A stretch of DNA of 64,000 nt. It comes from an uncultured Verrucomicrobiae bacterium (GTDB taxonomy: Bacteria; Verrucomicrobiota; Verrucomicrobiia; Chthoniobacterales; Chthoniobacteraceae). Of this stretch, positions 1 to 64,000 are shown in pieces. Every line of letters starts with the position of its first letter. Position 1 is the stretch's first letter. The stretch is taken from positions 896,001-960,000 of the forward strand of contig CAVYKI010000003.1 in assembly GCA_963769025.1 (NCBI GenBank). Direction: 5' to 3'. A model generated the notes under the pieces. The model saw only the letters and a program-made list of their open reading frames with translations, did not search any database and was not told the DNA's origin. Made by a program: the position numbers and the translations under genes.

Positions 1-397
1 AGACGACGATGCACTGGCTGCCGAATTTCTCCGCGCCCGCCGTGATCAGCTCGGGCGTGGCGATGGCGCTGGAGTTGATGCTCACCTTGTCCGCGCCGGC
101 CTTCAGCATCGCGCTCATGTCGTCCACCGCGCGGATGCCGCCGCCGACGGTGAGCGGCATGAAGCAGCACGACGCCGTGCGTTCGATCACCTCCACCATC
201 GTCGCGCGGCCATGTGCGCTCGCGGTGATGTCAAAAAAAACCATCTCATCCGCACCCTGCTCATTGTAGCGCTGAGCGAGCGCGACGGGATCGCCGACAT
301 TGCGCAGCCCACCCTCCTCGGCGCGGCCGAATTGCACGCCACGGGTGACTTTCCCGTCGTGGACGTCGAGGCAGGGGATGACGCGTTTGGTGAGCAT
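1..397 (-). CDS. hisF: Imidazole glycerol phosphate synthase cyclase subunit (3' end outside window)
   Basis: Manual translation from ATG 397: [12 protein letters not shown]...[26 protein letters not shown]...PLTVGGGIR...GADKVSINS. Not in the ORF track because it runs off the edge. Confidence 0.95.
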
Positions 398-457
398 TAT
401 TGGAGTTTGCGTGAAAAGGGTCAGTCTCTAGCCTGCGCGGCGCGCGTATTCAACTGT

Positions 458-1264
458 ATGAGCGAAAATCCCCATTCACCCACCCCGAAGAAGGAGGTGA
501 TTGCGCCGCATCACGAATCGCTCGCGGAGGAATTTGCCGACGACCCACCTGTCTTGGCGCCCAACTACGGCGAGGCGCGCCTTTGGCTGGTCGCCCGCGA
601 TCCTTACAGCCTTTTTGCCTATTGGGATTTTCGCCCGGCGGAACACCCCGAAGCCACCGGCGCGGATGGCCGCACGCGTTTCTCCCTGCGGATTTATGGC
701 GAGGACGGTGCAGTCGAGATGGTCATCGAAATTCCGGCCGGCACCGGCCACACCTTCATTACCGCGCCCGCGCCGGACCGCGGTTACTTCGCCGAGTTGG
801 GTTTTTTTGAAGATGCCACCTGGTGCTTCCTCGCCCACTCCGGCAACACGCGGACCCCGCCCGAACTGCCCGGCACGGAAACTCCGGCGACATTTGTCAC
901 GATCCCGGCTGCTGTCAGTCTCGAAAAAATCGCTCACGTGCTCGCTCATGTCGCGCTGCCCGGCGAGAGCCTCGCGGCAACCACGGCACGCATCCAGGAG
1001 GACGCCCGGCTGCATCGCGACTGGACGCCCGAGCACGAGCGCCTCCTCGCGGAAATCTTCGGCGAAAATACGGCCAGCGCCGTGGCACCATCCGCGAATC
1101 CGCTGTCGCTCACCCGGCGCATCCAGCTAAAGCTCACGGATGCTGCGACGGCGGCTGCACCCTGCGCGCCCATCCCCGCTCCAGTCGTGGGTGACGCGGG
1201 TGAAGGCGCTTCTTCGCACACTGCGGGCCAGCTTGCGGGAGGGCAGCCTCTCAGCCGAACTTGA
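458..1264 (+). CDS. DUF4912-like domain protein
   Basis: Motif YGEARLWLVARDPYSLFAYWD...YFAELG within ORF 212..1264; start moved to ATG 458 to avoid overlap with hisF. Confidence 0.75.
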   Translation: MSENPHSPTPKKEVIAPHHESLAEEFADDPPVLAPNYGEARLWLVARDPYSLFAYWDFRPAEHPEATGADGRTRFSLRIYGEDGAVEMVIEIPAGTGHTFITAPAPDRGYFAELGFFEDATWCFLAHSGNTRTPPELPGTETPATFVTIPAAVSLEKIAHVLAHVALPGESLAATTARIQEDARLHRDWTPEHERLLAEIFGENTASAVAPSANPLSLTRRIQLKLTDAATAAAPCAPIPAPVVGDAGEGASSHTAGQLAGGQPLSRT

Positions 1265-2118
1265 AAATCATACCCTCCTTCATCACGCGACGGCGTTTCA
1301 TTTACGGCTGCCTCGCGCTCGGTGCGGGTGCGGCCTCATGGACGCGGTTCATCGAGCCATGGTGGTTCAAGATCGCGAACCATACGGTGCCGCTCGGCCT
1401 CGGCGGGGAGCCCCTGCGAGTTTTGCAGCTCTCCGACATGCACGCGGACCCGATGCCTTTGTCCTATCTGGCGAAGACATTTCGTGCCGGCCTCGCGCTG
1501 AAGCCCGATCTGATCTGCGTGACGGGCGATTTCATCACCGAGAAATTCGACCTGTGGAACGAATACGCCGCGCTCCTTGCCGAGCTTTCCGCCGCCGCGC
1601 CGACATTCGCCGTTCTCGGAAATCACGACGGCGGCAAATGGGCTTACCGCCCCGGCTGGCACCATGGCTACCCAGACACGAAGCCCATCCGCGCGATGCT
1701 CGACACCGCACGGATCTCGCTGCTGCACAACCGCCGTGAGCGCCTCGCAATCCGCGGCCACGCGCTCGACCTCGTGGGCCTTGGCGACTGGTGGGCGGAT
1801 GAAATGAATCCCGGCGCCGCATTCTCCGGCTGGAAGCGCGAGCCGGGCGTGCCGGTGATTCTCCTTTCGCACAATCCCGACACGAAGGAGCGCCTGCTGC
1901 CATTCGGGTGGGAAGTGATGCTCAGCGGTCACACGCATGGCGGGCAGCTCTCGCTCCCATTCGTCGGCGAACCGTTCGCGCCGATCCGCGACAAGCGTTT
2001 CGTGCGCGGCCTGTATCGCTGGGAAGATCGCTGGCTCCACGTCACCGCCGGAGTCGGCGCACTGCACACGGCGCGCTTCAACTGCCGCCCCGAGGTGAGC
2101 CTGCTCACGCTCACTTAA
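1261..2118 (+). CDS. Calcineurin-like metallophosphoesterase (YkuE/YaeI family)
   Basis: SDMH, TGD, GNHD, SHNPD, SGHTHGGQ motifs; N-terminal TRRRF plus hydrophobic segment. Confidence 0.9.
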   Translation: MKIIPSFITRRRFIYGCLALGAGAASWTRFIEPWWFKIANHTVPLGLGGEPLRVLQLSDMHADPMPLSYLAKTFRAGLALKPDLICVTGDFITEKFDLWNEYAALLAELSAAAPTFAVLGNHDGGKWAYRPGWHHGYPDTKPIRAMLDTARISLLHNRRERLAIRGHALDLVGLGDWWADEMNPGAAFSGWKREPGVPVILLSHNPDTKERLLPFGWEVMLSGHTHGGQLSLPFVGEPFAPIRDKRFVRGLYRWEDRWLHVTAGVGALHTARFNCRPEVSLLTLT

Positions 2119-3485
2119 CCGTAGCGCAGCGCCTGGATGGGATTGAGTTTCGCCGCCTTCACCGCGGGAAAAAGGCCGGCGACGATGCCGACCACGACGC
2201 TGAAGGCGAAGGCGAGGAGCATGCTCTCCGCGACGATCACGGGTGCATTTTCACTTGGGGAAACGCTGACGATGATTTTGATCAGCAGGGCCGAGGTGAG
2301 CAGTCCCATGAGCCCGCCGATGATGGCGATGACCGTGCTCTCGACGAGGATCTGCGTGAACACATTGAAAAAGGTCGCGCCGATCGCCTTGCGGATTCCG
2401 ATCTCGCGCACGCGCTCGGTGATGCTCGCGAGCATGATGTTCATGATACCTATCCCGCCCGCGATGAGACTGATCGCGGCGATGATTCCGCCGCTCATGC
2501 GCGCGTTGCGGATCGCCTGGTTGATGCTCTCCAGGTTGTTCTCCTGCGTGGCGAACATGAAATCCTCGATGCCGTTGTGCGTGGCGAGAAGGACGTTCCT
2601 CGCCTGGCCGAGCGCGGCATCCATTTCGGCGAGATCGGTCACCTTCAGGTCGATGTCACTGAGCGTGGCATCGGGAACGTTGTTTGTGCCGCTGGCGGCA
2701 CGGAAGCGGAGCCACATCGTGTTCATGGGGATGTAGGCGGTCAGGTTCTTGCGCTCGAAGGCCCACGTGCTCCCGCTGCTTCCTCCGCGGTAGCCCGGGC
2801 GGCCGCGTTCGACGAGATGCTTCTTCGCCTCCTCTGGATGCGCTCGGGCCAGCTCGCGTTTCCGGCGATCCTGCTCGCTCTCGTAGTGCTGGAACATCCC
2901 GACGATGGTAAAGACCTGATGGTTGATCTGGATGTGTTCGCCCAACGGCACGACCTCGCGCCCGAGCTGTTCCGGCGAGCCGAAGAGCGCGTCGCGGATG
3001 CCGGTGCCGATGACGCAGACGGCGCTGGCGTTCTCCTCGTCGATCTCGTTGAAAAAGCGGCCGTGCTCGAGGACGTGGAGATTCATGTCGAGCACGACGG
3101 GCCACACACCGACCAGTTCGGCCGGCTTCATCCGAACTTCACCGCGGGAGAGGATTGCCTTTTCCAGCGCCATCTCCGGCGACACCATGCGGATGAGCGG
3201 TGCGCTCCGCTTCAGCGCCTCCACGTCGCGCAGCGTGCGGCCCGGCGCCTGGTCGGCGAGATGGCTCTGCCAAACGGGGACCGGCGCCTCGCGGGTGAGC
3301 GCCTTGTCGAGTCCGCCGAGCGCGATCATCGCCTCCTTCATCCCGTTCTCCATGCCCTTCACGATCGCCGCCATCGCCACGAGGCTCGAGACGCCGAGCA
3401 CGATGCCCAGCATCGTGAGGAGCGATCGGAACTTGTGCGCGAAAATCTCGCGCAGGCCGACGATGATGGCATTCAGGAAGGACAC
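2115..3485 (-). CDS. MacB/FtsX-family ABC transporter permease
   Basis: RSLLTMLGIVLGV, GGIGIMNIMLASITERVREIGIRKAIGA, PAVKAAKLNPIQALRY; probable GTG start at 3485. Confidence 0.92.
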   Translation of the reverse strand: MSFLNAIIVGLREIFAHKFRSLLTMLGIVLGVSSLVAMAAIVKGMENGMKEAMIALGGLDKALTREAPVPVWQSHLADQAPGRTLRDVEALKRSAPLIRMVSPEMALEKAILSRGEVRMKPAELVGVWPVVLDMNLHVLEHGRFFNEIDEENASAVCVIGTGIRDALFGSPEQLGREVVPLGEHIQINHQVFTIVGMFQHYESEQDRRKRELARAHPEEAKKHLVERGRPGYRGGSSGSTWAFERKNLTAYIPMNTMWLRFRAASGTNNVPDATLSDIDLKVTDLAEMDAALGQARNVLLATHNGIEDFMFATQENNLESINQAIRNARMSGGIIAAISLIAGGIGIMNIMLASITERVREIGIRKAIGATFFNVFTQILVESTVIAIIGGLMGLLTSALLIKIIVSVSPSENAPVIVAESMLLAFAFSVVVGIVAGLFPAVKAAKLNPIQALRYG

Positions 3486-3533
3486 GGTTTTCTTTTTCTG
3501 AAAAAGCCGCCCGTCGCGCAACGGCGCGCCTAG

Positions 3534-5009
3534 CTAGCCGTAGCGCAGCGCCTGGATGGGATTGAGCCTGGCCGCCTTGATGGAAGGGAAGAGCCCCGCG
3601 AGGACGCCCACGCCCACGCTGAACGCGAATGCCAGCGCCATGCTCTCGACGGTGATCACCGGCGTGTTCTCCGTAGGCGACATCGCCACGAGGATCTTCA
3701 CGAGCATGCTCGACGCGAACAGTCCCGCCAGCCCGCCGATGATGGCGATGACCACACTCTCCACGAGAATCTGCGTGAACACATCAAAGAACGTCGCGCC
3801 GATCGCCTTGCGGATTCCGATCTCCCGCACGCGCTCCGTGATGCTCGCCAGCATGATGTTCATGATTCCGATGCCGCCGACGAGCAGGCTGATCGCGGCG
3901 ATGATGCCGCCACTCATTCGCGCATTGCTGATAGCCTGCGTGATGCCCTCCGACCAGTTCTCCTGCGTGCGGAATGAAAAATCCTCGATGCCCTTGTGCG
4001 AGTGCATCAGGACGTTCTTCGCCTGCTGCAGCGCCTCGTCCATTTTGTCGATGTCCGCGATTTTGATGGAGAGCGTGGAAAGGCGCGGATCGGGAACGAA
4101 CTCGGCGGTGGCCGAACTGCCGCTCTGGCTGCTGCTGGAACTCGAGCTGCCGCCGCCGCCGCGACTCCCGCCGGATGAGGAACCGCTGCCGGACGAGCCG
4201 GTGGCCGCGCGGAACCTCAGCCACATCGTGTTCAGCGGGATGTAAACCGTGTTGTTCTTCAGATCGAAGACGAAGCCGCCCGGCGATCGGCTGCCGCTCT
4301 TGCTCCCGCTCATGCTTCCGAAGCCGCGGCTGCGCTCGGGGCCACCCTTTGTCTCGGCGGGCTTGTCCGTCTCCATCGAGCGCATTTTTTTGTCCTGCTC
4401 GCTCTCGTAGTGCTCGAACATGCCGATGATTTTGAACCGCTGGCTGTTGATGTTCAGAAACTCGCCGACGGGATTGATCACGCGCCCGATCTGTTCCGGC
4501 GAACCAAAGAGCGCGTCGCGGACCGCGGTGCCGATTACGCAGACGTTGCGCGCGTGCTCGTCGTCGAGGTCGTTGAACATGCGGCCGTGTTCGATGACGT
4601 GCTGGTTGAGTTCGAGTGCATTGGGCCAGGTGCCGAGAAAATACCATGGATTGTAGCTCTTCACGCCGCGCGAGAGGGTGATGCTGCGGACGCGCATCTC
4701 CGGGACGACCATCGTCACCAGCGGCGCGCTGCGGATGAGCGCATGGACGTCGTCCATCGTCGTGCCCACCGCCTGGTCGGCGAGGTGCTGCTGCCACACG
4801 GGGATGTCCTGTTCCTCGACGCGCACTTTTTCCAATCCTCCAATGGCGATGAGCGCCTCCTTCATCCCGTTTTCCATGCCCTTCGTCAGCGCCGACATGG
4901 CCACGAGGCTCGAAACGCCGAGAATGATGCCGAGCATCGTGAGGAGTGAACGGAATTTGTTCGCCCAGATTTCCTTGAAGCCGACGGCGATGGCGTTGAA
5001 CCAATTCAT
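3534..5009 (-). CDS. MacB/FtsX-family ABC transporter permease (paralog of neighbour, with Ser/Gly-rich insert)
   Basis: Same motifs; start MNWFNAIAVG at 5009. Confidence 0.92.
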   Translation of the reverse strand: MNWFNAIAVGFKEIWANKFRSLLTMLGIILGVSSLVAMSALTKGMENGMKEALIAIGGLEKVRVEEQDIPVWQQHLADQAVGTTMDDVHALIRSAPLVTMVVPEMRVRSITLSRGVKSYNPWYFLGTWPNALELNQHVIEHGRMFNDLDDEHARNVCVIGTAVRDALFGSPEQIGRVINPVGEFLNINSQRFKIIGMFEHYESEQDKKMRSMETDKPAETKGGPERSRGFGSMSGSKSGSRSPGGFVFDLKNNTVYIPLNTMWLRFRAATGSSGSGSSSGGSRGGGGSSSSSSSQSGSSATAEFVPDPRLSTLSIKIADIDKMDEALQQAKNVLMHSHKGIEDFSFRTQENWSEGITQAISNARMSGGIIAAISLLVGGIGIMNIMLASITERVREIGIRKAIGATFFDVFTQILVESVVIAIIGGLAGLFASSMLVKILVAMSPTENTPVITVESMALAFAFSVGVGVLAGLFPSIKAARLNPIQALRYG

Positions 5010-5010
5010 C

Positions 5011-5042
5011 GGAACGCGGAGCGCGGAACGGGGAACGCGGAA
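5011..5042 (+). repeat. 32-bp heptamer tandem element (GGAACGC-type x4.5), inverted copy C
   Basis: GGAACGC GGAGCGC GGAACGG GGAACGC GGAA; exact reverse complement of 5135-5166. Confidence 0.95.
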
Positions 5043-5113
5043 GGAAGACTCCGCGCAGAGCGCATGAGGTGATCTGAAAGGTGAAACAAAAGGCGCATTC
5101 GGTTCTGCGTTTG

Positions 5114-5518
5114 TCAGGCGTTCGGCTTCGGCTTTTCCGCGTTCCCCGTTCCGCGCTCCGCGTTCCTGGGGCCTTGTCGGGCTGTGTTGATCGAGGCGAC
5201 CGCGATGGCGACAAGTTCGTTGGATTCCCTGAGCAGGTTTGCGGACTTTGCTGCGGCTGTCTTTCCGCTCTCGGTCAGCAACTCGATCCAATAACCGGAT
5301 TCGTCGGCTTCCTCTTCGACGATTCCCATTTTCGAGATGAAGTCGGCATTGGACCTCGCACGTTTCGCAGTCCGGTAGTTCGCACCCGCAGATGTGCCGG
5401 ACCGCAACAATTGTCGCCCGAGAATCCGCGCGGTTTCATCCTTCGGAAGGCCTTCGACAAACGAGATGACTTCGAGCGCGAATTTCTTCGTTCGTTGCTT
5501 CAAATCTGTTGGCGGCAT
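5114..5518 (-). CDS. Four-helix-bundle protein (23S rRNA IVS protein / TIGR02436-like)
   Basis: DLKQRTKKFALEVI...LGRQLLRSGTSAGANYR...RSNADFISKMGIVEEEADESGYWIELL...ESNELVAI family signature. Confidence 0.92.
   Translation of the reverse strand: MPPTDLKQRTKKFALEVISFVEGLPKDETARILGRQLLRSGTSAGANYRTAKRARSNADFISKMGIVEEEADESGYWIELLTESGKTAAAKSANLLRESNELVAIAVASINTARQGPRNAERGTGNAEKPKPNA
5133..5166 (-). repeat. Heptamer tandem element, copy B (3' end of four-helix-bundle gene)
   Basis: ttttccgcgttccccgttccgcgctccgcgttcc; encodes NAERGTGNAE; 33-bp identity to 5545-5577. Confidence 0.95.
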
Positions 5519-5525
5519 GGCTGGA

Positions 5526-6293
5526 TCAGGTGCTCGGTTCCGAGTTTTCCGCGTTCCCCGTTCCGCGCTCCGCGTTCATCATAAATTTCGGCCCGGCGTT
5601 TTGGCCGGCGAGCCTGGCATCCACGCTGGCGGCGATCTTGCCGTCGCGGATTTCGATTTTTCGTGGGGTGACAGCCGCGATTTCCGGGTCGTGCGTGACC
5701 AGCGCGATCGTGCGGCCGCGGTGGCTCAGGTCGTGGAAGAGCCGCAGGATGGTCTCGCCGGTGTGCGAGTCGAGGTTGCCGGTCGGCTCGTCGGCAAAGA
5801 CGATTTTCGGATCGTTCACCAGCGCCCGTGCGATGGCGGCGCGCTGCTGCTGGCCGCCGGAAAGTTCCATGGGCCGGTGCTTCGCGCGGTTTTCCATTTC
5901 CACCAGCCGCAGCGCCTCCATCGCGCGGTCGTGGCGCTCGCGGGCGCTCGCGCCGGCGTAGATCATCGGGAGCTCTACGTTCTGGAGGACGCTCAGCTTC
6001 GGCAGCAGATTGAAGAACTGGAAAACGAATCCGATTTTCTGATTCCGGATGCGCGCGAGCTGGCGCGACGAGGCGGTGGAAATCTCCGTGCCGTCGAGCT
6101 TGAAGCTGCCTTTCGTCGGCGAGTCGAGACATCCGAGGACGTGCATGAGCGTGGACTTTCCGCTGCCCGAGGGACCGATGATGGAGATGAATTCGCCGCC
6201 CTCGATGTCGAGGTCCACATTGTCGAGGGCGCGGATTTCCTCGCCACCGAGGTGGTAGATCTTGCTGACGCCGCGAAGTTCGATGAGGGCCAT
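5526..6293 (-). CDS. ABC transporter ATP-binding protein (MacB/LolD-like)
   Basis: Walker A GPSGSGKST, LSGGQQQR, Walker B FADEPTGNLD, H-loop VTHD. Confidence 0.95.
   Translation of the reverse strand: MALIELRGVSKIYHLGGEEIRALDNVDLDIEGGEFISIIGPSGSGKSTLMHVLGCLDSPTKGSFKLDGTEISTASSRQLARIRNQKIGFVFQFFNLLPKLSVLQNVELPMIYAGASARERHDRAMEALRLVEMENRAKHRPMELSGGQQQRAAIARALVNDPKIVFADEPTGNLDSHTGETILRLFHDLSHRGRTIALVTHDPEIAAVTPRKIEIRDGKIAASVDARLAGQNAGPKFMMNAERGTGNAENSEPST
5545..5577 (-). repeat. Heptamer tandem element, copy A (3' end of ABC ATPase gene)
   Basis: Identical to 5133-5165; also encodes NAERGTGNAE. Confidence 0.95.
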
Positions 6294-6304
6294 GTTCCGA
6301 GGGC

Positions 6305-7579
6305 CTAACCCGGAGCCCCTCCCTTTCCGGGTCCGGATCCCCCGGGCCGCGGCGCGCCCTTTTCTCCTCCACTCTTGTCGTCGCCCTTTTTGCCTCCCGG
6401 TTTCGCCGCGGCGCCGAATGCCTGCTGCACCTGGCCCGCGTCCTCCGACGGCGTGACGAGCGAGACGGTCTCGCCGCCCTCCAGTCCTTTCGTCACCTCC
6501 GCAAAGTCGTAGTCACTCACGCCAATCAAAATCGGAACACGCACAAATTTGTCGTCCTGCTTCACGTAGGCGAACCGGTCGCCCTTGTCGGTGAACACCG
6601 CGGCGAGCGGGATCGCGACAACGTCGTTGGCAGACTGGAGAGGAATGTTGAGGTTCGCCGTCATGCCCGGGCGCAGGCCGGACTTCTCGTCGTTCTTCAC
6701 GATGATGCGCGTGGAAAATCCCTTGATGCCGTTCTTGATCGTCGCCTGCGGCGCGATGCGATCGAGGCGGCCCTGGAGCTTGAGCCCCGCCACGGCTTCG
6801 ACTTCGATCTCGACCTTCTGGTTCACCGTCATGCGCGTCACGTCGGCCTGGTTGATGTGCGCGTTGATGATGAGTTCGCTAAGGTCGGCGATGGTGAGCA
6901 CCTCGGTGCCGCTGTTCACGCCGCTCGCGCCGGACACGGCCTGGCCGACGGACACGGGGCGCGTGAGGATGGTGCAGTCAAAGGGCGCGACGATCTGCGT
7001 CTTCACGAGCTTGTCCTCGACGAGCTGCAGCGCCTTCTCGGACCGCGCGAGGTTGTTCTTGGAAATCTCATAGGCGTTCTTCGCCACCTCCAGTTCGTTC
7101 GCGGTGTTGTCGAAGACCTCCTTGGAAACCAGCTTGCTGTCGAAGAGGTCCTTGTTGCGGTTGAAGCTCAGCTCGACTTTTTCCATCGCGAGCCGCGCTC
7201 CGGTGACCTGCAACCTTGCCCCTTCGATCTCGATCATCCGCTGCGCCTTTTCGGTCTGGAGATCCGTGTCATCGAGCGCGAAGAGCAGTTCGCCCCTCTT
7301 GAGCTTGTCACCGATGTCCACCGTCAGCGTCTCGATGCGCCCGCTGACCTCCGGCCGCACGGAGACCTGCTCCGCCGGGGTGATTTCGCCTGCGGCGCTG
7401 ATCGCAAAGTTGATGTTGCGCGTGCCGGCGACCGCCGTGGTTGCGCGCGAGGGTTTCTTTCCGTGCTCAGCGGCGGCCGATTTCTTCCAGAACATCACCG
7501 TCTCCGGCCATTGCCGCGCGGCGAAATACGTCCCCGCGAGAATCACTGCCACAACAAGCCATAAAATCGGGCGCTTCAT
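6305..7579 (-). CDS. Periplasmic adaptor / membrane fusion protein (MacA-like)
   Basis: N-terminal anchor MKRPILWLVVAV, EVSGRI...VDIGD, coiled coil, IVAPFDCTI, LRPGMTA. Confidence 0.9.
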   Translation of the reverse strand: MKRPILWLVVAVILAGTYFAARQWPETVMFWKKSAAAEHGKKPSRATTAVAGTRNINFAISAAGEITPAEQVSVRPEVSGRIETLTVDIGDKLKRGELLFALDDTDLQTEKAQRMIEIEGARLQVTGARLAMEKVELSFNRNKDLFDSKLVSKEVFDNTANELEVAKNAYEISKNNLARSEKALQLVEDKLVKTQIVAPFDCTILTRPVSVGQAVSGASGVNSGTEVLTIADLSELIINAHINQADVTRMTVNQKVEIEVEAVAGLKLQGRLDRIAPQATIKNGIKGFSTRIIVKNDEKSGLRPGMTANLNIPLQSANDVVAIPLAAVFTDKGDRFAYVKQDDKFVRVPILIGVSDYDFAEVTKGLEGGETVSLVTPSEDAGQVQQAFGAAAKPGGKKGDDKSGGEKGAPRPGGSGPGKGGAPG

Positions 7580-7832
7580 CGTTGGTTCGGAGTGCGGATG
7601 GGGTGAGTGATTCTTGGGTGGCTGCGCGCGGAGCGGAAAGAAACAGCATTCCCGCCGGGAGACAAGCCCGACAGGGTAAACCCGGCCCCCTGCCGGATGT
7701 TGCGCGGCACAGGAAAGCCTCAAAGAAAAGTCGGGATGAAAACCTCGGGAGTGTTCACGCTTTCCCACGTGCGCAAACTCGCGCTTCCGCCGAGGCCTGC
7801 GTGCCGGTGCCACAAAAAATCAGAACCTTCCC

Positions 7833-8912
7833 ATGAAAAGAACCATCCACGCGCTCGCCGCACTGCTATTCCTCCCGCTCGCCGCGCTCCGTGCCGCGGA
7901 CGCGCCGCTCACTTTCAACGACCCGAAACCGCAGCGCTACGAACTCACCGCGCGCGCCAGCGCGATCGATCCGCGCACGAATCCGCACCCGGCGATCGAC
8001 TTTGTCTTCGAGAAAGGCGGCAAGCCCGCGGACACTGAGAACGCCTCGGTGGACACCCGCGTGAAGCCCCAGGGCAAGCTCGTCATCTGGCTCATGGGCC
8101 ACAGCGCGCCGCTTTTCGAGCGCGTGAACAGCTACGGGCTGCACGCCATCCGCGTGCACTACGCGAACGGCTGGTTCGGGAAATTCGGCAACATGTCGCC
8201 GGGCGACGACGGCCAGCTCCTCGGGAAAATCCGCCTCGAAGCCGCCACTGGCGAGGACTTCAGCCCGCTCGTGGAAATCCCGAAACCCGACAGCATGATG
8301 GAACGCTCGCTGCAATTTGTGAAATGGCTCGCGAAGGAAAACCCGCAAGGCCGCTGGGATTGGTTTCTCACGCCGGACGGAAAGTCGCTGCGATGGGATC
8401 GCGTGATCCTCTCCGGCAGCTCGCACGGTTCCACGACGGCGGCGCGCTTTGCGAAGCACACAAAAGTGGATCGCGTGGTGATGTTCTGCGGCCCGCGCGA
8501 TCAGCTCGAAACATGGCAGGGCCTGCCCTCGGCGACGCCGGCGAACCGCTACTTCGCATTCAGCCACGTGCTCGATGGCGGCTGGTCCGGCGGGCACTAC
8601 TGCCGATCGTGGGAATTGCTCGGGCTGCATGAGTTCGGCCCGATCGTGAGCGTGGACAAGACCGCCGCGCCGTATGGGAACACGCGCAGGCTGACCACCG
8701 CCGCCGACGTAAAAGGCGACGACAAACGCGCGCACAGCTCCGTTACACCCGGCGGGGCAGCAGTGAAGGATGAATCCGGAAAATTCAACCACGAGGGCGT
8801 CTGGCGCTACCTGTTCAATCAGCCCGTCGAGAACACGGGTCAGCCCGTGCCCGCGGATCCGGATTGCCTGAAGGATCTTCGCAATGCCGCGAAGCCTCAG
8901 AAAAAAAAGTAG
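7833..8912 (+). CDS. Secreted alpha/beta-hydrolase-like protein (BPSS1187-like)
   Basis: Signal peptide; GSSHG nucleophile elbow; late AHS motif. Confidence 0.6.
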   Translation: MKRTIHALAALLFLPLAALRAADAPLTFNDPKPQRYELTARASAIDPRTNPHPAIDFVFEKGGKPADTENASVDTRVKPQGKLVIWLMGHSAPLFERVNSYGLHAIRVHYANGWFGKFGNMSPGDDGQLLGKIRLEAATGEDFSPLVEIPKPDSMMERSLQFVKWLAKENPQGRWDWFLTPDGKSLRWDRVILSGSSHGSTTAARFAKHTKVDRVVMFCGPRDQLETWQGLPSATPANRYFAFSHVLDGGWSGGHYCRSWELLGLHEFGPIVSVDKTAAPYGNTRRLTTAADVKGDDKRAHSSVTPGGAAVKDESGKFNHEGVWRYLFNQPVENTGQPVPADPDCLKDLRNAAKPQKKK

Positions 8913-9294
8913 CTCACTGAGAACACCGGCCGATCGTTCTCGCGATCGATCCGAACGCGCGCTGCACGTTCGCAGAAGGAAGGAATCTGCGGGACGAGCT
9001 CCGAGCCGATTTCCGCCCTGACAATGGCGCCGCCAATGCGCGACGCGTCAGCATGCAGCGATGCGCAGAAAAAATGTCGCGCTCATTTTCCGGGTAATGC
9101 GCGTTGATCAGTGGACGCCGCAAACTCGAACGAAGAACACACGAGCCGCATGTCGCGAATTTCGCGCAAACTTTCGGCGAGAAAAATGCGCGCATTGGCA
9201 CGGAATCGTACTCGTAAAAACGCGCGGTTTCACTCGTAGATTCTAAGATTTTCCTCTTGTCGCGATCCGACGCCGTGCCTATCAACGCCCTCGT

Positions 9295-9576
9295 ATGGCA
9301 ACCAAACCCAAAAAATCCACCCGTAAACCGAACGCCGCATTCATGAAGCCCGTCCAACCGGACGCGGTCCTCGCTGAAGTCGTCGGATCGAAACCCCTCC
9401 CGCGCACCGAACTCACCAAGAAGCTGTGGGTTTACATCAAAAAGAACGGCCTGCAGGACAAAAAAGTGAGGACCCAGATCAACGCCGATGACGCGCTGAA
9501 GGCAGTCTTCGGAGGCAAGGCGAAGGTCTCGATGTTCGAGATGACCAAGCTCGTCTCGAAGCACGTCAAGGCGTAA
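9295..9576 (+). CDS. Stand-alone SWIB/MDM2 domain protein
   Basis: FMKPVQPDAVLAEVVG..PLPRTELTKKLWVYIKKNGLQD...INADDALKAVFGG...MFEMTKLVSKH. Confidence 0.93.
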   Translation: MATKPKKSTRKPNAAFMKPVQPDAVLAEVVGSKPLPRTELTKKLWVYIKKNGLQDKKVRTQINADDALKAVFGGKAKVSMFEMTKLVSKHVKA

Positions 9577-9649
9577 CGCAGGCGGCGCATTCGGCGGGCG
9601 CCAGTCCTCTGGCCCTTCCGCCGAAACGTTGCGCATGATGCCGCCGGCG

Positions 9650-9885
9650 TGCCGGGTCTTAGAGCGAAGCATGGAGCTTTGCACAAGCGGCCCGAATAAC
9701 GCACGCCGAGCGCCGGGACTCCCTCGTACCAAATATAGAGGCACTCTCACTGCCGTTCCCCCCTAGTGGTATTGACGCTGCCGGCAATTCCGGCGGAGCG
9801 TTGAATTCCCTCGGGGGCGGACCCCACTTGATGGCATCCTTCAGTGGAGGGTCGTGCGTGGGTGCTCCTCGCTGTCCGGCGGGCG
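9650..9885 (+). ncRNA. Candidate structured non-coding RNA, rod-shaped with central bubble (6S RNA-like)
   Basis: Nested complementary segments found by eye (see finding); G-U pairs favour the + strand; boundaries approximate; no covariance search run. Confidence 0.4.
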
Positions 9886-9948
9886 CTTCGCAGTAACGCG
9901 GTTTGCCGTTTACTGTTTGATCATTACCGCGCCACGGCAAAGCCGAGA

Positions 9949-12051
9949 TCAGTTCACAAGGCGCAGCACGTGACCCGGGGTTTCGCCAGGGACGAGCTGC
10001 ACAAAGTTGCTGCGGCCTTTCCACTGATAGCGCTTTCCGGTGAGGAGGTCCTCCACTTCATACGCCTGACCCTCCTGCAACCCGAACTCTTCGAGCGGGA
10101 CGAGGACAGTCGTCTCCTCCGTGTACCACGCGTTCAGGCTCGCTATGATCAGCAAGTGATTGCCACCGGTGCTCTTCGAATAAGCCAGGACGAGTTCGTT
10201 GCCGGTCTGTTGGAATTGGAGATTCCGCGCATCGTGAAGCGCAGGGTTCTCCCGGCGGATCCGATTCAGCACCGTGATGAGCGGCTTGATATTCCCCGGC
10301 GCATTCCAGTCGCGGCCTTTGAACTGGTATTTCTCGCTGTCTAGATACTCCTCACGCGCGAGCTGCTTGTAGTCGCCGTCGCATAGTTCGAGAAATTTCC
10401 GCACGTCCCCTGCCGCATCCCACGGATTCGGCGCCACGCCGGCGTTTTCGCAAAGCTCGAATCCGCTGTAGATGCCGTACACCGGTGAGAGTGTCGCGGC
10501 GAGGATCGCTCGCACCATGAACGCGGGACGCCCGCCGAATTGCAGATAGCTCGGCAGAATGTCCGGCGTATTCGGCCACAGGTTCGCGCGCATGTATTCG
10601 GCCGACGGGCTGTGCGCGAGCTCATCAAAATACTCGGTGATGCCCCTCTTCGTGTTGCGCCACGTGAAGTACGTGTAGCTGTGCGTGAAGCCGACCTTCG
10701 CCAGCGCGCGCATCATCTTCGGCCGCGTGAAGGCCTCGCTCAGGAAAATCGCATCGGGGAATTTCCGCTGCACGCGGCCGATGAGATACTCCCAGAAGTG
10801 CACCGGCTTTGTGTGCGGATTATCCACGCGGAAGATGCGGACGCGGTGCTCGCACCAGAACTCGATGACGCCGGCGAGTTCCGACCACAGCTCCCGCCAG
10901 CCCGGGTTGTGGTAGTTCATCGGATAGACGTCCTGGTATTTCTTCGGCGGATTCTCGGCGTATTTGATCGTGCCGTCCGGGCGTTTGAAAAACCACTCGG
11001 GGTGCTCATGCACATACGGGTGATCCGGCGAGCAGTTGATGGCAAAATCGAGCGCGACTTCCATGCCCCGCGCGTGAATCTCGGCCACCAGCCAGTCGAA
11101 ATCATCGAGCGTGCCGAGTTCCGGCGCGACGTCCCTGTGCCCGCCGCCGTTCGGACAATCCTGATGGCGGTTCCCGATCGCATAGGGCACTCCGGGCTCA
11201 CCCGGTTGGCACGTCACCGAATTGTTCCGCCCCTTCCGCGCCGTGACTCCGACCGGATGGATCGGCGGGAAATAGATCACGTCGAATCCCATCGCGCGCG
11301 CGTCATCCACCCGGCCCAGACACTCGCGGAACGTCGAGCCCCGATCCGCATGCCCTTCGGCGCTACGCGGGAAAAATTCGTACCACGCGGAAAATCCGCC
11401 GCGCTCGCGGTCCACCCACACCCGGGGATGACGCAGATCGGGCTTCGCCGTTTCCGGGACGAGCTCCTGCGTCTCGGCGAAGGCCAGCACGAACTCCGTG
11501 CTCACCGACCGATCGCCGTACAGCCACATCAGCGTGTCGAGTTCGGAATCATGGACAAGGTCGTTCACGTGTTCCGACCCGGACTTTTTCATCTCCGTCG
11601 CGACACGGCGCAGCCAGTCGGCGTCCGCCTTGTTCTTCCGGAGATTCGCGAGCCGCGCCGCTTTCTCGATGATGCCGGCACCCTCGAGTGTCTCGCTCTG
11701 AAGGTCCGGCTGCCGCGCCTCGAGCTTCATGTGCCACTCGTGCTGCCAGGATTTCCAAGTGTCGCCCCACGCCTCGATGGTGAATTCGTGCGGTCCCATC
11801 TCCAGCACGGTGAAACTGCCTCCCCATTCATCCCGGTTAAAAGGATCCGTGCATTCCAACACGGCCTCGTGCCAGCGCTTCACGCCGACCTTCCGCCACT
11901 TCAGCACCGCGCTCATCACGTCGTGCCCGTCCTTGAAGACGTCCGCGGTTACCTCGACCGACTCACCCACCACCCGTTTGATCGGGTAGCGTCCGCCATC
12001 CACGAGGGGACTGACATTCTCGATCACAACGGTGCATGGCCTCGGTTTCAT
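9949..12051 (-). CDS. glgE: Alpha-1,4-glucan:maltose-1-phosphate maltosyltransferase
   Basis: WYEFFPRS, MGFDVIYFPPIHP, YAENPPKKYQD, FRVDNPHTKP, FLSEAFTRP, SYTYFTWRN; start MKPRPC at 12051. Confidence 0.96.
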   Translation of the reverse strand: MKPRPCTVVIENVSPLVDGGRYPIKRVVGESVEVTADVFKDGHDVMSAVLKWRKVGVKRWHEAVLECTDPFNRDEWGGSFTVLEMGPHEFTIEAWGDTWKSWQHEWHMKLEARQPDLQSETLEGAGIIEKAARLANLRKNKADADWLRRVATEMKKSGSEHVNDLVHDSELDTLMWLYGDRSVSTEFVLAFAETQELVPETAKPDLRHPRVWVDRERGGFSAWYEFFPRSAEGHADRGSTFRECLGRVDDARAMGFDVIYFPPIHPVGVTARKGRNNSVTCQPGEPGVPYAIGNRHQDCPNGGGHRDVAPELGTLDDFDWLVAEIHARGMEVALDFAINCSPDHPYVHEHPEWFFKRPDGTIKYAENPPKKYQDVYPMNYHNPGWRELWSELAGVIEFWCEHRVRIFRVDNPHTKPVHFWEYLIGRVQRKFPDAIFLSEAFTRPKMMRALAKVGFTHSYTYFTWRNTKRGITEYFDELAHSPSAEYMRANLWPNTPDILPSYLQFGGRPAFMVRAILAATLSPVYGIYSGFELCENAGVAPNPWDAAGDVRKFLELCDGDYKQLAREEYLDSEKYQFKGRDWNAPGNIKPLITVLNRIRRENPALHDARNLQFQQTGNELVLAYSKSTGGNHLLIIASLNAWYTEETTVLVPLEEFGLQEGQAYEVEDLLTGKRYQWKGRSNFVQLVPGETPGHVLRLVN

Positions 12052-12121
12052 CGGCGGAGGTTCCCAAAGCCGAGCCTCGCTGCTCAAGGGTAATCCGCGA
12101 CCGCATGCGCGCCCGAAAGCG

Positions 12122-13153
12122 TCACTCGACGATCACACCCGGCGGCGAATAGCCGATGCGCCGGCCCTTGCTCGTAATCTCGACCGCGTCGGCGTCCTTG
12201 AGCTCGATGAAGTAGCGCCCGGCGGGAAGCCGCAGCGGCTTCGCGGTCGGGTAAAGGTAGTCTTCGAACAGCGCCTGACCGCCTGGACCCGTGCGGATGA
12301 TCACCCACGTTTTGCGCTTCGACTCGAGAACGGTCGTGTTTGCATTTGCAGCGAGCGCGATCTCGTCCTCGTCGGTCGGAGGATTTGCAGCAGGAAGTGC
12401 GGCCCCAGGCGTGGCTCTCGACACGATGCGGGGCTTCGGAGGACTGAGGTCCGCCAGAATGTCGGAATCGTTCGCTGAGAGTTTCGCGACGGGGGAAATC
12501 GGCCGCGCGCGCGGAATCTCCGGCTCCACGGGAGCAACGGCTGCACCGTCATTTTCCGGCGTCGAGATGACACGCGGACGCGGAGGAGTCTCCTCGGGAG
12601 GCAGAACCGGTGCAGCGGGAGCCGGGGCCGGGGTCGCGGCGGGAATATTTGCGAGGGGTTCAACGGATGTCCCGGCCACGGCGCGATCCGCAGCCTTCGG
12701 CGGAGTCGGAGAGGGCCCTTCGCTGAGCCGGTTCACGTTGTTCCAGACGATGAAGGCGACCACGACAAAGACAACGATGCCTCCGAGGACGAGGAGAGGC
12801 AGCCAGGAACCCGACGATTTCGGCGGCGGCGCCGCGCTGAAAGTCAGCTCCGGTTCAGCCTTCGTCTTCGGCTGCTCGGCCGCCCGGTTTGTCAGGTACT
12901 GGTAGCCCTCGACTTTCATCTGCGTCGTCGTGTCGATCATCGCTGCGATGGATTTCAAATCCACGCCCAGAAATTTCCCGTACATGAGCAGGAAGCTTTT
13001 CGCGTAGGCCGCGTTCGGAAATTTCGTGAGATCGCTGCTCTCGAGCGCGCGGAGAAATGTCGAACGGATGCGGACTGCGGCCGCCGCCTGCTCGATGCTC
13101 AGGCCGCGGTCAGTGCGCGCCTTTTGCAGATGCTTTCCAAAATCGTGATCCAT
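12122..13153 (-). CDS. RodZ-like HTH membrane protein
   Basis: N-terminal HTH (FGKHLQKAR...IRSTFLRALE...YAKSFLLMYGKFLGVD), single TM, Pro-rich linker; directly downstream of ftsK. Confidence 0.8.
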   Translation of the reverse strand: MDHDFGKHLQKARTDRGLSIEQAAAAVRIRSTFLRALESSDLTKFPNAAYAKSFLLMYGKFLGVDLKSIAAMIDTTTQMKVEGYQYLTNRAAEQPKTKAEPELTFSAAPPPKSSGSWLPLLVLGGIVVFVVVAFIVWNNVNRLSEGPSPTPPKAADRAVAGTSVEPLANIPAATPAPAPAAPVLPPEETPPRPRVISTPENDGAAVAPVEPEIPRARPISPVAKLSANDSDILADLSPPKPRIVSRATPGAALPAANPPTDEDEIALAANANTTVLESKRKTWVIIRTGPGGQALFEDYLYPTAKPLRLPAGRYFIELKDADAVEITSKGRRIGYSPPGVIVE

Positions 13154-13155
13154 TT

Positions 13156-15741
13156 TCAGACGTCCGGCTGGCGGAGAATTTCACGCGGTTTCGCGCCATC
13201 GCCGGGACCGACATAGCCGCGGTCTTCGAGGATGTCGAGGATGCGCGCAGCGCGCGTATAGCCGAGTCGCAACCGGCGCTGGAAAAGCGACGTGCTCGCC
13301 TTTCCCTCCTGCTGCATCACTTCGAGGCATTTCTGGACGATCTCCTCGTCCTCGTCGCTGACATCGTCCTCCTCGTCAGTGTTGCCGATGGATTCGAGCT
13401 TTTGGTGAATCTCGGATTCAAAGCACTGCTCGCCCTGCTCGCTGACGAACTTGACGATGCGCTGGACCTCGTCGTCCGTGACGAGCACGCCCTGCGCGCG
13501 GACAAGTCGCGAGGTGCCCGGCGGGCGATACAGCAGATCGCCCATGCCGAGCAGCCGCTCCGCGCCGTTCTCATCCAGGATCACGCGCGAATCGAGCGGG
13601 CTTGCGACCTGGAATGCGATCCGGCATGGCACATTCGCCTTGATGACGCCGGTGATGACATCCGCGCGCGGGGTCTGCGTGGCGATGAGCATGTGGATGC
13701 CCGCGGCGCGCGCCTTCTGCGTGATGCGCGCGATGAGCAGCTCCACGTCCGCCGGCGCGGTCTGCATGAGGTCGGCCAGCTCGTCCACGATGATGACGAT
13801 GTAGGGCATCTTGTCCGGCACCACGATGCCGTCGTCGCGCGGGACGCTGATGCCGAGCTCGGCCTGCTCTGCGCGATTCAGCTCTTCGCCGACGGTTTCG
13901 CGGTCATTGTCCGGCGTGCCGTACTGCTCCGAATCGCCGTTCATCACCCGCTCCTCGCCGAATGCCTTTCCGAGGATGTCCGAGCTGCTGGCAGTGTCCG
14001 GCTCGATGTTCGGATCAATCAGCACAGGGGCCCTTTCCGGGGCCTCGGCGGCCTTTGCCTCCGCCTTGGCATCGGCGATCTCGTCGAGTTCCCGCTGCGA
14101 TTTCGGAATCGGGCGCGCGTTGAAGCTCGCCATGTTGCGCACCCCGCATTTGGCAAAAATCGCGTACCTCTTTTCCATTTCGTTCACCGCCCACTTCAGG
14201 GCGAGCAGCACCTTTTTCGGATCCGTGACGACGGGAACAACGAGATGCGGCAGCGTGTTGTACATCTGCATCTCGACGACCTTCGGGTCGATCATGATGA
14301 GCCGCAGATCCTCCGGCGAAAACCGGTAGAGGATGCTGGCGATGATCGAGTTGATGCACACGCTCTTGCCCGAGCCGGTGGTGCCGGCGACGAGCCCGTG
14401 CGGCATCGCGGCGAGGTCGGCGATGATCGGCTTGCCATACACGTCCTTGCCGAGCGCGAGCGGGATTTTTCCCTTCGAGTTATGAAAGTCGTCGCTCTCG
14501 AGCAGCTCGCGAAGCGTCACCATCTGCTTCCGGGAATTCGCAATCTCGATGCCGACGGTGTCCTTGCCGGGAATCGGCGCCAGGATGTTGATGCGTTCGG
14601 CCAGCGTCGCGCGCGCGATGTCGCGCTCGTAGGTGGCGATCTTGTCCACGCGGACGCCGCGCGCCGGATAGACTTCGTAGCGGGTGATCGTCGGCCCCTT
14701 CGTGATGTCGCCCGCAGTGACGACGATGCCGAATTCGCCGAGCGTCTCGATGATGCGGTTTTGCACCGAGAGCAGTTCCTCCGGGCTCGTCACCTGCCGC
14801 GTGGAGTGATCCACGGCGTCAAGCAGATCGAACTCCGGAAGCCGGTAATTCTCGCTGGAGATGGCCTGGAGAAGCTGGACCTTTTCCTTCTTCTTTTCCT
14901 TCTTCGCCGCAGCCGGCTGCGGTGCGCCTGCATCAAAAATCTTCGGTGCCGGCCGTTCGGGCTCCGGCTCCTGCGCGGCTTCCTTCTTCTCCTCAAGCGG
15001 AAGCAACTCCACCTGCTCCATCCTGGCCGGAGCGCCATCTTCGCCGGAGCGGCGACCGATGTCCCGCTCCATGCGCTTGCGCTCGCGGTCCAGCTTCCGC
15101 TGTTCGAGGGCAATGCGCTGTTCCTCGCCGGCCCGCTCGAGGTAACGCTTGCGCCGGGCGTCGAGCCACGTGCGGGGAAGGGCGACGAGATGGCGCGCGA
15201 CCGCGACCGGGCGCAGGCCGGTCATGAGGATGATGCAGACCACGTAAATCAGCAGCAGCACCAGGATCGCCGCAGGGCCGAAGATGGTCCCGAAGATTTT
15301 TCCGCCGATGAAATCGCCGATGAAGCCGCCTTCGCTGCCGATGTTCAGCTTCGCGCGATCGATGATCGACCAGCCGAGCACGTGCATCAGACTCGCTCCG
15401 CTGACGACAAAGCCTGCCGTCCACAGCGGCCGCAAGGCGATGCCCATCTGCCGGCCGATGGAGGTCACCACTCCGTATCCGATGAGCGACGCGGCGAGGA
15501 GATAGCTCGCCGCACCGAGCATGGTGTAGCTGAGGAAGGCCATGATGGCACCGAGCGAGCCCACGTAGTTTTGGGTCGCGTAGGCCGATTTTTCAACGCG
15601 TGCACTGCGCAGCCACGCCGGCACATCACCCGGCAAGTAGGAGATGAGGGCAAGCAGGAGGAGCACTCCGAGGACGAGGAGTGTCAGACCGATGATTTCT
15701 TGCAGCGTGCTGCTGAGTGGTTCGCGGCGGGTTTGCGCCAT
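13156..15741 (-). CDS. ftsK: DNA translocase FtsK/SpoIIIE
   Basis: 4-TM N-terminus, PHGLVAGTTGSGKS, MIDPKVVE, IVDELADLM, ARAAGIH, gamma domain STSLFQRRLRLGYTRAARI. Confidence 0.97.
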   Translation of the reverse strand: MAQTRREPLSSTLQEIIGLTLLVLGVLLLLALISYLPGDVPAWLRSARVEKSAYATQNYVGSLGAIMAFLSYTMLGAASYLLAASLIGYGVVTSIGRQMGIALRPLWTAGFVVSGASLMHVLGWSIIDRAKLNIGSEGGFIGDFIGGKIFGTIFGPAAILVLLLIYVVCIILMTGLRPVAVARHLVALPRTWLDARRKRYLERAGEEQRIALEQRKLDRERKRMERDIGRRSGEDGAPARMEQVELLPLEEKKEAAQEPEPERPAPKIFDAGAPQPAAAKKEKKKEKVQLLQAISSENYRLPEFDLLDAVDHSTRQVTSPEELLSVQNRIIETLGEFGIVVTAGDITKGPTITRYEVYPARGVRVDKIATYERDIARATLAERINILAPIPGKDTVGIEIANSRKQMVTLRELLESDDFHNSKGKIPLALGKDVYGKPIIADLAAMPHGLVAGTTGSGKSVCINSIIASILYRFSPEDLRLIMIDPKVVEMQMYNTLPHLVVPVVTDPKKVLLALKWAVNEMEKRYAIFAKCGVRNMASFNARPIPKSQRELDEIADAKAEAKAAEAPERAPVLIDPNIEPDTASSSDILGKAFGEERVMNGDSEQYGTPDNDRETVGEELNRAEQAELGISVPRDDGIVVPDKMPYIVIIVDELADLMQTAPADVELLIARITQKARAAGIHMLIATQTPRADVITGVIKANVPCRIAFQVASPLDSRVILDENGAERLLGMGDLLYRPPGTSRLVRAQGVLVTDDEVQRIVKFVSEQGEQCFESEIHQKLESIGNTDEEDDVSDEDEEIVQKCLEVMQQEGKASTSLFQRRLRLGYTRAARILDILEDRGYVGPGDGAKPREILRQPDV

Positions 15742-15858
15742 TTTCAGTTCGCAACCTTAACGGCTCCACGCCGCGTTTCAATGCGCGACATTCGCCACAG
15801 CATCCGGCCTTCGGACCGGAAAACCGGAGCCACAGCGGGGGCAGCGACCCGCGCAGCG

Positions 15859-16122
15859 TTACGAGCGCTTGCCAAGAATCTTCAGCGTCTCAGAGGTTTT
15901 CTCCATTTCCTCCAGCTTCAGAAGCGTGGCAGCCTGCTGCTCGATCAGCCTGGCGTTCGCGGCCTTGATGGCCTTCAGCATGTCGAGCGGCGGACCGTTC
16001 GGGATGGGCGCGATCGGGACGATTACCGGTGCCGGAGCGGGGGTCTCGTCCTGCGAATGAAGCCCGGTGCGGAACCCGATGAGCGCGGCGGCGATGAAGA
16101 GGAAAGCGGGGACGCGTTTCAT
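15859..16122 (-). CDS. Small secreted coiled-coil hypothetical protein
   Basis: Signal peptide, heptad pattern; ATGA overlap with upstream gene. Confidence 0.75.
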   Translation of the reverse strand: MKRVPAFLFIAAALIGFRTGLHSQDETPAPAPVIVPIAPIPNGPPLDMLKAIKAANARLIEQQAATLLKLEEMEKTSETLKILGKRS

Positions 16123-16373
16123 TTCTTGCCACCTCCCCGTGACACGTAAATGCGGGCGATGCGCAGATTTTCGGCGATGACGGCGACCTTCTGGTCAATC
16201 GCCTGCTGGTTTGCGGCGATTTTGGCATGCTGGCCGGCGATCTCCGTGACGAGCTGGACGAGGGCCTGTTCATCCCCGGCGGCCTGGCCCGAGGACGGGG
16301 AGGGAAAGGACAGCGCGCCGAGCACGACTGCCGCGAGGCCCCCGAGTAAAATGATGGGTTTGGGCTTTTTCAT
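16119..16373 (-). CDS. Small secreted coiled-coil hypothetical protein
   Basis: Signal peptide MKKPKPIILLGGL; heptad pattern. Confidence 0.75.
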   Translation of the reverse strand: MKKPKPIILLGGLAAVVLGALSFPSPSSGQAAGDEQALVQLVTEIAGQHAKIAANQQAIDQKVAVIAENLRIARIYVSRGGGKK

Positions 16374-16432
16374 TACCTCTGACCCTAGCGGGAACGGTGC
16401 CGGGATCCTCTATAATTAAAAAAAGTAGCGCC

Positions 16433-16449
16433 TTGGCATCCGCCTTGCT
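16433..16449 (+). promoter_or_regulatory. Sigma-54 -24/-12 motif upstream of rpoN
   Basis: TTGGCATCCGCCTTGCT: GG-N10-GC with TGGCA and TTGC cores. Confidence 0.75.
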
Positions 16450-16492
16450 AAACTCTATTTTGAGAAACTTAGGAACCCCAACTCCAACCAAC

Positions 16493-17893
16493 ATGGCCGG
16501 CCTCTCCCAACACCAATCGCTCAGTCAGTCCCAAGTCCTCGCACCGCAGCTCCAACAGAGCCTGCAAATCCTCCAGGTGCCGATGCTTGAGCTGCGCACC
16601 CTCATCCAGCAGGAACTCGACGGCAACCCGACGCTCGAAATGGAGGACCACGAGCCGAAGACAGACGAGAAAGTGCGCGAGGCGGAGGAGTTTGACGTGG
16701 AATTCGACCGGTTGTCGAAACTCGACGACGAGTGGCGCGACTACATGGCGCAGAGCACGAACTACGTCCGCCGCTCCACCGAGGACGACGAGCGCCGGCA
16801 GTTCTTCTTCGATTCGCTCACCAAGAACGAAACCCTTCAGGAGCATCTGCTCGATCAATTGCGCGGTTCCGATCTCTCCAAGGAGGATGTGCAGCTCGGC
16901 GAATTGCTCATCGGCAACACGAATGACACCGGTTTCCTCACCGTCGCGCCAGAGGAAATCGCGGCCAACACCGGCCTCGAAATCGCGGACCTCCAGCGGG
17001 TCCTCGAAACCATCCAGACATTTCACCCTGTCGGCGTCTGTGCGCGCGACCTCCGCGAATGCCTGCTCATCCAGCTCAAGCGCATCGGCAAGGAGGGCAG
17101 CCTCGAATGGCGCATCGTCTCGAATTACATCGAGGACCTCGGAAAAAAGCGGTTCCCTGAGATCGCCCGCCGCTGTGGCACGACCGTGGACTGCATCCAG
17201 CGCGCCGCGAGCTTCATCGCCACGCTCGACCCGAAGCCGGGCCAGATTTTTTCCGCGGACCCGAACAACTACGTGCTGCCCGATGTCACCGTGGAAAAGG
17301 TCAGCGGGGTCTGGCAGGTCCTGCTCAACGGCGACCAGATCCCGCACCTGCGCATCAGCAACACTTACAAGGACCTCATGGCGCAGACGGCGAACAAGGA
17401 GGACGTGCGCGACTACATCCGCGACAAGATCCGCAACGGCAAATTCCTCATCAAGAGCATCCATCAGCGCCAGCAGACGATTTCCAACATCGCGCACGAA
17501 ATCGTGAAGCGGCAGACGGAATTCCTCGAGCGCGGCCCGAGCGGGCTGAAGCCGATGACGATGGTGCAAATCGCGGACATCGTCGGCGTCCACGAGACCA
17601 CCGTGAGCCGCGCCATCTCCGGCAAATACATGTCCACGCCGCACGGCGTCTTCGAGATGAAGTATTTCTTCACCCCCGGCTACCAGACCGCCGGCGGCGA
17701 ATCCATGAGCAACACGAGCGTGAAGGGCGTGATCAGCGACATGGTGAAAAATGAGGACGGAAAGAATCCGCTCAGCGACAAGGAAATCGTGGACCTGCTT
17801 GAGAAGAAGGGCATCCCGATCGCCCGCCGCACCGTCGCGAAATACCGCAACGAGCTGAACATCCTCCCGAGCAACATGCGGAAGCGCTACTAG
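16493..17893 (+). CDS. rpoN: RNA polymerase sigma-54 factor
   Basis: Gln/Leu-rich region I (PQLQQSLQILQ), HETTVSRA HTH, RpoN box ARRTVAKYR. Confidence 0.98.
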   Translation: MAGLSQHQSLSQSQVLAPQLQQSLQILQVPMLELRTLIQQELDGNPTLEMEDHEPKTDEKVREAEEFDVEFDRLSKLDDEWRDYMAQSTNYVRRSTEDDERRQFFFDSLTKNETLQEHLLDQLRGSDLSKEDVQLGELLIGNTNDTGFLTVAPEEIAANTGLEIADLQRVLETIQTFHPVGVCARDLRECLLIQLKRIGKEGSLEWRIVSNYIEDLGKKRFPEIARRCGTTVDCIQRAASFIATLDPKPGQIFSADPNNYVLPDVTVEKVSGVWQVLLNGDQIPHLRISNTYKDLMAQTANKEDVRDYIRDKIRNGKFLIKSIHQRQQTISNIAHEIVKRQTEFLERGPSGLKPMTMVQIADIVGVHETTVSRAISGKYMSTPHGVFEMKYFFTPGYQTAGGESMSNTSVKGVISDMVKNEDGKNPLSDKEIVDLLEKKGIPIARRTVAKYRNELNILPSNMRKRY

Positions 17894-17914
17894 CCGCGGG
17901 CGCCTTCCTGCGGG

Positions 17915-18955
17915 TCACTTTTTCTCCCGCTCCACGACCCAGCGCGCCCAGTCGGGCGACTCGGTGATCTCCGCGACGGCACCAGGCATCCGCTGGATGC
18001 GGATGGCCGCCTTCCATTCCGCTGCGAGTTTCAGCGCTTCGCCCGGGCCGATCACGCTGCACGCCGTCGAGATTCCCGCCGTGAGCCCGTCCTTCGCGAT
18101 CACGCTCACGAGGCTGTGATCGGTCATCGGCTGCCCGGTCCGCGGATCGATGATGTGCGAGTAGCGGCGTCCGCCCGCCTCGAGTCGCTGGTTGCGATCT
18201 CCGCTCGTCGCGATGGCCGCATTCGCAATCTCGACGACCACCGGCGAAGGAGCCGCCGCCGCATCGTCGAGGTCGAGCCCGACGACTTCGATGCGCCAAC
18301 CCTTCCTCCCCGGCGGCGGATCGCCCGCTGAAATGTCACCGCTGCCCGCCACCATCGCGCGCGGGCAGCCCTCCTTGCGCAACACCTTCAGCGCCTCATC
18401 GCACGCGTAGCCCTTCGCGATCGAACCCACATCGAGCCGCATGTCGGGCGCGAGCAATTCCACCGTGCGCGCCCTTTCATCGAGCCGCATTTTTTTCCAG
18501 CCCACACGTGCCGTCATCTCGGCCACGAGGTCCGGCGCCGGCAATTCGTGTTTGCGCCGCGCCCGCCGCCACAGGCTCGTGAGCGGGCCGGAGGTCACGT
18601 CGAACGCGCCGTCTGTCCGAGCCGCGAGCGCCTGCGCCCGCGACAGCACCGCCCACAATTCATCACTCACCTTCACTGCCCGGCCCTGGCCCGAAGTCCG
18701 TGAGAGCAGTGTCAGTTCGCTTTCGTCCTCGTAGTCGCTGAAAATGCGGTTCAGCGCCGCGACACGCGCAAAGCCGGCCTCCGCCGCGCGCTTCGCCGTT
18801 TCCTCGTTCCCCGCATATAGCGTAATCCGGAACGGCACGCCCATCTCGGCCTTTTCAAAGGCGAACTTCTCCAGGGTCTGCTCCGCGCACCGCGCTGGCG
18901 GAGTGCCGAGGAACAGCGCAACCATCGCGCACCAAGTGAACGCCGCCCGGAGCAT
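17915..18955 (-). CDS. apbE: FAD:protein FMN transferase
   Basis: [46 protein letters not shown]; start overlaps the mutS stop codon. Confidence 0.9.
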
Positions 18956-21579
18956 CACAGCAGCGACATCTGCGGCGGCATTTCGTCGAGCGCCTTTTTC
19001 GCCGCCTTTTTTCCGCGCGGCTTGCCGTGCTTCGGCGGGGCGGGCGCTTCGGCGAGCGTGGGTTTGCCTTCGGCGTTCAGTTCGTGGTGTTCGAGGTTGC
19101 TCAGGATTTCCTTCGCGCGCGCGATCACTTTCGGCGGCAGGCCGGCGAGGCGGGCGACCTGGATGCCGTAGCTCTTGTCCGCGCCGCCCCGGATGATTTT
19201 GCGCAGGAAGATGATCTGATCGTTCCACTCGCGCACCGCGACGTTGTAAGTTCTTCACGCCGCTGCGCGTGATTTCGAGTTCGGTCAGCTCGTGGTAGTG
19301 CGTGGCGAAAAGCGTGCGGCACTTCATCTCGTCGTGCAGATACTCCGCGACGCTCCACGCGATGCTCAGGCCGTCGAAGGTCGAGGTGCCGCGGCCGATT
19401 TCGTCGAGAATCACGAGGCTGCGCGCGGTGGCGTTGTTGCAGATGTTCGCGGTCTCGTTCATCTCGACCATGAAGGTGGACTGCCCGCGCGAGAGGTCGT
19501 CGTTCGCGCCGACGCGCGTGAAGATGCGATCCGCCAGCCCGATCTCCGCGCTCTTCGCGGGAATCCACGAGCCGATCTGCGCCATGAGCACGAGCAGCGC
19601 GACCTGCCGGATGTAGGTGCTCTTTCCCGCCATGTTCGGGCCGGTCAAAATGAGCAGCCGGTTCGCCGTGTCGTCGAGCGCGACGTCGTTCGGCACGAAT
19701 TTCTCCTCGACGAGCGACTGGTCGAGCACGGGATGCCGCCCGTCCTCGATGCGGATGCGCAGGTCGTCGGAAAGCTGCGGGCGGCAGTAGCCGAAAAGCC
19801 GCGCGGTTTCCGCGAGCGCGCACAGCACGTCGAGCGTCGCGACGGCGGCGGCGGTCTGCTGGAGCGGCGCGAGTTCGCGCAGCACCTCGTCGCGGAGTTG
19901 GACGAAAAGCTCGTATTCCAGCGCCTTCGCCGCGCTCGTCCGCACCGAGGATCTTGCTTTCGACCTCCTTCAGCTCGGGCGTGATGAACCGCTCGCCGTT
20001 CGCAATCGTCTGCTTGCGATGCCACGTCGGCGGCACCGCCGCGAGGTTCGATTTCGTGACTTCGATGAAGTAGCCGAAGACCGACGTGTAGCGGATTTTC
20101 AGCGACTTGATTCCCGTCTCATCGATGACCCGCTGCTGGAGCTGCGCGATCCAGTCCTTGCCCGCGCGCGACGCGGAACGCAGTTCGTCGAGCGGCGCGT
20201 GCCAGCCGTCGCGGAACATGCCGCCTTCCTTCGTGTGCGCCGGCGGCTCGTCCACGATGGCCTTCGTGAGCAGCTCGACGATGTGCGGCAGCTCGTGGAG
20301 CTGCGTGAGCAAAATCGCGGCAAGCGAGTGCGGGGATTTCTGATTTCGGATTTCGGATTTCGGATTTGGCGCAAGCGGATCGCCGGCCGGCGTCTCGCCT
20401 TGGACGTTGGATGTTGCGCCAAAGAGCGTCCCCCCTTCCTTGCGCACCAGCGCTTCGAGGTCCGCGCGGAGCTGCGGGATTTGTTCGAGCGAAGTGCGCA
20501 GCACCTGCAGGTCGCGCGCATTCCCGCCCGTCTGCGTGAGACGGCCGACCGTGCGTTCGAGATCGCGGATGCCCTTCAGCGTCTCGCGCAGATTGCCGAG
20601 GATGAACGGCTCGCCAAGCAGGTCGCCGATGAGGCTCTGCCGCTCGCGCAGCACGGCGAGATCGCAGAGCGGATGCAAAATCCAGTCGCGCAATTTCCGC
20701 GCACCCATCGGCGTGTGCGTGCGGTCGAGGCAGCCGAGCAGCGCTCGTGTCGCGCGCACCGCCGCGGCTCTGCGTGAGTTCCAGGTTCGCCTGCGTCGCG
20801 GCGTCCACGATCATGAACTGCGAATTGCGGTACACCGTCAGCCGCGAGACGTGGCTCACGCGAGCGGCGCAGCTCCTTGAGGTATTGCAAAATCGCGCCC
20901 GCGGCACTCTGCGCGGCGTGCATCTCGGCGCAGCCGAAGCCGTCGAGCGACTGCACGCGGAAATGTTCGCGCAGCGCGTAGTACGCCTGCTCGGCGAGGA
21001 AGGTGTAGCCCTCGCGCGGCTGGATGCGCCCCGCGTCGCGGTAAAGCGCGGCGTGTCTCCTCGGCCACGAGCACCTCGGCAGGCTGCACGCGCGCGAGTT
21101 CGTCGGCGAGTTCCTTGTCGTCCGCCAGCTCGGTGAGCGCGGAAATCGCCCGTCGTCAGATCGATGAACGCAAAGCCGTGCCCGCCATTTTTCCCCGGAT
21201 GGATCGCCGCAAGGAAATTGTTCCGCTTCGCATCGAGCATCTGCAGATCCGCGATCGTCCCCGGCGAGACGATGTGCGTGACCTCCCGCTGCACGATCTG
21301 CCCCGGCCGCGGCTCGCTCGTCTGATCGCAGATGGCCACGCGCTTCCCCGCCTTGATGAGCCGCCGCACATAGTTCTCCTGCGCGTGATGCGGGATGCCG
21401 CACATCGGCGTGCCGTTCCGCTGCGTGAGCGCGACATTCAGGATGCCCGCGGCCACCTTCGCGTCGTCGAAGAACATCTCGTAAAAATCGCCGAGCCGGA
21501 ACAGCAGCAGCGTATCCGGCGGCAGGGTGCGCCGGATGCCGTGGTATTGCTGCATCATCGGTGTGAGCGTTTCGGCCAT
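18955..21579 (-). CDS. mutS: DNA mismatch repair protein MutS (about 6 apparent frameshifts, probably sequence errors)
   Basis: [68 protein letters not shown] spread over several frames; shifts near 21140, 21050, 20860, 20760, 19940, 19250. Confidence 0.95.
20334..20368. repeat. Heptamer tandem repeat (GGATTTC x5) inside mutS coding sequence
   Basis: GGATTTC TGATTTC GGATTTC GGATTTC GGATTTG; encodes [12 protein letters not shown]. Confidence 0.9.
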
Positions 21580-21703
21580 GTCGCGCGAGCCTAGCCCCCG
21601 GATGCGCGCCCGCAAGCCACGGCCTCACGGAAGCGAAAAGTAAACCGCCCGCGTGCCAGCGGAGTGCGGTTCGAAAATCTCCGCTCGCAACCCTCCCCCG
21701 CCC

Positions 21704-23275
21704 TCACTTGCCCGCCGCCGAGTCATCCCGCGATCCCGGCCCGTCGTCCGTTCCGTAAGCGAACGGCTTCGTGCTTACGGTTTCGAGGTGCGCCGCGAGC
21801 ATTTCACGAAAGCGCGGCCCGGTGTCCGGCCCATCGGTCGGCTTGCGCAGTCCGCCGATGAACCTTTTGCACGCATCCCGGAGACCCGCGTTCCAGCTCT
21901 CCGTGGATGCGCCCGCACGGTCCAGCGCGTCCTTCAATTTCGCCGCGTCGATGTCTGCGGGATCGCGCCGCGCGTGCGTGCGCTTTGCGAGATAGCAAAA
22001 GAGCCCGGTCGCGCGGTCCAGCAGGATGTAGGGAAAATTCTCACCTCGGAGCGGGCCGACGGTGACTTCCGTCCCGGTGCGGGACATCCATGCGGCAGCA
22101 CTGCCCGCGACGCTGCCGAACCATCCGCGCTTTTCGGCGTCACCAGCCGAGAGGCTCACCTTCGGCTGCGCGACCTTCTTGCCGAGCATCACGGCTGCGA
22201 TGCCGCCGGTGAGCGCGCCCGCCACACCGCCGATGGAGGCTCCCACCGTCGTCGGGATGCCGGAGGGCAACGCAAGTTCGCCATGCGCACCGATGATCGC
22301 GCCGCCCTTTGCGCCGAGCGCGCCTCCGCCGAAGGCGCCGCCGCCGGCGAGCGCCCACCACGGCAGGCCGAACACGCTCCACGTCTCGTCGTTGAAAAGA
22401 CCGTCGCCAAATGGAGCCGCGGCACCGGCGTGCATGTCCACTCGCTTGTGGCGGAAAAGCTCGATGAGCCTGTCGTGTGCGTCCTTCTCCTTCCGGACGA
22501 GATCGTCCCGGAAGCGCCCCTTCAATTCCTCGATTGCGGCCGCCTTGTCGCCGAATTGCTCCGGCAGCAAAAATTTTCCCACGGTGTGCGTGAGCGATTC
22601 ATCGAGCAGCTCGGTCATCACCTGCGCCGCCTCGCGCAGGCGGTTTTTCCAATCCGCCTCGATGGCGACCGCGGCTTCGCGCAGCGGACCCTTCCAGCGA
22701 TCCGCCACGGCTGCCATCGCTCGCAGGAGTTCCGCGCGGTCGTGCGCGGAGGCGGTGTGCGCGTTGAACTGATGCACCGCGCCGAAGTGCTGGCCGAGTT
22801 TTGCGCGCCACGTTGCTTCGTGCGCGGCGGGCGCGGTCGGATTCAGCACGGCGAGGCGCGGATGCCCGGTGAGGCGCAGCAGTTCCATCTCCGCCTCATG
22901 CACGCGTTCGAACGGGCGAGACGTGTCCACGACATAGAGAATGGCCGCGCCATCGAGCAGCGGACGCAACATCTCGCGCTCGGCGGAGAACGAGCCGTCC
23001 TTCGCGTGCCGGGCCGAGAAGTCCCTGAACACCGCGAGCGGCTCCGACGAACCGCGGATGTCCTTTTCGATCTCCGCGAGCATCTCGCGCGGATCCTGAA
23101 ATCCCGGCGTGTCCCAAAGCTCGAACGATCCGAGCCGCGACTGGAAAGCCTGGCATTCGCGAGTCATCCCCGGATCGCGTCCGACCCAGATCTGGTCGTC
23201 CTCCACGAGCGTGGCCGCGACGCTCGACTTGCCGTGATTCACGGCCCCGACGATGGCAAAGGTGGGCGTGTTCAT
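21704..23275 (-). CDS. P-loop GTPase with DUF3482-like C-terminal membrane region
   Basis: G1 GAVNHGKS, G2 GMTR, G3 DTPG, EMELLR..G.P..AVLN; Gly-rich hydrophobic hairpin. Confidence 0.8.
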   Translation of the reverse strand: MNTPTFAIVGAVNHGKSSVAATLVEDDQIWVGRDPGMTRECQAFQSRLGSFELWDTPGFQDPREMLAEIEKDIRGSSEPLAVFRDFSARHAKDGSFSAEREMLRPLLDGAAILYVVDTSRPFERVHEAEMELLRLTGHPRLAVLNPTAPAAHEATWRAKLGQHFGAVHQFNAHTASAHDRAELLRAMAAVADRWKGPLREAAVAIEADWKNRLREAAQVMTELLDESLTHTVGKFLLPEQFGDKAAAIEELKGRFRDDLVRKEKDAHDRLIELFRHKRVDMHAGAAAPFGDGLFNDETWSVFGLPWWALAGGGAFGGGALGAKGGAIIGAHGELALPSGIPTTVGASIGGVAGALTGGIAAVMLGKKVAQPKVSLSAGDAEKRGWFGSVAGSAAAWMSRTGTEVTVGPLRGENFPYILLDRATGLFCYLAKRTHARRDPADIDAAKLKDALDRAGASTESWNAGLRDACKRFIGGLRKPTDGPDTGPRFREMLAAHLETVSTKPFAYGTDDGPGSRDDSAAGK

Positions 23276-24720
23276 GCGGACGGCAACGTTTCCAAATCCA
23301 TGTCGAGGCCCCGCGCATCCGCCCACCGCTGCCACAGCGCCTGGCGCGAGCGGTCCCCGAAAAGCAGCACGACGCACGCGCGTCCCTCGCAGGCCGCAGC
23401 GATCTGCGCGAGCGTCTTGCGGATTCCCTCGATCGGATCGGTGCCCGAGGGAATCACGACCGCGACCGAATCGGTGGAGTTCCGTACCGCGTCGAGCGCC
23501 GCAGTGTTTGCGTCGGCGAAATCAATTTCCACGCGCTCGGTCCGCGAGACCGTCCCGCCGAGTGTCTGCGCGATTCCCGCGCGCAAAGCCGCGTCGGCGA
23601 TGTCCGCGCCCTCGGCGAGCAGCACGAGCCAGCCGCCTTGCGCGTACTGGCGCGGCGCGTGCGTGCGTGCTTCCGGCAGCGCACCGGATGGCGGCTGCGC
23701 GGCCGGCGCGAAAAGCGGGCCGACAAGTTTCCTGCCCAGCCAGCGCGCATCGCCGTATTCGAAGTCGAGCCGCGCGAGCGCGAGGCGTCCGTTCCATCCC
23801 AGCAGCGCGATGAAAAGCGCGCGCAACGCGACGCTGTACACCGCGAGGCAGCCGATGAGAAACGGCCACCACGCGCGCGTCGCCGCGGGATCGAGCGCCG
23901 CCATTCCGCCGACGTGCGTGAACTGCGAGCCACGGATCGCCTCGAGCGTCGGGACGCCGGACGGAAACGCCCACACCCACGGAGCCGCGAGAAATCGCAC
24001 GACGGCGTGCCACGTCTCCGGCGACCAGCCGACGGTGCTTTGCCAGCCGAATGCGAGGTCGGTGAACACCACGCGCATCCACAGAGCGAGCAGCGCACCG
24101 ATTCCGAACGCGCAGGCGAACCGCTGCGTGAGCCCGAGCAGCGGCCATTTTGCGATCGGGAGAAAACGCTTGCCGTGCCTCTCGATCATGCCGCTCCACG
24201 CCTCCCACGCGTGGCGTTTCCGGCCCGAGAGTCGCGAGATGAGATGAAAAATGCGGCCGCCGAGGATACCGAGCCCGCCGTGATCTTCCATCGCGATGGC
24301 GAGGAGGACGGCGAGGCCCGAGAGGAAAAGCGGCAACGCAACCAGCAGCGACAGGAACCAGAAAACATTCACGGGCTCCTTGCCAAAATAATGCAGGTAG
24401 CCGCCCGCGCTGATGACGCCGAGCACACCGCCCGCGACCCACATCAGCGCGCGGGCGAATCGGAACGCCCGATCGATCTCCGCGCCCGCGGGTGCGGACG
24501 ATTGTTTCCTGCGCAGGTCCAGCCATTCGCGGAACAGGACTCGCGGCGCGGCGGTTTCCAGCGGAGCGCCCAACTGTGCGCGTAGCGTCTTGCCTTCGTA
24601 TTCGAGCACCGCATCCGCATCGGCGCGCTTTCTCGCGGATTCCAGTTCGCACTCGAAATCGAGCACGTCGCCGAGCGACCAGCGATCGCTGCGACTTGTG
24701 GTGCGATGCGGTGCGCTCAT
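23272..24720 (-). CDS. DUF2868-like multi-pass membrane protein
   Basis: PVNVFWF, DLAFGWQST, PWVW...PT..AI..S, WWPFLIGCLAVY motifs; coupled to the GTPase gene. Confidence 0.75.
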   Translation of the reverse strand: MSAPHRTTSRSDRWSLGDVLDFECELESARKRADADAVLEYEGKTLRAQLGAPLETAAPRVLFREWLDLRRKQSSAPAGAEIDRAFRFARALMWVAGGVLGVISAGGYLHYFGKEPVNVFWFLSLLVALPLFLSGLAVLLAIAMEDHGGLGILGGRIFHLISRLSGRKRHAWEAWSGMIERHGKRFLPIAKWPLLGLTQRFACAFGIGALLALWMRVVFTDLAFGWQSTVGWSPETWHAVVRFLAAPWVWAFPSGVPTLEAIRGSQFTHVGGMAALDPAATRAWWPFLIGCLAVYSVALRALFIALLGWNGRLALARLDFEYGDARWLGRKLVGPLFAPAAQPPSGALPEARTHAPRQYAQGGWLVLLAEGADIADAALRAGIAQTLGGTVSRTERVEIDFADANTAALDAVRNSTDSVAVVIPSGTDPIEGIRKTLAQIAAACEGRACVVLLFGDRSRQALWQRWADARGLDMDLETLPSA

Positions 24721-25565
24721 TTTCCGCCCCCCGCTCGCAGGCGTCTGGCGCGGCTCCACCACCACAGCGCGCGGGCGAGCACGAGCGCGGCGACGGAAGA
24801 CAGGATGATGCCCACCGGCGTGCGGAATTGCTCCGCGATCCGCTCGATGAAACCCGGCGCGGCCCCGTCGCCAAGCAGGCGATCAATGGCGACGATCGCG
24901 GTCGCGGTCGCGGTGGCGGTGAGCAGGATCTTCGGATGCTTTTCGAGGTATCCGAGCACCTTGGCCGGGGCTTTGCCGATGCGCGTGAGGAGGCTCGTGC
25001 GCTCGGCGGCGGGCAGGCGCGCGAGGTCGTCGCCGAAGCGCGCGAGGCGGATCGTGTCGGGCGTGGAGAGTTTTTTCGCGAGGGCGCAGCCGTCGCGGCC
25101 GAGCTTCGACGCGATGTCCACGCCGACGCCGGGATGCTTTCCGGCCACGATGAGCGCGTCTTCGCCGATCTCGGTGGCGAGGCGCGCGACGAGCTCCGGT
25201 TCGCGGGCCGCGGCGCGCATGGCACCTTCGGCAAACTCGGCGGGCACCTTTTTCATGGTCTGCGCCATCACCGCGGGCGCCTCGCGAAATGCCCTGAGCG
25301 ACTGCGCGCCGTACTGCTCGGCGTAGCCCGCGACCTCCAGTGCGAGCTTCTCGCCGCCCTCGGCCGCGGCCTTTTCCACGATCTCGCGCACGCCCGCCTC
25401 GCCGCCGATCTCGGCGAGGTCTCGCCCACCGCGCTCGCCGAGTTTTTCGGCGAGGTCCCTCGCAATCTTCCGCGCAATCGGGCCCGCTTGCGCGAGCGCG
25501 GCGGGGAGGGAGGAAAACAGGATCGCGGCGGCGGAGAGCGCGTGCAGGAGGCGGGGGAGCTTCAT
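24717..25565 (-). CDS. Hypothetical exported helical protein with two C-terminal hydrophobic segments
   Basis: Signal peptide (ALA-Q), ATGA overlaps on both sides. Confidence 0.75.
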   Translation of the reverse strand: MKLPRLLHALSAAAILFSSLPAALAQAGPIARKIARDLAEKLGERGGRDLAEIGGEAGVREIVEKAAAEGGEKLALEVAGYAEQYGAQSLRAFREAPAVMAQTMKKVPAEFAEGAMRAAAREPELVARLATEIGEDALIVAGKHPGVGVDIASKLGRDGCALAKKLSTPDTIRLARFGDDLARLPAAERTSLLTRIGKAPAKVLGYLEKHPKILLTATATATAIVAIDRLLGDGAAPGFIERIAEQFRTPVGIILSSVAALVLARALWWWSRARRLRAGGGK

Positions 25566-26599
25566 CGGAAGTCGGCCTTCTGAAGCTCGTCAAAGAGCGC
25601 CTTGCGATATTTCCCGGAACACTCGTGGGCGGCCTGCGTGAGCAGCGCCTTCAGCCCCGACTGGCCGCCGGTGCCGTTCACGAGATCGCGTTCGAGATCA
25701 TCGAGGAAAGCCATGCATTGCGCGGACAGTTTCTCCCTGAATTTTTCGCTCATCCACCAATCAACGATCGCCCCGACCGCAATCCCGACGCCGAATCCGA
25801 TGATGGTGCCCAGCGGCCCTGCTGCCGATCCGCCGCCTCCGCCGGCGGTCGCGCCCGCCGCTGTCGCGGAGCCGGCGGCGGCGGTACCCGCCACCGATGC
25901 CGCCGTGAGCCGCGCGACGATGGCGGTCCCGAGCGCGCGCGCCGCTTCCTCCGCGACTACGCTGCCGACGAAGCCCGCCGTCCCGATCGCGACGCTGTCC
26001 TTTCCCGCCTGCGCCGAGAGGCCGCGGCCCGCCGCGAATGCGCTCTTCAAATACTGATCCATCGCCACCGCGGGAACCTTCAGCGGGCTGTCCGGGTGAC
26101 CGATGGTCAGCTGGATCTCGCCTTCGAGCCGGTTGTGGCTCGCCTCCGTCGCTTCGACGAAGACCTTGATCGAGTCGTCCAGGCTCCGCTGGAGGCTTTG
26201 CTCGCTGATCACCGCCACGCGGAATTTTTCATCCGTGTAGGCCCGCACCGCGACCGCCTTCGCCTTGTCGCCCCAGAATCCCGTCCACGCGTCCTTGATC
26301 GCGCGCCCGACGATCCCAAACCGCGTGCCCCACTCGGTGATGTCCTCGGTGAACCTCGGGACGCCCCGCCGGAATCCGTTGAAGTGCTCGTGCAGCCGTG
26401 TGAGCGCGAGGTCCACGGCCTGCTGCTCGCGCGTCTCGGCGGAATCGATCAGCGGCGAAATCTGCAGCCGGTAATATTCCGCAAAGCGCGCGGGATCCGG
26501 ACCCGCGCGGTGCCGCGTGGCGATGCTCCATGCGATCCAGACGAGCCCCAGGCCGAGCAGCAGCGCTGCGGCTTTCCAAGGTAAACCACGGGGTGTCAT
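25562..26599 (-). CDS. Hypothetical membrane-anchored helical protein with glycine zipper
   Basis: N-terminal TM; GGGGSAAGPLGTIIGFGVGIAVGAIVDWW. Confidence 0.75.
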   Translation of the reverse strand: MTPRGLPWKAAALLLGLGLVWIAWSIATRHRAGPDPARFAEYYRLQISPLIDSAETREQQAVDLALTRLHEHFNGFRRGVPRFTEDITEWGTRFGIVGRAIKDAWTGFWGDKAKAVAVRAYTDEKFRVAVISEQSLQRSLDDSIKVFVEATEASHNRLEGEIQLTIGHPDSPLKVPAVAMDQYLKSAFAAGRGLSAQAGKDSVAIGTAGFVGSVVAEEAARALGTAIVARLTAASVAGTAAAGSATAAGATAGGGGGSAAGPLGTIIGFGVGIAVGAIVDWWMSEKFREKLSAQCMAFLDDLERDLVNGTGGQSGLKALLTQAAHECSGKYRKALFDELQKADFR

Positions 26600-26671
26600 T
26601 GCGAATCCATAGCCACCGGCGGTGCCTGCCCGCAAGCCGCGGGCTTTGGGTGGGGGAGACTCACCGGCATT

Positions 26672-27493
26672 TCAGTTCAGCCGCACGAAGTCGCGGAGGA
26701 ACTGGAACCAGATGAACATCAGCCCGCGCCAAGTGTAGCGGATGGCCCCGTCCTTGCCGCGCGCGAGGATGCCGGCGGTGACGTTGTGCGCGATCTGCGC
26801 GGTCTGTTCGGCGTGGAGCTGGGCCGCGAGTTTGGCGGGATCGGTGGCGGAGAGTTCCTCGGTCAGGACGTTGTGCTGCGCGAGAAAGGCGCGATGGCTG
26901 TCGAGGAGTTGAGTGAATGTCTTGTCGCCGTCGGTGCGGTTCGTGCGCCATTCGGGTGCGAGCTTGAGATTGAGCGCGAACGGATAATTCCACGTCGTCC
27001 AGATCGTCCCGTCCGCCGCACGCGAGATGAGCCGGAGGTAGTAAAATGCGAAATTATCCTGCTCCACGAGACAGATGACCGCCTGCATGCGCTCGTCCGA
27101 CTTGTGAAAGACGCGGAAGAACTGCCGCGCCTCGTCCCAGTCGCGGCCGAGATCGCCGCCGTGCTCGAATCCCTCGTCCTCGATTTCCCCGGTGAGGTCG
27201 TCGAGCGCGGGGAACATTTCGCGGTGCGGCGGCGTCTTGTGGCGGAGCTCGGCGTCCACCGGCATCGCGATTTTGCGCACGCGCGTGATGAGCTCATACC
27301 ACGGCCACACGAGCCAGAAGCTCACGAACACCAGGCCCATCGGCCACCAGCCGGTGAGCAGCCAGCCGGCGAGAAACGAAGTGCTGAGGTAGCCGAGCAC
27401 GCCGAGCTTGTGCAACAGGACGCTGCCGGTCGTCCGCAGCGCCACGCTGAGCGCGAGGACGCCGAGGATCAAAAAGAGATCGGCCATGCTCAT
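26672..27493 (-). CDS. Hypothetical membrane protein
   Basis: About 3 N-terminal TM segments plus soluble domain; coupled to glutaredoxin gene. Confidence 0.7.
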   Translation of the reverse strand: MSMADLFLILGVLALSVALRTTGSVLLHKLGVLGYLSTSFLAGWLLTGWWPMGLVFVSFWLVWPWYELITRVRKIAMPVDAELRHKTPPHREMFPALDDLTGEIEDEGFEHGGDLGRDWDEARQFFRVFHKSDERMQAVICLVEQDNFAFYYLRLISRAADGTIWTTWNYPFALNLKLAPEWRTNRTDGDKTFTQLLDSHRAFLAQHNVLTEELSATDPAKLAAQLHAEQTAQIAHNVTAGILARGKDGAIRYTWRGLMFIWFQFLRDFVRLN

Positions 27494-27732
27494 GGCTTGA
27501 TTCCGTGTCGGTCGATGAACGCCTCGAGCTCCTCGGGTCCGAAATCCGGCAGCACGGCGCCCTGCCGCGTCACGAGCGTCGGCGTCTTTGTCTGTTTGGA
27601 AATGCGGATCATCTCGTCGTAGTCGTCGCGATCCGCCTCCACGTCGATGAGTTCATAGCCGTAGCCGTGCGAATCCAGCCATTCACGCGCCGCAACGCAC
27701 CACGGGCACCAGACTTTGACGAAGAGTTTCAT
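27490..27732 (-). CDS. Glutaredoxin / NrdH-like redoxin
   Basis: CPWC active site, TP cis-Pro motif, 80 aa. Confidence 0.9.
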   Translation of the reverse strand: MKLFVKVWCPWCVAAREWLDSHGYGYELIDVEADRDDYDEMIRISKQTKTPTLVTRQGAVLPDFGPEELEAFIDRHGIKP

Positions 27733-28088
27733 TTTTTCTTGGCGGCCTCGGCGTTTGCCTTCCAGCGGGCAGAAAAGCCGTTGATGTAGGTTTGCAGCGT
27801 CGCCCGGTAGCGGTCGATCGCCGCGGGCGTCTCCTTGTCATTCACGATCGCGGCGTGATTCCCAGCCACCACGAAGGTCGCCCCGGCGAGACGCAGGATC
27901 AATTTGGTGTGCGCATCCTTGTAGGCGACGACCGGGAAGCAATCGCCCTTGTCCATCGCCCAGACCGAGCCGTCGGTGAGTTCCACGTTCAGGTCTTCGA
28001 GGAGGCGCGCGTAGAGGACCACGCGCTCCGCTGCCCCCGCTTGTACGGTGCAGAATGCCAGGAGGAGGATTGCCAGGAGCGCTTTCAC
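27729..28088 (-). CDS. Hypothetical secreted protein
   Basis: Probable GTG start, signal peptide KALLAILLLAF...AGA; stop overlaps glutaredoxin start. Confidence 0.65.
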   Translation of the reverse strand: MKALLAILLLAFCTVQAGAAERVVLYARLLEDLNVELTDGSVWAMDKGDCFPVVAYKDAHTKLILRLAGATFVVAGNHAAIVNDKETPAAIDRYRATLQTYINGFSARWKANAEAAKKK

Positions 28089-28174
28089 GTCCGCGAATCT
28101 GCCCTGCGGCCACGGGAAAATCAATCCGTCAGCGCTGGCTGGCAAAGGGCGCCGGTTCCTGCGACAAGCCGCCC

Positions 28175-28825
28175 ATGCCCGCGCCAAGCCTGCCTGCCAA
28201 CGTGACCGTAGTTGATCATCCGCTCGTGCGGGTGAAGCTCGCGCGCCTCCGCGACGAGCGCACACCTTCGTCGGAATTCCGCACAAATGCGCGCGAGCTG
28301 GCCGCGCTGCTCGCCTTCGCCGCGACGCACGACCTTCCCACGGTGACGGAGAAGATCCGCACGCCGCTCACCGAATGCGATGGCGAGAGGCTCGCGAGGC
28401 CTCTCGTAATCGTGCCCATCCTCCGCGCGGGGCTGGGAATGGCGGAAGGCATCCTGCCTTTTTTCGGCGATGCCGGGGTCGCGCACATCGGCATGCGGCG
28501 CGATGAGACGACACACCTACCCGCGTGCTACTATTTCAATGCCCCGGCGAACCTCTCGGAGGCCGAGGTGATCCTCGTGGATCCAATGCTCGCCACGGGC
28601 CACAGCGCCGGCGAATCGATCACGAAACTCAAGGCCGCCGGGGCGCGGCACATCCGCTTCGTCTGCTTTCTCAGCGCGCCGGAAGGCATCGCGTACCTCA
28701 CGTCAGCGCATCCCGACGTGCCGATTTTCACCGGCGCGCTGGATGCGCGACTGGACGAGCGCGCGTACATCGTCCCCGGCCTCGGCGACGCGGGCGACCG
28801 CTACTTCGGCACCGTGCCCGGCTGA
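28175..28825 (+). CDS. upp: Uracil phosphoribosyltransferase
   Basis: VPILRAGLGM, LVDPMLATGHS, YIVPGLGDAGDRYFGT. Confidence 0.97.
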   Translation: MPAPSLPANVTVVDHPLVRVKLARLRDERTPSSEFRTNARELAALLAFAATHDLPTVTEKIRTPLTECDGERLARPLVIVPILRAGLGMAEGILPFFGDAGVAHIGMRRDETTHLPACYYFNAPANLSEAEVILVDPMLATGHSAGESITKLKAAGARHIRFVCFLSAPEGIAYLTSAHPDVPIFTGALDARLDERAYIVPGLGDAGDRYFGTVPG

Positions 28826-30099
28826 CGGTTCGCGGCGTAATACGCGCGCAGCCCGGCGACCAGCGCATCCGCATACTCGCGGAAAATGCTGCGGCGCATT
28901 TTGCCCGCGACCTCGCGCTCGCCCTCGTAGTCGCCGGCCTGGATGCGCGCATAGGTCTCCGCGTTGTTCATCCGGTACGGTTCGAGATACACCACCGGGC
29001 ATTCGAAAATCCGGTTCGCGAGAAGGTTCCGCGCCCAGATGTATTCGTTCGCGCCCGTGCGCACGGCGTTGCCGGTCATGTAGGCGAAAGGCGGGAGCGC
29101 CGTCGCCTCGGCGAGCGCCGTCGCGACGGGCCGCGCGGCGGCAGCTTCCTCCGCGTGGATGCGGCTCAGCAGGCGGTACAGCATCCCGAAGCGCTGGTCG
29201 TCGAAGCGCAATTCGCCCGCGCTGTAACAGCCGTTCACCAGCACGTGCAGATCGTTCCTGTCCGTGAAGACCGGATTCGCCGGATCGCTCCAGTCGTCCG
29301 CGTTGAAATGAATGCACACGACGAGGTCCGGGCGGATTTTGTCGTTCACCTTCCGCGCCCGCTCGTGGATTTCCGCGATGCGGTAAAACATCCGCTCCGC
29401 CTGCCACTGCACCGTGTTCATCTTCAGCGGATCGCGCGCGCCGTCGTAGTTCTCCCGCGCGCCGGTGACGCCGAGCAGCTCCAGCTCCTTCCGCGCCGCG
29501 GGGCGCAACGCATCCACCGTGAACGGCGACGACGGAACCGCGCTGTCCCGCACGAACTCCACTTCCGCACCGAGCGCACCCAACTGTCCGGCGGCCAGCT
29601 TTGCGACCAGCAGCGTCATGTCGCCCTCCTGCACCGGCGCTTCGTTTTGCAGCTGAAAGGACCGCTCCTCCATCAGCGCCCAGTCCCCGCCGATGTGCCC
29701 CGGGTCCAGCGCGAGCCGCACACCCGCGAGCGGCCGTTCCGGGGGCGCGGGCGCAAGCTGCGCCGCTGGGTTCCACGGGCGCGGGGGAGCCTTCGCGGCG
29801 GCCGCGTCCTTTGCGAAACGCAGCACGAACTTCGCCGGCGGAGTCAGCGTCGTGAAAATCACCGCGTCCGTTTCGCGCACCTCGATCACCCCTGCCGCCG
29901 CGCCGCCCGGCGCATACACCGCGTCCAGCAGACGGCAAAATTCCTCCTTCGTCATCGTCTCCTGAAATGCCTCCAGCCGCGTCCAGTCCGGCACCGGCGC
30001 GAGCGGCGTGAGGCGCTGCGCGAGCGCCGCGTGGCACACGAGCACCAGCGAAACGAGGGGGGCAAGTAGGGGCAGACGGAACGTCACGGGCATCGTCAT
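28801..30099 (-). CDS. N-acetylmuramoyl-L-alanine amidase-like secreted protein (Amidase_3 fold)
   Basis: ALDPGHIGG, QEGDMTL, RARKVN...PDLVVCIHFNA, VYLE; signal peptide; start 30099 or 30093. Confidence 0.75.
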   Translation of the reverse strand: MTMPVTFRLPLLAPLVSLVLVCHAALAQRLTPLAPVPDWTRLEAFQETMTKEEFCRLLDAVYAPGGAAAGVIEVRETDAVIFTTLTPPAKFVLRFAKDAAAAKAPPRPWNPAAQLAPAPPERPLAGVRLALDPGHIGGDWALMEERSFQLQNEAPVQEGDMTLLVAKLAAGQLGALGAEVEFVRDSAVPSSPFTVDALRPAARKELELLGVTGARENYDGARDPLKMNTVQWQAERMFYRIAEIHERARKVNDKIRPDLVVCIHFNADDWSDPANPVFTDRNDLHVLVNGCYSAGELRFDDQRFGMLYRLLSRIHAEEAAAARPVATALAEATALPPFAYMTGNAVRTGANEYIWARNLLANRIFECPVVYLEPYRMNNAETYARIQAGDYEGEREVAGKMRRSIFREYADALVAGLRAYYAANRQPGTVPK

Positions 30100-30175
30100 A
30101 CTCCGCGTCCGAGCCGCGGTCACGTCGCCATTCACGGTGCCCGCCGCAAGACACCCGAAAATCAGGAAAGGAATG

Positions 30176-30274
30176 TTGAAACGCGGAGGCGCAGAGACGC
30201 GGAGAGGAGAACGGAAATGGGCAGGCGTTTCGCGACCACTTCTCCCTCTGCGTCTCCGCGTCTCTGCGTTTAAA
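30176..30274. repeat. Octamer-tandem inverted repeat (ACGCRGAG x3 arms)
   Basis: Left arm 30176-30210 is complementary to right arm 30241-30274, 30-nt loop. Confidence 0.85.
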
Positions 30275-30343
30275 ATGAACTCCCCGTGCCCCTCGCGTCC
30301 TTCATGGTGACAAAGCCGCGCGCTTCCGCCATCGTCGCCGGCA

Positions 30344-31141
30344 ATGTTGAAGCTCCTTTTTCTTGGCGATGTCGTTGGCGAACCGGGCCGCAAGGCCGTG
30401 ATCGAAACAGTGCCCCGGTGGCGCGAGGAGCGCGGGATCGATTTCGTCGTCGTCAATGGCGAGAACTCCGCGAACGGCCGCGGCATCACGCCAAAGATTT
30501 GCACCGACCTCCTGCGCGCGCGCGTCGCCGTCATCACGAGCGGCGACCACATCTGGGATCAAAAGGACATCATCCCGCACCTCGACATGGAGCCGCGCCT
30601 GCTGCGTCCCCTCAACTACCCGCCCGCCACGCCGGGTCGCGGCAGCATCGTCCTCGACACGCCGAAGGGGAGGGTCGCCGTCATCAACGTCCAGGGCCGC
30701 ACCTTCATGCAGCCGCCGCTGGAAAATCCCTTCCTCGCCATGCAGGCTGAGGTCGATCGGCTGCGGCAGGAGACGCCCGTCATTTTCGTGGACATGCACG
30801 CCGAGACCACGAGCGAGAAAATCGCCATGGGCCGCTTCCTCGACGGTCGCGTGAGCGCGGTCGTCGGCACGCACACGCACACTCAGACGGCCGACGAACA
30901 GATTTTCCCCGGCGGCACCGCCTTTCTCTGCGACGCGGGAATGTGCGGCCCGCAGGTGAGCTGCCTCGGCCGCGAGATCGAGCCCATCATCCACCGATTC
31001 CTCACCGGCCGCCCCATCCAGTACCCCGTCGCCGGCGGCCCCGTGAAACTCCACGGCGCGATGATCGAGATCGACGAATCCACCGGCCGCGCCCTGAAAA
31101 TCGAGCGCATTGCCGAGGTCTTCCACCCGTCGCACGGCTGA
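30344..31141 (+). CDS. ymdB: YmdB-family (TIGR00282) metallophosphoesterase
   Basis: LFLGDVVGEPGR, NGENSA, DMHAETTSEK, VGTHTHTQTAD, DAGMCG. Confidence 0.92.
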   Translation: MLKLLFLGDVVGEPGRKAVIETVPRWREERGIDFVVVNGENSANGRGITPKICTDLLRARVAVITSGDHIWDQKDIIPHLDMEPRLLRPLNYPPATPGRGSIVLDTPKGRVAVINVQGRTFMQPPLENPFLAMQAEVDRLRQETPVIFVDMHAETTSEKIAMGRFLDGRVSAVVGTHTHTQTADEQIFPGGTAFLCDAGMCGPQVSCLGREIEPIIHRFLTGRPIQYPVAGGPVKLHGAMIEIDESTGRALKIERIAEVFHPSHG

Positions 31142-31165
31142 GGCCGGCCGACGTCTCGGCGAGGC

Positions 31166-32756
31166 TCAGTTGTCCCCCGCGCCCTTTTTCTTTTTGGCGG
31201 GTTTCGCCGGCTGCTCGTCGAGTTTCTTTTTCAGCTCCTCCAGCACGGTGGACTCCTGGCGCTTGAGCCACGTCTCGTAGCCCTTCGTGCGGCCGCCGAG
31301 GTATTTCAGCGCCTCGAAGTCTTCGCCTTTCCCGAGTGCGCGCGGATCGCCGTCCTCCTTCAGCAGGCGCATCATCGTGTAGCGCATCTCGTCGAGCACG
31401 GGCGCGAGGGCGAGGTCGTTCGCGAGGTTGTTCACGCATTCGGGGTCGCGCTTGATGTCGTAGAGTTCGTCCGCCGGACGCTTGCCAAACGCGAGGTCGT
31501 AGAAATGTCCGCCGAGCGCCTTCACGACTTCCTTCGACGGGCCGGGGTCGCAGTTGCCGAAGTCCGTCTCGGGATTGCCGACCGGCCAGCGCTCGGGGTG
31601 GAAGTTGTGGACGTAGAGAAAGTCCTTCGTGCGCAGCGCGCGCACCGGATAGCCCAGGTCGTTCGGGCCGCCCGATGTCGTGGCGCTCCTTGCCGGCGAG
31701 CATCGTGTCGCGGTTCTCGATCCAGCCGGATTTTTCCGAGCGCAAAATGGCCGCAAGGCTCTTGCCGGTCATCTGCGGGTGCGGCTTGAGGCCGGCGAGT
31801 TCCAGGTACGTCGGCGCGAAGTCGCGCACGTTGACGAAATCCTCGACGACGCGGCCCGGCTTGATCCCCTTGCCCCAGCGCATCGCGAGCGGGAGATGGA
31901 ACCCATCCTCGTGGATCTGCCCCTTCACAAACGGAAACGGCATGCCGTGATCCGAGGTGACGACGACCAGCGTGTTCTTCGAGCACGCCCGCCGTCCTCG
32001 AGCAGCTTCAGCGCGCGGCCGATCTGCGTGTCGCCCCACTCGACCTCGACGGCGTAGTCGAGCAGGTCGCGGCGGACGATTTCCGTGTCGGGCAAAAATG
32101 TCGGCACCTTCGACGTCCTCGAGCTTCTTGCCGAGCCGCACGCCGGAATTCCATTCATAGCCGCGGTGCGGCTCGTGGAATCCCATCCAGAAACAGAACG
32201 GCTTCGCCTTGTCCCGCTGCTGGAGGAATTCGCCGAAATTGCCCGGATAGTCGTTCTTCCCGATGCCCGCCGCGATGACCTCCTGCGTGAGCTTGTCGAA
32301 GGACGGCCCCGCCGGATTGCGCGTGCGCTTGGCCTGCGTCTTGAAATCGCCCGGCCCCCAGCCCTTGCCCGTGAGCCCGACCGTGTAGCCGGCTTTTTCC
32401 AGCAGATCGGGATAGACCTCGAAGTCCGCGGGAAAATATCCGCCGTGCGACACCGCCTCCTTGAGCTGCCACGTGTTGCGCCCGGTGAGGATGCTCGCGC
32501 GGCACGGGCTGCACTTCGGATTCGACGTGAAGGCGTTCTTGAACAGCACGCCCTCGCGCGCGACGCGGTCGAAGTTCGGCGTCTTCACCCAAGTGCAGCC
32601 GTACGCGCCCGCGTGCGTGCTGCCATTCCAGTCGTCGAAGATGATGAAGAGGATGTTCGGCCGCGCGGGCCTGCCGTCCGCAGCGAGCGCAGGGCGTACA
32701 GCGATGCAGAGCGTGGTGAAAAGGAAGGCAAGGGCTGCGAGGGGGATCTTTTTCAT
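31166..32756 (-). CDS. Secreted sulfatase (about 3 apparent frameshifts)
   Basis: PNILFIIFDD, CSPCRASILTG (CxPxR), EPHR, TSDHG, ELYDIKRDP; frame changes near 32110, 31985, 31670. Confidence 0.9.
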
Positions 32757-32808
32757 GGCGAGATGGGAACAGCGAAGAAGGCACGGTTTGCCCGCGCGTG
32801 ACGAGGTC

Positions 32809-33678
32809 TCAGCGGCCCGATGCCGGGGGAGTTGCGGCGATGAAATCGACGATTGCCTTCCGCACCGGGTCGCCGGGTTTCGGGATGTCGTTGGCGATGG
32901 AGCCGTGATTGCGATCCGGGATTTGGCGGAAGGTGACGCGCGTGTTGCCGGCGCCTTTCAGGACGGCGACGAGGTATTCGTTTTCCTCCGAGCGCGCGGC
33001 CATGTCGTGGTCGGCGGCGAGGACGAGCATCGGCGGCGTGTCCTTCCGGCAGTAGTGAACGGGCGCGGCTTCGTTGGCGATGATGGTGAGCTTACCGATG
33101 CCGAATTCCTCGCGCACGGTGTAGTGCGTCATCGTCTGCCCGCTCAGCGGGATGTAGCCCGCGAAGGAATCCGGCGTGAGGCCGTGCGGCTTCAGCCAGC
33201 GTGTGTCCATCGCGAGCATGAGCGCGAGATATCCGCCCGCGGAGTGGCCGCTGATGAAAATTTTGGCCGGATCGCCGCCATGCTCCGCGATGTGCGCGCG
33301 CACCCACGCGGCCGCCGCCGCCGAGTCCTCGACGTATGCGGGATAGATCGCCTTCGGACTCAGGCGGTAGTTGACCGCAGCCACCGCGATGCCATCCACA
33401 GCGAGGGCGCGGGCGATTGCGGCGGAGCCGTCCTTGCTGCCGGCCTTCAGCGCGCCGCCGTGAAACCACACGAGCGTCGCGAAGTTTTTCCCGGCAGGCG
33501 GAAGGTAAAGGTCCAGCTTGCAGCGCTCGGCTTCGTATTCGCTGAGCGTTTCGCCGGCCCTGTAGGCGAGATTGGCGATGACTTTTGGTGCTGCGGCCTC
33601 CTCGGAATACGACGGCACAAGACAGGCCAGATGGATAAGCACGCCGCCCAATGCGGCAAACCGGGGGAAGCATTTCAT
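32809..33678 (-). CDS. Alpha/beta hydrolase (HSL/BD-FAE-like esterase)
   Basis: WFHGG, VNYRLSP, GHSAGG, terminal His (RNHG); signal peptide. Confidence 0.88.
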   Translation of the reverse strand: MKCFPRFAALGGVLIHLACLVPSYSEEAAAPKVIANLAYRAGETLSEYEAERCKLDLYLPPAGKNFATLVWFHGGALKAGSKDGSAAIARALAVDGIAVAAVNYRLSPKAIYPAYVEDSAAAAAWVRAHIAEHGGDPAKIFISGHSAGGYLALMLAMDTRWLKPHGLTPDSFAGYIPLSGQTMTHYTVREEFGIGKLTIIANEAAPVHYCRKDTPPMLVLAADHDMAARSEENEYLVAVLKGAGNTRVTFRQIPDRNHGSIANDIPKPGDPVRKAIVDFIAATPPASGR

Positions 33679-33934
33679 GCGCGGCAGAATGCATCCCCAC
33701 ACTCTTGCTCACAATGAAGATCAGCAGATGCCGATTGGGTCCCAGGAAGCGTGTACGGCGGGGCTGATTCACAAGAGTAGAGGGTCATGGGGCCGAAGGA
33801 TACGAAGCACGTGTAACTCTCGCGTTGACGAAATGTGCCATTTTTGGCGTCCTCCGCGCCACGGTCGCGATGGTTCCGCCCGGTGCGGACGCGTTCGAGG
33901 CCTGAAACAAACAAAAAACCCAGAAAACAACCCC

Positions 33935-34465
33935 ATGAAGAAGCTCGTATTCACCCTCACGCTCGCCTGCGCCCTCGCGCTCGGCGGCCAATCAGCCTTC
34001 GCAGAGGCGAAGAAGAAACCCGCCGCGGCAGCCGATGCCCCCGCCGAAAAACCGAAGGCTGGAGACACCGGAAAACCCAAGGCCGAAGGCGACACTGCCA
34101 AGCCGAAAGCCGAGGGCGATGCCGCCAAGCCGAAGCGGGAAACGGTCTCCTATTTTGGCGACGTCGCCGCGGTGGACAGTGCGGCCAAGACCATCACATT
34201 GAAGGCGAAGGACCCGACCAAAGGGCGCGTGCTCAAGGTCACGGATGCGACCAAAATCGTGAAGGTTACCGGCACTGCCGAAGCACCGGCCGCATTGTCG
34301 GACGTCACGGTCGGTGCCTACATCACGGGCAGCTACAAGAAGGCCACCGACGGATCGCTGGAGGCTTCAAAAATCAGCCTCGGCAAGACGAAGCCCGCAA
34401 AGCCCGAAGGCGCGGAGAAAAAGCCGGAAGGCGACGCGAAGAAGCCCGCTGAAGCGAAAAAGTAG
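33935..34465 (+). CDS. Secreted Lys/Ala-rich protein with small beta-rich domain
   Basis: Signal peptide (AFA-E), KPKAEGD repeats, GDVAAVD...TITL...VTDATKI...LSDVTVG. Confidence 0.8.
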   Translation: MKKLVFTLTLACALALGGQSAFAEAKKKPAAAADAPAEKPKAGDTGKPKAEGDTAKPKAEGDAAKPKRETVSYFGDVAAVDSAAKTITLKAKDPTKGRVLKVTDATKIVKVTGTAEAPAALSDVTVGAYITGSYKKATDGSLEASKISLGKTKPAKPEGAEKKPEGDAKKPAEAKK

Positions 34466-34495
34466 TCTCTGCGGAATCTTCCGCACTTTCCAAAG

Positions 34496-34529
34496 ACCGG
34501 CACCTGCGCGAGCGGGTGCCGGTTTTTTT
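34496..34529 (+). terminator. Rho-independent terminator
   Basis: accggcacctgc-GCGA-gcgggtgccggt followed by T-run. Confidence 0.85.
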
Positions 34530-34676
34530 GGGGGCGCTGAGCGTAACCTTCATAAACCTTCTCACGCCCCGCGAAAAATCGGAAAATGGCCGCCGCACAT
34601 TATTCCGTGCGACCGCCCGGGTCCTGATCCTTTTTCAACAAGCGAACGCGGGTCCGCCGGCCTCGCTTCTCCAAGG

Positions 34677-35843
34677 CTACCGCTTCAGCAGCGCATCCGA
34701 CTCGCTGAGCTTGAAGCGCGTGCTGACGACGGAATGCTTCTCCGGACCGGGCTGATATTTCACGTAGGTCGTCGCGACGATGGTGCCGTCGGGCAGCAGC
34801 TCGACGCCGGGATAGCCGCAATCGCTCACGCGCTCGGCGTAGCTGTGGAGGAGCTTTACGCGATACTCGCCGGGCGTCGATTTCCGGATGTCGTCGTACG
34901 TGCCGACCCACGCGACAAAGTGGCCGCGCGTCGTGCTGCCTGGCGCCATGTCGCGGAAGGCGACCACGAAACGTCCGTCCGGTGTGAACACGCCGTTGTG
35001 CCGGTCGCCGCTCAGGCCCCACGGCGTGTCGGTCGGCTTGCTCCATGTCTGGCCCTCATCTCGGCTGAACATCATGAGACTGCGGCCGGTGTGCGTATTC
35101 TCGCGCATGATGCAGCAGAGCTCCGCGCCGTCGGGCGAACGGAAGACGAACGGCTCGCACGGGTTCTTGCCCGCGACGGATGCGACGACCGCGGGCTCGG
35201 ACCACGTGAACCCGCCGTCGGCCGTGATTGTCTGGATCACTTCGAGCGGTGCCTTGTCCGCGCCGCCCGGCCCCCGGTGGTAGAGGCCGAGATGGCGTCC
35301 GTCCTTCAGGCGCACCACGCTGCTGAAAGTCATGACGCACGGGAATCCGAGCGGCGGCATTTCCTTCCACGTCTTGCCGCCGTCCTCGCTCATGATGCTC
35401 GGCATGCCCGGCCCGCCGCGTTTTCCCAACGCCGCAGAAAACACCCACAGCCGCTCCTTTCCCGCCGCATCCACCATGCGGTAGATGCTCGGGCAGTTCT
35501 GGTGCTTGGAGAATCCAGGCGGCAACTGCGCATCCATGCGCGCCCACGTGAGGCCTCCATCTTCGCTGCGCGCCATCGGCCCGGCCGCGCCCCCGTGATT
35601 GACGCACCACACGGCGAAAATCGTCTTCCCATCCGGCATCAGCAAGGTGGTCGGATGGCCCTGATAGACCGCCTCCGTCCCCGCCGCGATCACGACCTGC
35701 CGCTGCTTTTCCCCGGACAGATCGACCGTCGGGATGTCCGGTTTTTCCGCGCCGCGCAAAATGGAACCACAGAGCGTGGTCGCGATGAGGCAACTCGCGG
35801 CGAACCGCATCGCACGAGGGGAACTGGGGAGCGTTTTCATCAT
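34677..35843 (-). CDS. Sialidase-like BNR/Asp-box protein
   Basis: [37 protein letters not shown]; signal peptide. Confidence 0.85.
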
Positions 35844-35846
35844 GGA

Positions 35847-36410
35847 TCAGCCTTCGCTCCGTACCAGCCGGATGTCGATCTCGCGGTCCACGAACTTCCA
35901 TTCCTCCGTAGCTCGCAGCTCGGACACCATGTCCTCGAAGGCAGTGGCATCGGCCTTCGTGTAATCGAAAAAGGTGAGGAAATCGAACGGCTCGCTCCCG
36001 CCGAGATCGCGGCAGTGATGCAGCCGGCGCGCGACGCCCGGCAGATACTTCAGGCCGGTCTGCACGTGGTGGGAGCGTTCCTCGAAAATGGCCCGGCGCT
36101 CGTCCTGCGTGAGCGCCCACCAGCTTGCGTTTTTCCGGATCGGGATCAGCGCGGCGTGCGCCGCCTCGGGCCGGCCGATGGCGACCTGCTTCGCGACGAG
36201 CTGATCCTTCTCCGCGCGCGTCGCGTAGCGTTCGTTGCTCGTCACGCCGCGCAGCATCCACTGGCCGCCATCCGGCAAAATGGCGACCGGCGCGTTGCCG
36301 ATGCTGAGCCGCTTTACTTCCGCGAGCGGTTCACCGGCGACCGCTTTGTTTTTGATGACCGACCACTCGCCGGCGTCGCCGCCCAGGAAGGTAAACAATC
36401 GTGGATTCAT
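35847..36410 (-). CDS. cld: Short (clade II-type) chlorite dismutase
   Basis: LRGVTSNERY, LIPIRKNASWW.L.QDERR.IFEE.SHH, LPGVARRLHHCRD, EPFDFLTFF, LRATEEWKFVDRE. Confidence 0.88.
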   Translation of the reverse strand: MNPRLFTFLGGDAGEWSVIKNKAVAGEPLAEVKRLSIGNAPVAILPDGGQWMLRGVTSNERYATRAEKDQLVAKQVAIGRPEAAHAALIPIRKNASWWALTQDERRAIFEERSHHVQTGLKYLPGVARRLHHCRDLGGSEPFDFLTFFDYTKADATAFEDMVSELRATEEWKFVDREIDIRLVRSEG

Positions 36411-36507
36411 CGTGCCGTTCATTGGATTTGTTTTCATCCGCTTCACAAATCTACGGCGATCAGAGACCCCCGCGCACGCCCCAAAACGGCCAGGCTGCGT
36501 TTTCCGG

Positions 36508-37626
36508 CTAGCCTGCCGGTACGGGCAGCGCTTCCACGGCGAGCGGCGTGGGCTTCCTGCCGACGCCACGCGCCCACTTGAGCACGGGTGCTTCGATCCA
36601 GCGCCAGCTCGCCATGCCCGCCAGGACCGCGAGCACCGCCGACGCCGCAAAATAGGCGAGGAACCCCAGACGCTGCACCCCGCCAGCGGCCAGCAACTGC
36701 TGCAGCGGAAACGCGTAGATGTAGATCCCGTACGAGAAGTCGCCCCACTTCTCCACCTTCTGAAAAGGCAGCCGGTGCGCGAGCCAGAGGACGAGGTAAG
36801 GCAGCGCAAAGGGCCACACGAACACGAAGCACTTTGCAAAGCACGATGCGACGAGCAGCCCCAGCGCGACGCCCGCCATCCATCCACGCCAGCGGAGCAG
36901 TTCGCGAAATTGGCAGCATGTCATTCCGGCCAGAAATGCGAGGTAGGCGGAGCGGTACAGCGGCAGGTGGAAGCCGTAGGTGTTCGTGTTTTCCAGCGCC
37001 CGCGACAGCGGATGGAGCGTCTCGGGATTCCGCAGACCCACGGCGTGAAGGACGAAGACCGCCGCGAAAAGCACTGCCCCCGTAAATTTCCAACGCAGGC
37101 CGCGGGCGAGCGCGACCACGGCCAGCCAGACGTAGCACATCATCTCAGGCGCCAGCGACCACAGCGAACCGTTCACCGAATAGTTGCCCGGATTCTTCCG
37201 GAAAAGGTCCGTGATGGAATATTGGGTGACGCGGATGCCGCCATTCGCGACGAGGAACGAAATCGCGGAGTCCGGTCCGACGACGAGGCTGTCCCAATAG
37301 TCCAGGACATCCGAGTGGTTCCAGAGCATCACTGCCGGGGCGAGCGCGAAGACAGTCAGCAGATGCATCGCCGTGAAGCCCGGCAGGATGCGCGCTGCGC
37401 GGTTCAGCCCGAACCGCCACATCGGCGTGCGCTGGGCCGACGCGGTGATGAGCCAGCCGCTGATCACGAAAAAACAAAGCACCGCGACGATGCCGATCTG
37501 CGCCTGCCCGCCGGTCGCCCTCATGAGCGGATCCTCCCCGAAACCACCCAGCGGAAACGAATGCGAGAACACCACCGCCAACGCGAAGAAGAGGCGGAGA
37601 AAGGTGAAGCTGTTCTGGCGATCCAT
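36508..37626 (-). CDS. Acyltransferase-3 (OafA-like) membrane protein
   Basis: NSFTFLRLFFALAVVFSH, FFVISGWLI, RAARILP, NGSLWSL..E, GDFSYGIYIY, IEAP. Confidence 0.9.
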   Translation of the reverse strand: MDRQNSFTFLRLFFALAVVFSHSFPLGGFGEDPLMRATGGQAQIGIVAVLCFFVISGWLITASAQRTPMWRFGLNRAARILPGFTAMHLLTVFALAPAVMLWNHSDVLDYWDSLVVGPDSAISFLVANGGIRVTQYSITDLFRKNPGNYSVNGSLWSLAPEMMCYVWLAVVALARGLRWKFTGAVLFAAVFVLHAVGLRNPETLHPLSRALENTNTYGFHLPLYRSAYLAFLAGMTCCQFRELLRWRGWMAGVALGLLVASCFAKCFVFVWPFALPYLVLWLAHRLPFQKVEKWGDFSYGIYIYAFPLQQLLAAGGVQRLGFLAYFAASAVLAVLAGMASWRWIEAPVLKWARGVGRKPTPLAVEALPVPAG

Positions 37627-37725
37627 CCGCCAAACCTTAGCCAGTCGCGTGCCGCCTCGTGGTCAGGCGTCGCGAATACTGCGACCCTTCAGGCGCACAG
37701 GCCTGAATAGGAACGCCGCACCGTC

Positions 37726-38994
37726 CTACGTGACCTCGAACTTGTGAACCTCGACCGCATTCTTTCCCGCCTTCACGATCGGGCGCGGCTCCGGTTGGGC
37801 AAAGCCATTGAGGTCCACGGCGCGCGCGCGGAATTCGTATCGGCCGGGTTTCAAATCCATCAGCGTCGCGGACCACGAGATCATGCTGTAGCGCAGCGGC
37901 CACGTCGCGGGCTGGCCGGTCTTTGGGTCAAAGCCGAGCACGTCCTTTGATGAAACGCCCGTCGGAAGGACGGACGACCAGTCAGCCGGCGGCTTTTCGA
38001 GTTCGGCCGGCGTCCACCGGGCGGCGCGCCACGTTTCATCGTCCAGCAGCACGGGCTTTGCGCCGGGCTCGACGCGACGCAGCCACCATTCGACCCGCTG
38101 CAAGCCCGACAGCCCGGCGAGCCCGAGGCCGGTCATGAACACCGGCCTGCCCGCGGGAAATTTCTCCGGCGCCTGGTCGATGTATGCCGCGGTTTTCAGA
38201 TGCGACTCGGGATCGTTGTTCGCGTTCGCGTAGGTGTCGTTCGCCTTCCAGTCATTCGTCACCGCGATGCGCTGGAGCCACTTGATGGATTTGAACCCGT
38301 GCGCCCACGGGATGATCATGCGCACCGGCCCGCCGCGCTTGAGCGGGATCGGCTCGCCATTCAGCCGCCACGCGACGAATGGCGGCAGCTCGCCCGGCGC
38401 CGTCTCCATCGCCTCGGTGTAGCTGAGCGACGACTGGAAAATCTGCTTCGGGTCGTTGTTGTGAAAACCCCAGTAGTAGATGCGCCGCACGTTGCGCATC
38501 GGCCCGCAAAGCCGCAGCACCTCGCGCAGCGGCACGCCTTCCCACAGCCCCTGACCGAGCGGCTGGGCGATGTTCAGGCACTGCATCGCCTTCAGAAAAC
38601 GGACGCCGTGCGTTTTCCCCAGCCCGAGGAGCGCCGGGAGATCGAGCGCGGTGCCATCCTCGAGCGTGAACTGTTTCCCGAGGCTCGCGGGCTCCTTCAC
38701 CACTTCGCTCGTGAAAGGATCCGCGACGATCTCCAGCCGCCACGTCTCCGCCGTGAGCCGCGCCTGCACGAGCGCATCGCCGGTGAGCGTGTGCGGCTTC
38801 GGGTTCCCGCGCGAGACGTCGGTGAAGTCGGCGGCCTTCGTGAGAAGAGGATGCGGTGTGGGCGCGGCGCCTGGCCCTTCCGCTGCCTGCACGCCTCCTG
38901 TGAAGCCGCCCGCGAGCGCAGTCGCCGCAAGCGTCGAAGTCGTGCGCACAAATGCGCGGCGTGAAAGTGGTGCTGGTTCCTGGGGGATTTCCAT
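37726..38994 (-). CDS. Tat-exported molybdopterin oxidoreductase (sulfite oxidase family)
   Basis: SRRAFV twin-arginine; MQC Mo-ligand Cys; WEGVPL; LNGEPIP..RGGPVR; GFKSIKWL; ARAVD..G..QP. Confidence 0.85.
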   Translation of the reverse strand: MEIPQEPAPLSRRAFVRTTSTLAATALAGGFTGGVQAAEGPGAAPTPHPLLTKAADFTDVSRGNPKPHTLTGDALVQARLTAETWRLEIVADPFTSEVVKEPASLGKQFTLEDGTALDLPALLGLGKTHGVRFLKAMQCLNIAQPLGQGLWEGVPLREVLRLCGPMRNVRRIYYWGFHNNDPKQIFQSSLSYTEAMETAPGELPPFVAWRLNGEPIPLKRGGPVRMIIPWAHGFKSIKWLQRIAVTNDWKANDTYANANNDPESHLKTAAYIDQAPEKFPAGRPVFMTGLGLAGLSGLQRVEWWLRRVEPGAKPVLLDDETWRAARWTPAELEKPPADWSSVLPTGVSSKDVLGFDPKTGQPATWPLRYSMISWSATLMDLKPGRYEFRARAVDLNGFAQPEPRPIVKAGKNAVEVHKFEVT

Positions 38995-39169
38995 GGGGCG
39001 CGATTCTGGAGTTTGAGGGGACGGGGTCTTTGAGGGCGAAGGATTCCCAAATGCAACCCCGGAGCAAAACCCGTCGTGGAGTTAAAACGCGGCACGTACC
39101 ACGCCGCACGTCCGCGGCGTCTCCGCGCACACGCCTCGCCCGCAGGTGAAATGGCTCGTCCGCGGGCAC

Positions 39170-39201
39170 AAAAAAAGGGCGACCCGGAGGCCGCCCCTTT
39201 T
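39170..39201 (-). terminator. Rho-independent terminator after pnp (possibly bidirectional)
   Basis: A-run, GC hairpin gggcgacc/ggccgccc, T-run. Confidence 0.8.
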
Positions 39202-39241
39202 GTGAGTTTGTAACTTGGAGGATCAGGATCCTCGCGGCGTC

Positions 39242-41406
39242 TTAGTTTGCTCCGGCGGGAGGCGCGGATGCGGCGGGCGCTCCGCTGCCGGCGGCTTCGT
39301 CGCGCTCTTTCATCGCGGCTTTGCGCGAGAGCTTGATTTTGCCGCGCTCGTCCACGCCGAGGACCTTCACCCAGATCATGTCGCCCATCTTCACGACGTC
39401 CTCGACGCGGTTCACGCGGCGGTCGGCGAGTTCGCTGATGTGGCACATGCCGTCCTTGCCGGGCAGGATTTCGACGAAGCAGCCGAATTCCTTAATGTTC
39501 ACGACCGGCGCGTGGTACACTTCGCCGATGGTGACCTCCTTGGTCATGCCATTGATGATCTGCTTCGCGCGGGCCATCGCCTCGGGGTTGTTCGAGTAGA
39601 TGCGGATGCTGCCGTCGTCCTCGATGTTAATCTCCGCGCCGGTCTCGGCGACGATGCCTTTGATGGTCTTGCCGCCGGGGCCGATGATGAGGCCGATCTT
39701 GTCGGGGTTGATTTTGATCGTCTCGATGCGCGGCGCGTAGGGCGACATTTCCGTGCGCGGCGCGGCGATGGTGGCGGCCATGACGTCGAGGATCTTCATG
39801 CGCAGGTCGCGCGCCTGGAGGACGGCTTCGGTCATGATCTTGTGGCTAGACGCCGGGGAGCTTCAGGTCGAGCTGGAAGCCGGTGACGCCTTCGCGCGTG
39901 CCGCAGAGCTTGAAGTCCATGTCGCCGAAGTGATCCTCGCTGCCGATGATGTCGGCGAGCGTGGTGTAGCGCTTGAGGGTGTCGCCCTCAAACTCAGTCA
40001 CGAGGCCGACGCTGATGCCGGCGACGGGGGTCTTGATCGGCACGCCCGCATCCATGAGCGCGAGGACGCCGCCGCAGACGGAGGCCATCGAGGTGGAGCC
40101 GTTCGACTCGCACACTTCGCTGCTGATGCGGATGGCGTACGGGAAGTCTTCCGTCGAGGGGATGACCGGCGCGATGGAACGCTCGGCGAGTGCGCCGTGG
40201 CCGATTTCGCGGCGGTTCATGCCGCCCATGCGGCCGGTTTCGCCGACCGAGAAGGGCGGGAAGTTGTAGTGCAGGATGAAGGCCTTGCTGGTCTCGCCGC
40301 CGGTGTAGCCGTCCATGTCCTGCGCTTCCTGCGTGGTCGCGAGGGTGAGCGAGGCAGAGGGCCTGCGTCTCGCCGCGGGCGAAAAGCGCGCTGCCGTGCG
40401 AACGCGGGAGCAGGCCGGTCTCGGCGCTGAGCTGGCGGAGGTCGCCGAGGCCGCGTCCGTCGCAACGCGACTTGCGATCGAGGATGGCGACGCGGAAGGC
40501 CTTCTTTTGCAGGTAGTCAAAGGCCTGGCTGATCTCGAAGGGCGTGGCCTCCGGGAACTTCGCCTTGATGGCCGCGCCGACTTCGTCCTTGAGCGCGTTC
40601 ACCGCCTTGCTGCGGGCGACTTTGCTCGGGGTGTAGAGTGCGGCCTCGATGCGGCTGCCCGCGACTTCGTAGGCGACTTCCATCACCTCGTCCTTCACGG
40701 TGAAGAGCGGCATTTCGCGCTTGGCCTTGTTGACCTTCGCCGCGAGTTCCTTCTGCGCGACGCAGAGTTTCACCGCTTCGATGTGGCCGAATTCGAGGGC
40801 CTTGATGAAGTCCGCCTCGGGGATTTCGTTGCCCGCGCCTTCGATCATGATCACGTCGTTTTCCGTGCCGACATAGACGAGGTCGAGGTCGCTCTCAGCG
40901 CGCTGTGCGTGCGTGGGGTTCGCGATGAACTCACCATTGATGCGGCCCACGCGCACGGCACCGACGGGGCCCGCGAACGGGATGTCGGACACCATCAGCG
41001 CGGCGCTCGCGCCGTTGATGGAGAGCATGTCGGGGTCGTTCTGACCGTCCGCGCTCATGAGCGTGCCGACGATCTGCGTGTCGTAGAGGTAGCCCTTCGG
41101 GAAGAGCGGGCGCAGCGGACGATCCGTCATGCGCGCGGTGAGGACTTCCTTTTCGGTGGGACGGCCTTCGCGCTTGAAGTAGCCGCCGGGGAACCGGCCG
41201 ACCGCCGCCGCCTTTTCGCGGTATTCGACGCTGAGGGGGAACCAGTCCTGGCCCTCTTTGATCTTCGTCGCGGAGACCGCGGTGACGAGGATGATGGTTT
41301 CGCCGCAACGCACGGTCACGGCTCCGTCGGCGAGCTTCGCGAGCTTGCCGGTTTCGATGATGATGGGGGTGCTGCCGGAATTGGCAGTCACATTTTGGAT
41401 GCTCAT
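39242..41406 (-). CDS. pnp: Polyribonucleotide nucleotidyltransferase (2 apparent frameshifts)
   Basis: [66 protein letters not shown] and S1 domains; shifts near 40350 and 39850. Confidence 0.96.
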
Positions 41407-41488
41407 TTTGTTTTTGAAATGCCATCCGGCCTGCCGTGGAAACGCGTCTCCCGGTTCGCAGTCCCAAAAGCGCCGGCTCGAGGTTCCG

Positions 41489-41580
41489 TCCTCAATCTTA
41501 CTCTTAATCCTAATCTTAATCCCCTCGCACCCGAATGGCCGGGAAGGGATTAAGATTAAGAATAAGATTAGGATTAAGAC
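41489..41580 (-). repeat. Hexamer-tandem inverted repeat (TAATCT/AGATTA) in pnp leader
   Basis: AT-rich arms 41489-41523 and 41546-41580 pair as an about 33-bp stem with 3 mismatches. Confidence 0.88.
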
Positions 41581-41716
41581 CGAAAGGCTGAAGCTGGGGC
41601 TAAGGACTGAAACCAGAAACCGCGTGGCGGCGAACCGTGTGGCGATTGTTTGGTTTGCTCTGCTCACCCTCCGCCCGGTTTCGGCGGTGGCGGGGCTATT
41701 GTTTGTCTGACCGGGT

Positions 41717-41751
41717 AAAAGCATTCGCCCCGGTGCGAGGACCGGGGCGAA
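41717..41751 (-). terminator. Probable terminator after rpsO
   Basis: Perfect 11-bp stem ttcgccccggt/accggggcgaa followed by UGCUUUU on the minus strand. Confidence 0.65.
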
Positions 41752-41771
41752 GTGTGGAACTGGTCTTGAAC

Positions 41772-42026
41772 CTACTTGCGCAGATTCAGCTTATCGAGCG
41801 CCGCCTGGTATCGCGGAGCCGCGGTGCGCTTGAGGTAATCAAGCAGCCCGCGGCGGCGTGCGACCATCTGGAGCAGGCCGCGGCGCGAGGAGTGATCCTT
41901 CGCGTGGGCCTTGAGGTGCTCGGTGAGGTGATTGATGCGCTCGGTCAGAACGGCGACTTGCACGTCCGCGCTGCCGGTATCTTTCTCGTGCAGGCGGAGG
42001 GTGGTGATGGATTCTGTCGTGGCCAT
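41772..42026 (-). CDS. rpsO: 30S ribosomal protein S15
   Basis: [24 protein letters not shown]...[20 protein letters not shown]. Confidence 0.98.
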
Positions 42027-42040
42027 GATTTTTTAAAGAG

Positions 42041-42662
42041 CTAGGAGTTTGTGGTCTCGGTTGCGGGAGTCGGGTCTGCCGGTGCGGCAGCTTCCGCTGG
42101 TGCGGCTGCTGGCTCGGGAGTCTCTGCCTTTGCGGCAGGCGCTTCCGGGGCACCGCCGCCCTTGGTCGGCCTTGGCCTGAAGGACGCGGGCGAGCTGGCT
42201 GGCCGGCTCGTTGAGCAGGCGGACGAGCTTGCTCGCGGGCGCCTGGAGGACGCCGAGGAGCTGCGAGAGCAGGACGTCGCGCGAAGGAAGATCGGCGATG
42301 GCCTGAATCTGCTCACTGCTGACGATGAGGCGGTCCACCACGCCCGTGCGGATGGTCGGCTTCTTGAATTCCGCCGTGAAGTTCTTCAGGACTTTCGCGG
42401 CAGCCGCGACGTCCTTTTCGCCGGTGACGATGGCGTTCTGGCCGCGGAGTTCGCCGAGGTCGGGCAGACCGGCTCCCTTCGCCGCGAGGCGCAGGTAGCT
42501 GTTCTTCACGACCGAGCAGCGGGCGCCGGCCTTGTCGAGGCGGGTGCGCAGCTCGGAGAACTGGGTGACGTTGAGGCCGGTGTAATCGGCGACGAAGATG
42601 AAGGGCGAGTCGTTGAGTCGCTTGTTGAGGTCGGTAACGATGGATGCTTTTGCGGGATGCAT
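42041..42662 (-). CDS. rplJ: 50S ribosomal protein L10 (one apparent frameshift in the Ala/Pro-rich tail near 42165)
   Basis: DYTGLNV.Q...LR, VVKNSYLRLA, IADLPSRDVLLSQLLGVLQAP. Confidence 0.95.
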
Positions 42663-42677
42663 GGTGTGGGTCCTCGG

Positions 42678-43382
42678 TTAGGCGAGTTTCAGGAACTGTG
42701 CGGCATCCACGGTGACGCCGGGCGTCATGGTTGCACTCAGCGTGATGTTGTCAACGAAGCGCCCCTTCGCGGTCGCGGGACGCGCCTTGATGACGGCGTC
42801 GATGACCGCTTTGCCGTTCTCGACGAGCTTCTCCAGGTCAAAGCTGAACTTGCCGACAGGCACCGCGATGTTCGCGTTCTTATCGAGCTTGAACTCGACG
42901 CGGCCCGCCTTCACTTCGCGCACGGCCTTCGCCGTGTCTTCGGTGACGGTGCCGGTCTTCGGGTTCGGCATGAGGCCGCGGGGTCCGAGGACCTTGCCGA
43001 GCTTGCGCACTTCGGCCATCGCTCCGGGCGTGGCGACTGCGACATCGAAATCCTGGAAACCACCGACGCACTTCTCGATCATGTCCTTGTAGCCGACGAA
43101 TTCCGCACCGGCGGCCTTCGCGGCCTCGGCTGCAGCGCCTTCCGCGAAGACGAGCACGCGGACGGTCTTGCCCGAGCCATGCGGCAGCGGGCAGGTGCCG
43201 CGGACCATCTGGTCGGATTGCTTCGGGTCCACGCCGAGCCGGAACGCGAGCGTCACGGTCTGGTCGAACTTGGTGGGAGGCATCGCCTTCAGTGCGGCGA
43301 CTGCTTCAGTCAGCGGATAGACTTTCTTGTCATCGCGCTTTTCCGCGGCTGCGCGGTATCTTTTTGAACGGTGTTGAGCCAT
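42678..43382 (-). CDS. rplA: 50S ribosomal protein L1
   Basis: KFDQTV, LGVDPKQSDQMVRG..PLPHGSGK, LGPRGLMPNPKTGTVT, TMTPGV. Confidence 0.98.
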   Translation of the reverse strand: MAQHRSKRYRAAAEKRDDKKVYPLTEAVAALKAMPPTKFDQTVTLAFRLGVDPKQSDQMVRGTCPLPHGSGKTVRVLVFAEGAAAEAAKAAGAEFVGYKDMIEKCVGGFQDFDVAVATPGAMAEVRKLGKVLGPRGLMPNPKTGTVTEDTAKAVREVKAGRVEFKLDKNANIAVPVGKFSFDLEKLVENGKAVIDAVIKARPATAKGRFVDNITLSATMTPGVTVDAAQFLKLA

Positions 43383-43390
43383 GTGTTTTT

Positions 43391-43421
43391 GCAGTGCTGG
43401 CGGGCGGTTTTGCCCTCCTGC
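43391..43421 (-). promoter_or_regulatory. L1-binding mRNA operator (autoregulatory leader)
   Basis: GCAG-GA-GGGC-aaaacc-GCCC-GCCAGCA-CUGC: two helices around a GA / GC.. asymmetric loop, the architecture of known L1 mRNA sites; 8 nt before the ATG. Confidence 0.7.
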
Positions 43422-43451
43422 GGTTGATTGTTTTCCCCGTCTCCACCGGCG

Positions 43452-44927
43452 TCATTGCCGCTGGAAAAAGGGCGCGCACTCTAATTCACGCCCCCTGTGT
43501 GTCAACCGGGAATTCTCAGCAATGCGGGGCTCGGTGCCGGCGTCAGCAGGGGCGAGAGCGGGTTGCCCGTTGCCCTTCGCGTTTGGCGACATGAACCGCA
43601 GTTCGAATTCCGTCCCCTTTTCATCCGAGCGCAGCAGCCGCACGTCCCCTCCCTGTGCGGTCGCGAGTTCCCGGGCGATGCTCAGGCCGAGGCCGTGGCC
43701 CGCCCGCGACTCATCCCGGTCGCCCCGGGCAAAGCGGTCGAAAATCCACGGCATGCGTTCCGGCGGGATCGGGACGCCGCTGTTGGCGATGACGATGAAC
43801 ACCCCATCGCGCCGTTCGCCGGCCCTGACGCGGATGACGCCGCCATGCCGGTTGTACTTCACGGCGTTCTCGAGGAGGTTCAGGAGGATTTGCTCCGTCC
43901 GCTGCGGGTCCGCGATGGCTCGGAGGGCCTGCGGCAAGTCCCGCTCGATCCGGATTCCCTGATCCGATCCCAGCACTTCCGCATCCTCGATGCACCGGTC
44001 GATGATCGGGAGCAGGTCCGTATCGCTCGCCTGCGTCTGGATGCCGCCGGCGTCCGCCCTCGCCAGCAGGAGGAGTCCTTCGGTCAATGACGAGAGCCGG
44101 CGCGTCTGGTCGAGGAGGTCTTGGAGGACTTCCACCTGATCGGGCCGGAGATTCGAATCGCTGAGCAGCGACTCGATGGCCGCGCGCGCGACGGTAATCG
44201 GGGTCTTGAGCTGGTGCGATGCATCCGAGGCAAAGCGCACCGCCTGCAGGTAACTCCGCTCCAGCCGCTCGAAGGTGTTGTTGAGCACGTTCGTCAGCAG
44301 CCGGATTTCATCCCGTGCGGCAGGGACCGGCAGGCGCTGGTGCAAATCCTCGGCGCTGATTCGCGCCGCGGCCTCTGTGATCCTGCGGACCGGTTGCAGC
44401 GCACGCCGCGCGACCCAGTACCCGCCGAGGACACTCAGAAGTGCCGCCACCGGCAGCGCCGCGAGGCTCGCGTTTTTCACACGCTCCAAGGTGAGCTCCG
44501 TGGGCTTGAGCGGAAAGCCGAACACCACCGTCAGCCCGCCCTCTTGGTAAGTCGCGACCTGATAGGACTGCTTCCCGATCATCGCATGGTGCGGCTCCGC
44601 GGGCCCGCCTCGCATGGTCCGCTCCTTCAGGCCTTGGGAGCGATAGAGGAGCTTTTCCCCTGGGCCGAAAATCTCGATGGGAAACGTGCTCACGGAACGC
44701 GGCATCATCTCCTTGGTGACGGTCGTGAGCTTGTCTGGCGCCCCCCCCGACTGGTGTTCGAGTTCCAAAAAGACATCCTTCACCGTGCGTTCCATGCGTG
44801 CCTCGACGTAGGACATCAGCTCCCTGTCGAGCACCACGGTCGTCACGATCACCGAGATCCCCATCGTGAGCGCGGCGAGCAGGAACGACCACAGCGCCAC
44901 CTTGGCTGTGAGCGGGAACTTCTTCAT
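43452..44927 (-). CDS. Sensor histidine kinase with HAMP domain (CusS-like)
   Basis: Two TMs, HAMP, H-box FASDASHQLKTP, NLLENAVKY, FDRF, GHGLGLSI. Confidence 0.92.
   Translation of the reverse strand: MKKFPLTAKVALWSFLLAALTMGISVIVTTVVLDRELMSYVEARMERTVKDVFLELEHQSGGAPDKLTTVTKEMMPRSVSTFPIEIFGPGEKLLYRSQGLKERTMRGGPAEPHHAMIGKQSYQVATYQEGGLTVVFGFPLKPTELTLERVKNASLAALPVAALLSVLGGYWVARRALQPVRRITEAAARISAEDLHQRLPVPAARDEIRLLTNVLNNTFERLERSYLQAVRFASDASHQLKTPITVARAAIESLLSDSNLRPDQVEVLQDLLDQTRRLSSLTEGLLLLARADAGGIQTQASDTDLLPIIDRCIEDAEVLGSDQGIRIERDLPQALRAIADPQRTEQILLNLLENAVKYNRHGGVIRVRAGERRDGVFIVIANSGVPIPPERMPWIFDRFARGDRDESRAGHGLGLSIARELATAQGGDVRLLRSDEKGTEFELRFMSPNAKGNGQPALAPADAGTEPRIAENSRLTHRGRELECAPFFQRQ
43478..43505 (-). 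promoter_or_regulatory. Sigma-70-type promoter for rplA operon
   Basis: TTGACA-N16-TAGAGT followed by GC-rich discriminator GCGCGCC. Confidence 0.7.
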
Positions 44928-45601
44928 GTTCCGGACGGCCCGATCATATACCCGGTGCCGCGCACCGTCTTGATCAGGCTCACGGGAGAATTTGCATCCA
45001 CCTTCGTGCGCAGCCGCTGGATGTACACGTCCACGGCGTTCGTGTCGTTATCCAGCGCGCTCTTCCACACGTGCTCGCAGACTTCCGTCCGGGTGACCGC
45101 CTTTCCCGAGTGCAGCATGAGGAAATGCAACACCTCATACTCGCGCTGGGAAAGGTGGATGCGTTCCCCGGCCCGCGTGACGATGTGGGTGGTTTCGTTC
45201 AGCACCAGGTCGTCCACGCGCAGGAGCGGCGAGGCGTCCTCGCCCTTGCGCCGCGTCAGCACATTCACGCGCGCCAGCAGTTCCTCCATGGAAAATGGCT
45301 TCGCGAGGTAATCATCCGCGCCGCGGTTCAGGCCGGCGATGCGGTCCTTCACGTCCCCGCGCGCCGTGAGGATGAGCACCGGCGTGCTGATGCTGCGATC
45401 GCGGATCCCGCCGAGAATCTCAAGCCCGTCGCGCCCCGGCAGCCCGAGATCGAGGACGATCACGTCGTGCGGCTCGCTCGTCGCCGTGGCAAATCCCGAA
45501 TCGCCATCCGCGATGGCCGTGACCGCGTGACCCGCGCCTGTCAGCGCCTTGGTCACGTAGGATGCAATCTTCGCTTCGTCTTCGATCAGGAGAACTTTCA
45601 C
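44924..45601 (-). CDS. OmpR-family response regulator (CusR-like)
   Basis: LLIEDE, VLDLGLP, ILTA, GADDYLAKPF, VDVYIQRLR.K, IKTVRGTGY. Confidence 0.95.
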   Translation of the reverse strand: MKVLLIEDEAKIASYVTKALTGAGHAVTAIADGDSGFATATSEPHDVIVLDLGLPGRDGLEILGGIRDRSISTPVLILTARGDVKDRIAGLNRGADDYLAKPFSMEELLARVNVLTRRKGEDASPLLRVDDLVLNETTHIVTRAGERIHLSQREYEVLHFLMLHSGKAVTRTEVCEHVWKSALDNDTNAVDVYIQRLRTKVDANSPVSLIKTVRGTGYMIGPSGT

Positions 45602-45707
45602 GTTTCAGGGGTGCCGCAAAATGCCGGCCGCCCGGCAAATTGCGAATGAAATCGCCTCCCCGCAACGGAGCGACGGGCACCCGATGCGCAACGGTGCTTC
45701 CCGGATT

Positions 45708-45959
45708 TCAGGCCTCGGCTTGGGGACCGGCTGGCACTTCCAAAGGAGCGCCCGCCGCCGCCTTCCAGCAGATTGCCAGATCAGATTCAGTCTCGAGGCG
45801 TTGCATGACGTGCTCGATTTCCCGCATCAGCGCCGGGTTGTCCTTCGCGCTTTCGACAAGCCGGCCTGTAAAATACCGCCTGCCTTCCTCGTTCAGTTTG
45901 GAGAACCGGTCGATGGTCTGCGTGAACACCGCGCTCCGGTCATTCGCTTCTTCGGTCAT
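45708..45959 (-). CDS. Small hypothetical protein (paralog of upstream gene)
   Basis: Shares S.LNE.G..YF.G.LV motif with 46001-46420. Confidence 0.7.
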   Translation of the reverse strand: MTEEANDRSAVFTQTIDRFSKLNEEGRRYFTGRLVESAKDNPALMREIEHVMQRLETESDLAICWKAAAGAPLEVPAGPQAEA

Positions 45960-46000
45960 GGTTGGTTGATCCTGGTTGGGTTTGGGTTACCTGCCGTCCG

Positions 46001-46420
46001 TCATGCCGCCATGCGGGCCCTGGGGAAAATTGCGGCCAGAAGACGCGCCGAAAGCGGCAGCCGTTTGGCGGGTTTCGATTCCGGCCGGGGAAAGACGGCC
46101 AAGGGACTCTGCGGTGCGACGGGCGCAACCGGGAGCGGGGCTTCCTTGGCAACGATGACCGGACTTTCCACCGCGGGCGATGGAATCCGTTCGGCGGCGA
46201 AGATGGGGGCAGCCGTCGCAACTTCCGGAAGCGTGCAATGCCGCAATGCGGGGTCGTTCTCGATGTCATGCAGCACGCTCTCGACTGCCGTCATGATTTC
46301 GGGCCGGTGAAATCCCGCGCTGACCAGCCATCCTGCAAAATAATGCGCGCCGATCTCGTTCAGTCTGCTCACGCGTGAAACGAGTTCCGCGTTCGTCTGG
46401 GTCGTGTTGGTGTCGTCCAT
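46001..46420 (-). CDS. Hypothetical protein, N-terminal domain paralogous to downstream gene, Pro/Ala-rich tail
   Basis: SRLNEIGAHYFAGWLV. Confidence 0.7.
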   Translation of the reverse strand: MDDTNTTQTNAELVSRVSRLNEIGAHYFAGWLVSAGFHRPEIMTAVESVLHDIENDPALRHCTLPEVATAAPIFAAERIPSPAVESPVIVAKEAPLPVAPVAPQSPLAVFPRPESKPAKRLPLSARLLAAIFPRARMAA

Positions 46421-46436
46421 AGGTTGCGCATCTCAT

Positions 46437-46453
46437 CGCAACAATCGTGCCGA
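46437..46453 (-). promoter_or_regulatory. Sigma-54 -24/-12 motif
   Basis: TCGGCACGATTGTTGCG: GG-CACG-N4-TT-GC, 16 nt upstream of ATG 46420. Confidence 0.6.
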
Positions 46454-46599
46454 ATACTTCGTCTTTCATTACAGTTTTCCGAAGGCGAGAGGTCCCCGCG
46501 ATCGCCCGCCGTTTTTTTAGCGAATGGCTTCACCTTTCTTTTACAACTCCCGAACGGCTCGCTGACAACCCGCCCGGCCCCGCGCGCTACGCTTCCACC

Positions 46600-47742
46600 A
46601 TGAAAATCACACATTCACTCGCCAATGCGGCGCTCGCCCTCGGAATCCTCCTCCCGGTCTGCGCCGCCGAATCCACCAAACCCGCCGCCGGCCAGCCCGT
46701 CGTGCAGCTCGCCATCCTGCTCGACACGTCGAACTCGATGGACGGCCTCATCGCGCAGGCCAAGACGCAGCTCTGGAACATCGTCAATGAATTCGCCACC
46801 GCAAAGCAGGACGGCAAGGCGCCGCGCGTGCAGGTCGCGCTCTACGAATACGGCAACCAGGGCCTCGACCGGAGGAAGGGCTTTGTGCGGCAGGTCGTCC
46901 CGCTCACCGATGATCTCGACAAGCTCAGCGAGCAGCTCTTTTCGCTGAAGACCAATGGCGGCGACGAATACTGCGGCTGGGTGATCCGCGACGCGGTGAA
47001 GGGACTCGAATGGGATTCCTCGCCGAAGACCTACAAGGCCATCTTCATCGCGGGGAATGAGCCGTTCACGCAGGGGCCGGAGAGCTACGTCGAGTCGTGC
47101 AAGGGCGCGATTGCGAAGGGCATCATCGTCAACACCATCCACTGCGGCCCGGAGCAGCAGGGCATCGAGGGAAAATGGAAGGACGGTGCCGCGCTCGCGG
47201 ACGGGCGTTTCCTCGTGATCAATCAGGACGCGCGCATCGCGCACATCGCCGCGCCGCAGGACAAGGACATCGCCGTTCTCAACTCAAAGCTGAACAGCAC
47301 CTACATCGCCTACGGACGCGGCGGCTTTGAGGGCAAATCCCGCCAGGAAACGCAGGACGCCAACGCGGCGTCCGCACCCGGCGGCTCCACGGTGCTCGCC
47401 GCGCGCGTCGCCTCAAAGTCATCCTCCAACTACAGCAATGCGCGATGGGATCTCGTGGACCGCGCCAAGGAGAAGGACTTCGACATTTCCAAGCTGAAGG
47501 ACGAGGAAATGCCCGAGGAAATGCGCAAGCTCGGCGTGGAGGAACGCAAGGCATTCATCGCGAAGAAAACCGCCGAGCGCGAGGCACTGCAAAAGGAACT
47601 CGGTGCCCTCGCCACGGAGCGGGAGAAATTCGTCGCGGAAAAGATGAAGGAGGCGGGCAAGGACACCACGCTCGGCGCGGCCGTCACCGGTGCAGTGCGC
47701 GAGCAGGCGTCGAAGAAAGGCGTGGTCTTCGAGAAGAAATAG
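46600..47742 (+). CDS. Secreted von Willebrand factor A domain protein
   Basis: Signal peptide, MIDAS LLDTSNSMD, TNGGDEYCG, IFIAGNEPF, C-terminal helical region. Confidence 0.88.
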   Translation: MKITHSLANAALALGILLPVCAAESTKPAAGQPVVQLAILLDTSNSMDGLIAQAKTQLWNIVNEFATAKQDGKAPRVQVALYEYGNQGLDRRKGFVRQVVPLTDDLDKLSEQLFSLKTNGGDEYCGWVIRDAVKGLEWDSSPKTYKAIFIAGNEPFTQGPESYVESCKGAIAKGIIVNTIHCGPEQQGIEGKWKDGAALADGRFLVINQDARIAHIAAPQDKDIAVLNSKLNSTYIAYGRGGFEGKSRQETQDANAASAPGGSTVLAARVASKSSSNYSNARWDLVDRAKEKDFDISKLKDEEMPEEMRKLGVEERKAFIAKKTAEREALQKELGALATEREKFVAEKMKEAGKDTTLGAAVTGAVREQASKKGVVFEKK

Positions 47743-47756
47743 GCGGCGCGTTGTCT

Positions 47757-47812
47757 GGGCGCGCTCGCCGAGCGCGCCCTACGGCGGTAGGGCGGCCTCG
47801 CCGAGGCCGCCC
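47757..47812. repeat. Pair of GTAG-type REP-like palindromes
   Basis: Minus strand GTAGGGCGCGCTCGGCGAGCGCGCCC (47757-47782); plus strand GTAGGGCGGCCTCGCCGAGGCCGCCC (47787-47812). Confidence 0.75.
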
Positions 47813-47883
47813 TCTTCTCTTTCCCGCTTCAAACTTCCGCTCGCCGGATGGCGCCCCGTGCCCTACAAGGCCGCGCCATTTTT

Positions 47884-50800
47884 ATGCCCACGAAGTCCTC
47901 CAGGAAAGACATGCCGATCCTCGCCGCGAAAAAACTCCTCGTCGCCAACCGCTCCGAGATCGCCATCCGCGTCATGCGCGCGGCGACGGAACTCGGCCTG
48001 CGCACGGTCGCGATTTATGCGGAGGAGGACCGATTTTCCATGCACCGCTTCAAGGCCGACGAGGCGTACCGCGTGGGCGAGGGCAAGGGGCCGGTCGGCG
48101 CGTATCTCGACATCGACGGCATCGTCGCGCTCGCGAAGGAGAAGGGCGTGGACATGATTCATCCCGGCTACGGATTTCTCTCGGAGAATGCGAAGTTTGC
48201 GCGCGGCGTGCGCGGAGGCGGGCATCACGTTCGTCGGGCCGCAAGCCGGAGCTGCTCGACCTCATGGGCGACAAGGTCGCGGCGCGCGCGCTCACGCAGA
48301 AGCTGAAAGTCCCCACGCTGCCCGGCACCGAGGATCCGGTGAGCGATCGCGAGGAGGCGCTGAAGGTCGCGGCGCAGATCGGATTCCCGCTGATCATCAA
48401 GGCGGCATTCGGCGGCGGCGGGCGCGGGATGCGCGTGGTGCAAAAAGCCGGGCGACCTCGATGCGCTGCTCGACGAGGCGCAGGGCGAGGCGGAGCGCGC
48501 GTTCGGCAACAGCGCGGTCTTTTTGGAAAGCTACATCGGCCGCGCGAAGCACATCGAGGTGCAGGTGCTCGGCGACCGGCATGGCAACGCGGTGCATCTG
48601 CACGAGCGCGATTGCTCGGTGCAGCGGCGGCATCAGAAGGTCGTCGAGATCGCGCCGAGCGTACGGCCTCGCCGACAAGGTGCGCCACGAGCTGTGCGAC
48701 GCCTCCGTGCGCATCGCGCAGGAGATCGGCTACGACAACGCGGGCACGGTCGAGTTCCTCTTCGACCTCGACACGGAGGAGTGGTTCTTCATCGAGATGA
48801 ACCCGCGCATCCAGGTGGAGCACACGGTGACGGAGCAGATCACCGGCATCGATCTCGTGCGCTCGCAGATCCTCATCGCGCAGGGCCACGCGCTGCACAG
48901 CGAGACCGGTCGGCATCCCCGCGCAGGACAAAATCCCGCGCAATGGTTTCGCCGTGCAGTGCCGCGTCACGACGGAGGATCCGGAGAACAAATTCACGCC
49001 GAACTACGGCAAGATCATCACGTATCGCAGCGCCGGCGGCTACGGCGTGCGGCTCGATGCGGGCATGGGCGACGCGGGCGCGGTCATCACGCCGTTCTAC
49101 GATTCGCTGCTGGTGAAGATCACCACGAGCGGGCACGACCTTCCACACGGCGCTGGATCGCATGGATCGCGCGCTGCGCGAATTCCGCATCCGCGGCGTG
49201 AAGACGAACATCTCCGTTCCTCGAGAACGTGATCAACCACCCGACCTTCCGCAGCGGACATGGCGACGACGACGCTGATCGACACGACGCCGGCGCTCTT
49301 CGACTTCAAGCCGCGCCGCGACCGCGCGACGAAGCTGCTCAATTTCCTCGGCAACGTCATCGTCAACGGCAACCCGCACGCCAAGGGCTACAAGCCCGCG
49401 CAGCCGCTCACCGCCGCGCCCGTGCCGAAGTGGGACGGCCGCGTGGAGCCCGCGGAAGGCACGCGCCAGCTGCTGCTCGAACTCGGGCCGAAGAAATTTG
49501 CCGAGTGGACGCTCAAGCAGAAGCGGCTGCTCGTCACCGACACGACCTTCCGCGACGCGCACCAGTCGCTCATGGCGACGCGCGTGCGCACCGCGGACAT
49601 GCTCGCCATCGCGCCGGCCGTGGCGCGGCGGACGCCCGAGCTTTTCTCCCTCGAAATGTGGGGCGGCGCGACCTTCGACACCGCGATGCGCTTCCTGAAC
49701 GAAGATCCGTGGCAGCGTCTGCGCTCGCTGCGCGCGACGGTGCCGAACATCTGCTTCCAGATGCTCCTGCGCGGCGCGAACGCCGTCGGCTACACGAGCT
49801 ATCCGGCGAATGTCGTCGCCGGTTTCGTGAAGCACAGCCGCCGAGGCGGCATGGATATTTTCCGCGTCTTCGATTCGCTGAATGATCTCGCCGAACATGA
49901 AGGCCGCGATGGAGGCGGTGCAGGAGACGCACGGCATCTGCGAAGGCGCGCTCTGCTACACCGGCGACATCCTCGATCCGAAGCGCACGAAGTATTCGCT
50001 GAAATACTACATCGCGCTCGCGAAGGAGCTGGAGAAAATGGGCGCGCACATCCTCGCGATCAAGGACATGGCCGGCCTCTGCCGCCCGTACGCCGCGAGC
50101 GCGCTCGTGAAGGCGCTGAAGGACGAAATCGGCATCCCCGTCCACTTTCACACGCACGACACGAGCGGCATCAATGCCGGCTCGCGTGCTCCGCGCGAGC
50201 GACGCGGGCGTGGATGTGGTCGACCTGGCCATCGCGAGCATGAGCGGCAGCACGTCGCAGCCGAACATGAACAGCGTCGTCGCCGCGCTGCAAAACACGC
50301 CGCGCGAGACCGGGCCTCGACCTCGATACGCTCAACGAATTCTCCGACTACTGGGAGCACGTGCGCGACTTTCTACGCGCCCTTCGACACCGCGCCGAAG
50401 ACCGGCAGCGCCGAGGTCTATCTCCACGAAATGCCCGGCGGCCAGTACACGAATCTCAAGGAGCAGGCCGCGAGCATGGGCCTCGGCCATCGCTGGCCGG
50501 AAATCGCGCGCTGCTACCGCGAGGTGAACGAGCTCTTCGGCGACATCGTGAAAGTCACGCCGTCGAGCAAGGTCGTCGGCGACATGGCGCTGTTCCTTTT
50601 CACCCGCGGCATCAAGCCCGCCGACGTGGTGAACCTCGAACCCGGCAGCATCGCATTCCCCGAGAGCGTGCTCGACATGCTCAGCGGCGGACTCGGCGAG
50701 CCGATGGGCGGCTTCCCGAAGGACGTGGTGCGCGCCGTCCTCGGCGACAAGAAGATCAAACGCACAAGACCCGAGCCCGTGAAGCTCAAGGACACGCGCG

Positions 50801-51366
50801 CCGAAGTCGCCACGAAAACCAAGCGCGACGAGAGCGACGACGACCTCTACTCGCACCTCATGTATCCGCAGGTCTTCGCGGACTTCGCGAAATTCCAGGC
50901 GAGCTTCAGCGACGTGAGCTGCCTGCCGACGCCCGCATTTTTCTACGGCCTGCGCCCCGGCGAGGAAGTCGCCGTGAGCATCGAGGAGGGCAAGGTGCTC
51001 TTCATCAAACTCATCAACATCGGCACGCCCGACAAGGACGGACGCCGCGTGATCACCTACGAGCTGAACGGCCTGCCGCGCGAAGCCACCGTGCTCGACA
51101 AGAGCATCTCGAAGGAAGTGAAGATGCGCCCGAAGGCCGCCGCCAGCGACCCGCTGCAAATCGGCGCGCCCATCCCCGGCATGATCACGGTGCTCGAAGC
51201 CAGCGTCGGCAAGGCCGTCGCCAAAGGCGACAAGCTCGCCACCCTCGAGGCGATGAAGATGCAGACGAACCTGCTCGCCCCCGCGGACGGCACCGTCGCC
51301 GAAGTGCTCGTGACGGTCGGCGAAGCGGTCGAGGCGGGGGATCTGATGATCAAGCTGCGGGCGTGA
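47884..51366 (+). CDS. pyc: Pyruvate carboxylase (many apparent frameshifts, 48200-50400)
   Basis: [76 protein letters not shown], biotin site EAMKM. Confidence 0.95.
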
Positions 51367-51383
51367 AGACGGGGAAAGCCGCG

Positions 51384-51412
51384 TTGACTTGGGCGATGCC
51401 CGTTCGTAACGT
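51384..51412 (+). promoter_or_regulatory. Sigma-70-type promoter, probably giving a leaderless mRNA
   Basis: TTGACT-N17-TAACGT-N6-GTG. Confidence 0.55.
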
Positions 51413-51418
51413 GCCCTT

Positions 51419-52462
51419 GTGAAACATTTCACAAAGTCCGACAAGAACGCCTCCGACGTATCGAAAGGCGTGAACAAGACCGCGGCACTCAAGCAGACCT
51501 TCGAGCTGATCAATTCCGAACTCTACGCGGTGGAGGAACGGATCCGCGCGCAGGCGCGGGCATTCGACCCGGCGGTCGAGGGCTACGTGGCGTATGCGGT
51601 GGAAAGCAGCGGAAAGCGGCTGCGGCCGGCGCTCGCGCTCATCGCCGGCGGTGCGACGGGCAATATCGGGCCGGACCATTTTGACCTGGCGGTGGTCGTC
51701 GAACTCATCCACGCCGCGACGCTCGTGCATGATGACATTCTCGACAGCGCGGATACCCGCCGCGGCCAGCCCACGGCGAATGCGAAGTGGGGCAACGCGC
51801 TCTCGGTCCTGCTCGGCGACTGCCTTTTTGCACACGCGCTGAAGCTCGCGAGCGGATTCCGCAGCAGCGAGATGATGCGCCGCATGGCCGAGGCCGCGAG
51901 CGAGGTCTGCTCGGGCGAAATCATCCAGACGCAGCGCCGCTTCGATCTGAATCTCTCGGTGCCCGACTACTACCGCATCATCGAGATGAAGACCGGCGCG
52001 CTCTTTGCAGTGGCGACGGAGCTCGGCGCTTTCCTGAACGAGGCGACACCCTCGGTCATCGCCGCCATGCGTACCTTCGGGCTGAAGTTCGGGACGGCGT
52101 TCCAGATTTACGACGACGTGCTCGATCTCGCGGGCAATGAGGCGGGCGCCGGAAAGACACTCGGCAGCGATCTGCGCAAGGGGAAGCTCACGCTGCCCAT
52201 CCTCTATCTCCTCCAGCACAGCGAGCCCACGGACCGCGCGCGCATCTGCAAAATCATCCTCGGCGGCAATGACGACGAGATCTCCACGCTCGTGAAAAAG
52301 GCGATCGAAACAGGCGCGGTGAACAGCGCCGTGGTCACCGCCCGCCGGATGCTGCGGGAGACCGAAGTGCAGCTCAAGGTCGTCCCTGCGAACAAGTACC
52401 ACGATGCGCTGAAGGGATTGATCGGCACGCTCGACGGGATGCTCGGCCAGTTTGCCGAGTGA
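51419..52462 (+). CDS. Polyprenyl diphosphate synthase (IspB/HepT family)
   Basis: GKRLRP, ELIHAATLVHDDILD..TRRG, KTGALF, FQIYDDVLD, GKLTLP. Confidence 0.93.
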   Translation: MKHFTKSDKNASDVSKGVNKTAALKQTFELINSELYAVEERIRAQARAFDPAVEGYVAYAVESSGKRLRPALALIAGGATGNIGPDHFDLAVVVELIHAATLVHDDILDSADTRRGQPTANAKWGNALSVLLGDCLFAHALKLASGFRSSEMMRRMAEAASEVCSGEIIQTQRRFDLNLSVPDYYRIIEMKTGALFAVATELGAFLNEATPSVIAAMRTFGLKFGTAFQIYDDVLDLAGNEAGAGKTLGSDLRKGKLTLPILYLLQHSEPTDRARICKIILGGNDDEISTLVKKAIETGAVNSAVVTARRMLRETEVQLKVVPANKYHDALKGLIGTLDGMLGQFAE

Positions 52463-52544
52463 GCGGGCGGCCGCTAAGAATCGCGTGCGACCGGGTTTGA
52501 CTCCGCCGGGGACGTCACGTTCCCTTTCCGCCAGCGCTCCTTTC

Positions 52545-53165
52545 ATGAAGCTCCCCCTCATCCTCCTGTTCGCGTGCAATGCGCTCGCGCTCGCCGCCGA
52601 GCGGCCGAACGGCTTCCTCGGCATCCAGTGGGGAGCCTCGCCCGAGGAGGCCAAGCGCGTGCTGCAAAAGCGGCCCGGCGTCGTGTTTCCCGGAAAATGC
52701 CGACGACTACCACATCGAGCTGACCGGCGGCACTTTTGCGGGTCAGCCGGTCGCAAAATGGGTGATCGAATTTCCCGAGCGCAAGTTCGCGCTCGGCAGT
52801 CGTCACGCTCAAGACCGAGGGCAACGCAGGCGAGCGTTTACAAGGAATTCCGCACCCAGCTCGTCTCGAAGTACGGCTCCCCGACGGTGGACAGGAAAAC
52901 CGGCGGCACCACCAGGACGAAAGCCCGCCAGCCGCAGGCCGCCGGCACCACGGCCATCTGGAAATTCACGCCGACGATGAAGGACAAGAGCCAGCGTGCT
53001 CATCTCCGCGGAACTGATCGGCGGAGACGCGAAAGGGGCGACGAAACGCAGGGCAGCGTCACCATCAAATACGTGAATGAAACGCTCACTGGAACCGCGG
53101 CGGTGGCCGCGGGAAAGGGCACGGCGAAGCCTTCGCTGCCGCCGGTGAAGAAGGAAGAACTCTGA
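52545..53165 (+). CDS. Hypothetical secreted protein (apparent frameshifts)
   Basis: Signal peptide MKLPLILLF..ALA; GFLGIQWGAS; coding sense switches between frames at 52690-53040. Confidence 0.6.
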   Translation: MKLPLILLFACNALALAAERPNGFLGIQWGASPEEAKRVLQKRPGVVFPGKCRRLPHRADRRHFCGSAGRKMGDRISRAQVRARQSSRSRPRATQASVYKEFRTQLVSKYGSPTVDRKTGGTTRTKARQPQAAGTTAIWKFTPTMKDKSQRAHLRGTDRRRRERGDETQGSVTIKYVNETLTGTAAVAAGKGTAKPSLPPVKKEEL

Positions 53166-53188
53166 GCCGGGGGCGAATCGCGGGGAGC

Positions 53189-53884
53189 ATGGGCACGCTC
53201 AAAATCAACGAACTGCCCGAGCAGGAGCGGCCCCGCGAAAAGCTCGCCGCGCAAGGCGCAGCCGCACTGTCTGACAGCGAACTGATCGCCATCCTGCTGC
53301 GGACCGGCATTCCCGGCGCAAACGCGGTGGACATCGGTCGGCAGCTCATCCTGCATTTCGGTTCACTCGCCGCGCTCTCCCGCGCGTCGCTGCCGGAGCT
53401 GGCAAAAATCAAGGGCGTCGGCCCCACGAAGGCCGTGCAGCTCGCCGCCGCATTCGGCCTCGCCTCGCGTCTCGCGCAGGAGGCCCTCGCCGGCGTCGCG
53501 CTCGACTCGCCGGGCAGGATTTTCGACCTGCTCGGCGCGGAGATGCGCCAGCTCGGCAAGGAAAGCCTCCGCGTCGTCCTGCTGGATGCGAAGCTGCGCC
53601 TCCTGCGCACCGAGCAGGTCTCGCTCGGCAGCCTGAACGAATGCCTCGCGCACCCTCGCGAAATCCTCCGCCCCGCCATCCTGCACAACGCGCATGCATT
53701 CATCCTCGTCCACAACCACCCGAGCGGCGATCCCTCGCCGAGCGACGCCGACCGGCGCGTCACGCTCCGCATGGCCGAGGCCGCGCGGATGTTGCAGGTG
53801 AATTTCTTCGACCACGTCATCATCGGCAGCCCGGCGCCGGGCCGCGTCCCGTACTTCAGTTTCCGCGAGGCGGGCATCATCTGA
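53189..53884 (+). CDS. radC: RadC / JAB-domain protein
   Basis: ERPREKL...LSDSELIAILLRTG, HhH IKGVG, HPREI, HNHPSGDPSPS..D, DHVII. Confidence 0.95.
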   Translation: MGTLKINELPEQERPREKLAAQGAAALSDSELIAILLRTGIPGANAVDIGRQLILHFGSLAALSRASLPELAKIKGVGPTKAVQLAAAFGLASRLAQEALAGVALDSPGRIFDLLGAEMRQLGKESLRVVLLDAKLRLLRTEQVSLGSLNECLAHPREILRPAILHNAHAFILVHNHPSGDPSPSDADRRVTLRMAEAARMLQVNFFDHVIIGSPAPGRVPYFSFREAGII

Positions 53885-53944
53885 GCTGGGTGCGGAAAGT
53901 GGAGGTTGGCATCGCGCCCGCGAAGCCCTAATCCACCGCGAGCC

Positions 53945-54763
53945 GTGAAGATTCACCCGACCGCAGCCATCCACCCGCAGGCCGTCCTCGGCACGGGCGC
54001 CACCGTGGGCCCGTTTGCCGTCATCGAGGAAGGCGCGCAGCTCGGCGAAGGCTGCATCGTCCACGCGCACGCGTTCATCGGCGGAAACGTGACTCTGGGA
54101 AAAAACTGCACCGTCGGCCACGGCACGGTGCTCGGCGGAGACCCGCAGGATTTTTCATTCAAGCCAGAGGTCCGCAGCCGCGTCACCGTCGGCGCCGGAA
54201 CCAAGATGCACGAATACGTCACCATCCATCGCGGCACGACCGATGGCAGCGAGACGGTGGTCGGTGAAGGCTGCTTCCTCATGGGCGGCGCACACCTCGG
54301 GCACAATGTCCGCGTCGGCAACCGCGTCATCATCGCAAACAACGCGCTGCTCGGCGGCCACGTGCAGGTCGGGGACGGCGTGTTCATCGGCGGCGGCAGC
54401 GTTTTTCACCAGCACATCCGCGTCGGGCGGCTCGCGATTTGCCAGGGCGCGTCCGGCTTCAGCAAAGACATCCCACCATTCGTCATCGCGGCGGATATCA
54501 ACGGCATCGCCGGGCTGAATGTCATCGGCCTGCGCCGTGCCGGCTTCGATGCAGCGGCGCGCGCGGAAATCAAACGCGCCTTCGACATGCTTTACCGCTC
54601 GGGGAAAAACGTCTCCCAGGCGCTCGCCACATCCCGCGATGCGGAATGGACCGAAGCCGGCAGGACATTCTGGGACTTCGCCGCCACGGCAAAAAAGCGC
54701 GGCCTCTGCGACTGGCTCGGCGGCCGGCGCGACGCTGGCGGCAGCCCCGCGGAGCCGGCCTAG
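53945..54763 (+). CDS. lpxA: Acyl-ACP--UDP-N-acetylglucosamine O-acyltransferase
   Basis: IHPTA, hexapeptide repeats, [40 protein letters not shown]. Confidence 0.92.
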
Positions 54764-54767
54764 GCCG

Positions 54768-55304
54768 TCACTCCATCCCGAGCTTCTCTTTCCCCGCCGC
54801 CGAGATCATCGACGGCGACCACGGCGGATCCCACACGACCTCGACATCCGCGCTCGCAACTCCCGGCAGCGTGATGATCCGCTGCCGCGCGTCGCCCGCG
54901 ATCGTCGGGCCCATGCCGCAGCCATGTGCGGTGAGCGTCATCTTCATCGCGATGCGCTTGCCCTTGCCCGACTCGTCGTCGGTGACGGCGACATCGTACA
55001 CGAGCCCGAGGTCCACGATGTTCACAGGGATCTCCGGGTCATAGACCTGCCTGAGCTGCTCCCACACGCGCTCGATTTCAAAGACGCCATCCGCCGCCTC
55101 GTGCTCGACGACCTCGCGGCCGATTGCATCCGCATCAGCTCCCTGAAGCCGGAAAAGCCCTCCGTGATCCGGCGCCATCACCGTGAAGGTGCCGCCGAGT
55201 TCCTGCGTGATCGCCACCTGCGTCCCCGCAGGCAGCAGCCTCGGCACGCCCTCGGGGATCTTGATCGCGGTGATGTCGCGCGTGAGTTCGATGTAGCCGT
55301 CCAT
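54768..55304 (-). CDS. sufT: Fe-S cluster assembly protein SufT (DUF59)
   Basis: ITQELGGTFTV, VYDPEIPVNIVDLGLVY, MTLTAHGCGMG, VWDPPW. Confidence 0.9.
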   Translation of the reverse strand: MDGYIELTRDITAIKIPEGVPRLLPAGTQVAITQELGGTFTVMAPDHGGLFRLQGADADAIGREVVEHEAADGVFEIERVWEQLRQVYDPEIPVNIVDLGLVYDVAVTDDESGKGKRIAMKMTLTAHGCGMGPTIAGDARQRIITLPGVASADVEVVWDPPWSPSMISAAGKEKLGME

Positions 55305-55317
55305 GTGTGTGCGGAGG

Positions 55318-55956
55318 TTAGGCGAAGAGCACTTCCACGTCGCGGGACTTCTGCTCGATCAGCTCGGTCATCCGCTCGCGCGCCAGCGCGTAGTCGCTGC
55401 AAATCCCGTGGAGCATTTCGCCCGCCTCCTCAAATCGCCCGAGCTGCCGCAGCGCCTCGGCGCGGAAGAGGATGAACTCATGCTCCCCGTCCTTCAGCAG
55501 CTCCACGAGCTTCTCCAGATTTTCGATCGCCTCGGGGGTCTTCGGGTAGCGCCCCGTCCCCTGCTCCCGCCGGTGCTTGTCGTTCGCGCGCCACCACGCG
55601 AACACGCGCAGCTCGGTCTCCTGCTCGGGATGCACCGCCATGCCGGTTTTCAATGCCTCAAGGTAATCCTCCTCCCCCACCGGCTCCAGGTAGGGCAGCT
55701 TCTTCCACTCCTCCTGCTCGGGCGTGGCCGGCTGGGTTTCGTCGATCATCCCCACTGGCTCGCACTCGGCGGACCACATCAGCTTGCCGCAGCCCCGGCA
55801 GCGGGAAATGTTCGGCTGCGCGGGTGTCATCGGCATTTCCTGATAGCCGTCCGACCACGAAAGCGAACCCGTGGGGTCGGGAGTGGCCACCGTGAAAAGC
55901 CGCGCGAGCGTCTTGCAGTGGGGGCAGGCGAGGACGACATCTGGACCTTGGAGCAT
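55318..55956 (-). CDS. Hypothetical protein with two CxxC motifs and C-terminal TPR-like helices
   Basis: CPHC...WSDG...CRGC; AEALRQLGRFEEA. Confidence 0.75.
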   Translation of the reverse strand: MLQGPDVVLACPHCKTLARLFTVATPDPTGSLSWSDGYQEMPMTPAQPNISRCRGCGKLMWSAECEPVGMIDETQPATPEQEEWKKLPYLEPVGEEDYLEALKTGMAVHPEQETELRVFAWWRANDKHRREQGTGRYPKTPEAIENLEKLVELLKDGEHEFILFRAEALRQLGRFEEAGEMLHGICSDYALARERMTELIEQKSRDVEVLFA

Positions 55957-56080
55957 GCCGGGAAACTGCGCGGTGCCCCGCCCCCGTGCAAGCAACACTT
56001 GGCCGAGTTCAGCCGCGCCCGCCCGCGTCTGGCAGCCTCCGTGATTGAATGTCCCGCGCCGCCGCGCAATCTCCGCGCGC

Positions 56081-57331
56081 ATGTTCCCCAAAATGATTTC
56101 GCTGTTCGGGCTGGCGGCATTTCTCGCATTCGCGTGGCTGCTCTCGAACAACCGCCGCCGCTTCCCGTGGCGCACGGTGCTCTCCGGCCTCGGACTGCAA
56201 CTCGTCGTCGCACTTTTGATCCTCAAGACCGGGGTGGGCCTCGCGGGCTTCGGAGCCGTGCAGGGAGCCGTGAAGCGCCTCGGTGATTTTTCCGATCAGG
56301 GCGCGGCCATGGCCTTCGGCCCGCTCGCCGATGGTGCAGTGCTCAAAAGCGCATTCGGCGAAGGCAACGCCTACGTCTTCGCCGTCTCGATCACCGCGAC
56401 CATCATCCTCGTCTCCGCGCTCTCGGCGCTGCTCTATCACTGGGGAATTCTCCAGCGCATCGTGCAGGCGATGGCTTGGGTGATGCAGCGCGTCATGGGC
56501 ACCAGCGGCAGCGAGAGCCTCGGCGCCGCGAGCAACATCTTCCTCGGCCAGACCGAGGCCGCTCTCCTCGTGAAGCCCTACATTCCGAAAATGACCGCGA
56601 GCGAACTCATGGCGCTCATGTCCGCCGGCATGGCGACCATCGCCACCGGCGTCATGGTCGTCTATCCGAAGCTCGGCCTCGACGCCGGCCACATCCTCAC
56701 CGCCTCCGTGCTCAGCGCGCCCGCCGCATTGCTCGTCTCGAAAATCATGTTCCCCGAGATGGACCGCAGCGAGACCGCCGCCGGCGCTCCGATGCGCGTC
56801 GCAAAGACCGACGCCAACAGCCTCGATTCCCTCTGCCGCGGGACGAGTGAAGGCGTGATGCTCGCCATCAACGTCATGGGCATGCTCATCGCCTTCGTCG
56901 CCATCGTCGCGCTGGCCAATGCCGTCTTCGGCGGCGTGCAGGGCTGGCTCGGCGTCGCGCCGGAAAACCAATTCACCCTCCAGACGCTCCTCGGCCATCT
57001 GAACGCCCCGTTCGCATGGCTCATGGGCGTGCCGTGGAAGGACTGCACCATCGTCGGCCAGGCGCTCGGCGAGCGCATCGTGCTGAATGAATTCATCGGC
57101 TACATCTCCCTCTCGAAAAACATCGCCACGCTCGACCCTCGCTCCGTCACCATCGCCACCTACGCGCTCTGCGGCTTCGCAAATTTCGCCAGCATCGCCA
57201 TCCAGATCGGCGGCATCGGAGCCATGGCCCCCACCCGCCGCCACGACCTCGCGCGCCTCGGCCTCCGCGCCATGATCGCCGGCCTGCTCGCCTGCTACAT
57301 CACCGCGACCGTGGCGGGGATTTTGATCTAG
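56081..57331 (+). CDS. nupC: Concentrative nucleoside transporter (NupC/CNT family)
   Basis: AWLLSNNRR, NIFLGQTEA, GMATIA, SAPAAL, LNEFIGY, YALCGFANFASIAIQIGG. Confidence 0.92.
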   Translation: MFPKMISLFGLAAFLAFAWLLSNNRRRFPWRTVLSGLGLQLVVALLILKTGVGLAGFGAVQGAVKRLGDFSDQGAAMAFGPLADGAVLKSAFGEGNAYVFAVSITATIILVSALSALLYHWGILQRIVQAMAWVMQRVMGTSGSESLGAASNIFLGQTEAALLVKPYIPKMTASELMALMSAGMATIATGVMVVYPKLGLDAGHILTASVLSAPAALLVSKIMFPEMDRSETAAGAPMRVAKTDANSLDSLCRGTSEGVMLAINVMGMLIAFVAIVALANAVFGGVQGWLGVAPENQFTLQTLLGHLNAPFAWLMGVPWKDCTIVGQALGERIVLNEFIGYISLSKNIATLDPRSVTIATYALCGFANFASIAIQIGGIGAMAPTRRHDLARLGLRAMIAGLLACYITATVAGILI

Positions 57332-57338
57332 GCGGCGC

Positions 57339-58391
57339 TCACGCAGCCCCGTCCGGCGCGGGTGGCTGCGGAAAGCGCCCGAGCGGTGCGACGAGGTTGC
57401 CCGGAAGTGGCCAGACCTTTTCCTGGATGCGCGCGGCGAGGTGCTTCGAGGTCGCGTAGGCGGCGTGCATCATCTCCATTTTTGCGTCGAGATTGTCCAC
57501 ATAGTGCAGCGCCCACGCCTCGGGAGTCTTTGGCACGACGGGGCTGCCGAATTGCAGTTCGCCGTGGTGGCTCGCGAGCAGGTGCAGCAGGTGCATCCGC
57601 ACGTCTTCGCACGCGGGATCGAGCGGCAGCCAGCCGGCCCACTCGGGAGCCTGCTGGAGTTTGCGCCAGAGGGTGTTCACGAGTTCGATACCGATGGTGA
57701 TGTGGCCGAGCAGTTCGCCGCGTTCGTCGAAGGGCATCGTGAACCCTTCGGCGGGCATCTGGTTTTCCCAGAGCTTTCCGCAGTCGTGGAAAAGCACGCC
57801 GGCGGCGAGCAGGTCGCGGTTCAGCGCGGGATAGGCGGATGCGATCGCCATCGCCGAGCGCATCATCTGCGCGACGTGCTCGACGAGGCCGCCGCGGCGC
57901 GCGTGGTGGTTGTTGCGCGCGGCGGCGGCACGGCGGAAGCGGCTGCCGAATTCCGCGAAGAACAGCCCGCACAGCGCCGCCAGGCGCGGGTCGGCGAGGG
58001 CGCGCGTGGTGTCCTCGAGGTATGCAAAGTCGGCGGCCTGCTTGCCGCGGAGCTCGGCGGGGCCCTCCAGCAGCGCGGCCAGTTCCTCCGGCGTGAGTTC
58101 GCGGACGGTCCAGCCCTTTGCATCCATGCCAAAGCCGGGGCTGGCCGCAAACTCGCCCGCGATTTCGACGAACATCCCGTGCCGGGCGTTTTCGCAGAAC
58201 TCAAACGCCGGCGCATCGCTCCATGCGCGCAGCGTGAGCCGCCCCGTGGCATCGGCAAAAATCGCGGTGTAGAACGGCTTGCCCTCGCGGGTGTCCTTGC
58301 GGTGGAGCGACTCGATCTGCGCATGCACGCAGGCCTCGATCCGGTTGTTGGCGGCGGCGTGCTTGAGCTGGCCGATTGGCAGGAGGTCCAT
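57339..58391 (-). CDS. yhaM: YhaM/Cbf1-like 3'-5' exoribonuclease (OB + HD domains)
   Basis: OB fold (GKPFY...DATG), AA..NHHA..GGLVEH, FHDCGK, GELLGHI, SHHG...GSPVVP, HYVDNLDAKM. Confidence 0.88.
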   Translation of the reverse strand: MDLLPIGQLKHAAANNRIEACVHAQIESLHRKDTREGKPFYTAIFADATGRLTLRAWSDAPAFEFCENARHGMFVEIAGEFAASPGFGMDAKGWTVRELTPEELAALLEGPAELRGKQAADFAYLEDTTRALADPRLAALCGLFFAEFGSRFRRAAAARNNHHARRGGLVEHVAQMMRSAMAIASAYPALNRDLLAAGVLFHDCGKLWENQMPAEGFTMPFDERGELLGHITIGIELVNTLWRKLQQAPEWAGWLPLDPACEDVRMHLLHLLASHHGELQFGSPVVPKTPEAWALHYVDNLDAKMEMMHAAYATSKHLAARIQEKVWPLPGNLVAPLGRFPQPPAPDGAA

Positions 58392-58548
58392 GGGTGTTTG
58401 ATCGAGCGCGGGGACGCTGCCTGTCGAGCAGGAAAGCGCGTGCCGGACGCGCGCACCGTTGCGGTGCTTGGCGGCGTAAGGCGTGGCCGAAAGCCTTTGC
58501 AAAGCCCCGTGCGCAGACTAGGGATGTCCGCCCGTTTCCCCCGGCGCC

Positions 58549-59190
58549 ATGCAGTCCCCCGCCCATTCCAAGTTTCATGCTTCCCGCGCGTCGGGTTTCA
58601 GCCTCGTGGAGATCTCGCTTGCCCTTGCGATCGTCGCGATCGCGCTGATCGCGCTGGTGGGGATGCTGCCTTCCGGGATGAGCAATTTCCGGGCGGCGAT
58701 GGACGCGCAGACGGCGGGCGAAATTTTCCAGCGGGTGATCGCCGACGCGCAGGAGACGGACTTTGACACGCTGCTCGCGAGCAAGGTGGAGACGGGCGGG
58801 ACGGGCGGGCAATTCTACCGGCTCGCGCTGCGGCATTTCGACGAGCAGGGCACCGAGGTGAAAGTTGCAAATCCGGATGCTCCGACGGCCACCGAGGCCA
58901 AAACGATCCTCTACGCGGCCCGCGTGCGCGGGACGATGCCGGGCGATCCGGATCCGCGGAATCACTCGGACAGTTTTGCCACCTCGCTGCCGGGTGTTGC
59001 GGCGCCGCGTTTCAACCCGCGGGATCTCACGTTCCTGACCGTCCAGATCGCCATCACCGCCGGCTCACGCCAGATCGCGCCGCTGGTGGATCCGGCAAGT
59101 TTCCTCATCAGCCCGACGCTCGCCGCGAAGTCCGCGATGTCGGTGCGCACGTACGCGGCCATCGTTGCGCGGAACGGATACCGCCGGTAG
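58549..59190 (+). CDS. vccB: Verru_Chthon cassette protein B (pseudopilin-like)
   Basis: GFSLVEISLALAIV...LVGMLPSGMSNFR.A, QETDF, FDEQG. Confidence 0.85.
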   Translation: MQSPAHSKFHASRASGFSLVEISLALAIVAIALIALVGMLPSGMSNFRAAMDAQTAGEIFQRVIADAQETDFDTLLASKVETGGTGGQFYRLALRHFDEQGTEVKVANPDAPTATEAKTILYAARVRGTMPGDPDPRNHSDSFATSLPGVAAPRFNPRDLTFLTVQIAITAGSRQIAPLVDPASFLISPTLAAKSAMSVRTYAAIVARNGYRR

Positions 59191-59192
59191 CC

Positions 59193-60239
59193 ATGCGATC
59201 CTCCGGACGGAAAAACACCGCCGCTTTCACGCTCGTCGAGGTGCTCGTCGCCGCGGCGATCCTCGTGGCGATGGTCGGCTTTCTTCTCACCGTCATGGAC
59301 CAGACGGCGCGGATCTGGTCGAGCACCTCGGCGAAGGTGGAGCAGTTCCGCGAGGCGCGGAATGCTTTCGAGCGCGTGAGCAGCCGGCTCGCGCAGGCGA
59401 CGTTGAACACGTACTGGGACTACGACAATGCGACGGCACCGACGCGTTACGAACGCCGGAGCGAACTGCGTTTCATCGCCGACAACGCGGCGACGCTCCT
59501 CGGAACCAGCGGGACCACGAGACGGATGACGCATGCCGTTTTTTTCAACGCGCCGATGGGTCTCGCCGCGACCGACGGCAACCGCGGGCTCTCGAACGCC
59601 CTGAATGCGCTCGGCTTTTTCGTGGAATTTGGCGACGACACCTCGCAGCGCCCGAGCTTCATCACGCCCGACATGATCGGTCCGCGCTGGCGCTTCCGGC
59701 TCATGGAGTTTTCGCAACCGACGGAGAAGTTCAGCCTCTACCAGTTCACGAATGGCAACCCGGGGGTGAAGACGACCGCGTGGTTCACGGGCGACGTGAA
59801 CAGCACGGCCTCCTCGGGGATGAAGCGGGTCGTCGGGGAGAATGTGATCGCGTTCATCCTCACACCGCGCCTCGCGAAGGCCGAGGAGACGCCGCTCCAG
59901 ACCAATGCCACCCACTCGCCGCTCGCGCCGGCCTACAGCTACGACTCGACGAACACGAGTTCCAAACCGCAGCTCAACCCGAGGAACCAGCTCCCGCCGG
60001 TGATGCAGCTCACGATGGTCGCCATCGATGAGAAATCAGCGGAGAGGCTCGACCTCGACTCCGCCAAGTCGGACGTGTTCGGAATCGTGAGCTCCAACCT
60101 TTTCAAGAACACGGCGAACTTCACCGCCGATCTCGCGACACTCGAGACGACGCTCGCACAGACGAAGGTGCGCTACCGGATTTTCACCACGAACGTCCAC
60201 ATCCGCGCCGCGAAATGGAGCCGGGAACAGGCCAACTGA
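59193..60239 (+). CDS. vccC: Verru_Chthon cassette protein C (pseudopilin-like)
   Basis: AFTLVEVLV, QFREARNAFE...LAQATLNTYWDY, RRSELRF, HAVFFNAPMG, NQLPP, YRIFTTNVHIRAAKWS. Confidence 0.9.
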   Translation: MRSSGRKNTAAFTLVEVLVAAAILVAMVGFLLTVMDQTARIWSSTSAKVEQFREARNAFERVSSRLAQATLNTYWDYDNATAPTRYERRSELRFIADNAATLLGTSGTTRRMTHAVFFNAPMGLAATDGNRGLSNALNALGFFVEFGDDTSQRPSFITPDMIGPRWRFRLMEFSQPTEKFSLYQFTNGNPGVKTTAWFTGDVNSTASSGMKRVVGENVIAFILTPRLAKAEETPLQTNATHSPLAPAYSYDSTNTSSKPQLNPRNQLPPVMQLTMVAIDEKSAERLDLDSAKSDVFGIVSSNLFKNTANFTADLATLETTLAQTKVRYRIFTTNVHIRAAKWSREQAN

Positions 60240-63200
60240 ACGCGACCGCTTTTTCAGGAGGGCACCGGCGACGGGCCATCGCGCTCGTGCTCGTCCTCAG
60301 CTTCGTCGTGCTGATCGCGGCGGCCATCGTCGGATTCTTCGCCAGTGCCACCTCCGCACGACGCGAGTCCGCAGGCTACGCATCGGGCATCGCCGTGAAG
60401 CAGCTCACGGACATCGTGACGAATATCGTGATGGGCCAGATTTCCGACGGCACGAGGAGTTGGGAAATCCCGCCAGCCTCACCGGCCGCGAAAGGCGGCG
60501 GCGCGCGGCTCACGTATTCGACGCAGCCGGGGCTCATCCGCACCTACGACGACGCCGGGGGACGCGGGCGGATCTTCAAATTGTACTCGTCGGATACAAT
60601 GGTCACCAGTCCCGGCGGTGCGTGGAGCGTGAGCGCCCAACTCGCGAACGAGGTGCCCGCGGACTGGCCGGGCCAGCCCGCGATTTTCACCGACCTGAAC
60701 CAGCCCGTGCTCGTCGAGAATCCGCTCGGCAAAATCAAGCCCGCGGGTTCGACGCGATCGTTTTCCGCAGCGTACCCGATTTTGGATCCGCTCGCGTTCA
60801 TTCCGAGCGCCGGGACCAGTGCGGGTGTCCAGGGATTCGATTTGCGCGGCATCCCGGCTTACAAAGGCGGCAGCGGGCAGCCTCCGATCAGCGAATCGGA
60901 CGACCCGACGGCGGGGGCCGCGACCGGCCTGACGAGCAACCCGGCGCCCATGCCGGTGCGGTGGATCTACGTCCTGCAGGATGGCACGCTGACGGTGCCC
61001 CCTTCCGTCACCGGGACCACGCTGAGCGCCGACTGGTCGGCCCTGCCGGCGGACAGTCCGCAGCGGCCCACGAAGGCCAACCCGATCACCGGCCGCATCG
61101 CATTCTGGACGGACGACGAGACGTGCAAGCTCAACGTGAACACCTCCGGCGAGCCGACGCCGTGGGACACGCCGCGCGCGATCACTTTTCAGGATCTGAA
61201 CTACGGGCGCTTCCAGCCGGCGCAAAAGGAATTCCAGCGCTTCCCGGGACACCCGTTCAGCACGGCGCTGAGCCCGGTGTTCTTCCCGGGCACCGCGCTC
61301 ACGGCGGCGCAAAAGGAGGACATTTACCGGATCATCCCGCGTCTCGGCACGGGCGGCACGCTCGCAGCCACGCGCGCGATCCCGGCGGGTGCCACTTCCG
61401 GCGACCCCTCGGCCATCAATCTCGATTCGGACCGTCTCTATGCGAGCGTTGACGAGTTTCTTTTCGCACCGCCGGCATCGGGCGCGGCCGCTCGTCCGGA
61501 GAATCCGCCGAAGGATCCGGCTGGCACGCCCTCCACGCTCCCGCAGTTCAAGGAGCGCCTGAAACGTGCGCGCTTTTTTCTCACCGCCAGCAGTCGCGCG
61601 CCGGAGGTGACGCTCTTTGGTACACCGCGGATCAGCCTCTGGCCCGTGCCGATGAATTCCACACTGCGGACCACTTTCGACAGCCTCGCGGCATTCTGCT
61701 CGACGGTGGGACCGGGCGGCACGGCGCTGCCGTTCCATTTTCAGCGCACGGATTCCACGAAGCCCAGGCCGGACTACGACAACATCCCGCGCAACCAGAC
61801 GCTCTACAAATACCTCCAGACCGTCACCGCGCAGCCGGTGCCGGGATACGGCGGAAATTTCAAACAGAAGTGGGGCGATGATCGCGATCAGGTGCTCACG
61901 GAAATTTTTGACTATATCCGGAGCACGAACCTGCGCGACCCGGTGCTCGTGCAGCAGGGCAAGGCGCGCTTCGCGGATAACGGCCAAGTCTCGCCGATCC
62001 AAATCGGCGACACGCAGGGGTTCGGGCGGCTCTTCACCATCTCGCAGGCCGGGATGCACTTCATCTGCAGCCAGGAATCGGACGCCGGAATCCTTAACGG
62101 CAATGCCACCCCGAACGACAAGCTGGGCGCCGGCGAGCGCATCGTGAACACCTCATTCCTGTTCGAGCCGTGGTCGCCCTCGCTCGGATTTTATATGATT
62201 TTTGAAAGGCTGTTCTTCGATGTGCAGTTCGGCACATCGGGATTCACGGTCGATGGGGAGCCGCTGAAAATGCGCGCGGGCGGCAAGGCGCTGAGCAACA
62301 CCATCGGCTCGGGCTGGCACAATAACGGACGGGAGCACGGCGGTTCCGGCGGCCTGCGCGGGCCGATGCAGGCCTTCGGCGGCGGCGGCTACCAGTGGAT
62401 CAGCCAGGCGCAGGCGACGCTGCCGGATGGCAAGACGAAGGTCACGGGAATCAAGGTGACCGGGGACACGTTCAAGTTCGTGGGCGGCGACGTGACGATC
62501 AAAATTTACTCCACCAACAGCGCGGACGCGGCCTCGCTCGTCCAGACGCTCACGCTCCGCATTCCGGACGGGACCTTCCCCGTGCCGAAATTGGTGCGGA
62601 CTGGAACGGTCCGCATACCGCGGAGGCAGTCGCGACCCAGACTGAAACGTGGTGGACCTTTGGCGGCTTCACGCCGGCCGGCAAGGCGGCAGTCTCCGGT
62701 CGCTACAGCAATCTCGGCCAGGTCCCGCATGCTCCGGGGACGGAGTACGCTGACCCCAAGCGACGCTGGGCGAACAGCGGCGGCGCACCGGGATTCAAGA
62801 TTGGCGGAATTTTCCGCGACGAGGATGTCGTGCGGACGATCGTGCCCGACCACGGCGACATCCGCCTCATCGCTGCGAAACGCACCGTTCCGGCGACGGA
62901 CTTTGTGAAAGTGCGCGACACCGAGTGGAACAGCACCAGCGATCGCATGGTGCACATTTTCACATCGTCCGCGGGCTCGCACTTTCTCTACGGTTTTGCG
63001 AATGAACCCGGAGATCGCCCGGGCGGCGCGGACCGCGCGAATCCCTCCGGCGGCACGCTGGGCGGCATCCCGGCCGCGGCGGCGGACGACCAGCTCACCG
63101 CTTCCGCGCTCGTGAAGTATCACTACTCCCGCCTGCCTGAAATCCGGCCCGGCGCGGGGAAGATTTACAATCGTTGGAACGACTACGACAATGGCGTCTC

Positions 63201-64000
63201 CACCTGGAGCGACGGCTCGTACATCAACAAGCCCGACGAAGGGAACTTCACCTCCACGAATTCGCCCTTCACGTACTACGCATGGAACACGGCGGCGGAT
63301 TCGGCCGGCACATTTTTCTCGCCGAACCGCCTGATCCCCTCCGCCGGCATGCTCGGCTCGCTCCCCACTGGCGTGAAGCGCAACCGCCCGTGGGAAACGC
63401 TCCTCTTCCGGCCGGAAACGCGGACCAGCAGCGGCAGCCCGCATCCGGGAACGCTCGCGCCGCGCGACCACCTCATCATGGATCTTTTCTGGATGCCCAT
63501 CGGCGAGCCCTACCCGATCAGCGAGCCCTTCTCCACGGCGGGGAAGGTGAACCTCAACTACGAGATCGCGCCGTTCAGCTACATCCGCCGCACCACGGCG
63601 CTTCATGGCGTGATGAAAGCCGAGGAACCGCTCGTCCTGCCGAACGAAGCCGCAACCATTTACAAACTCTGGGATCACGAGACGAACGATCATCCATTCC
63701 TGCTGCCGAGCAACGGGTCGAACCCGGTTGCGGATCCGACGGTGAAGGCGGACTGGACCAAGGCCTACAACAAGCAGGCTCCCTTCGACCGCTTGCGCCG
63801 ATCGATCGACGTGGAGAAGACGCTCGCGCAGGCGGACACCCGTTTCGCGAAGGGCGACGCCTTCCGCTCCGCGACGGAAATTTGCGAGCTTCATCTCGTC
63901 CGCGACGGCGAAAGCCTTTCCGACTATCAGAGCGGTGCGGTTTTTCAAAAGGCGCTCATCACCGGCGACAACACCCGCGAACGTCCGTACGCGAATCTCT
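60215..64000 (+). CDS. vccA: Verru_Chthon cassette protein A (large; frameshift near 62610-62640; runs off window)
   Basis: RAIALVLVL, QPGLIRTY, MPVRWIYVL.DG, GRIAFWTDDETCKLNVNT, EFQRFPGHP; after the shift HGDIRLIAA, GSLPTG..PWETLLFRP, DLFWMP..EPY.ISEPFSTAGKVNLNY, GDNTRERPY. Confidence 0.92.

Follow-up and report, generated by a model that had tools for sequence, protein, structure and literature searches.

Why does a gene for a small four-helix-bundle protein interrupt a transporter operon, enclosed by three copies of one heptamer array, and does the operon or the inserted gene profit from this arrangement? In the present study, this question was addressed in a window of 64,000 nucleotides, the whole stretch of DNA analysed, from an uncultured Verrucomicrobiae bacterium (contig CAVYKI010000003.1, positions 896,001 to 960,000), and all coordinates given below refer to this window. 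The operon is MacAB-like and is read on the minus strand. The first of its genes visible here encodes a membrane-fusion adaptor of the MacA/HlyD type (6305..7813; HlyD_D23, E 1.5e-18, and HlyD_3; TIGR01730, E 4e-50), followed by an ABC ATPase of the MacB/LolD type (5526..6293; ABC_tran, E 6.7e-35), a first permease of 491 aa (3534..5009; MacB_PCD, E 8.9e-27, and FtsX, E 1.3e-18; also tblastn), and a second permease (2115..3521; MacB_PCD and FtsX). The cassette gene (5114..5518, minus strand, 134 aa) is located between the ATPase and the first permease. Taken together, the results presented below indicate that the locus is probably a selfish gene cassette of the intervening-sequence (IVS) type lodged in the operon, and not a device of the operon itself.

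The gene is bracketed by three arms composed of a GGAACGC-type array, with the units GGAACGC GGAGCGC GGAACGG GGAACGC GGAA, as a repeat search confirmed for the description in the initial annotation. Arm A (5547..5577, minus strand, 31 nt) is a direct copy of arm B and complementary to arm C; arm B (5135..5166, minus strand, 32 nt) lies within the four-helix-bundle ORF, at its 3' end, and arm C (5011..5042, plus strand) is the inverted copy. The coordinates first proposed were exact for C, but the starts given for A (5545) and B (5133) were each 2 nt too low. C 5011-5042 is 100% complementary to B 5135-5166 over 32 nt, at a distance of 92 nt, and C 5012-5042 is 100% complementary to A 5547-5577 over 31 nt, at a distance of 504 nt. 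The direct repeat of A and B is also present, but it is longer than previously described, extending over 52 nt at 88% identity (5114-5165 versus 5526-5577) and spanning both stop codons; the copy comprising A and its tail (5526..5577, minus strand) holds the stop codon of the ATPase. The C-terminal ~18 codons of the ATPase pass through array A up to a TGA stop 20 nt beyond the array (the translated tail reads NAERGTGNAENSEPST up to the stop), and NCBIfam models cover this protein of 255 residues no further than about residue 229. The ATG of the cassette gene is located 7 nt past the ATPase stop, and its final ~20 codons consist of array B plus a tail; the peptide NAERGTGNAE, previously ascribed to the array, was read in both ORFs. 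The spacer between B and C (5043..5134, minus strand, 92 nt) contains the last codons of the gene, its stop at 5114-5116, and 71 untranslated nt. C is then followed by G ATG AAT, the start of the permease (ATG at 5009-5007), confirming that C ends 1 nt before this ATG. On the coding strand, no intrinsic terminator (a short GC stem plus a T run) was observed at B-C, no sigma-70-like promoter was found at the hairpin, and an Rfam scan of the cassette site revealed no rRNA or other family, with only sub-threshold matches to miRNA-precursor-like hairpins. The best inverted match at the cassette scores 31, compared with a maximum of 17 among 200 random positions of equal span in the same genome. 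An assembly artefact, which had been raised as a possible source of the repeats, is unlikely because the independently assembled genome G010 shows the same order of A, gene, B, loop, and C at the same site.

The cassette protein belongs to PF05635 (residues 7-105, E 4.7e-15, 56.2 bits against a cut-off of 33.8) and TIGR02436 (E 2e-22, 79.5 bits against a cut-off of 24), and has a relative of solved structure, 2rld_A (residues 6-114, E 1.8e-17), whose PDB entry contains five chains. No other Pfam or NCBIfam family was detected in the protein, including any Y1/HUH transposase, and none of the PADLOC anti-phage models matched the cassette at E <= 0.01. To our knowledge, PF05635 carries no nuclease, recombinase, or catalytic motif. 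The gene is under purifying selection, with a dN/dS of 0.07-0.11 relative to the G010 ortholog (0.106 for the whole gene and 0.07 for the domain). The dS of the gene is 1.7-2.0, about threefold the permease dS of 0.55, and the silent sites of the gene are 67-70% different between G000 and G010.

The same junction was compared across the genus, in which 9 of the 30 genomes have the operon, the same 9 being obtained when the permease (3534-5009) was used for the search. A pristine ATGA overlap of the ATPase stop and the permease start is retained in three of these nine (G003, G015, and G042), in support of the suggestion that the gene is an insert interrupting the operon. Two others (G000 and G010) carry the cassette, two have a gene-less remnant, and two contain other inserts, namely a different hairpin with 31-nt arms in G024 and a DUF433/DUF5615 pair in G005, after which a C-like array follows. 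The remnants in G004 and G014 are gene-less spacers homologous to the loop plus C (G004: local score 40, z 4.7, 0/300 shuffles; G014: local score 33, z 2.8, 4/300 shuffles), as expected if recombination between A and B could delete the gene, a possibility pointed out in the initial annotation. G000 and G010 are collinear across A, the gene, B, the loop, and C, with 30 of the 32 positions of C identical in G010, and a Verrucomicrobiota MAG (L085) has the locus in common. In the permease tree, G000 groups with G004 and G014, and G010 groups with the pristine genomes (99/97 support). No clear target-site duplication was seen at the ATPase/permease junction, and no transposase was found there. Logan contigs from four DNA runs are short and derive from relatives (shares <=0.11); where C is joined to B or A in them, 21-37 other nucleotides intervene, and these joints resemble other hairpins of the same family.

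The presence of a third arm is illuminated by a sister cassette. Loci L010 and L012 are one locus, at which L012 has the layout A-gene-C, and L010 contains in addition an arm B whose sequence, together with its leader, duplicates A and its leader. Moreover, 39 nt of the gene are preserved in the loop of L010 (score 38 versus 16.8+-2.3, 0/500 shuffles), demonstrating that the third arm of L010 is the start of a decayed second copy of the cassette. In the 71-nt loop of the window, no remnant of a second gene was detected (score 17 versus 15+-2, with 104/500 shuffles as good). The 52-nt A/B repeat and the analogy with L010 make it most plausible that arm B of the window once formed the left arm of a second tandem unit, which would likewise have decayed.

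Arms of this kind are a regular companion of the gene. Inverted arms with a score of at least 14 were observed at 25 of 30 loci of relatives from the same order (32 listed loci minus L029, which has stops in the match, and L030, which has a 25-nt flank) versus 6 of 200 controls, and arms with a score of at least 18 at 22 of 30 versus 0 of 200. Across phyla, 57 of 78 loci were armed compared with 1 of 78 controls, leaving out L159 and L162 for their short flanks, and the period was 7 in 55 of the 57. These results support the earlier proposal of a repeat-armed cassette class that lacks a transposase. A direct copy of the B type was found in only 6 of 30 cassettes versus 11 of 200 controls. In addition, the heptamer unit co-varies with the relatedness of the proteins, and does so even between unrelated loci. 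When pairs from different loci were compared, the units were within 2 mismatches of each other in 26 of 33 pairs with at least 65% protein identity, 154 of 422 pairs with 50-65%, and 328 of 1406 pairs below 50%, compared with 23% of random pairs, although these pair counts are not independent of one another because related sequences share units.

The arms also belong to a genus-wide family of hairpins built from heptamer arrays, the majority of which are gene-less. In the genome of the window, 39 array hairpins were detected versus 3 in a reverse-only control; the GGAACGC hairpins have their arms in common and unrelated loops, and copies of the family also occur inside unrelated genes. The counts of (GGAACGC)x3 are highest in the cassette carriers (19 in G000 and 11 in G010) and are zero in 18 of 30 genomes; G015 has 8 matches, none beside its PF05635 genes. 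Similarly, (GGATACC)x3 occurs 28 times in G012, once in G003, and in none of the remaining genomes of the genus, and the PF05635 gene of G012 has GGATACC arms of 28 nt at 93%. Two radical-SAM sites show GGAACGC arms in G000 and G004 and GGATACC arms in G012, a difference that may reflect either rewriting to the genome-specific unit or independent colonisation. The pristine version of the cassette junction (GCGGAGAACGGAAAAC) and a pristine radical-SAM site (GCGAACGGCGAACGC) resemble the unit, and one further site does not. Construction of the arms from the target was considered as a general rule and rejected, given that the same arm sequences recur in other species and at loci that are not linked. 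At another ATGA junction, a gene-less hairpin is flanked by a 4-nt TCAT duplication. Arrays of the GTTGAGA type vary strongly in number from one genome to another, ranging from tens to about 100; for these counts, a reversed-pattern control is invalid, since the reversed pattern overlaps the very array that it is meant to control for. As a separate observation, a GxxExxY gene in the urease operon is accompanied by CGCCAAGA arms of its own and by gene-less hairpins that match.

Among the systems described to date, the ORF-bearing 23S rRNA IVS is the closest. The initial annotation had likened the gene to such sequences, and the cassette is indeed constructed in this manner, with terminal inverted repeats that would form a long stem around an S23p/PF05635 ORF and with tandem heptamers, as in Coxiella burnetii. 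According to excerpts of PMC4990558, the helix-45 IVS of Coxiella has a 28-bp terminal stem with the S23p ORF in its loop, tandem GACAGAT heptamers of variable number upstream of the ORF, and an RNase III cut at the first heptamer. The same excerpts call this IVS selfish and horizontally acquired without known means of movement, report that its S23p ORF is decaying, and present the origin and mobility of IVSs and the function of S23p as hypotheses only. Unlike the rRNA IVS, the cassette is located outside 23S helix 25/45, between two protein-coding genes, and has three arms, translated as tails of two ORFs. As far as the excerpts on Coxiella allow comparison, the cassette also differs in its dispersed gene-less arm copies, in a protein under purifying selection rather than a decaying ORF, and in that RNase III cutting was shown for Coxiella and would apply to the cassette by extension. 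In the literature covered, from which most subscription journals were absent, no report of such a layout beyond rRNA was found.

RAYT proteins are HUH/Y1 transposases. REPIN/RAYT systems (PMC3116915) share with the cassette a gene flanked by a hairpin repeat that is dispersed in gene-less form, and gene-specific repeat families, whereas the cassette arms are tandem 7-8-nt arrays with unrelated loops. The Ssn nucleases and their NTS/SRM repeats likewise tie a small gene to a short multicopy genomic sequence, but Ssn, as far as excerpts of PMC11893778 describe it, is a GIY-YIG ssDNA nuclease of demonstrated activity and represents another family and another repeat architecture. The homology of the four-helix-bundle fold with Avd of diversity-generating retroelements, mentioned in the initial annotation, is consistent with the resemblance of PF05635 to Avd (PDB 4DWL versus 2GSC) in an excerpt of PMC10053308, and pentameric assembly has been reported for a Xanthomonas homolog in the title of a cited paper. 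The other traits of these retroelements were not observed: a search of the genome (83% complete) for PF00078 gave 0 matches, and there was no adjacent reverse transcriptase and no pair of template and variable repeats. The STRR sequences of filamentous cyanobacteria are tandem heptamers dispersed in a genome, similar to the arrays described here. In the parts of the STRR literature covered, no tie to a PF05635 gene was found.

Herein, we propose that the gene and its arms would travel as one unit, which would be gained, lost, and exchanged by recombination and would settle at tolerated landing sites, e.g. gene junctions. In the window, the second tandem unit, with B as its left arm, would have lost its gene, so that B-loop-C would represent a nascent gene-less hairpin. 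The cassette would ride the operon transcript; the ATPase ORF would read into the left array and stop at the TGA supplied beyond that array, and the proximity of the cassette ATG to this TGA suggests that the gene is translationally coupled. In RNA, C may pair with A or with B in a perfect duplex of 31-32 bp, which host RNase III should cut as in the rRNA version, and a gene for RNase III was found in the genome. Unless it is opened by ribosomes translating A and B, the duplex would also mask the start of the permease. In addition, a pentameric Avd-like protein may recognise its own heptamer array. Since the protein has neither a known nor a predicted catalytic activity, the proposal does not account for any step of movement.

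Other explanations must be weighed against a selfish cassette. The initial annotation had raised a possible mRNA loop-out switch. In this reading, the arms are kept to the benefit of the cell, and the choice of C between A and B as pairing partner determines the translation of the permease or the processing of the operon mRNA. Folding confirmed that C can pair equally well with either arm (predicted duplex energies of -71.7 kcal/mol for A:C and -75.6 kcal/mol for B:C), and A is paired with C in the predicted minimum-free-energy fold of 631 nt. These pairings are perfect, strong, and mutually exclusive, C adjoins the permease ATG, A and B lie in translated sequence so that ribosomes could toggle both, and G010 keeps all three arms, of which B and C have changed in step (ACGGGG here and ACGCGG in G010). 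However, three of the nine operon congeners manage without arms, the arms copy a dispersed repeat family that also occurs inside unrelated genes, the third arm of the sister cassette originated by simple duplication, and the B-type copy is as infrequent as noted above. Moreover, mismatches in the arms show no excess of G:U over A:C (28 versus 36 and 94 versus 75; overall, 122 G:T versus 111 A:C), and selection for an RNA stem is therefore unsupported; the arms may be relevant solely at the DNA level. Despite the physically strong pairings, nothing supports an evolved switch, and we regard a purpose-built device as very improbable.

The absence of a G:U excess is in line with a DNA system resembling REPIN/RAYT, in which the arms act only as hairpins or cruciforms in DNA, RNA pairing is a by-product, and the protein, either by itself or together with a nuclease of the host or of the GxxExxY type, would act in trans on every hairpin in the genome that shares its unit. 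Units shared between the resident cassette and the gene-less hairpins (GGATACC only in G012, GGAACGC highest in G000 and G010), the conservation of the arm sequence itself compared with the divergent silent sites of the gene, the TCAT duplication, and the armed GxxExxY gene of the urease operon are all consistent with such a system. Nevertheless, we consider it unlikely, as PF05635 lacks a known nuclease or recombinase motif, hairpins are kept in genomes without the cognate gene (e.g. G015), hairpins with the same arms have unrelated loops, unlike copies of one MITE, and the sole experimental data on this layout, in the excerpts of PMC4990558 on Coxiella, concern RNA. A local accident, namely slippage in place plus inverted duplication unrelated to the gene, would account for the resemblance of the pristine junction and radical-SAM sites to the unit, but hardly any weight can be given to it in view of the excess of armed loci over controls, both within the order and across phyla, and of identical arms shared by unlinked loci and by different species. 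The selfish IVS-type cassette thus remains the preferred explanation.

The origin and mobility of rRNA IVSs and the function of the S23p/Avd-like protein are questions that have stood since the 1990s. As a more speculative idea, which we put forward only tentatively, the pentamer might serve as the factor acting in trans in a novel class of transposase-less mobile DNA, in which each lineage recognises its own 7-nt unit and propagates or maintains both the cassette and the hairpins. If this were true, there might be perhaps one unit per subunit, the arms having about 4-5 units, the hairpins would settle in rRNA helices, at the junctions between genes, or in frame within them, and ribosomal IVSs would be merely the rRNA-resident copies of the element. 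For the host, the 32-bp stem at the start codon likely affects expression of the pump. For annotation, the arms provide neighbouring proteins with spurious tails, and gene-less copies lie in frame inside genes. For the family, a unit of gene and heptamer arms lives in ordinary operons of many phyla; close relatives show sites that are filled, empty, or decayed, and populations of gene-less hairpins match the unit of the resident gene, which makes the IVS question testable.

In the present study, the four-helix-bundle gene of the window was found to be an insert in a MacAB-like operon, as pristine, filled and gene-less junctions in congeners demonstrate. The operon lies on the minus strand and consists of an adaptor gene (6305-7813), an ABC ATPase gene (5526-6293), the 134-aa cassette gene (5114-5518; PF05635, TIGR02436), permease 1 (3534-5009, ATG 5009-5007) and permease 2 (2115-3521). 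The cassette gene scored 56.2 bits against PF05635 in a Pfam scan (cut-off 33.8), with E 2e-22 against TIGR02436, and its product matched the solved four-helix-bundle protein 2rld_A with E 1.8e-17. The frame of permease 1 was fixed by tblastn with permease 2 and a Pfam scan, in which it matches MacB_PCD and FtsX; the frame 3784-5010 had no Pfam match and was rejected. A minus-strand alternative open frame, 3784-5214, overlaps permease 1 and is about 65% conserved in congeners purely through DNA conservation. The layout proposed in the initial annotation, three copies of one GGAACGC-type heptamer array around the gene (direct copies A and B, inverted copy C), was confirmed by repeat search and translation, with starts for A and B that had been off by 2 nt. 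C (5011-5042) is 100% complementary over 32 nt to B (5135-5166; separation 92 nt) and over 31 nt (5012-5042) to A (5547-5577; separation 504 nt). In addition, a 52-nt direct repeat (5114-5165 and 5526-5577; 88%) shows that the likeness of A and B extends beyond the array, over a further 20 nt and a TGA stop. In both units the upstream open reading frame, that of the ATPase or of the cassette gene, crosses the array, which is translated as NAERGTGNAE, and ends at the TGA 20 nt past it. The cassette gene begins 7 nt past the first TGA, the ATPase stop, and the permease 1 ATG begins 1 nt beyond the end of arm C.

The state of this junction differs among congeners. An ortholog of permease 1 is present in 9/30 genus genomes, which display five junction states, with 6/9 junctions occupied by something. 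The empty site sought by the operon comparison was found in G003, G015 and G042, where the stop codon of the ATPase gene and the start codon of the permease gene overlap in an ATGA and the ATPase ends in ..NAENGKP*, ..STEGGKP* and ..GTNAP*, respectively. The cassette is present in G000, the genome of the window, and in G010; the ATPase frame departs from the pristine one after ..NAE/..TAE and enters array A. These two cassettes are collinear (A, gene, B, B-tail, loop, C), with about 90 additional bases between A and the gene in G010. In G004 and G014, a gene-less spacer aligns with the window loop and a decayed C (G004: score 40, z 4.7, 0/300 shuffles equal; G014: score 33, z 2.8, 4/300 shuffles equal). 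Judged from these alignments, such a spacer would be the expected leftover of a deletion between A and B followed by decay; the same loop and C-like remnant may also represent a hairpin that predated the gene insertion. The G024 junction contains a different hairpin with 31-nt arms of 81% complementarity, and that of G005 (L046, G005:C118) contains a toxin-antitoxin-like DUF433 and DUF5615/PIN-like pair and then, immediately upstream of the permease ATG, a C-like array. The G005 ATPase tail is of the G004/G014 type and its permease groups with that of G003; these mismatched sequence affinities suggest a recombination breakpoint at the junction.

The cassette gene has a dN/dS of 0.106 between G000 and G010 (0.07 over the domain), indicating that it encodes a working protein. 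The dS between these genomes is 1.7-2.0 for the cassette gene versus 0.55 for the adjoining permease, and the permease tree places G000 in one group with G004/G014 and unites G010 with the pristine genomes G015, G042 and G003 (support 99/97; root arbitrary). Therefore, the cassette alleles are older than their flanks, which requires that either the cassette or the flanks were recombined or transferred between species. Arm C is identical at 30/32 positions between G000 and G010, while 67-70% of the silent sites of the gene differ, so the arm sequence is constrained or homogenised. A direct B-type copy was observed in 6/30 PF05635 loci of the order versus 11/200 controls, and the origin of such a third arm is revealed by one locus in two genomes, with the order A-gene-C in G014 (L012) and A-gene-B-loop-C in G017 (L010). 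In L010, B and about 35 nt duplicate A and the gene leader, and the loop retains a 39-nt piece of the 3' part of the gene (score 38 vs 16.8+-2.3, 0/500 shuffles); the third arm there thus opens a second tandem unit whose gene was lost. By analogy, the 52-nt A/B repeat of the window would fit such a tandem-unit history; no gene remnant was detected in the window's own loop by alignment against shuffles (104/500 equally good).

Related arrays are dispersed in this genome. All three PF05635 genes of G000 have inverted short-period arrays with a different unit at each: GGAACGC at the window gene, GGAAGAT around L002, where a single nucleotide likewise separates the right arm from the ATG of the next gene, and GGAGACGG/GGAGACTT around L001. 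Upstream of the L001 gene, an unusually long array (about 250 nt; L001:1207-1460) of GGAGACTT/GGAGAGGA 8-mers was observed, and downstream of its stop codon lie five GGAGACGG units plus an inverted copy. A TRF-based whole-genome scan (arrays paired at score >=16, loop <=1500) revealed 39 array hairpins, compared with 3 in the reverse-only and 5 in the complement-only control, the latter all from a single family that, when complemented, gives a shifted copy of itself. Gene-less GGAACGC hairpins, with common arms and unrelated loops, lie in frame within a DUF1549/DUF1553 ORF (G000:C2:21041-21196; L008:1501-1657), twice in frame within a B12-binding radical-SAM gene on contig C9 (L060:2238-2333 and 3162-3293), and at another ATGA-type junction (C12:382926-383019). 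The radical-SAM gene is split into two overlapping frames in G000, and these hairpins and that of the DUF1549/DUF1553 ORF are missing from some congeners. The C12 junction is empty in G010, G004, G014 and G003 (..TCAT/TCAC..), and TCAT flanks the hairpin on either side in G000. The C12 junction is filled in G000, G045 and G001 (L072-L074), with the differing right-arm units GCGTTCC, TTCAAAA-like and TCCGAAA; the arms of G045 and G001 are no longer complementary. A GxxExxY gene in the urease operon (TIGR04256, E 2.5e-43; C3:616036-616458, minus strand; region G000:C3:614649-616867, L084) has CGCCAAGA arms and an array-encoded N-terminus, and beside it lie several gene-less CGCCAAGA-array hairpins, one apparently in frame within ureC. 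The window also contains an array hairpin of TCCTAA/TCTTAA-like 6-mers (41494-41522 and 41547-41575; G000:C3:937494-937575; arms 24 nt apart, score 17).

The units are genome-specific. Among 30 genus genomes, (GGAACGC)x3 at <=2 mismatches was matched 19 times in G000 and 11 times in G010, the two cassette carriers, <=8 times in others and not at all in 18; (GGATACC)x3 was matched 28 times in G012, once in G003 and in none of the rest. The G012 PF05635 gene lies within 28-nt GGATACC arms (93% complementary) between PAPS_reduct and GTP_EFTU genes. At the two radical-SAM sites, G012 has GGATACC hairpins (L061, G012:C114) where G000 and G004 have GGAACGC, with matching outer boundaries; either the arms were rewritten or identical spots were colonised twice.

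Armed genes were also observed far beyond the genus. Each gene was scored by the best ungapped inverted match (+1/-2) between its 450-nt upstream and 450-nt downstream flanks. Of the 30 PF05635 loci taken from 41 genomes in the order, 25 scored >=14 and 22 scored >=18, compared with 6/200 and 0/200 random own-genome positions and 2/30 in the reverse-only control. Among relatives of the cassette protein from many phyla (36-76% identity), of which the closest are from Verrucomicrobiota/Limisphaerales MAGs, 57/78 scored >=14 and 40/78 >=18 (reverse-only 1/78). Period 7 was found in 55 of these 57 loci, and a purine-rich 5' arm (>0.6) occurs in 43, a pyrimidine-rich one in a single locus; since inverted repeats read alike on either strand, this polarity belongs to the palindrome and does not reflect gene orientation. 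GGAAYGC-like units are retained in close relatives from other phyla (e.g. L085, L093, L095, L096, L101, L104), and one unit is common to L133 and L134 (one MAG, 94% identity) and L128 (a Nitrospiraceae MAG) at different loci. Among non-independent pairs without flank homology, consensus units were within 2 mismatches in 26/33 at protein identity >=65%, 154/422 at 50-65% and 328/1406 below 50%, compared with 23% of random pairs.

The initial annotation had proposed a possible mRNA loop-out switch, C pairing with either A or B, or a mobile cassette. The cassette reading is supported by these results, and the switch reading is not. Strong duplexes are predicted (A:C -71.7, B:C -75.6 kcal/mol; local B-loop-C hairpin -90.9 kcal/mol), and no G:U excess was found among arm mismatches (G:U vs A:C, 28 vs 36 and 94 vs 75). 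In the 631-nt minimum-energy fold (z -3.4) C pairs with A (30.7 expected pairs vs 0.07 with B); under co-transcriptional folding, B would be the favoured partner. G000 encodes RNase III; in Coxiella, RNase III has been shown to cut the equivalent stem of the 23S rRNA intervening sequence (IVS) at the first heptamer (PMC4990558). The stems might be processed, the permease start sequestered and the pairing melted by ribosomes.

The closest known system is the S23p-bearing 23S rRNA IVS, which is alike in gene family, terminal stem and tandem heptamers (PMC4990558); however, the window cassette lies outside rRNA and thus lacks the defining feature of an IVS. The protein is also homologous to the Avd of diversity-generating retroelements, as another report indicates (PMC10053308); no reverse transcriptase was found near the cassette or in the 83%-complete G000 genome. 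The association of a resident gene with gene-less hairpins scattered through the genome works in the manner of REPIN/RAYT, but the window cassette has no recognisable transposase. The armed-cassette layout outside rRNA is undescribed in the literature searched, in which subscription journals were sparsely covered. The locus contributes a single junction in filled, empty, decayed and replaced states, a silent divergence that is higher in the cassette than in its flanks, a documented origin for a third arm and a genome-specific census of units.
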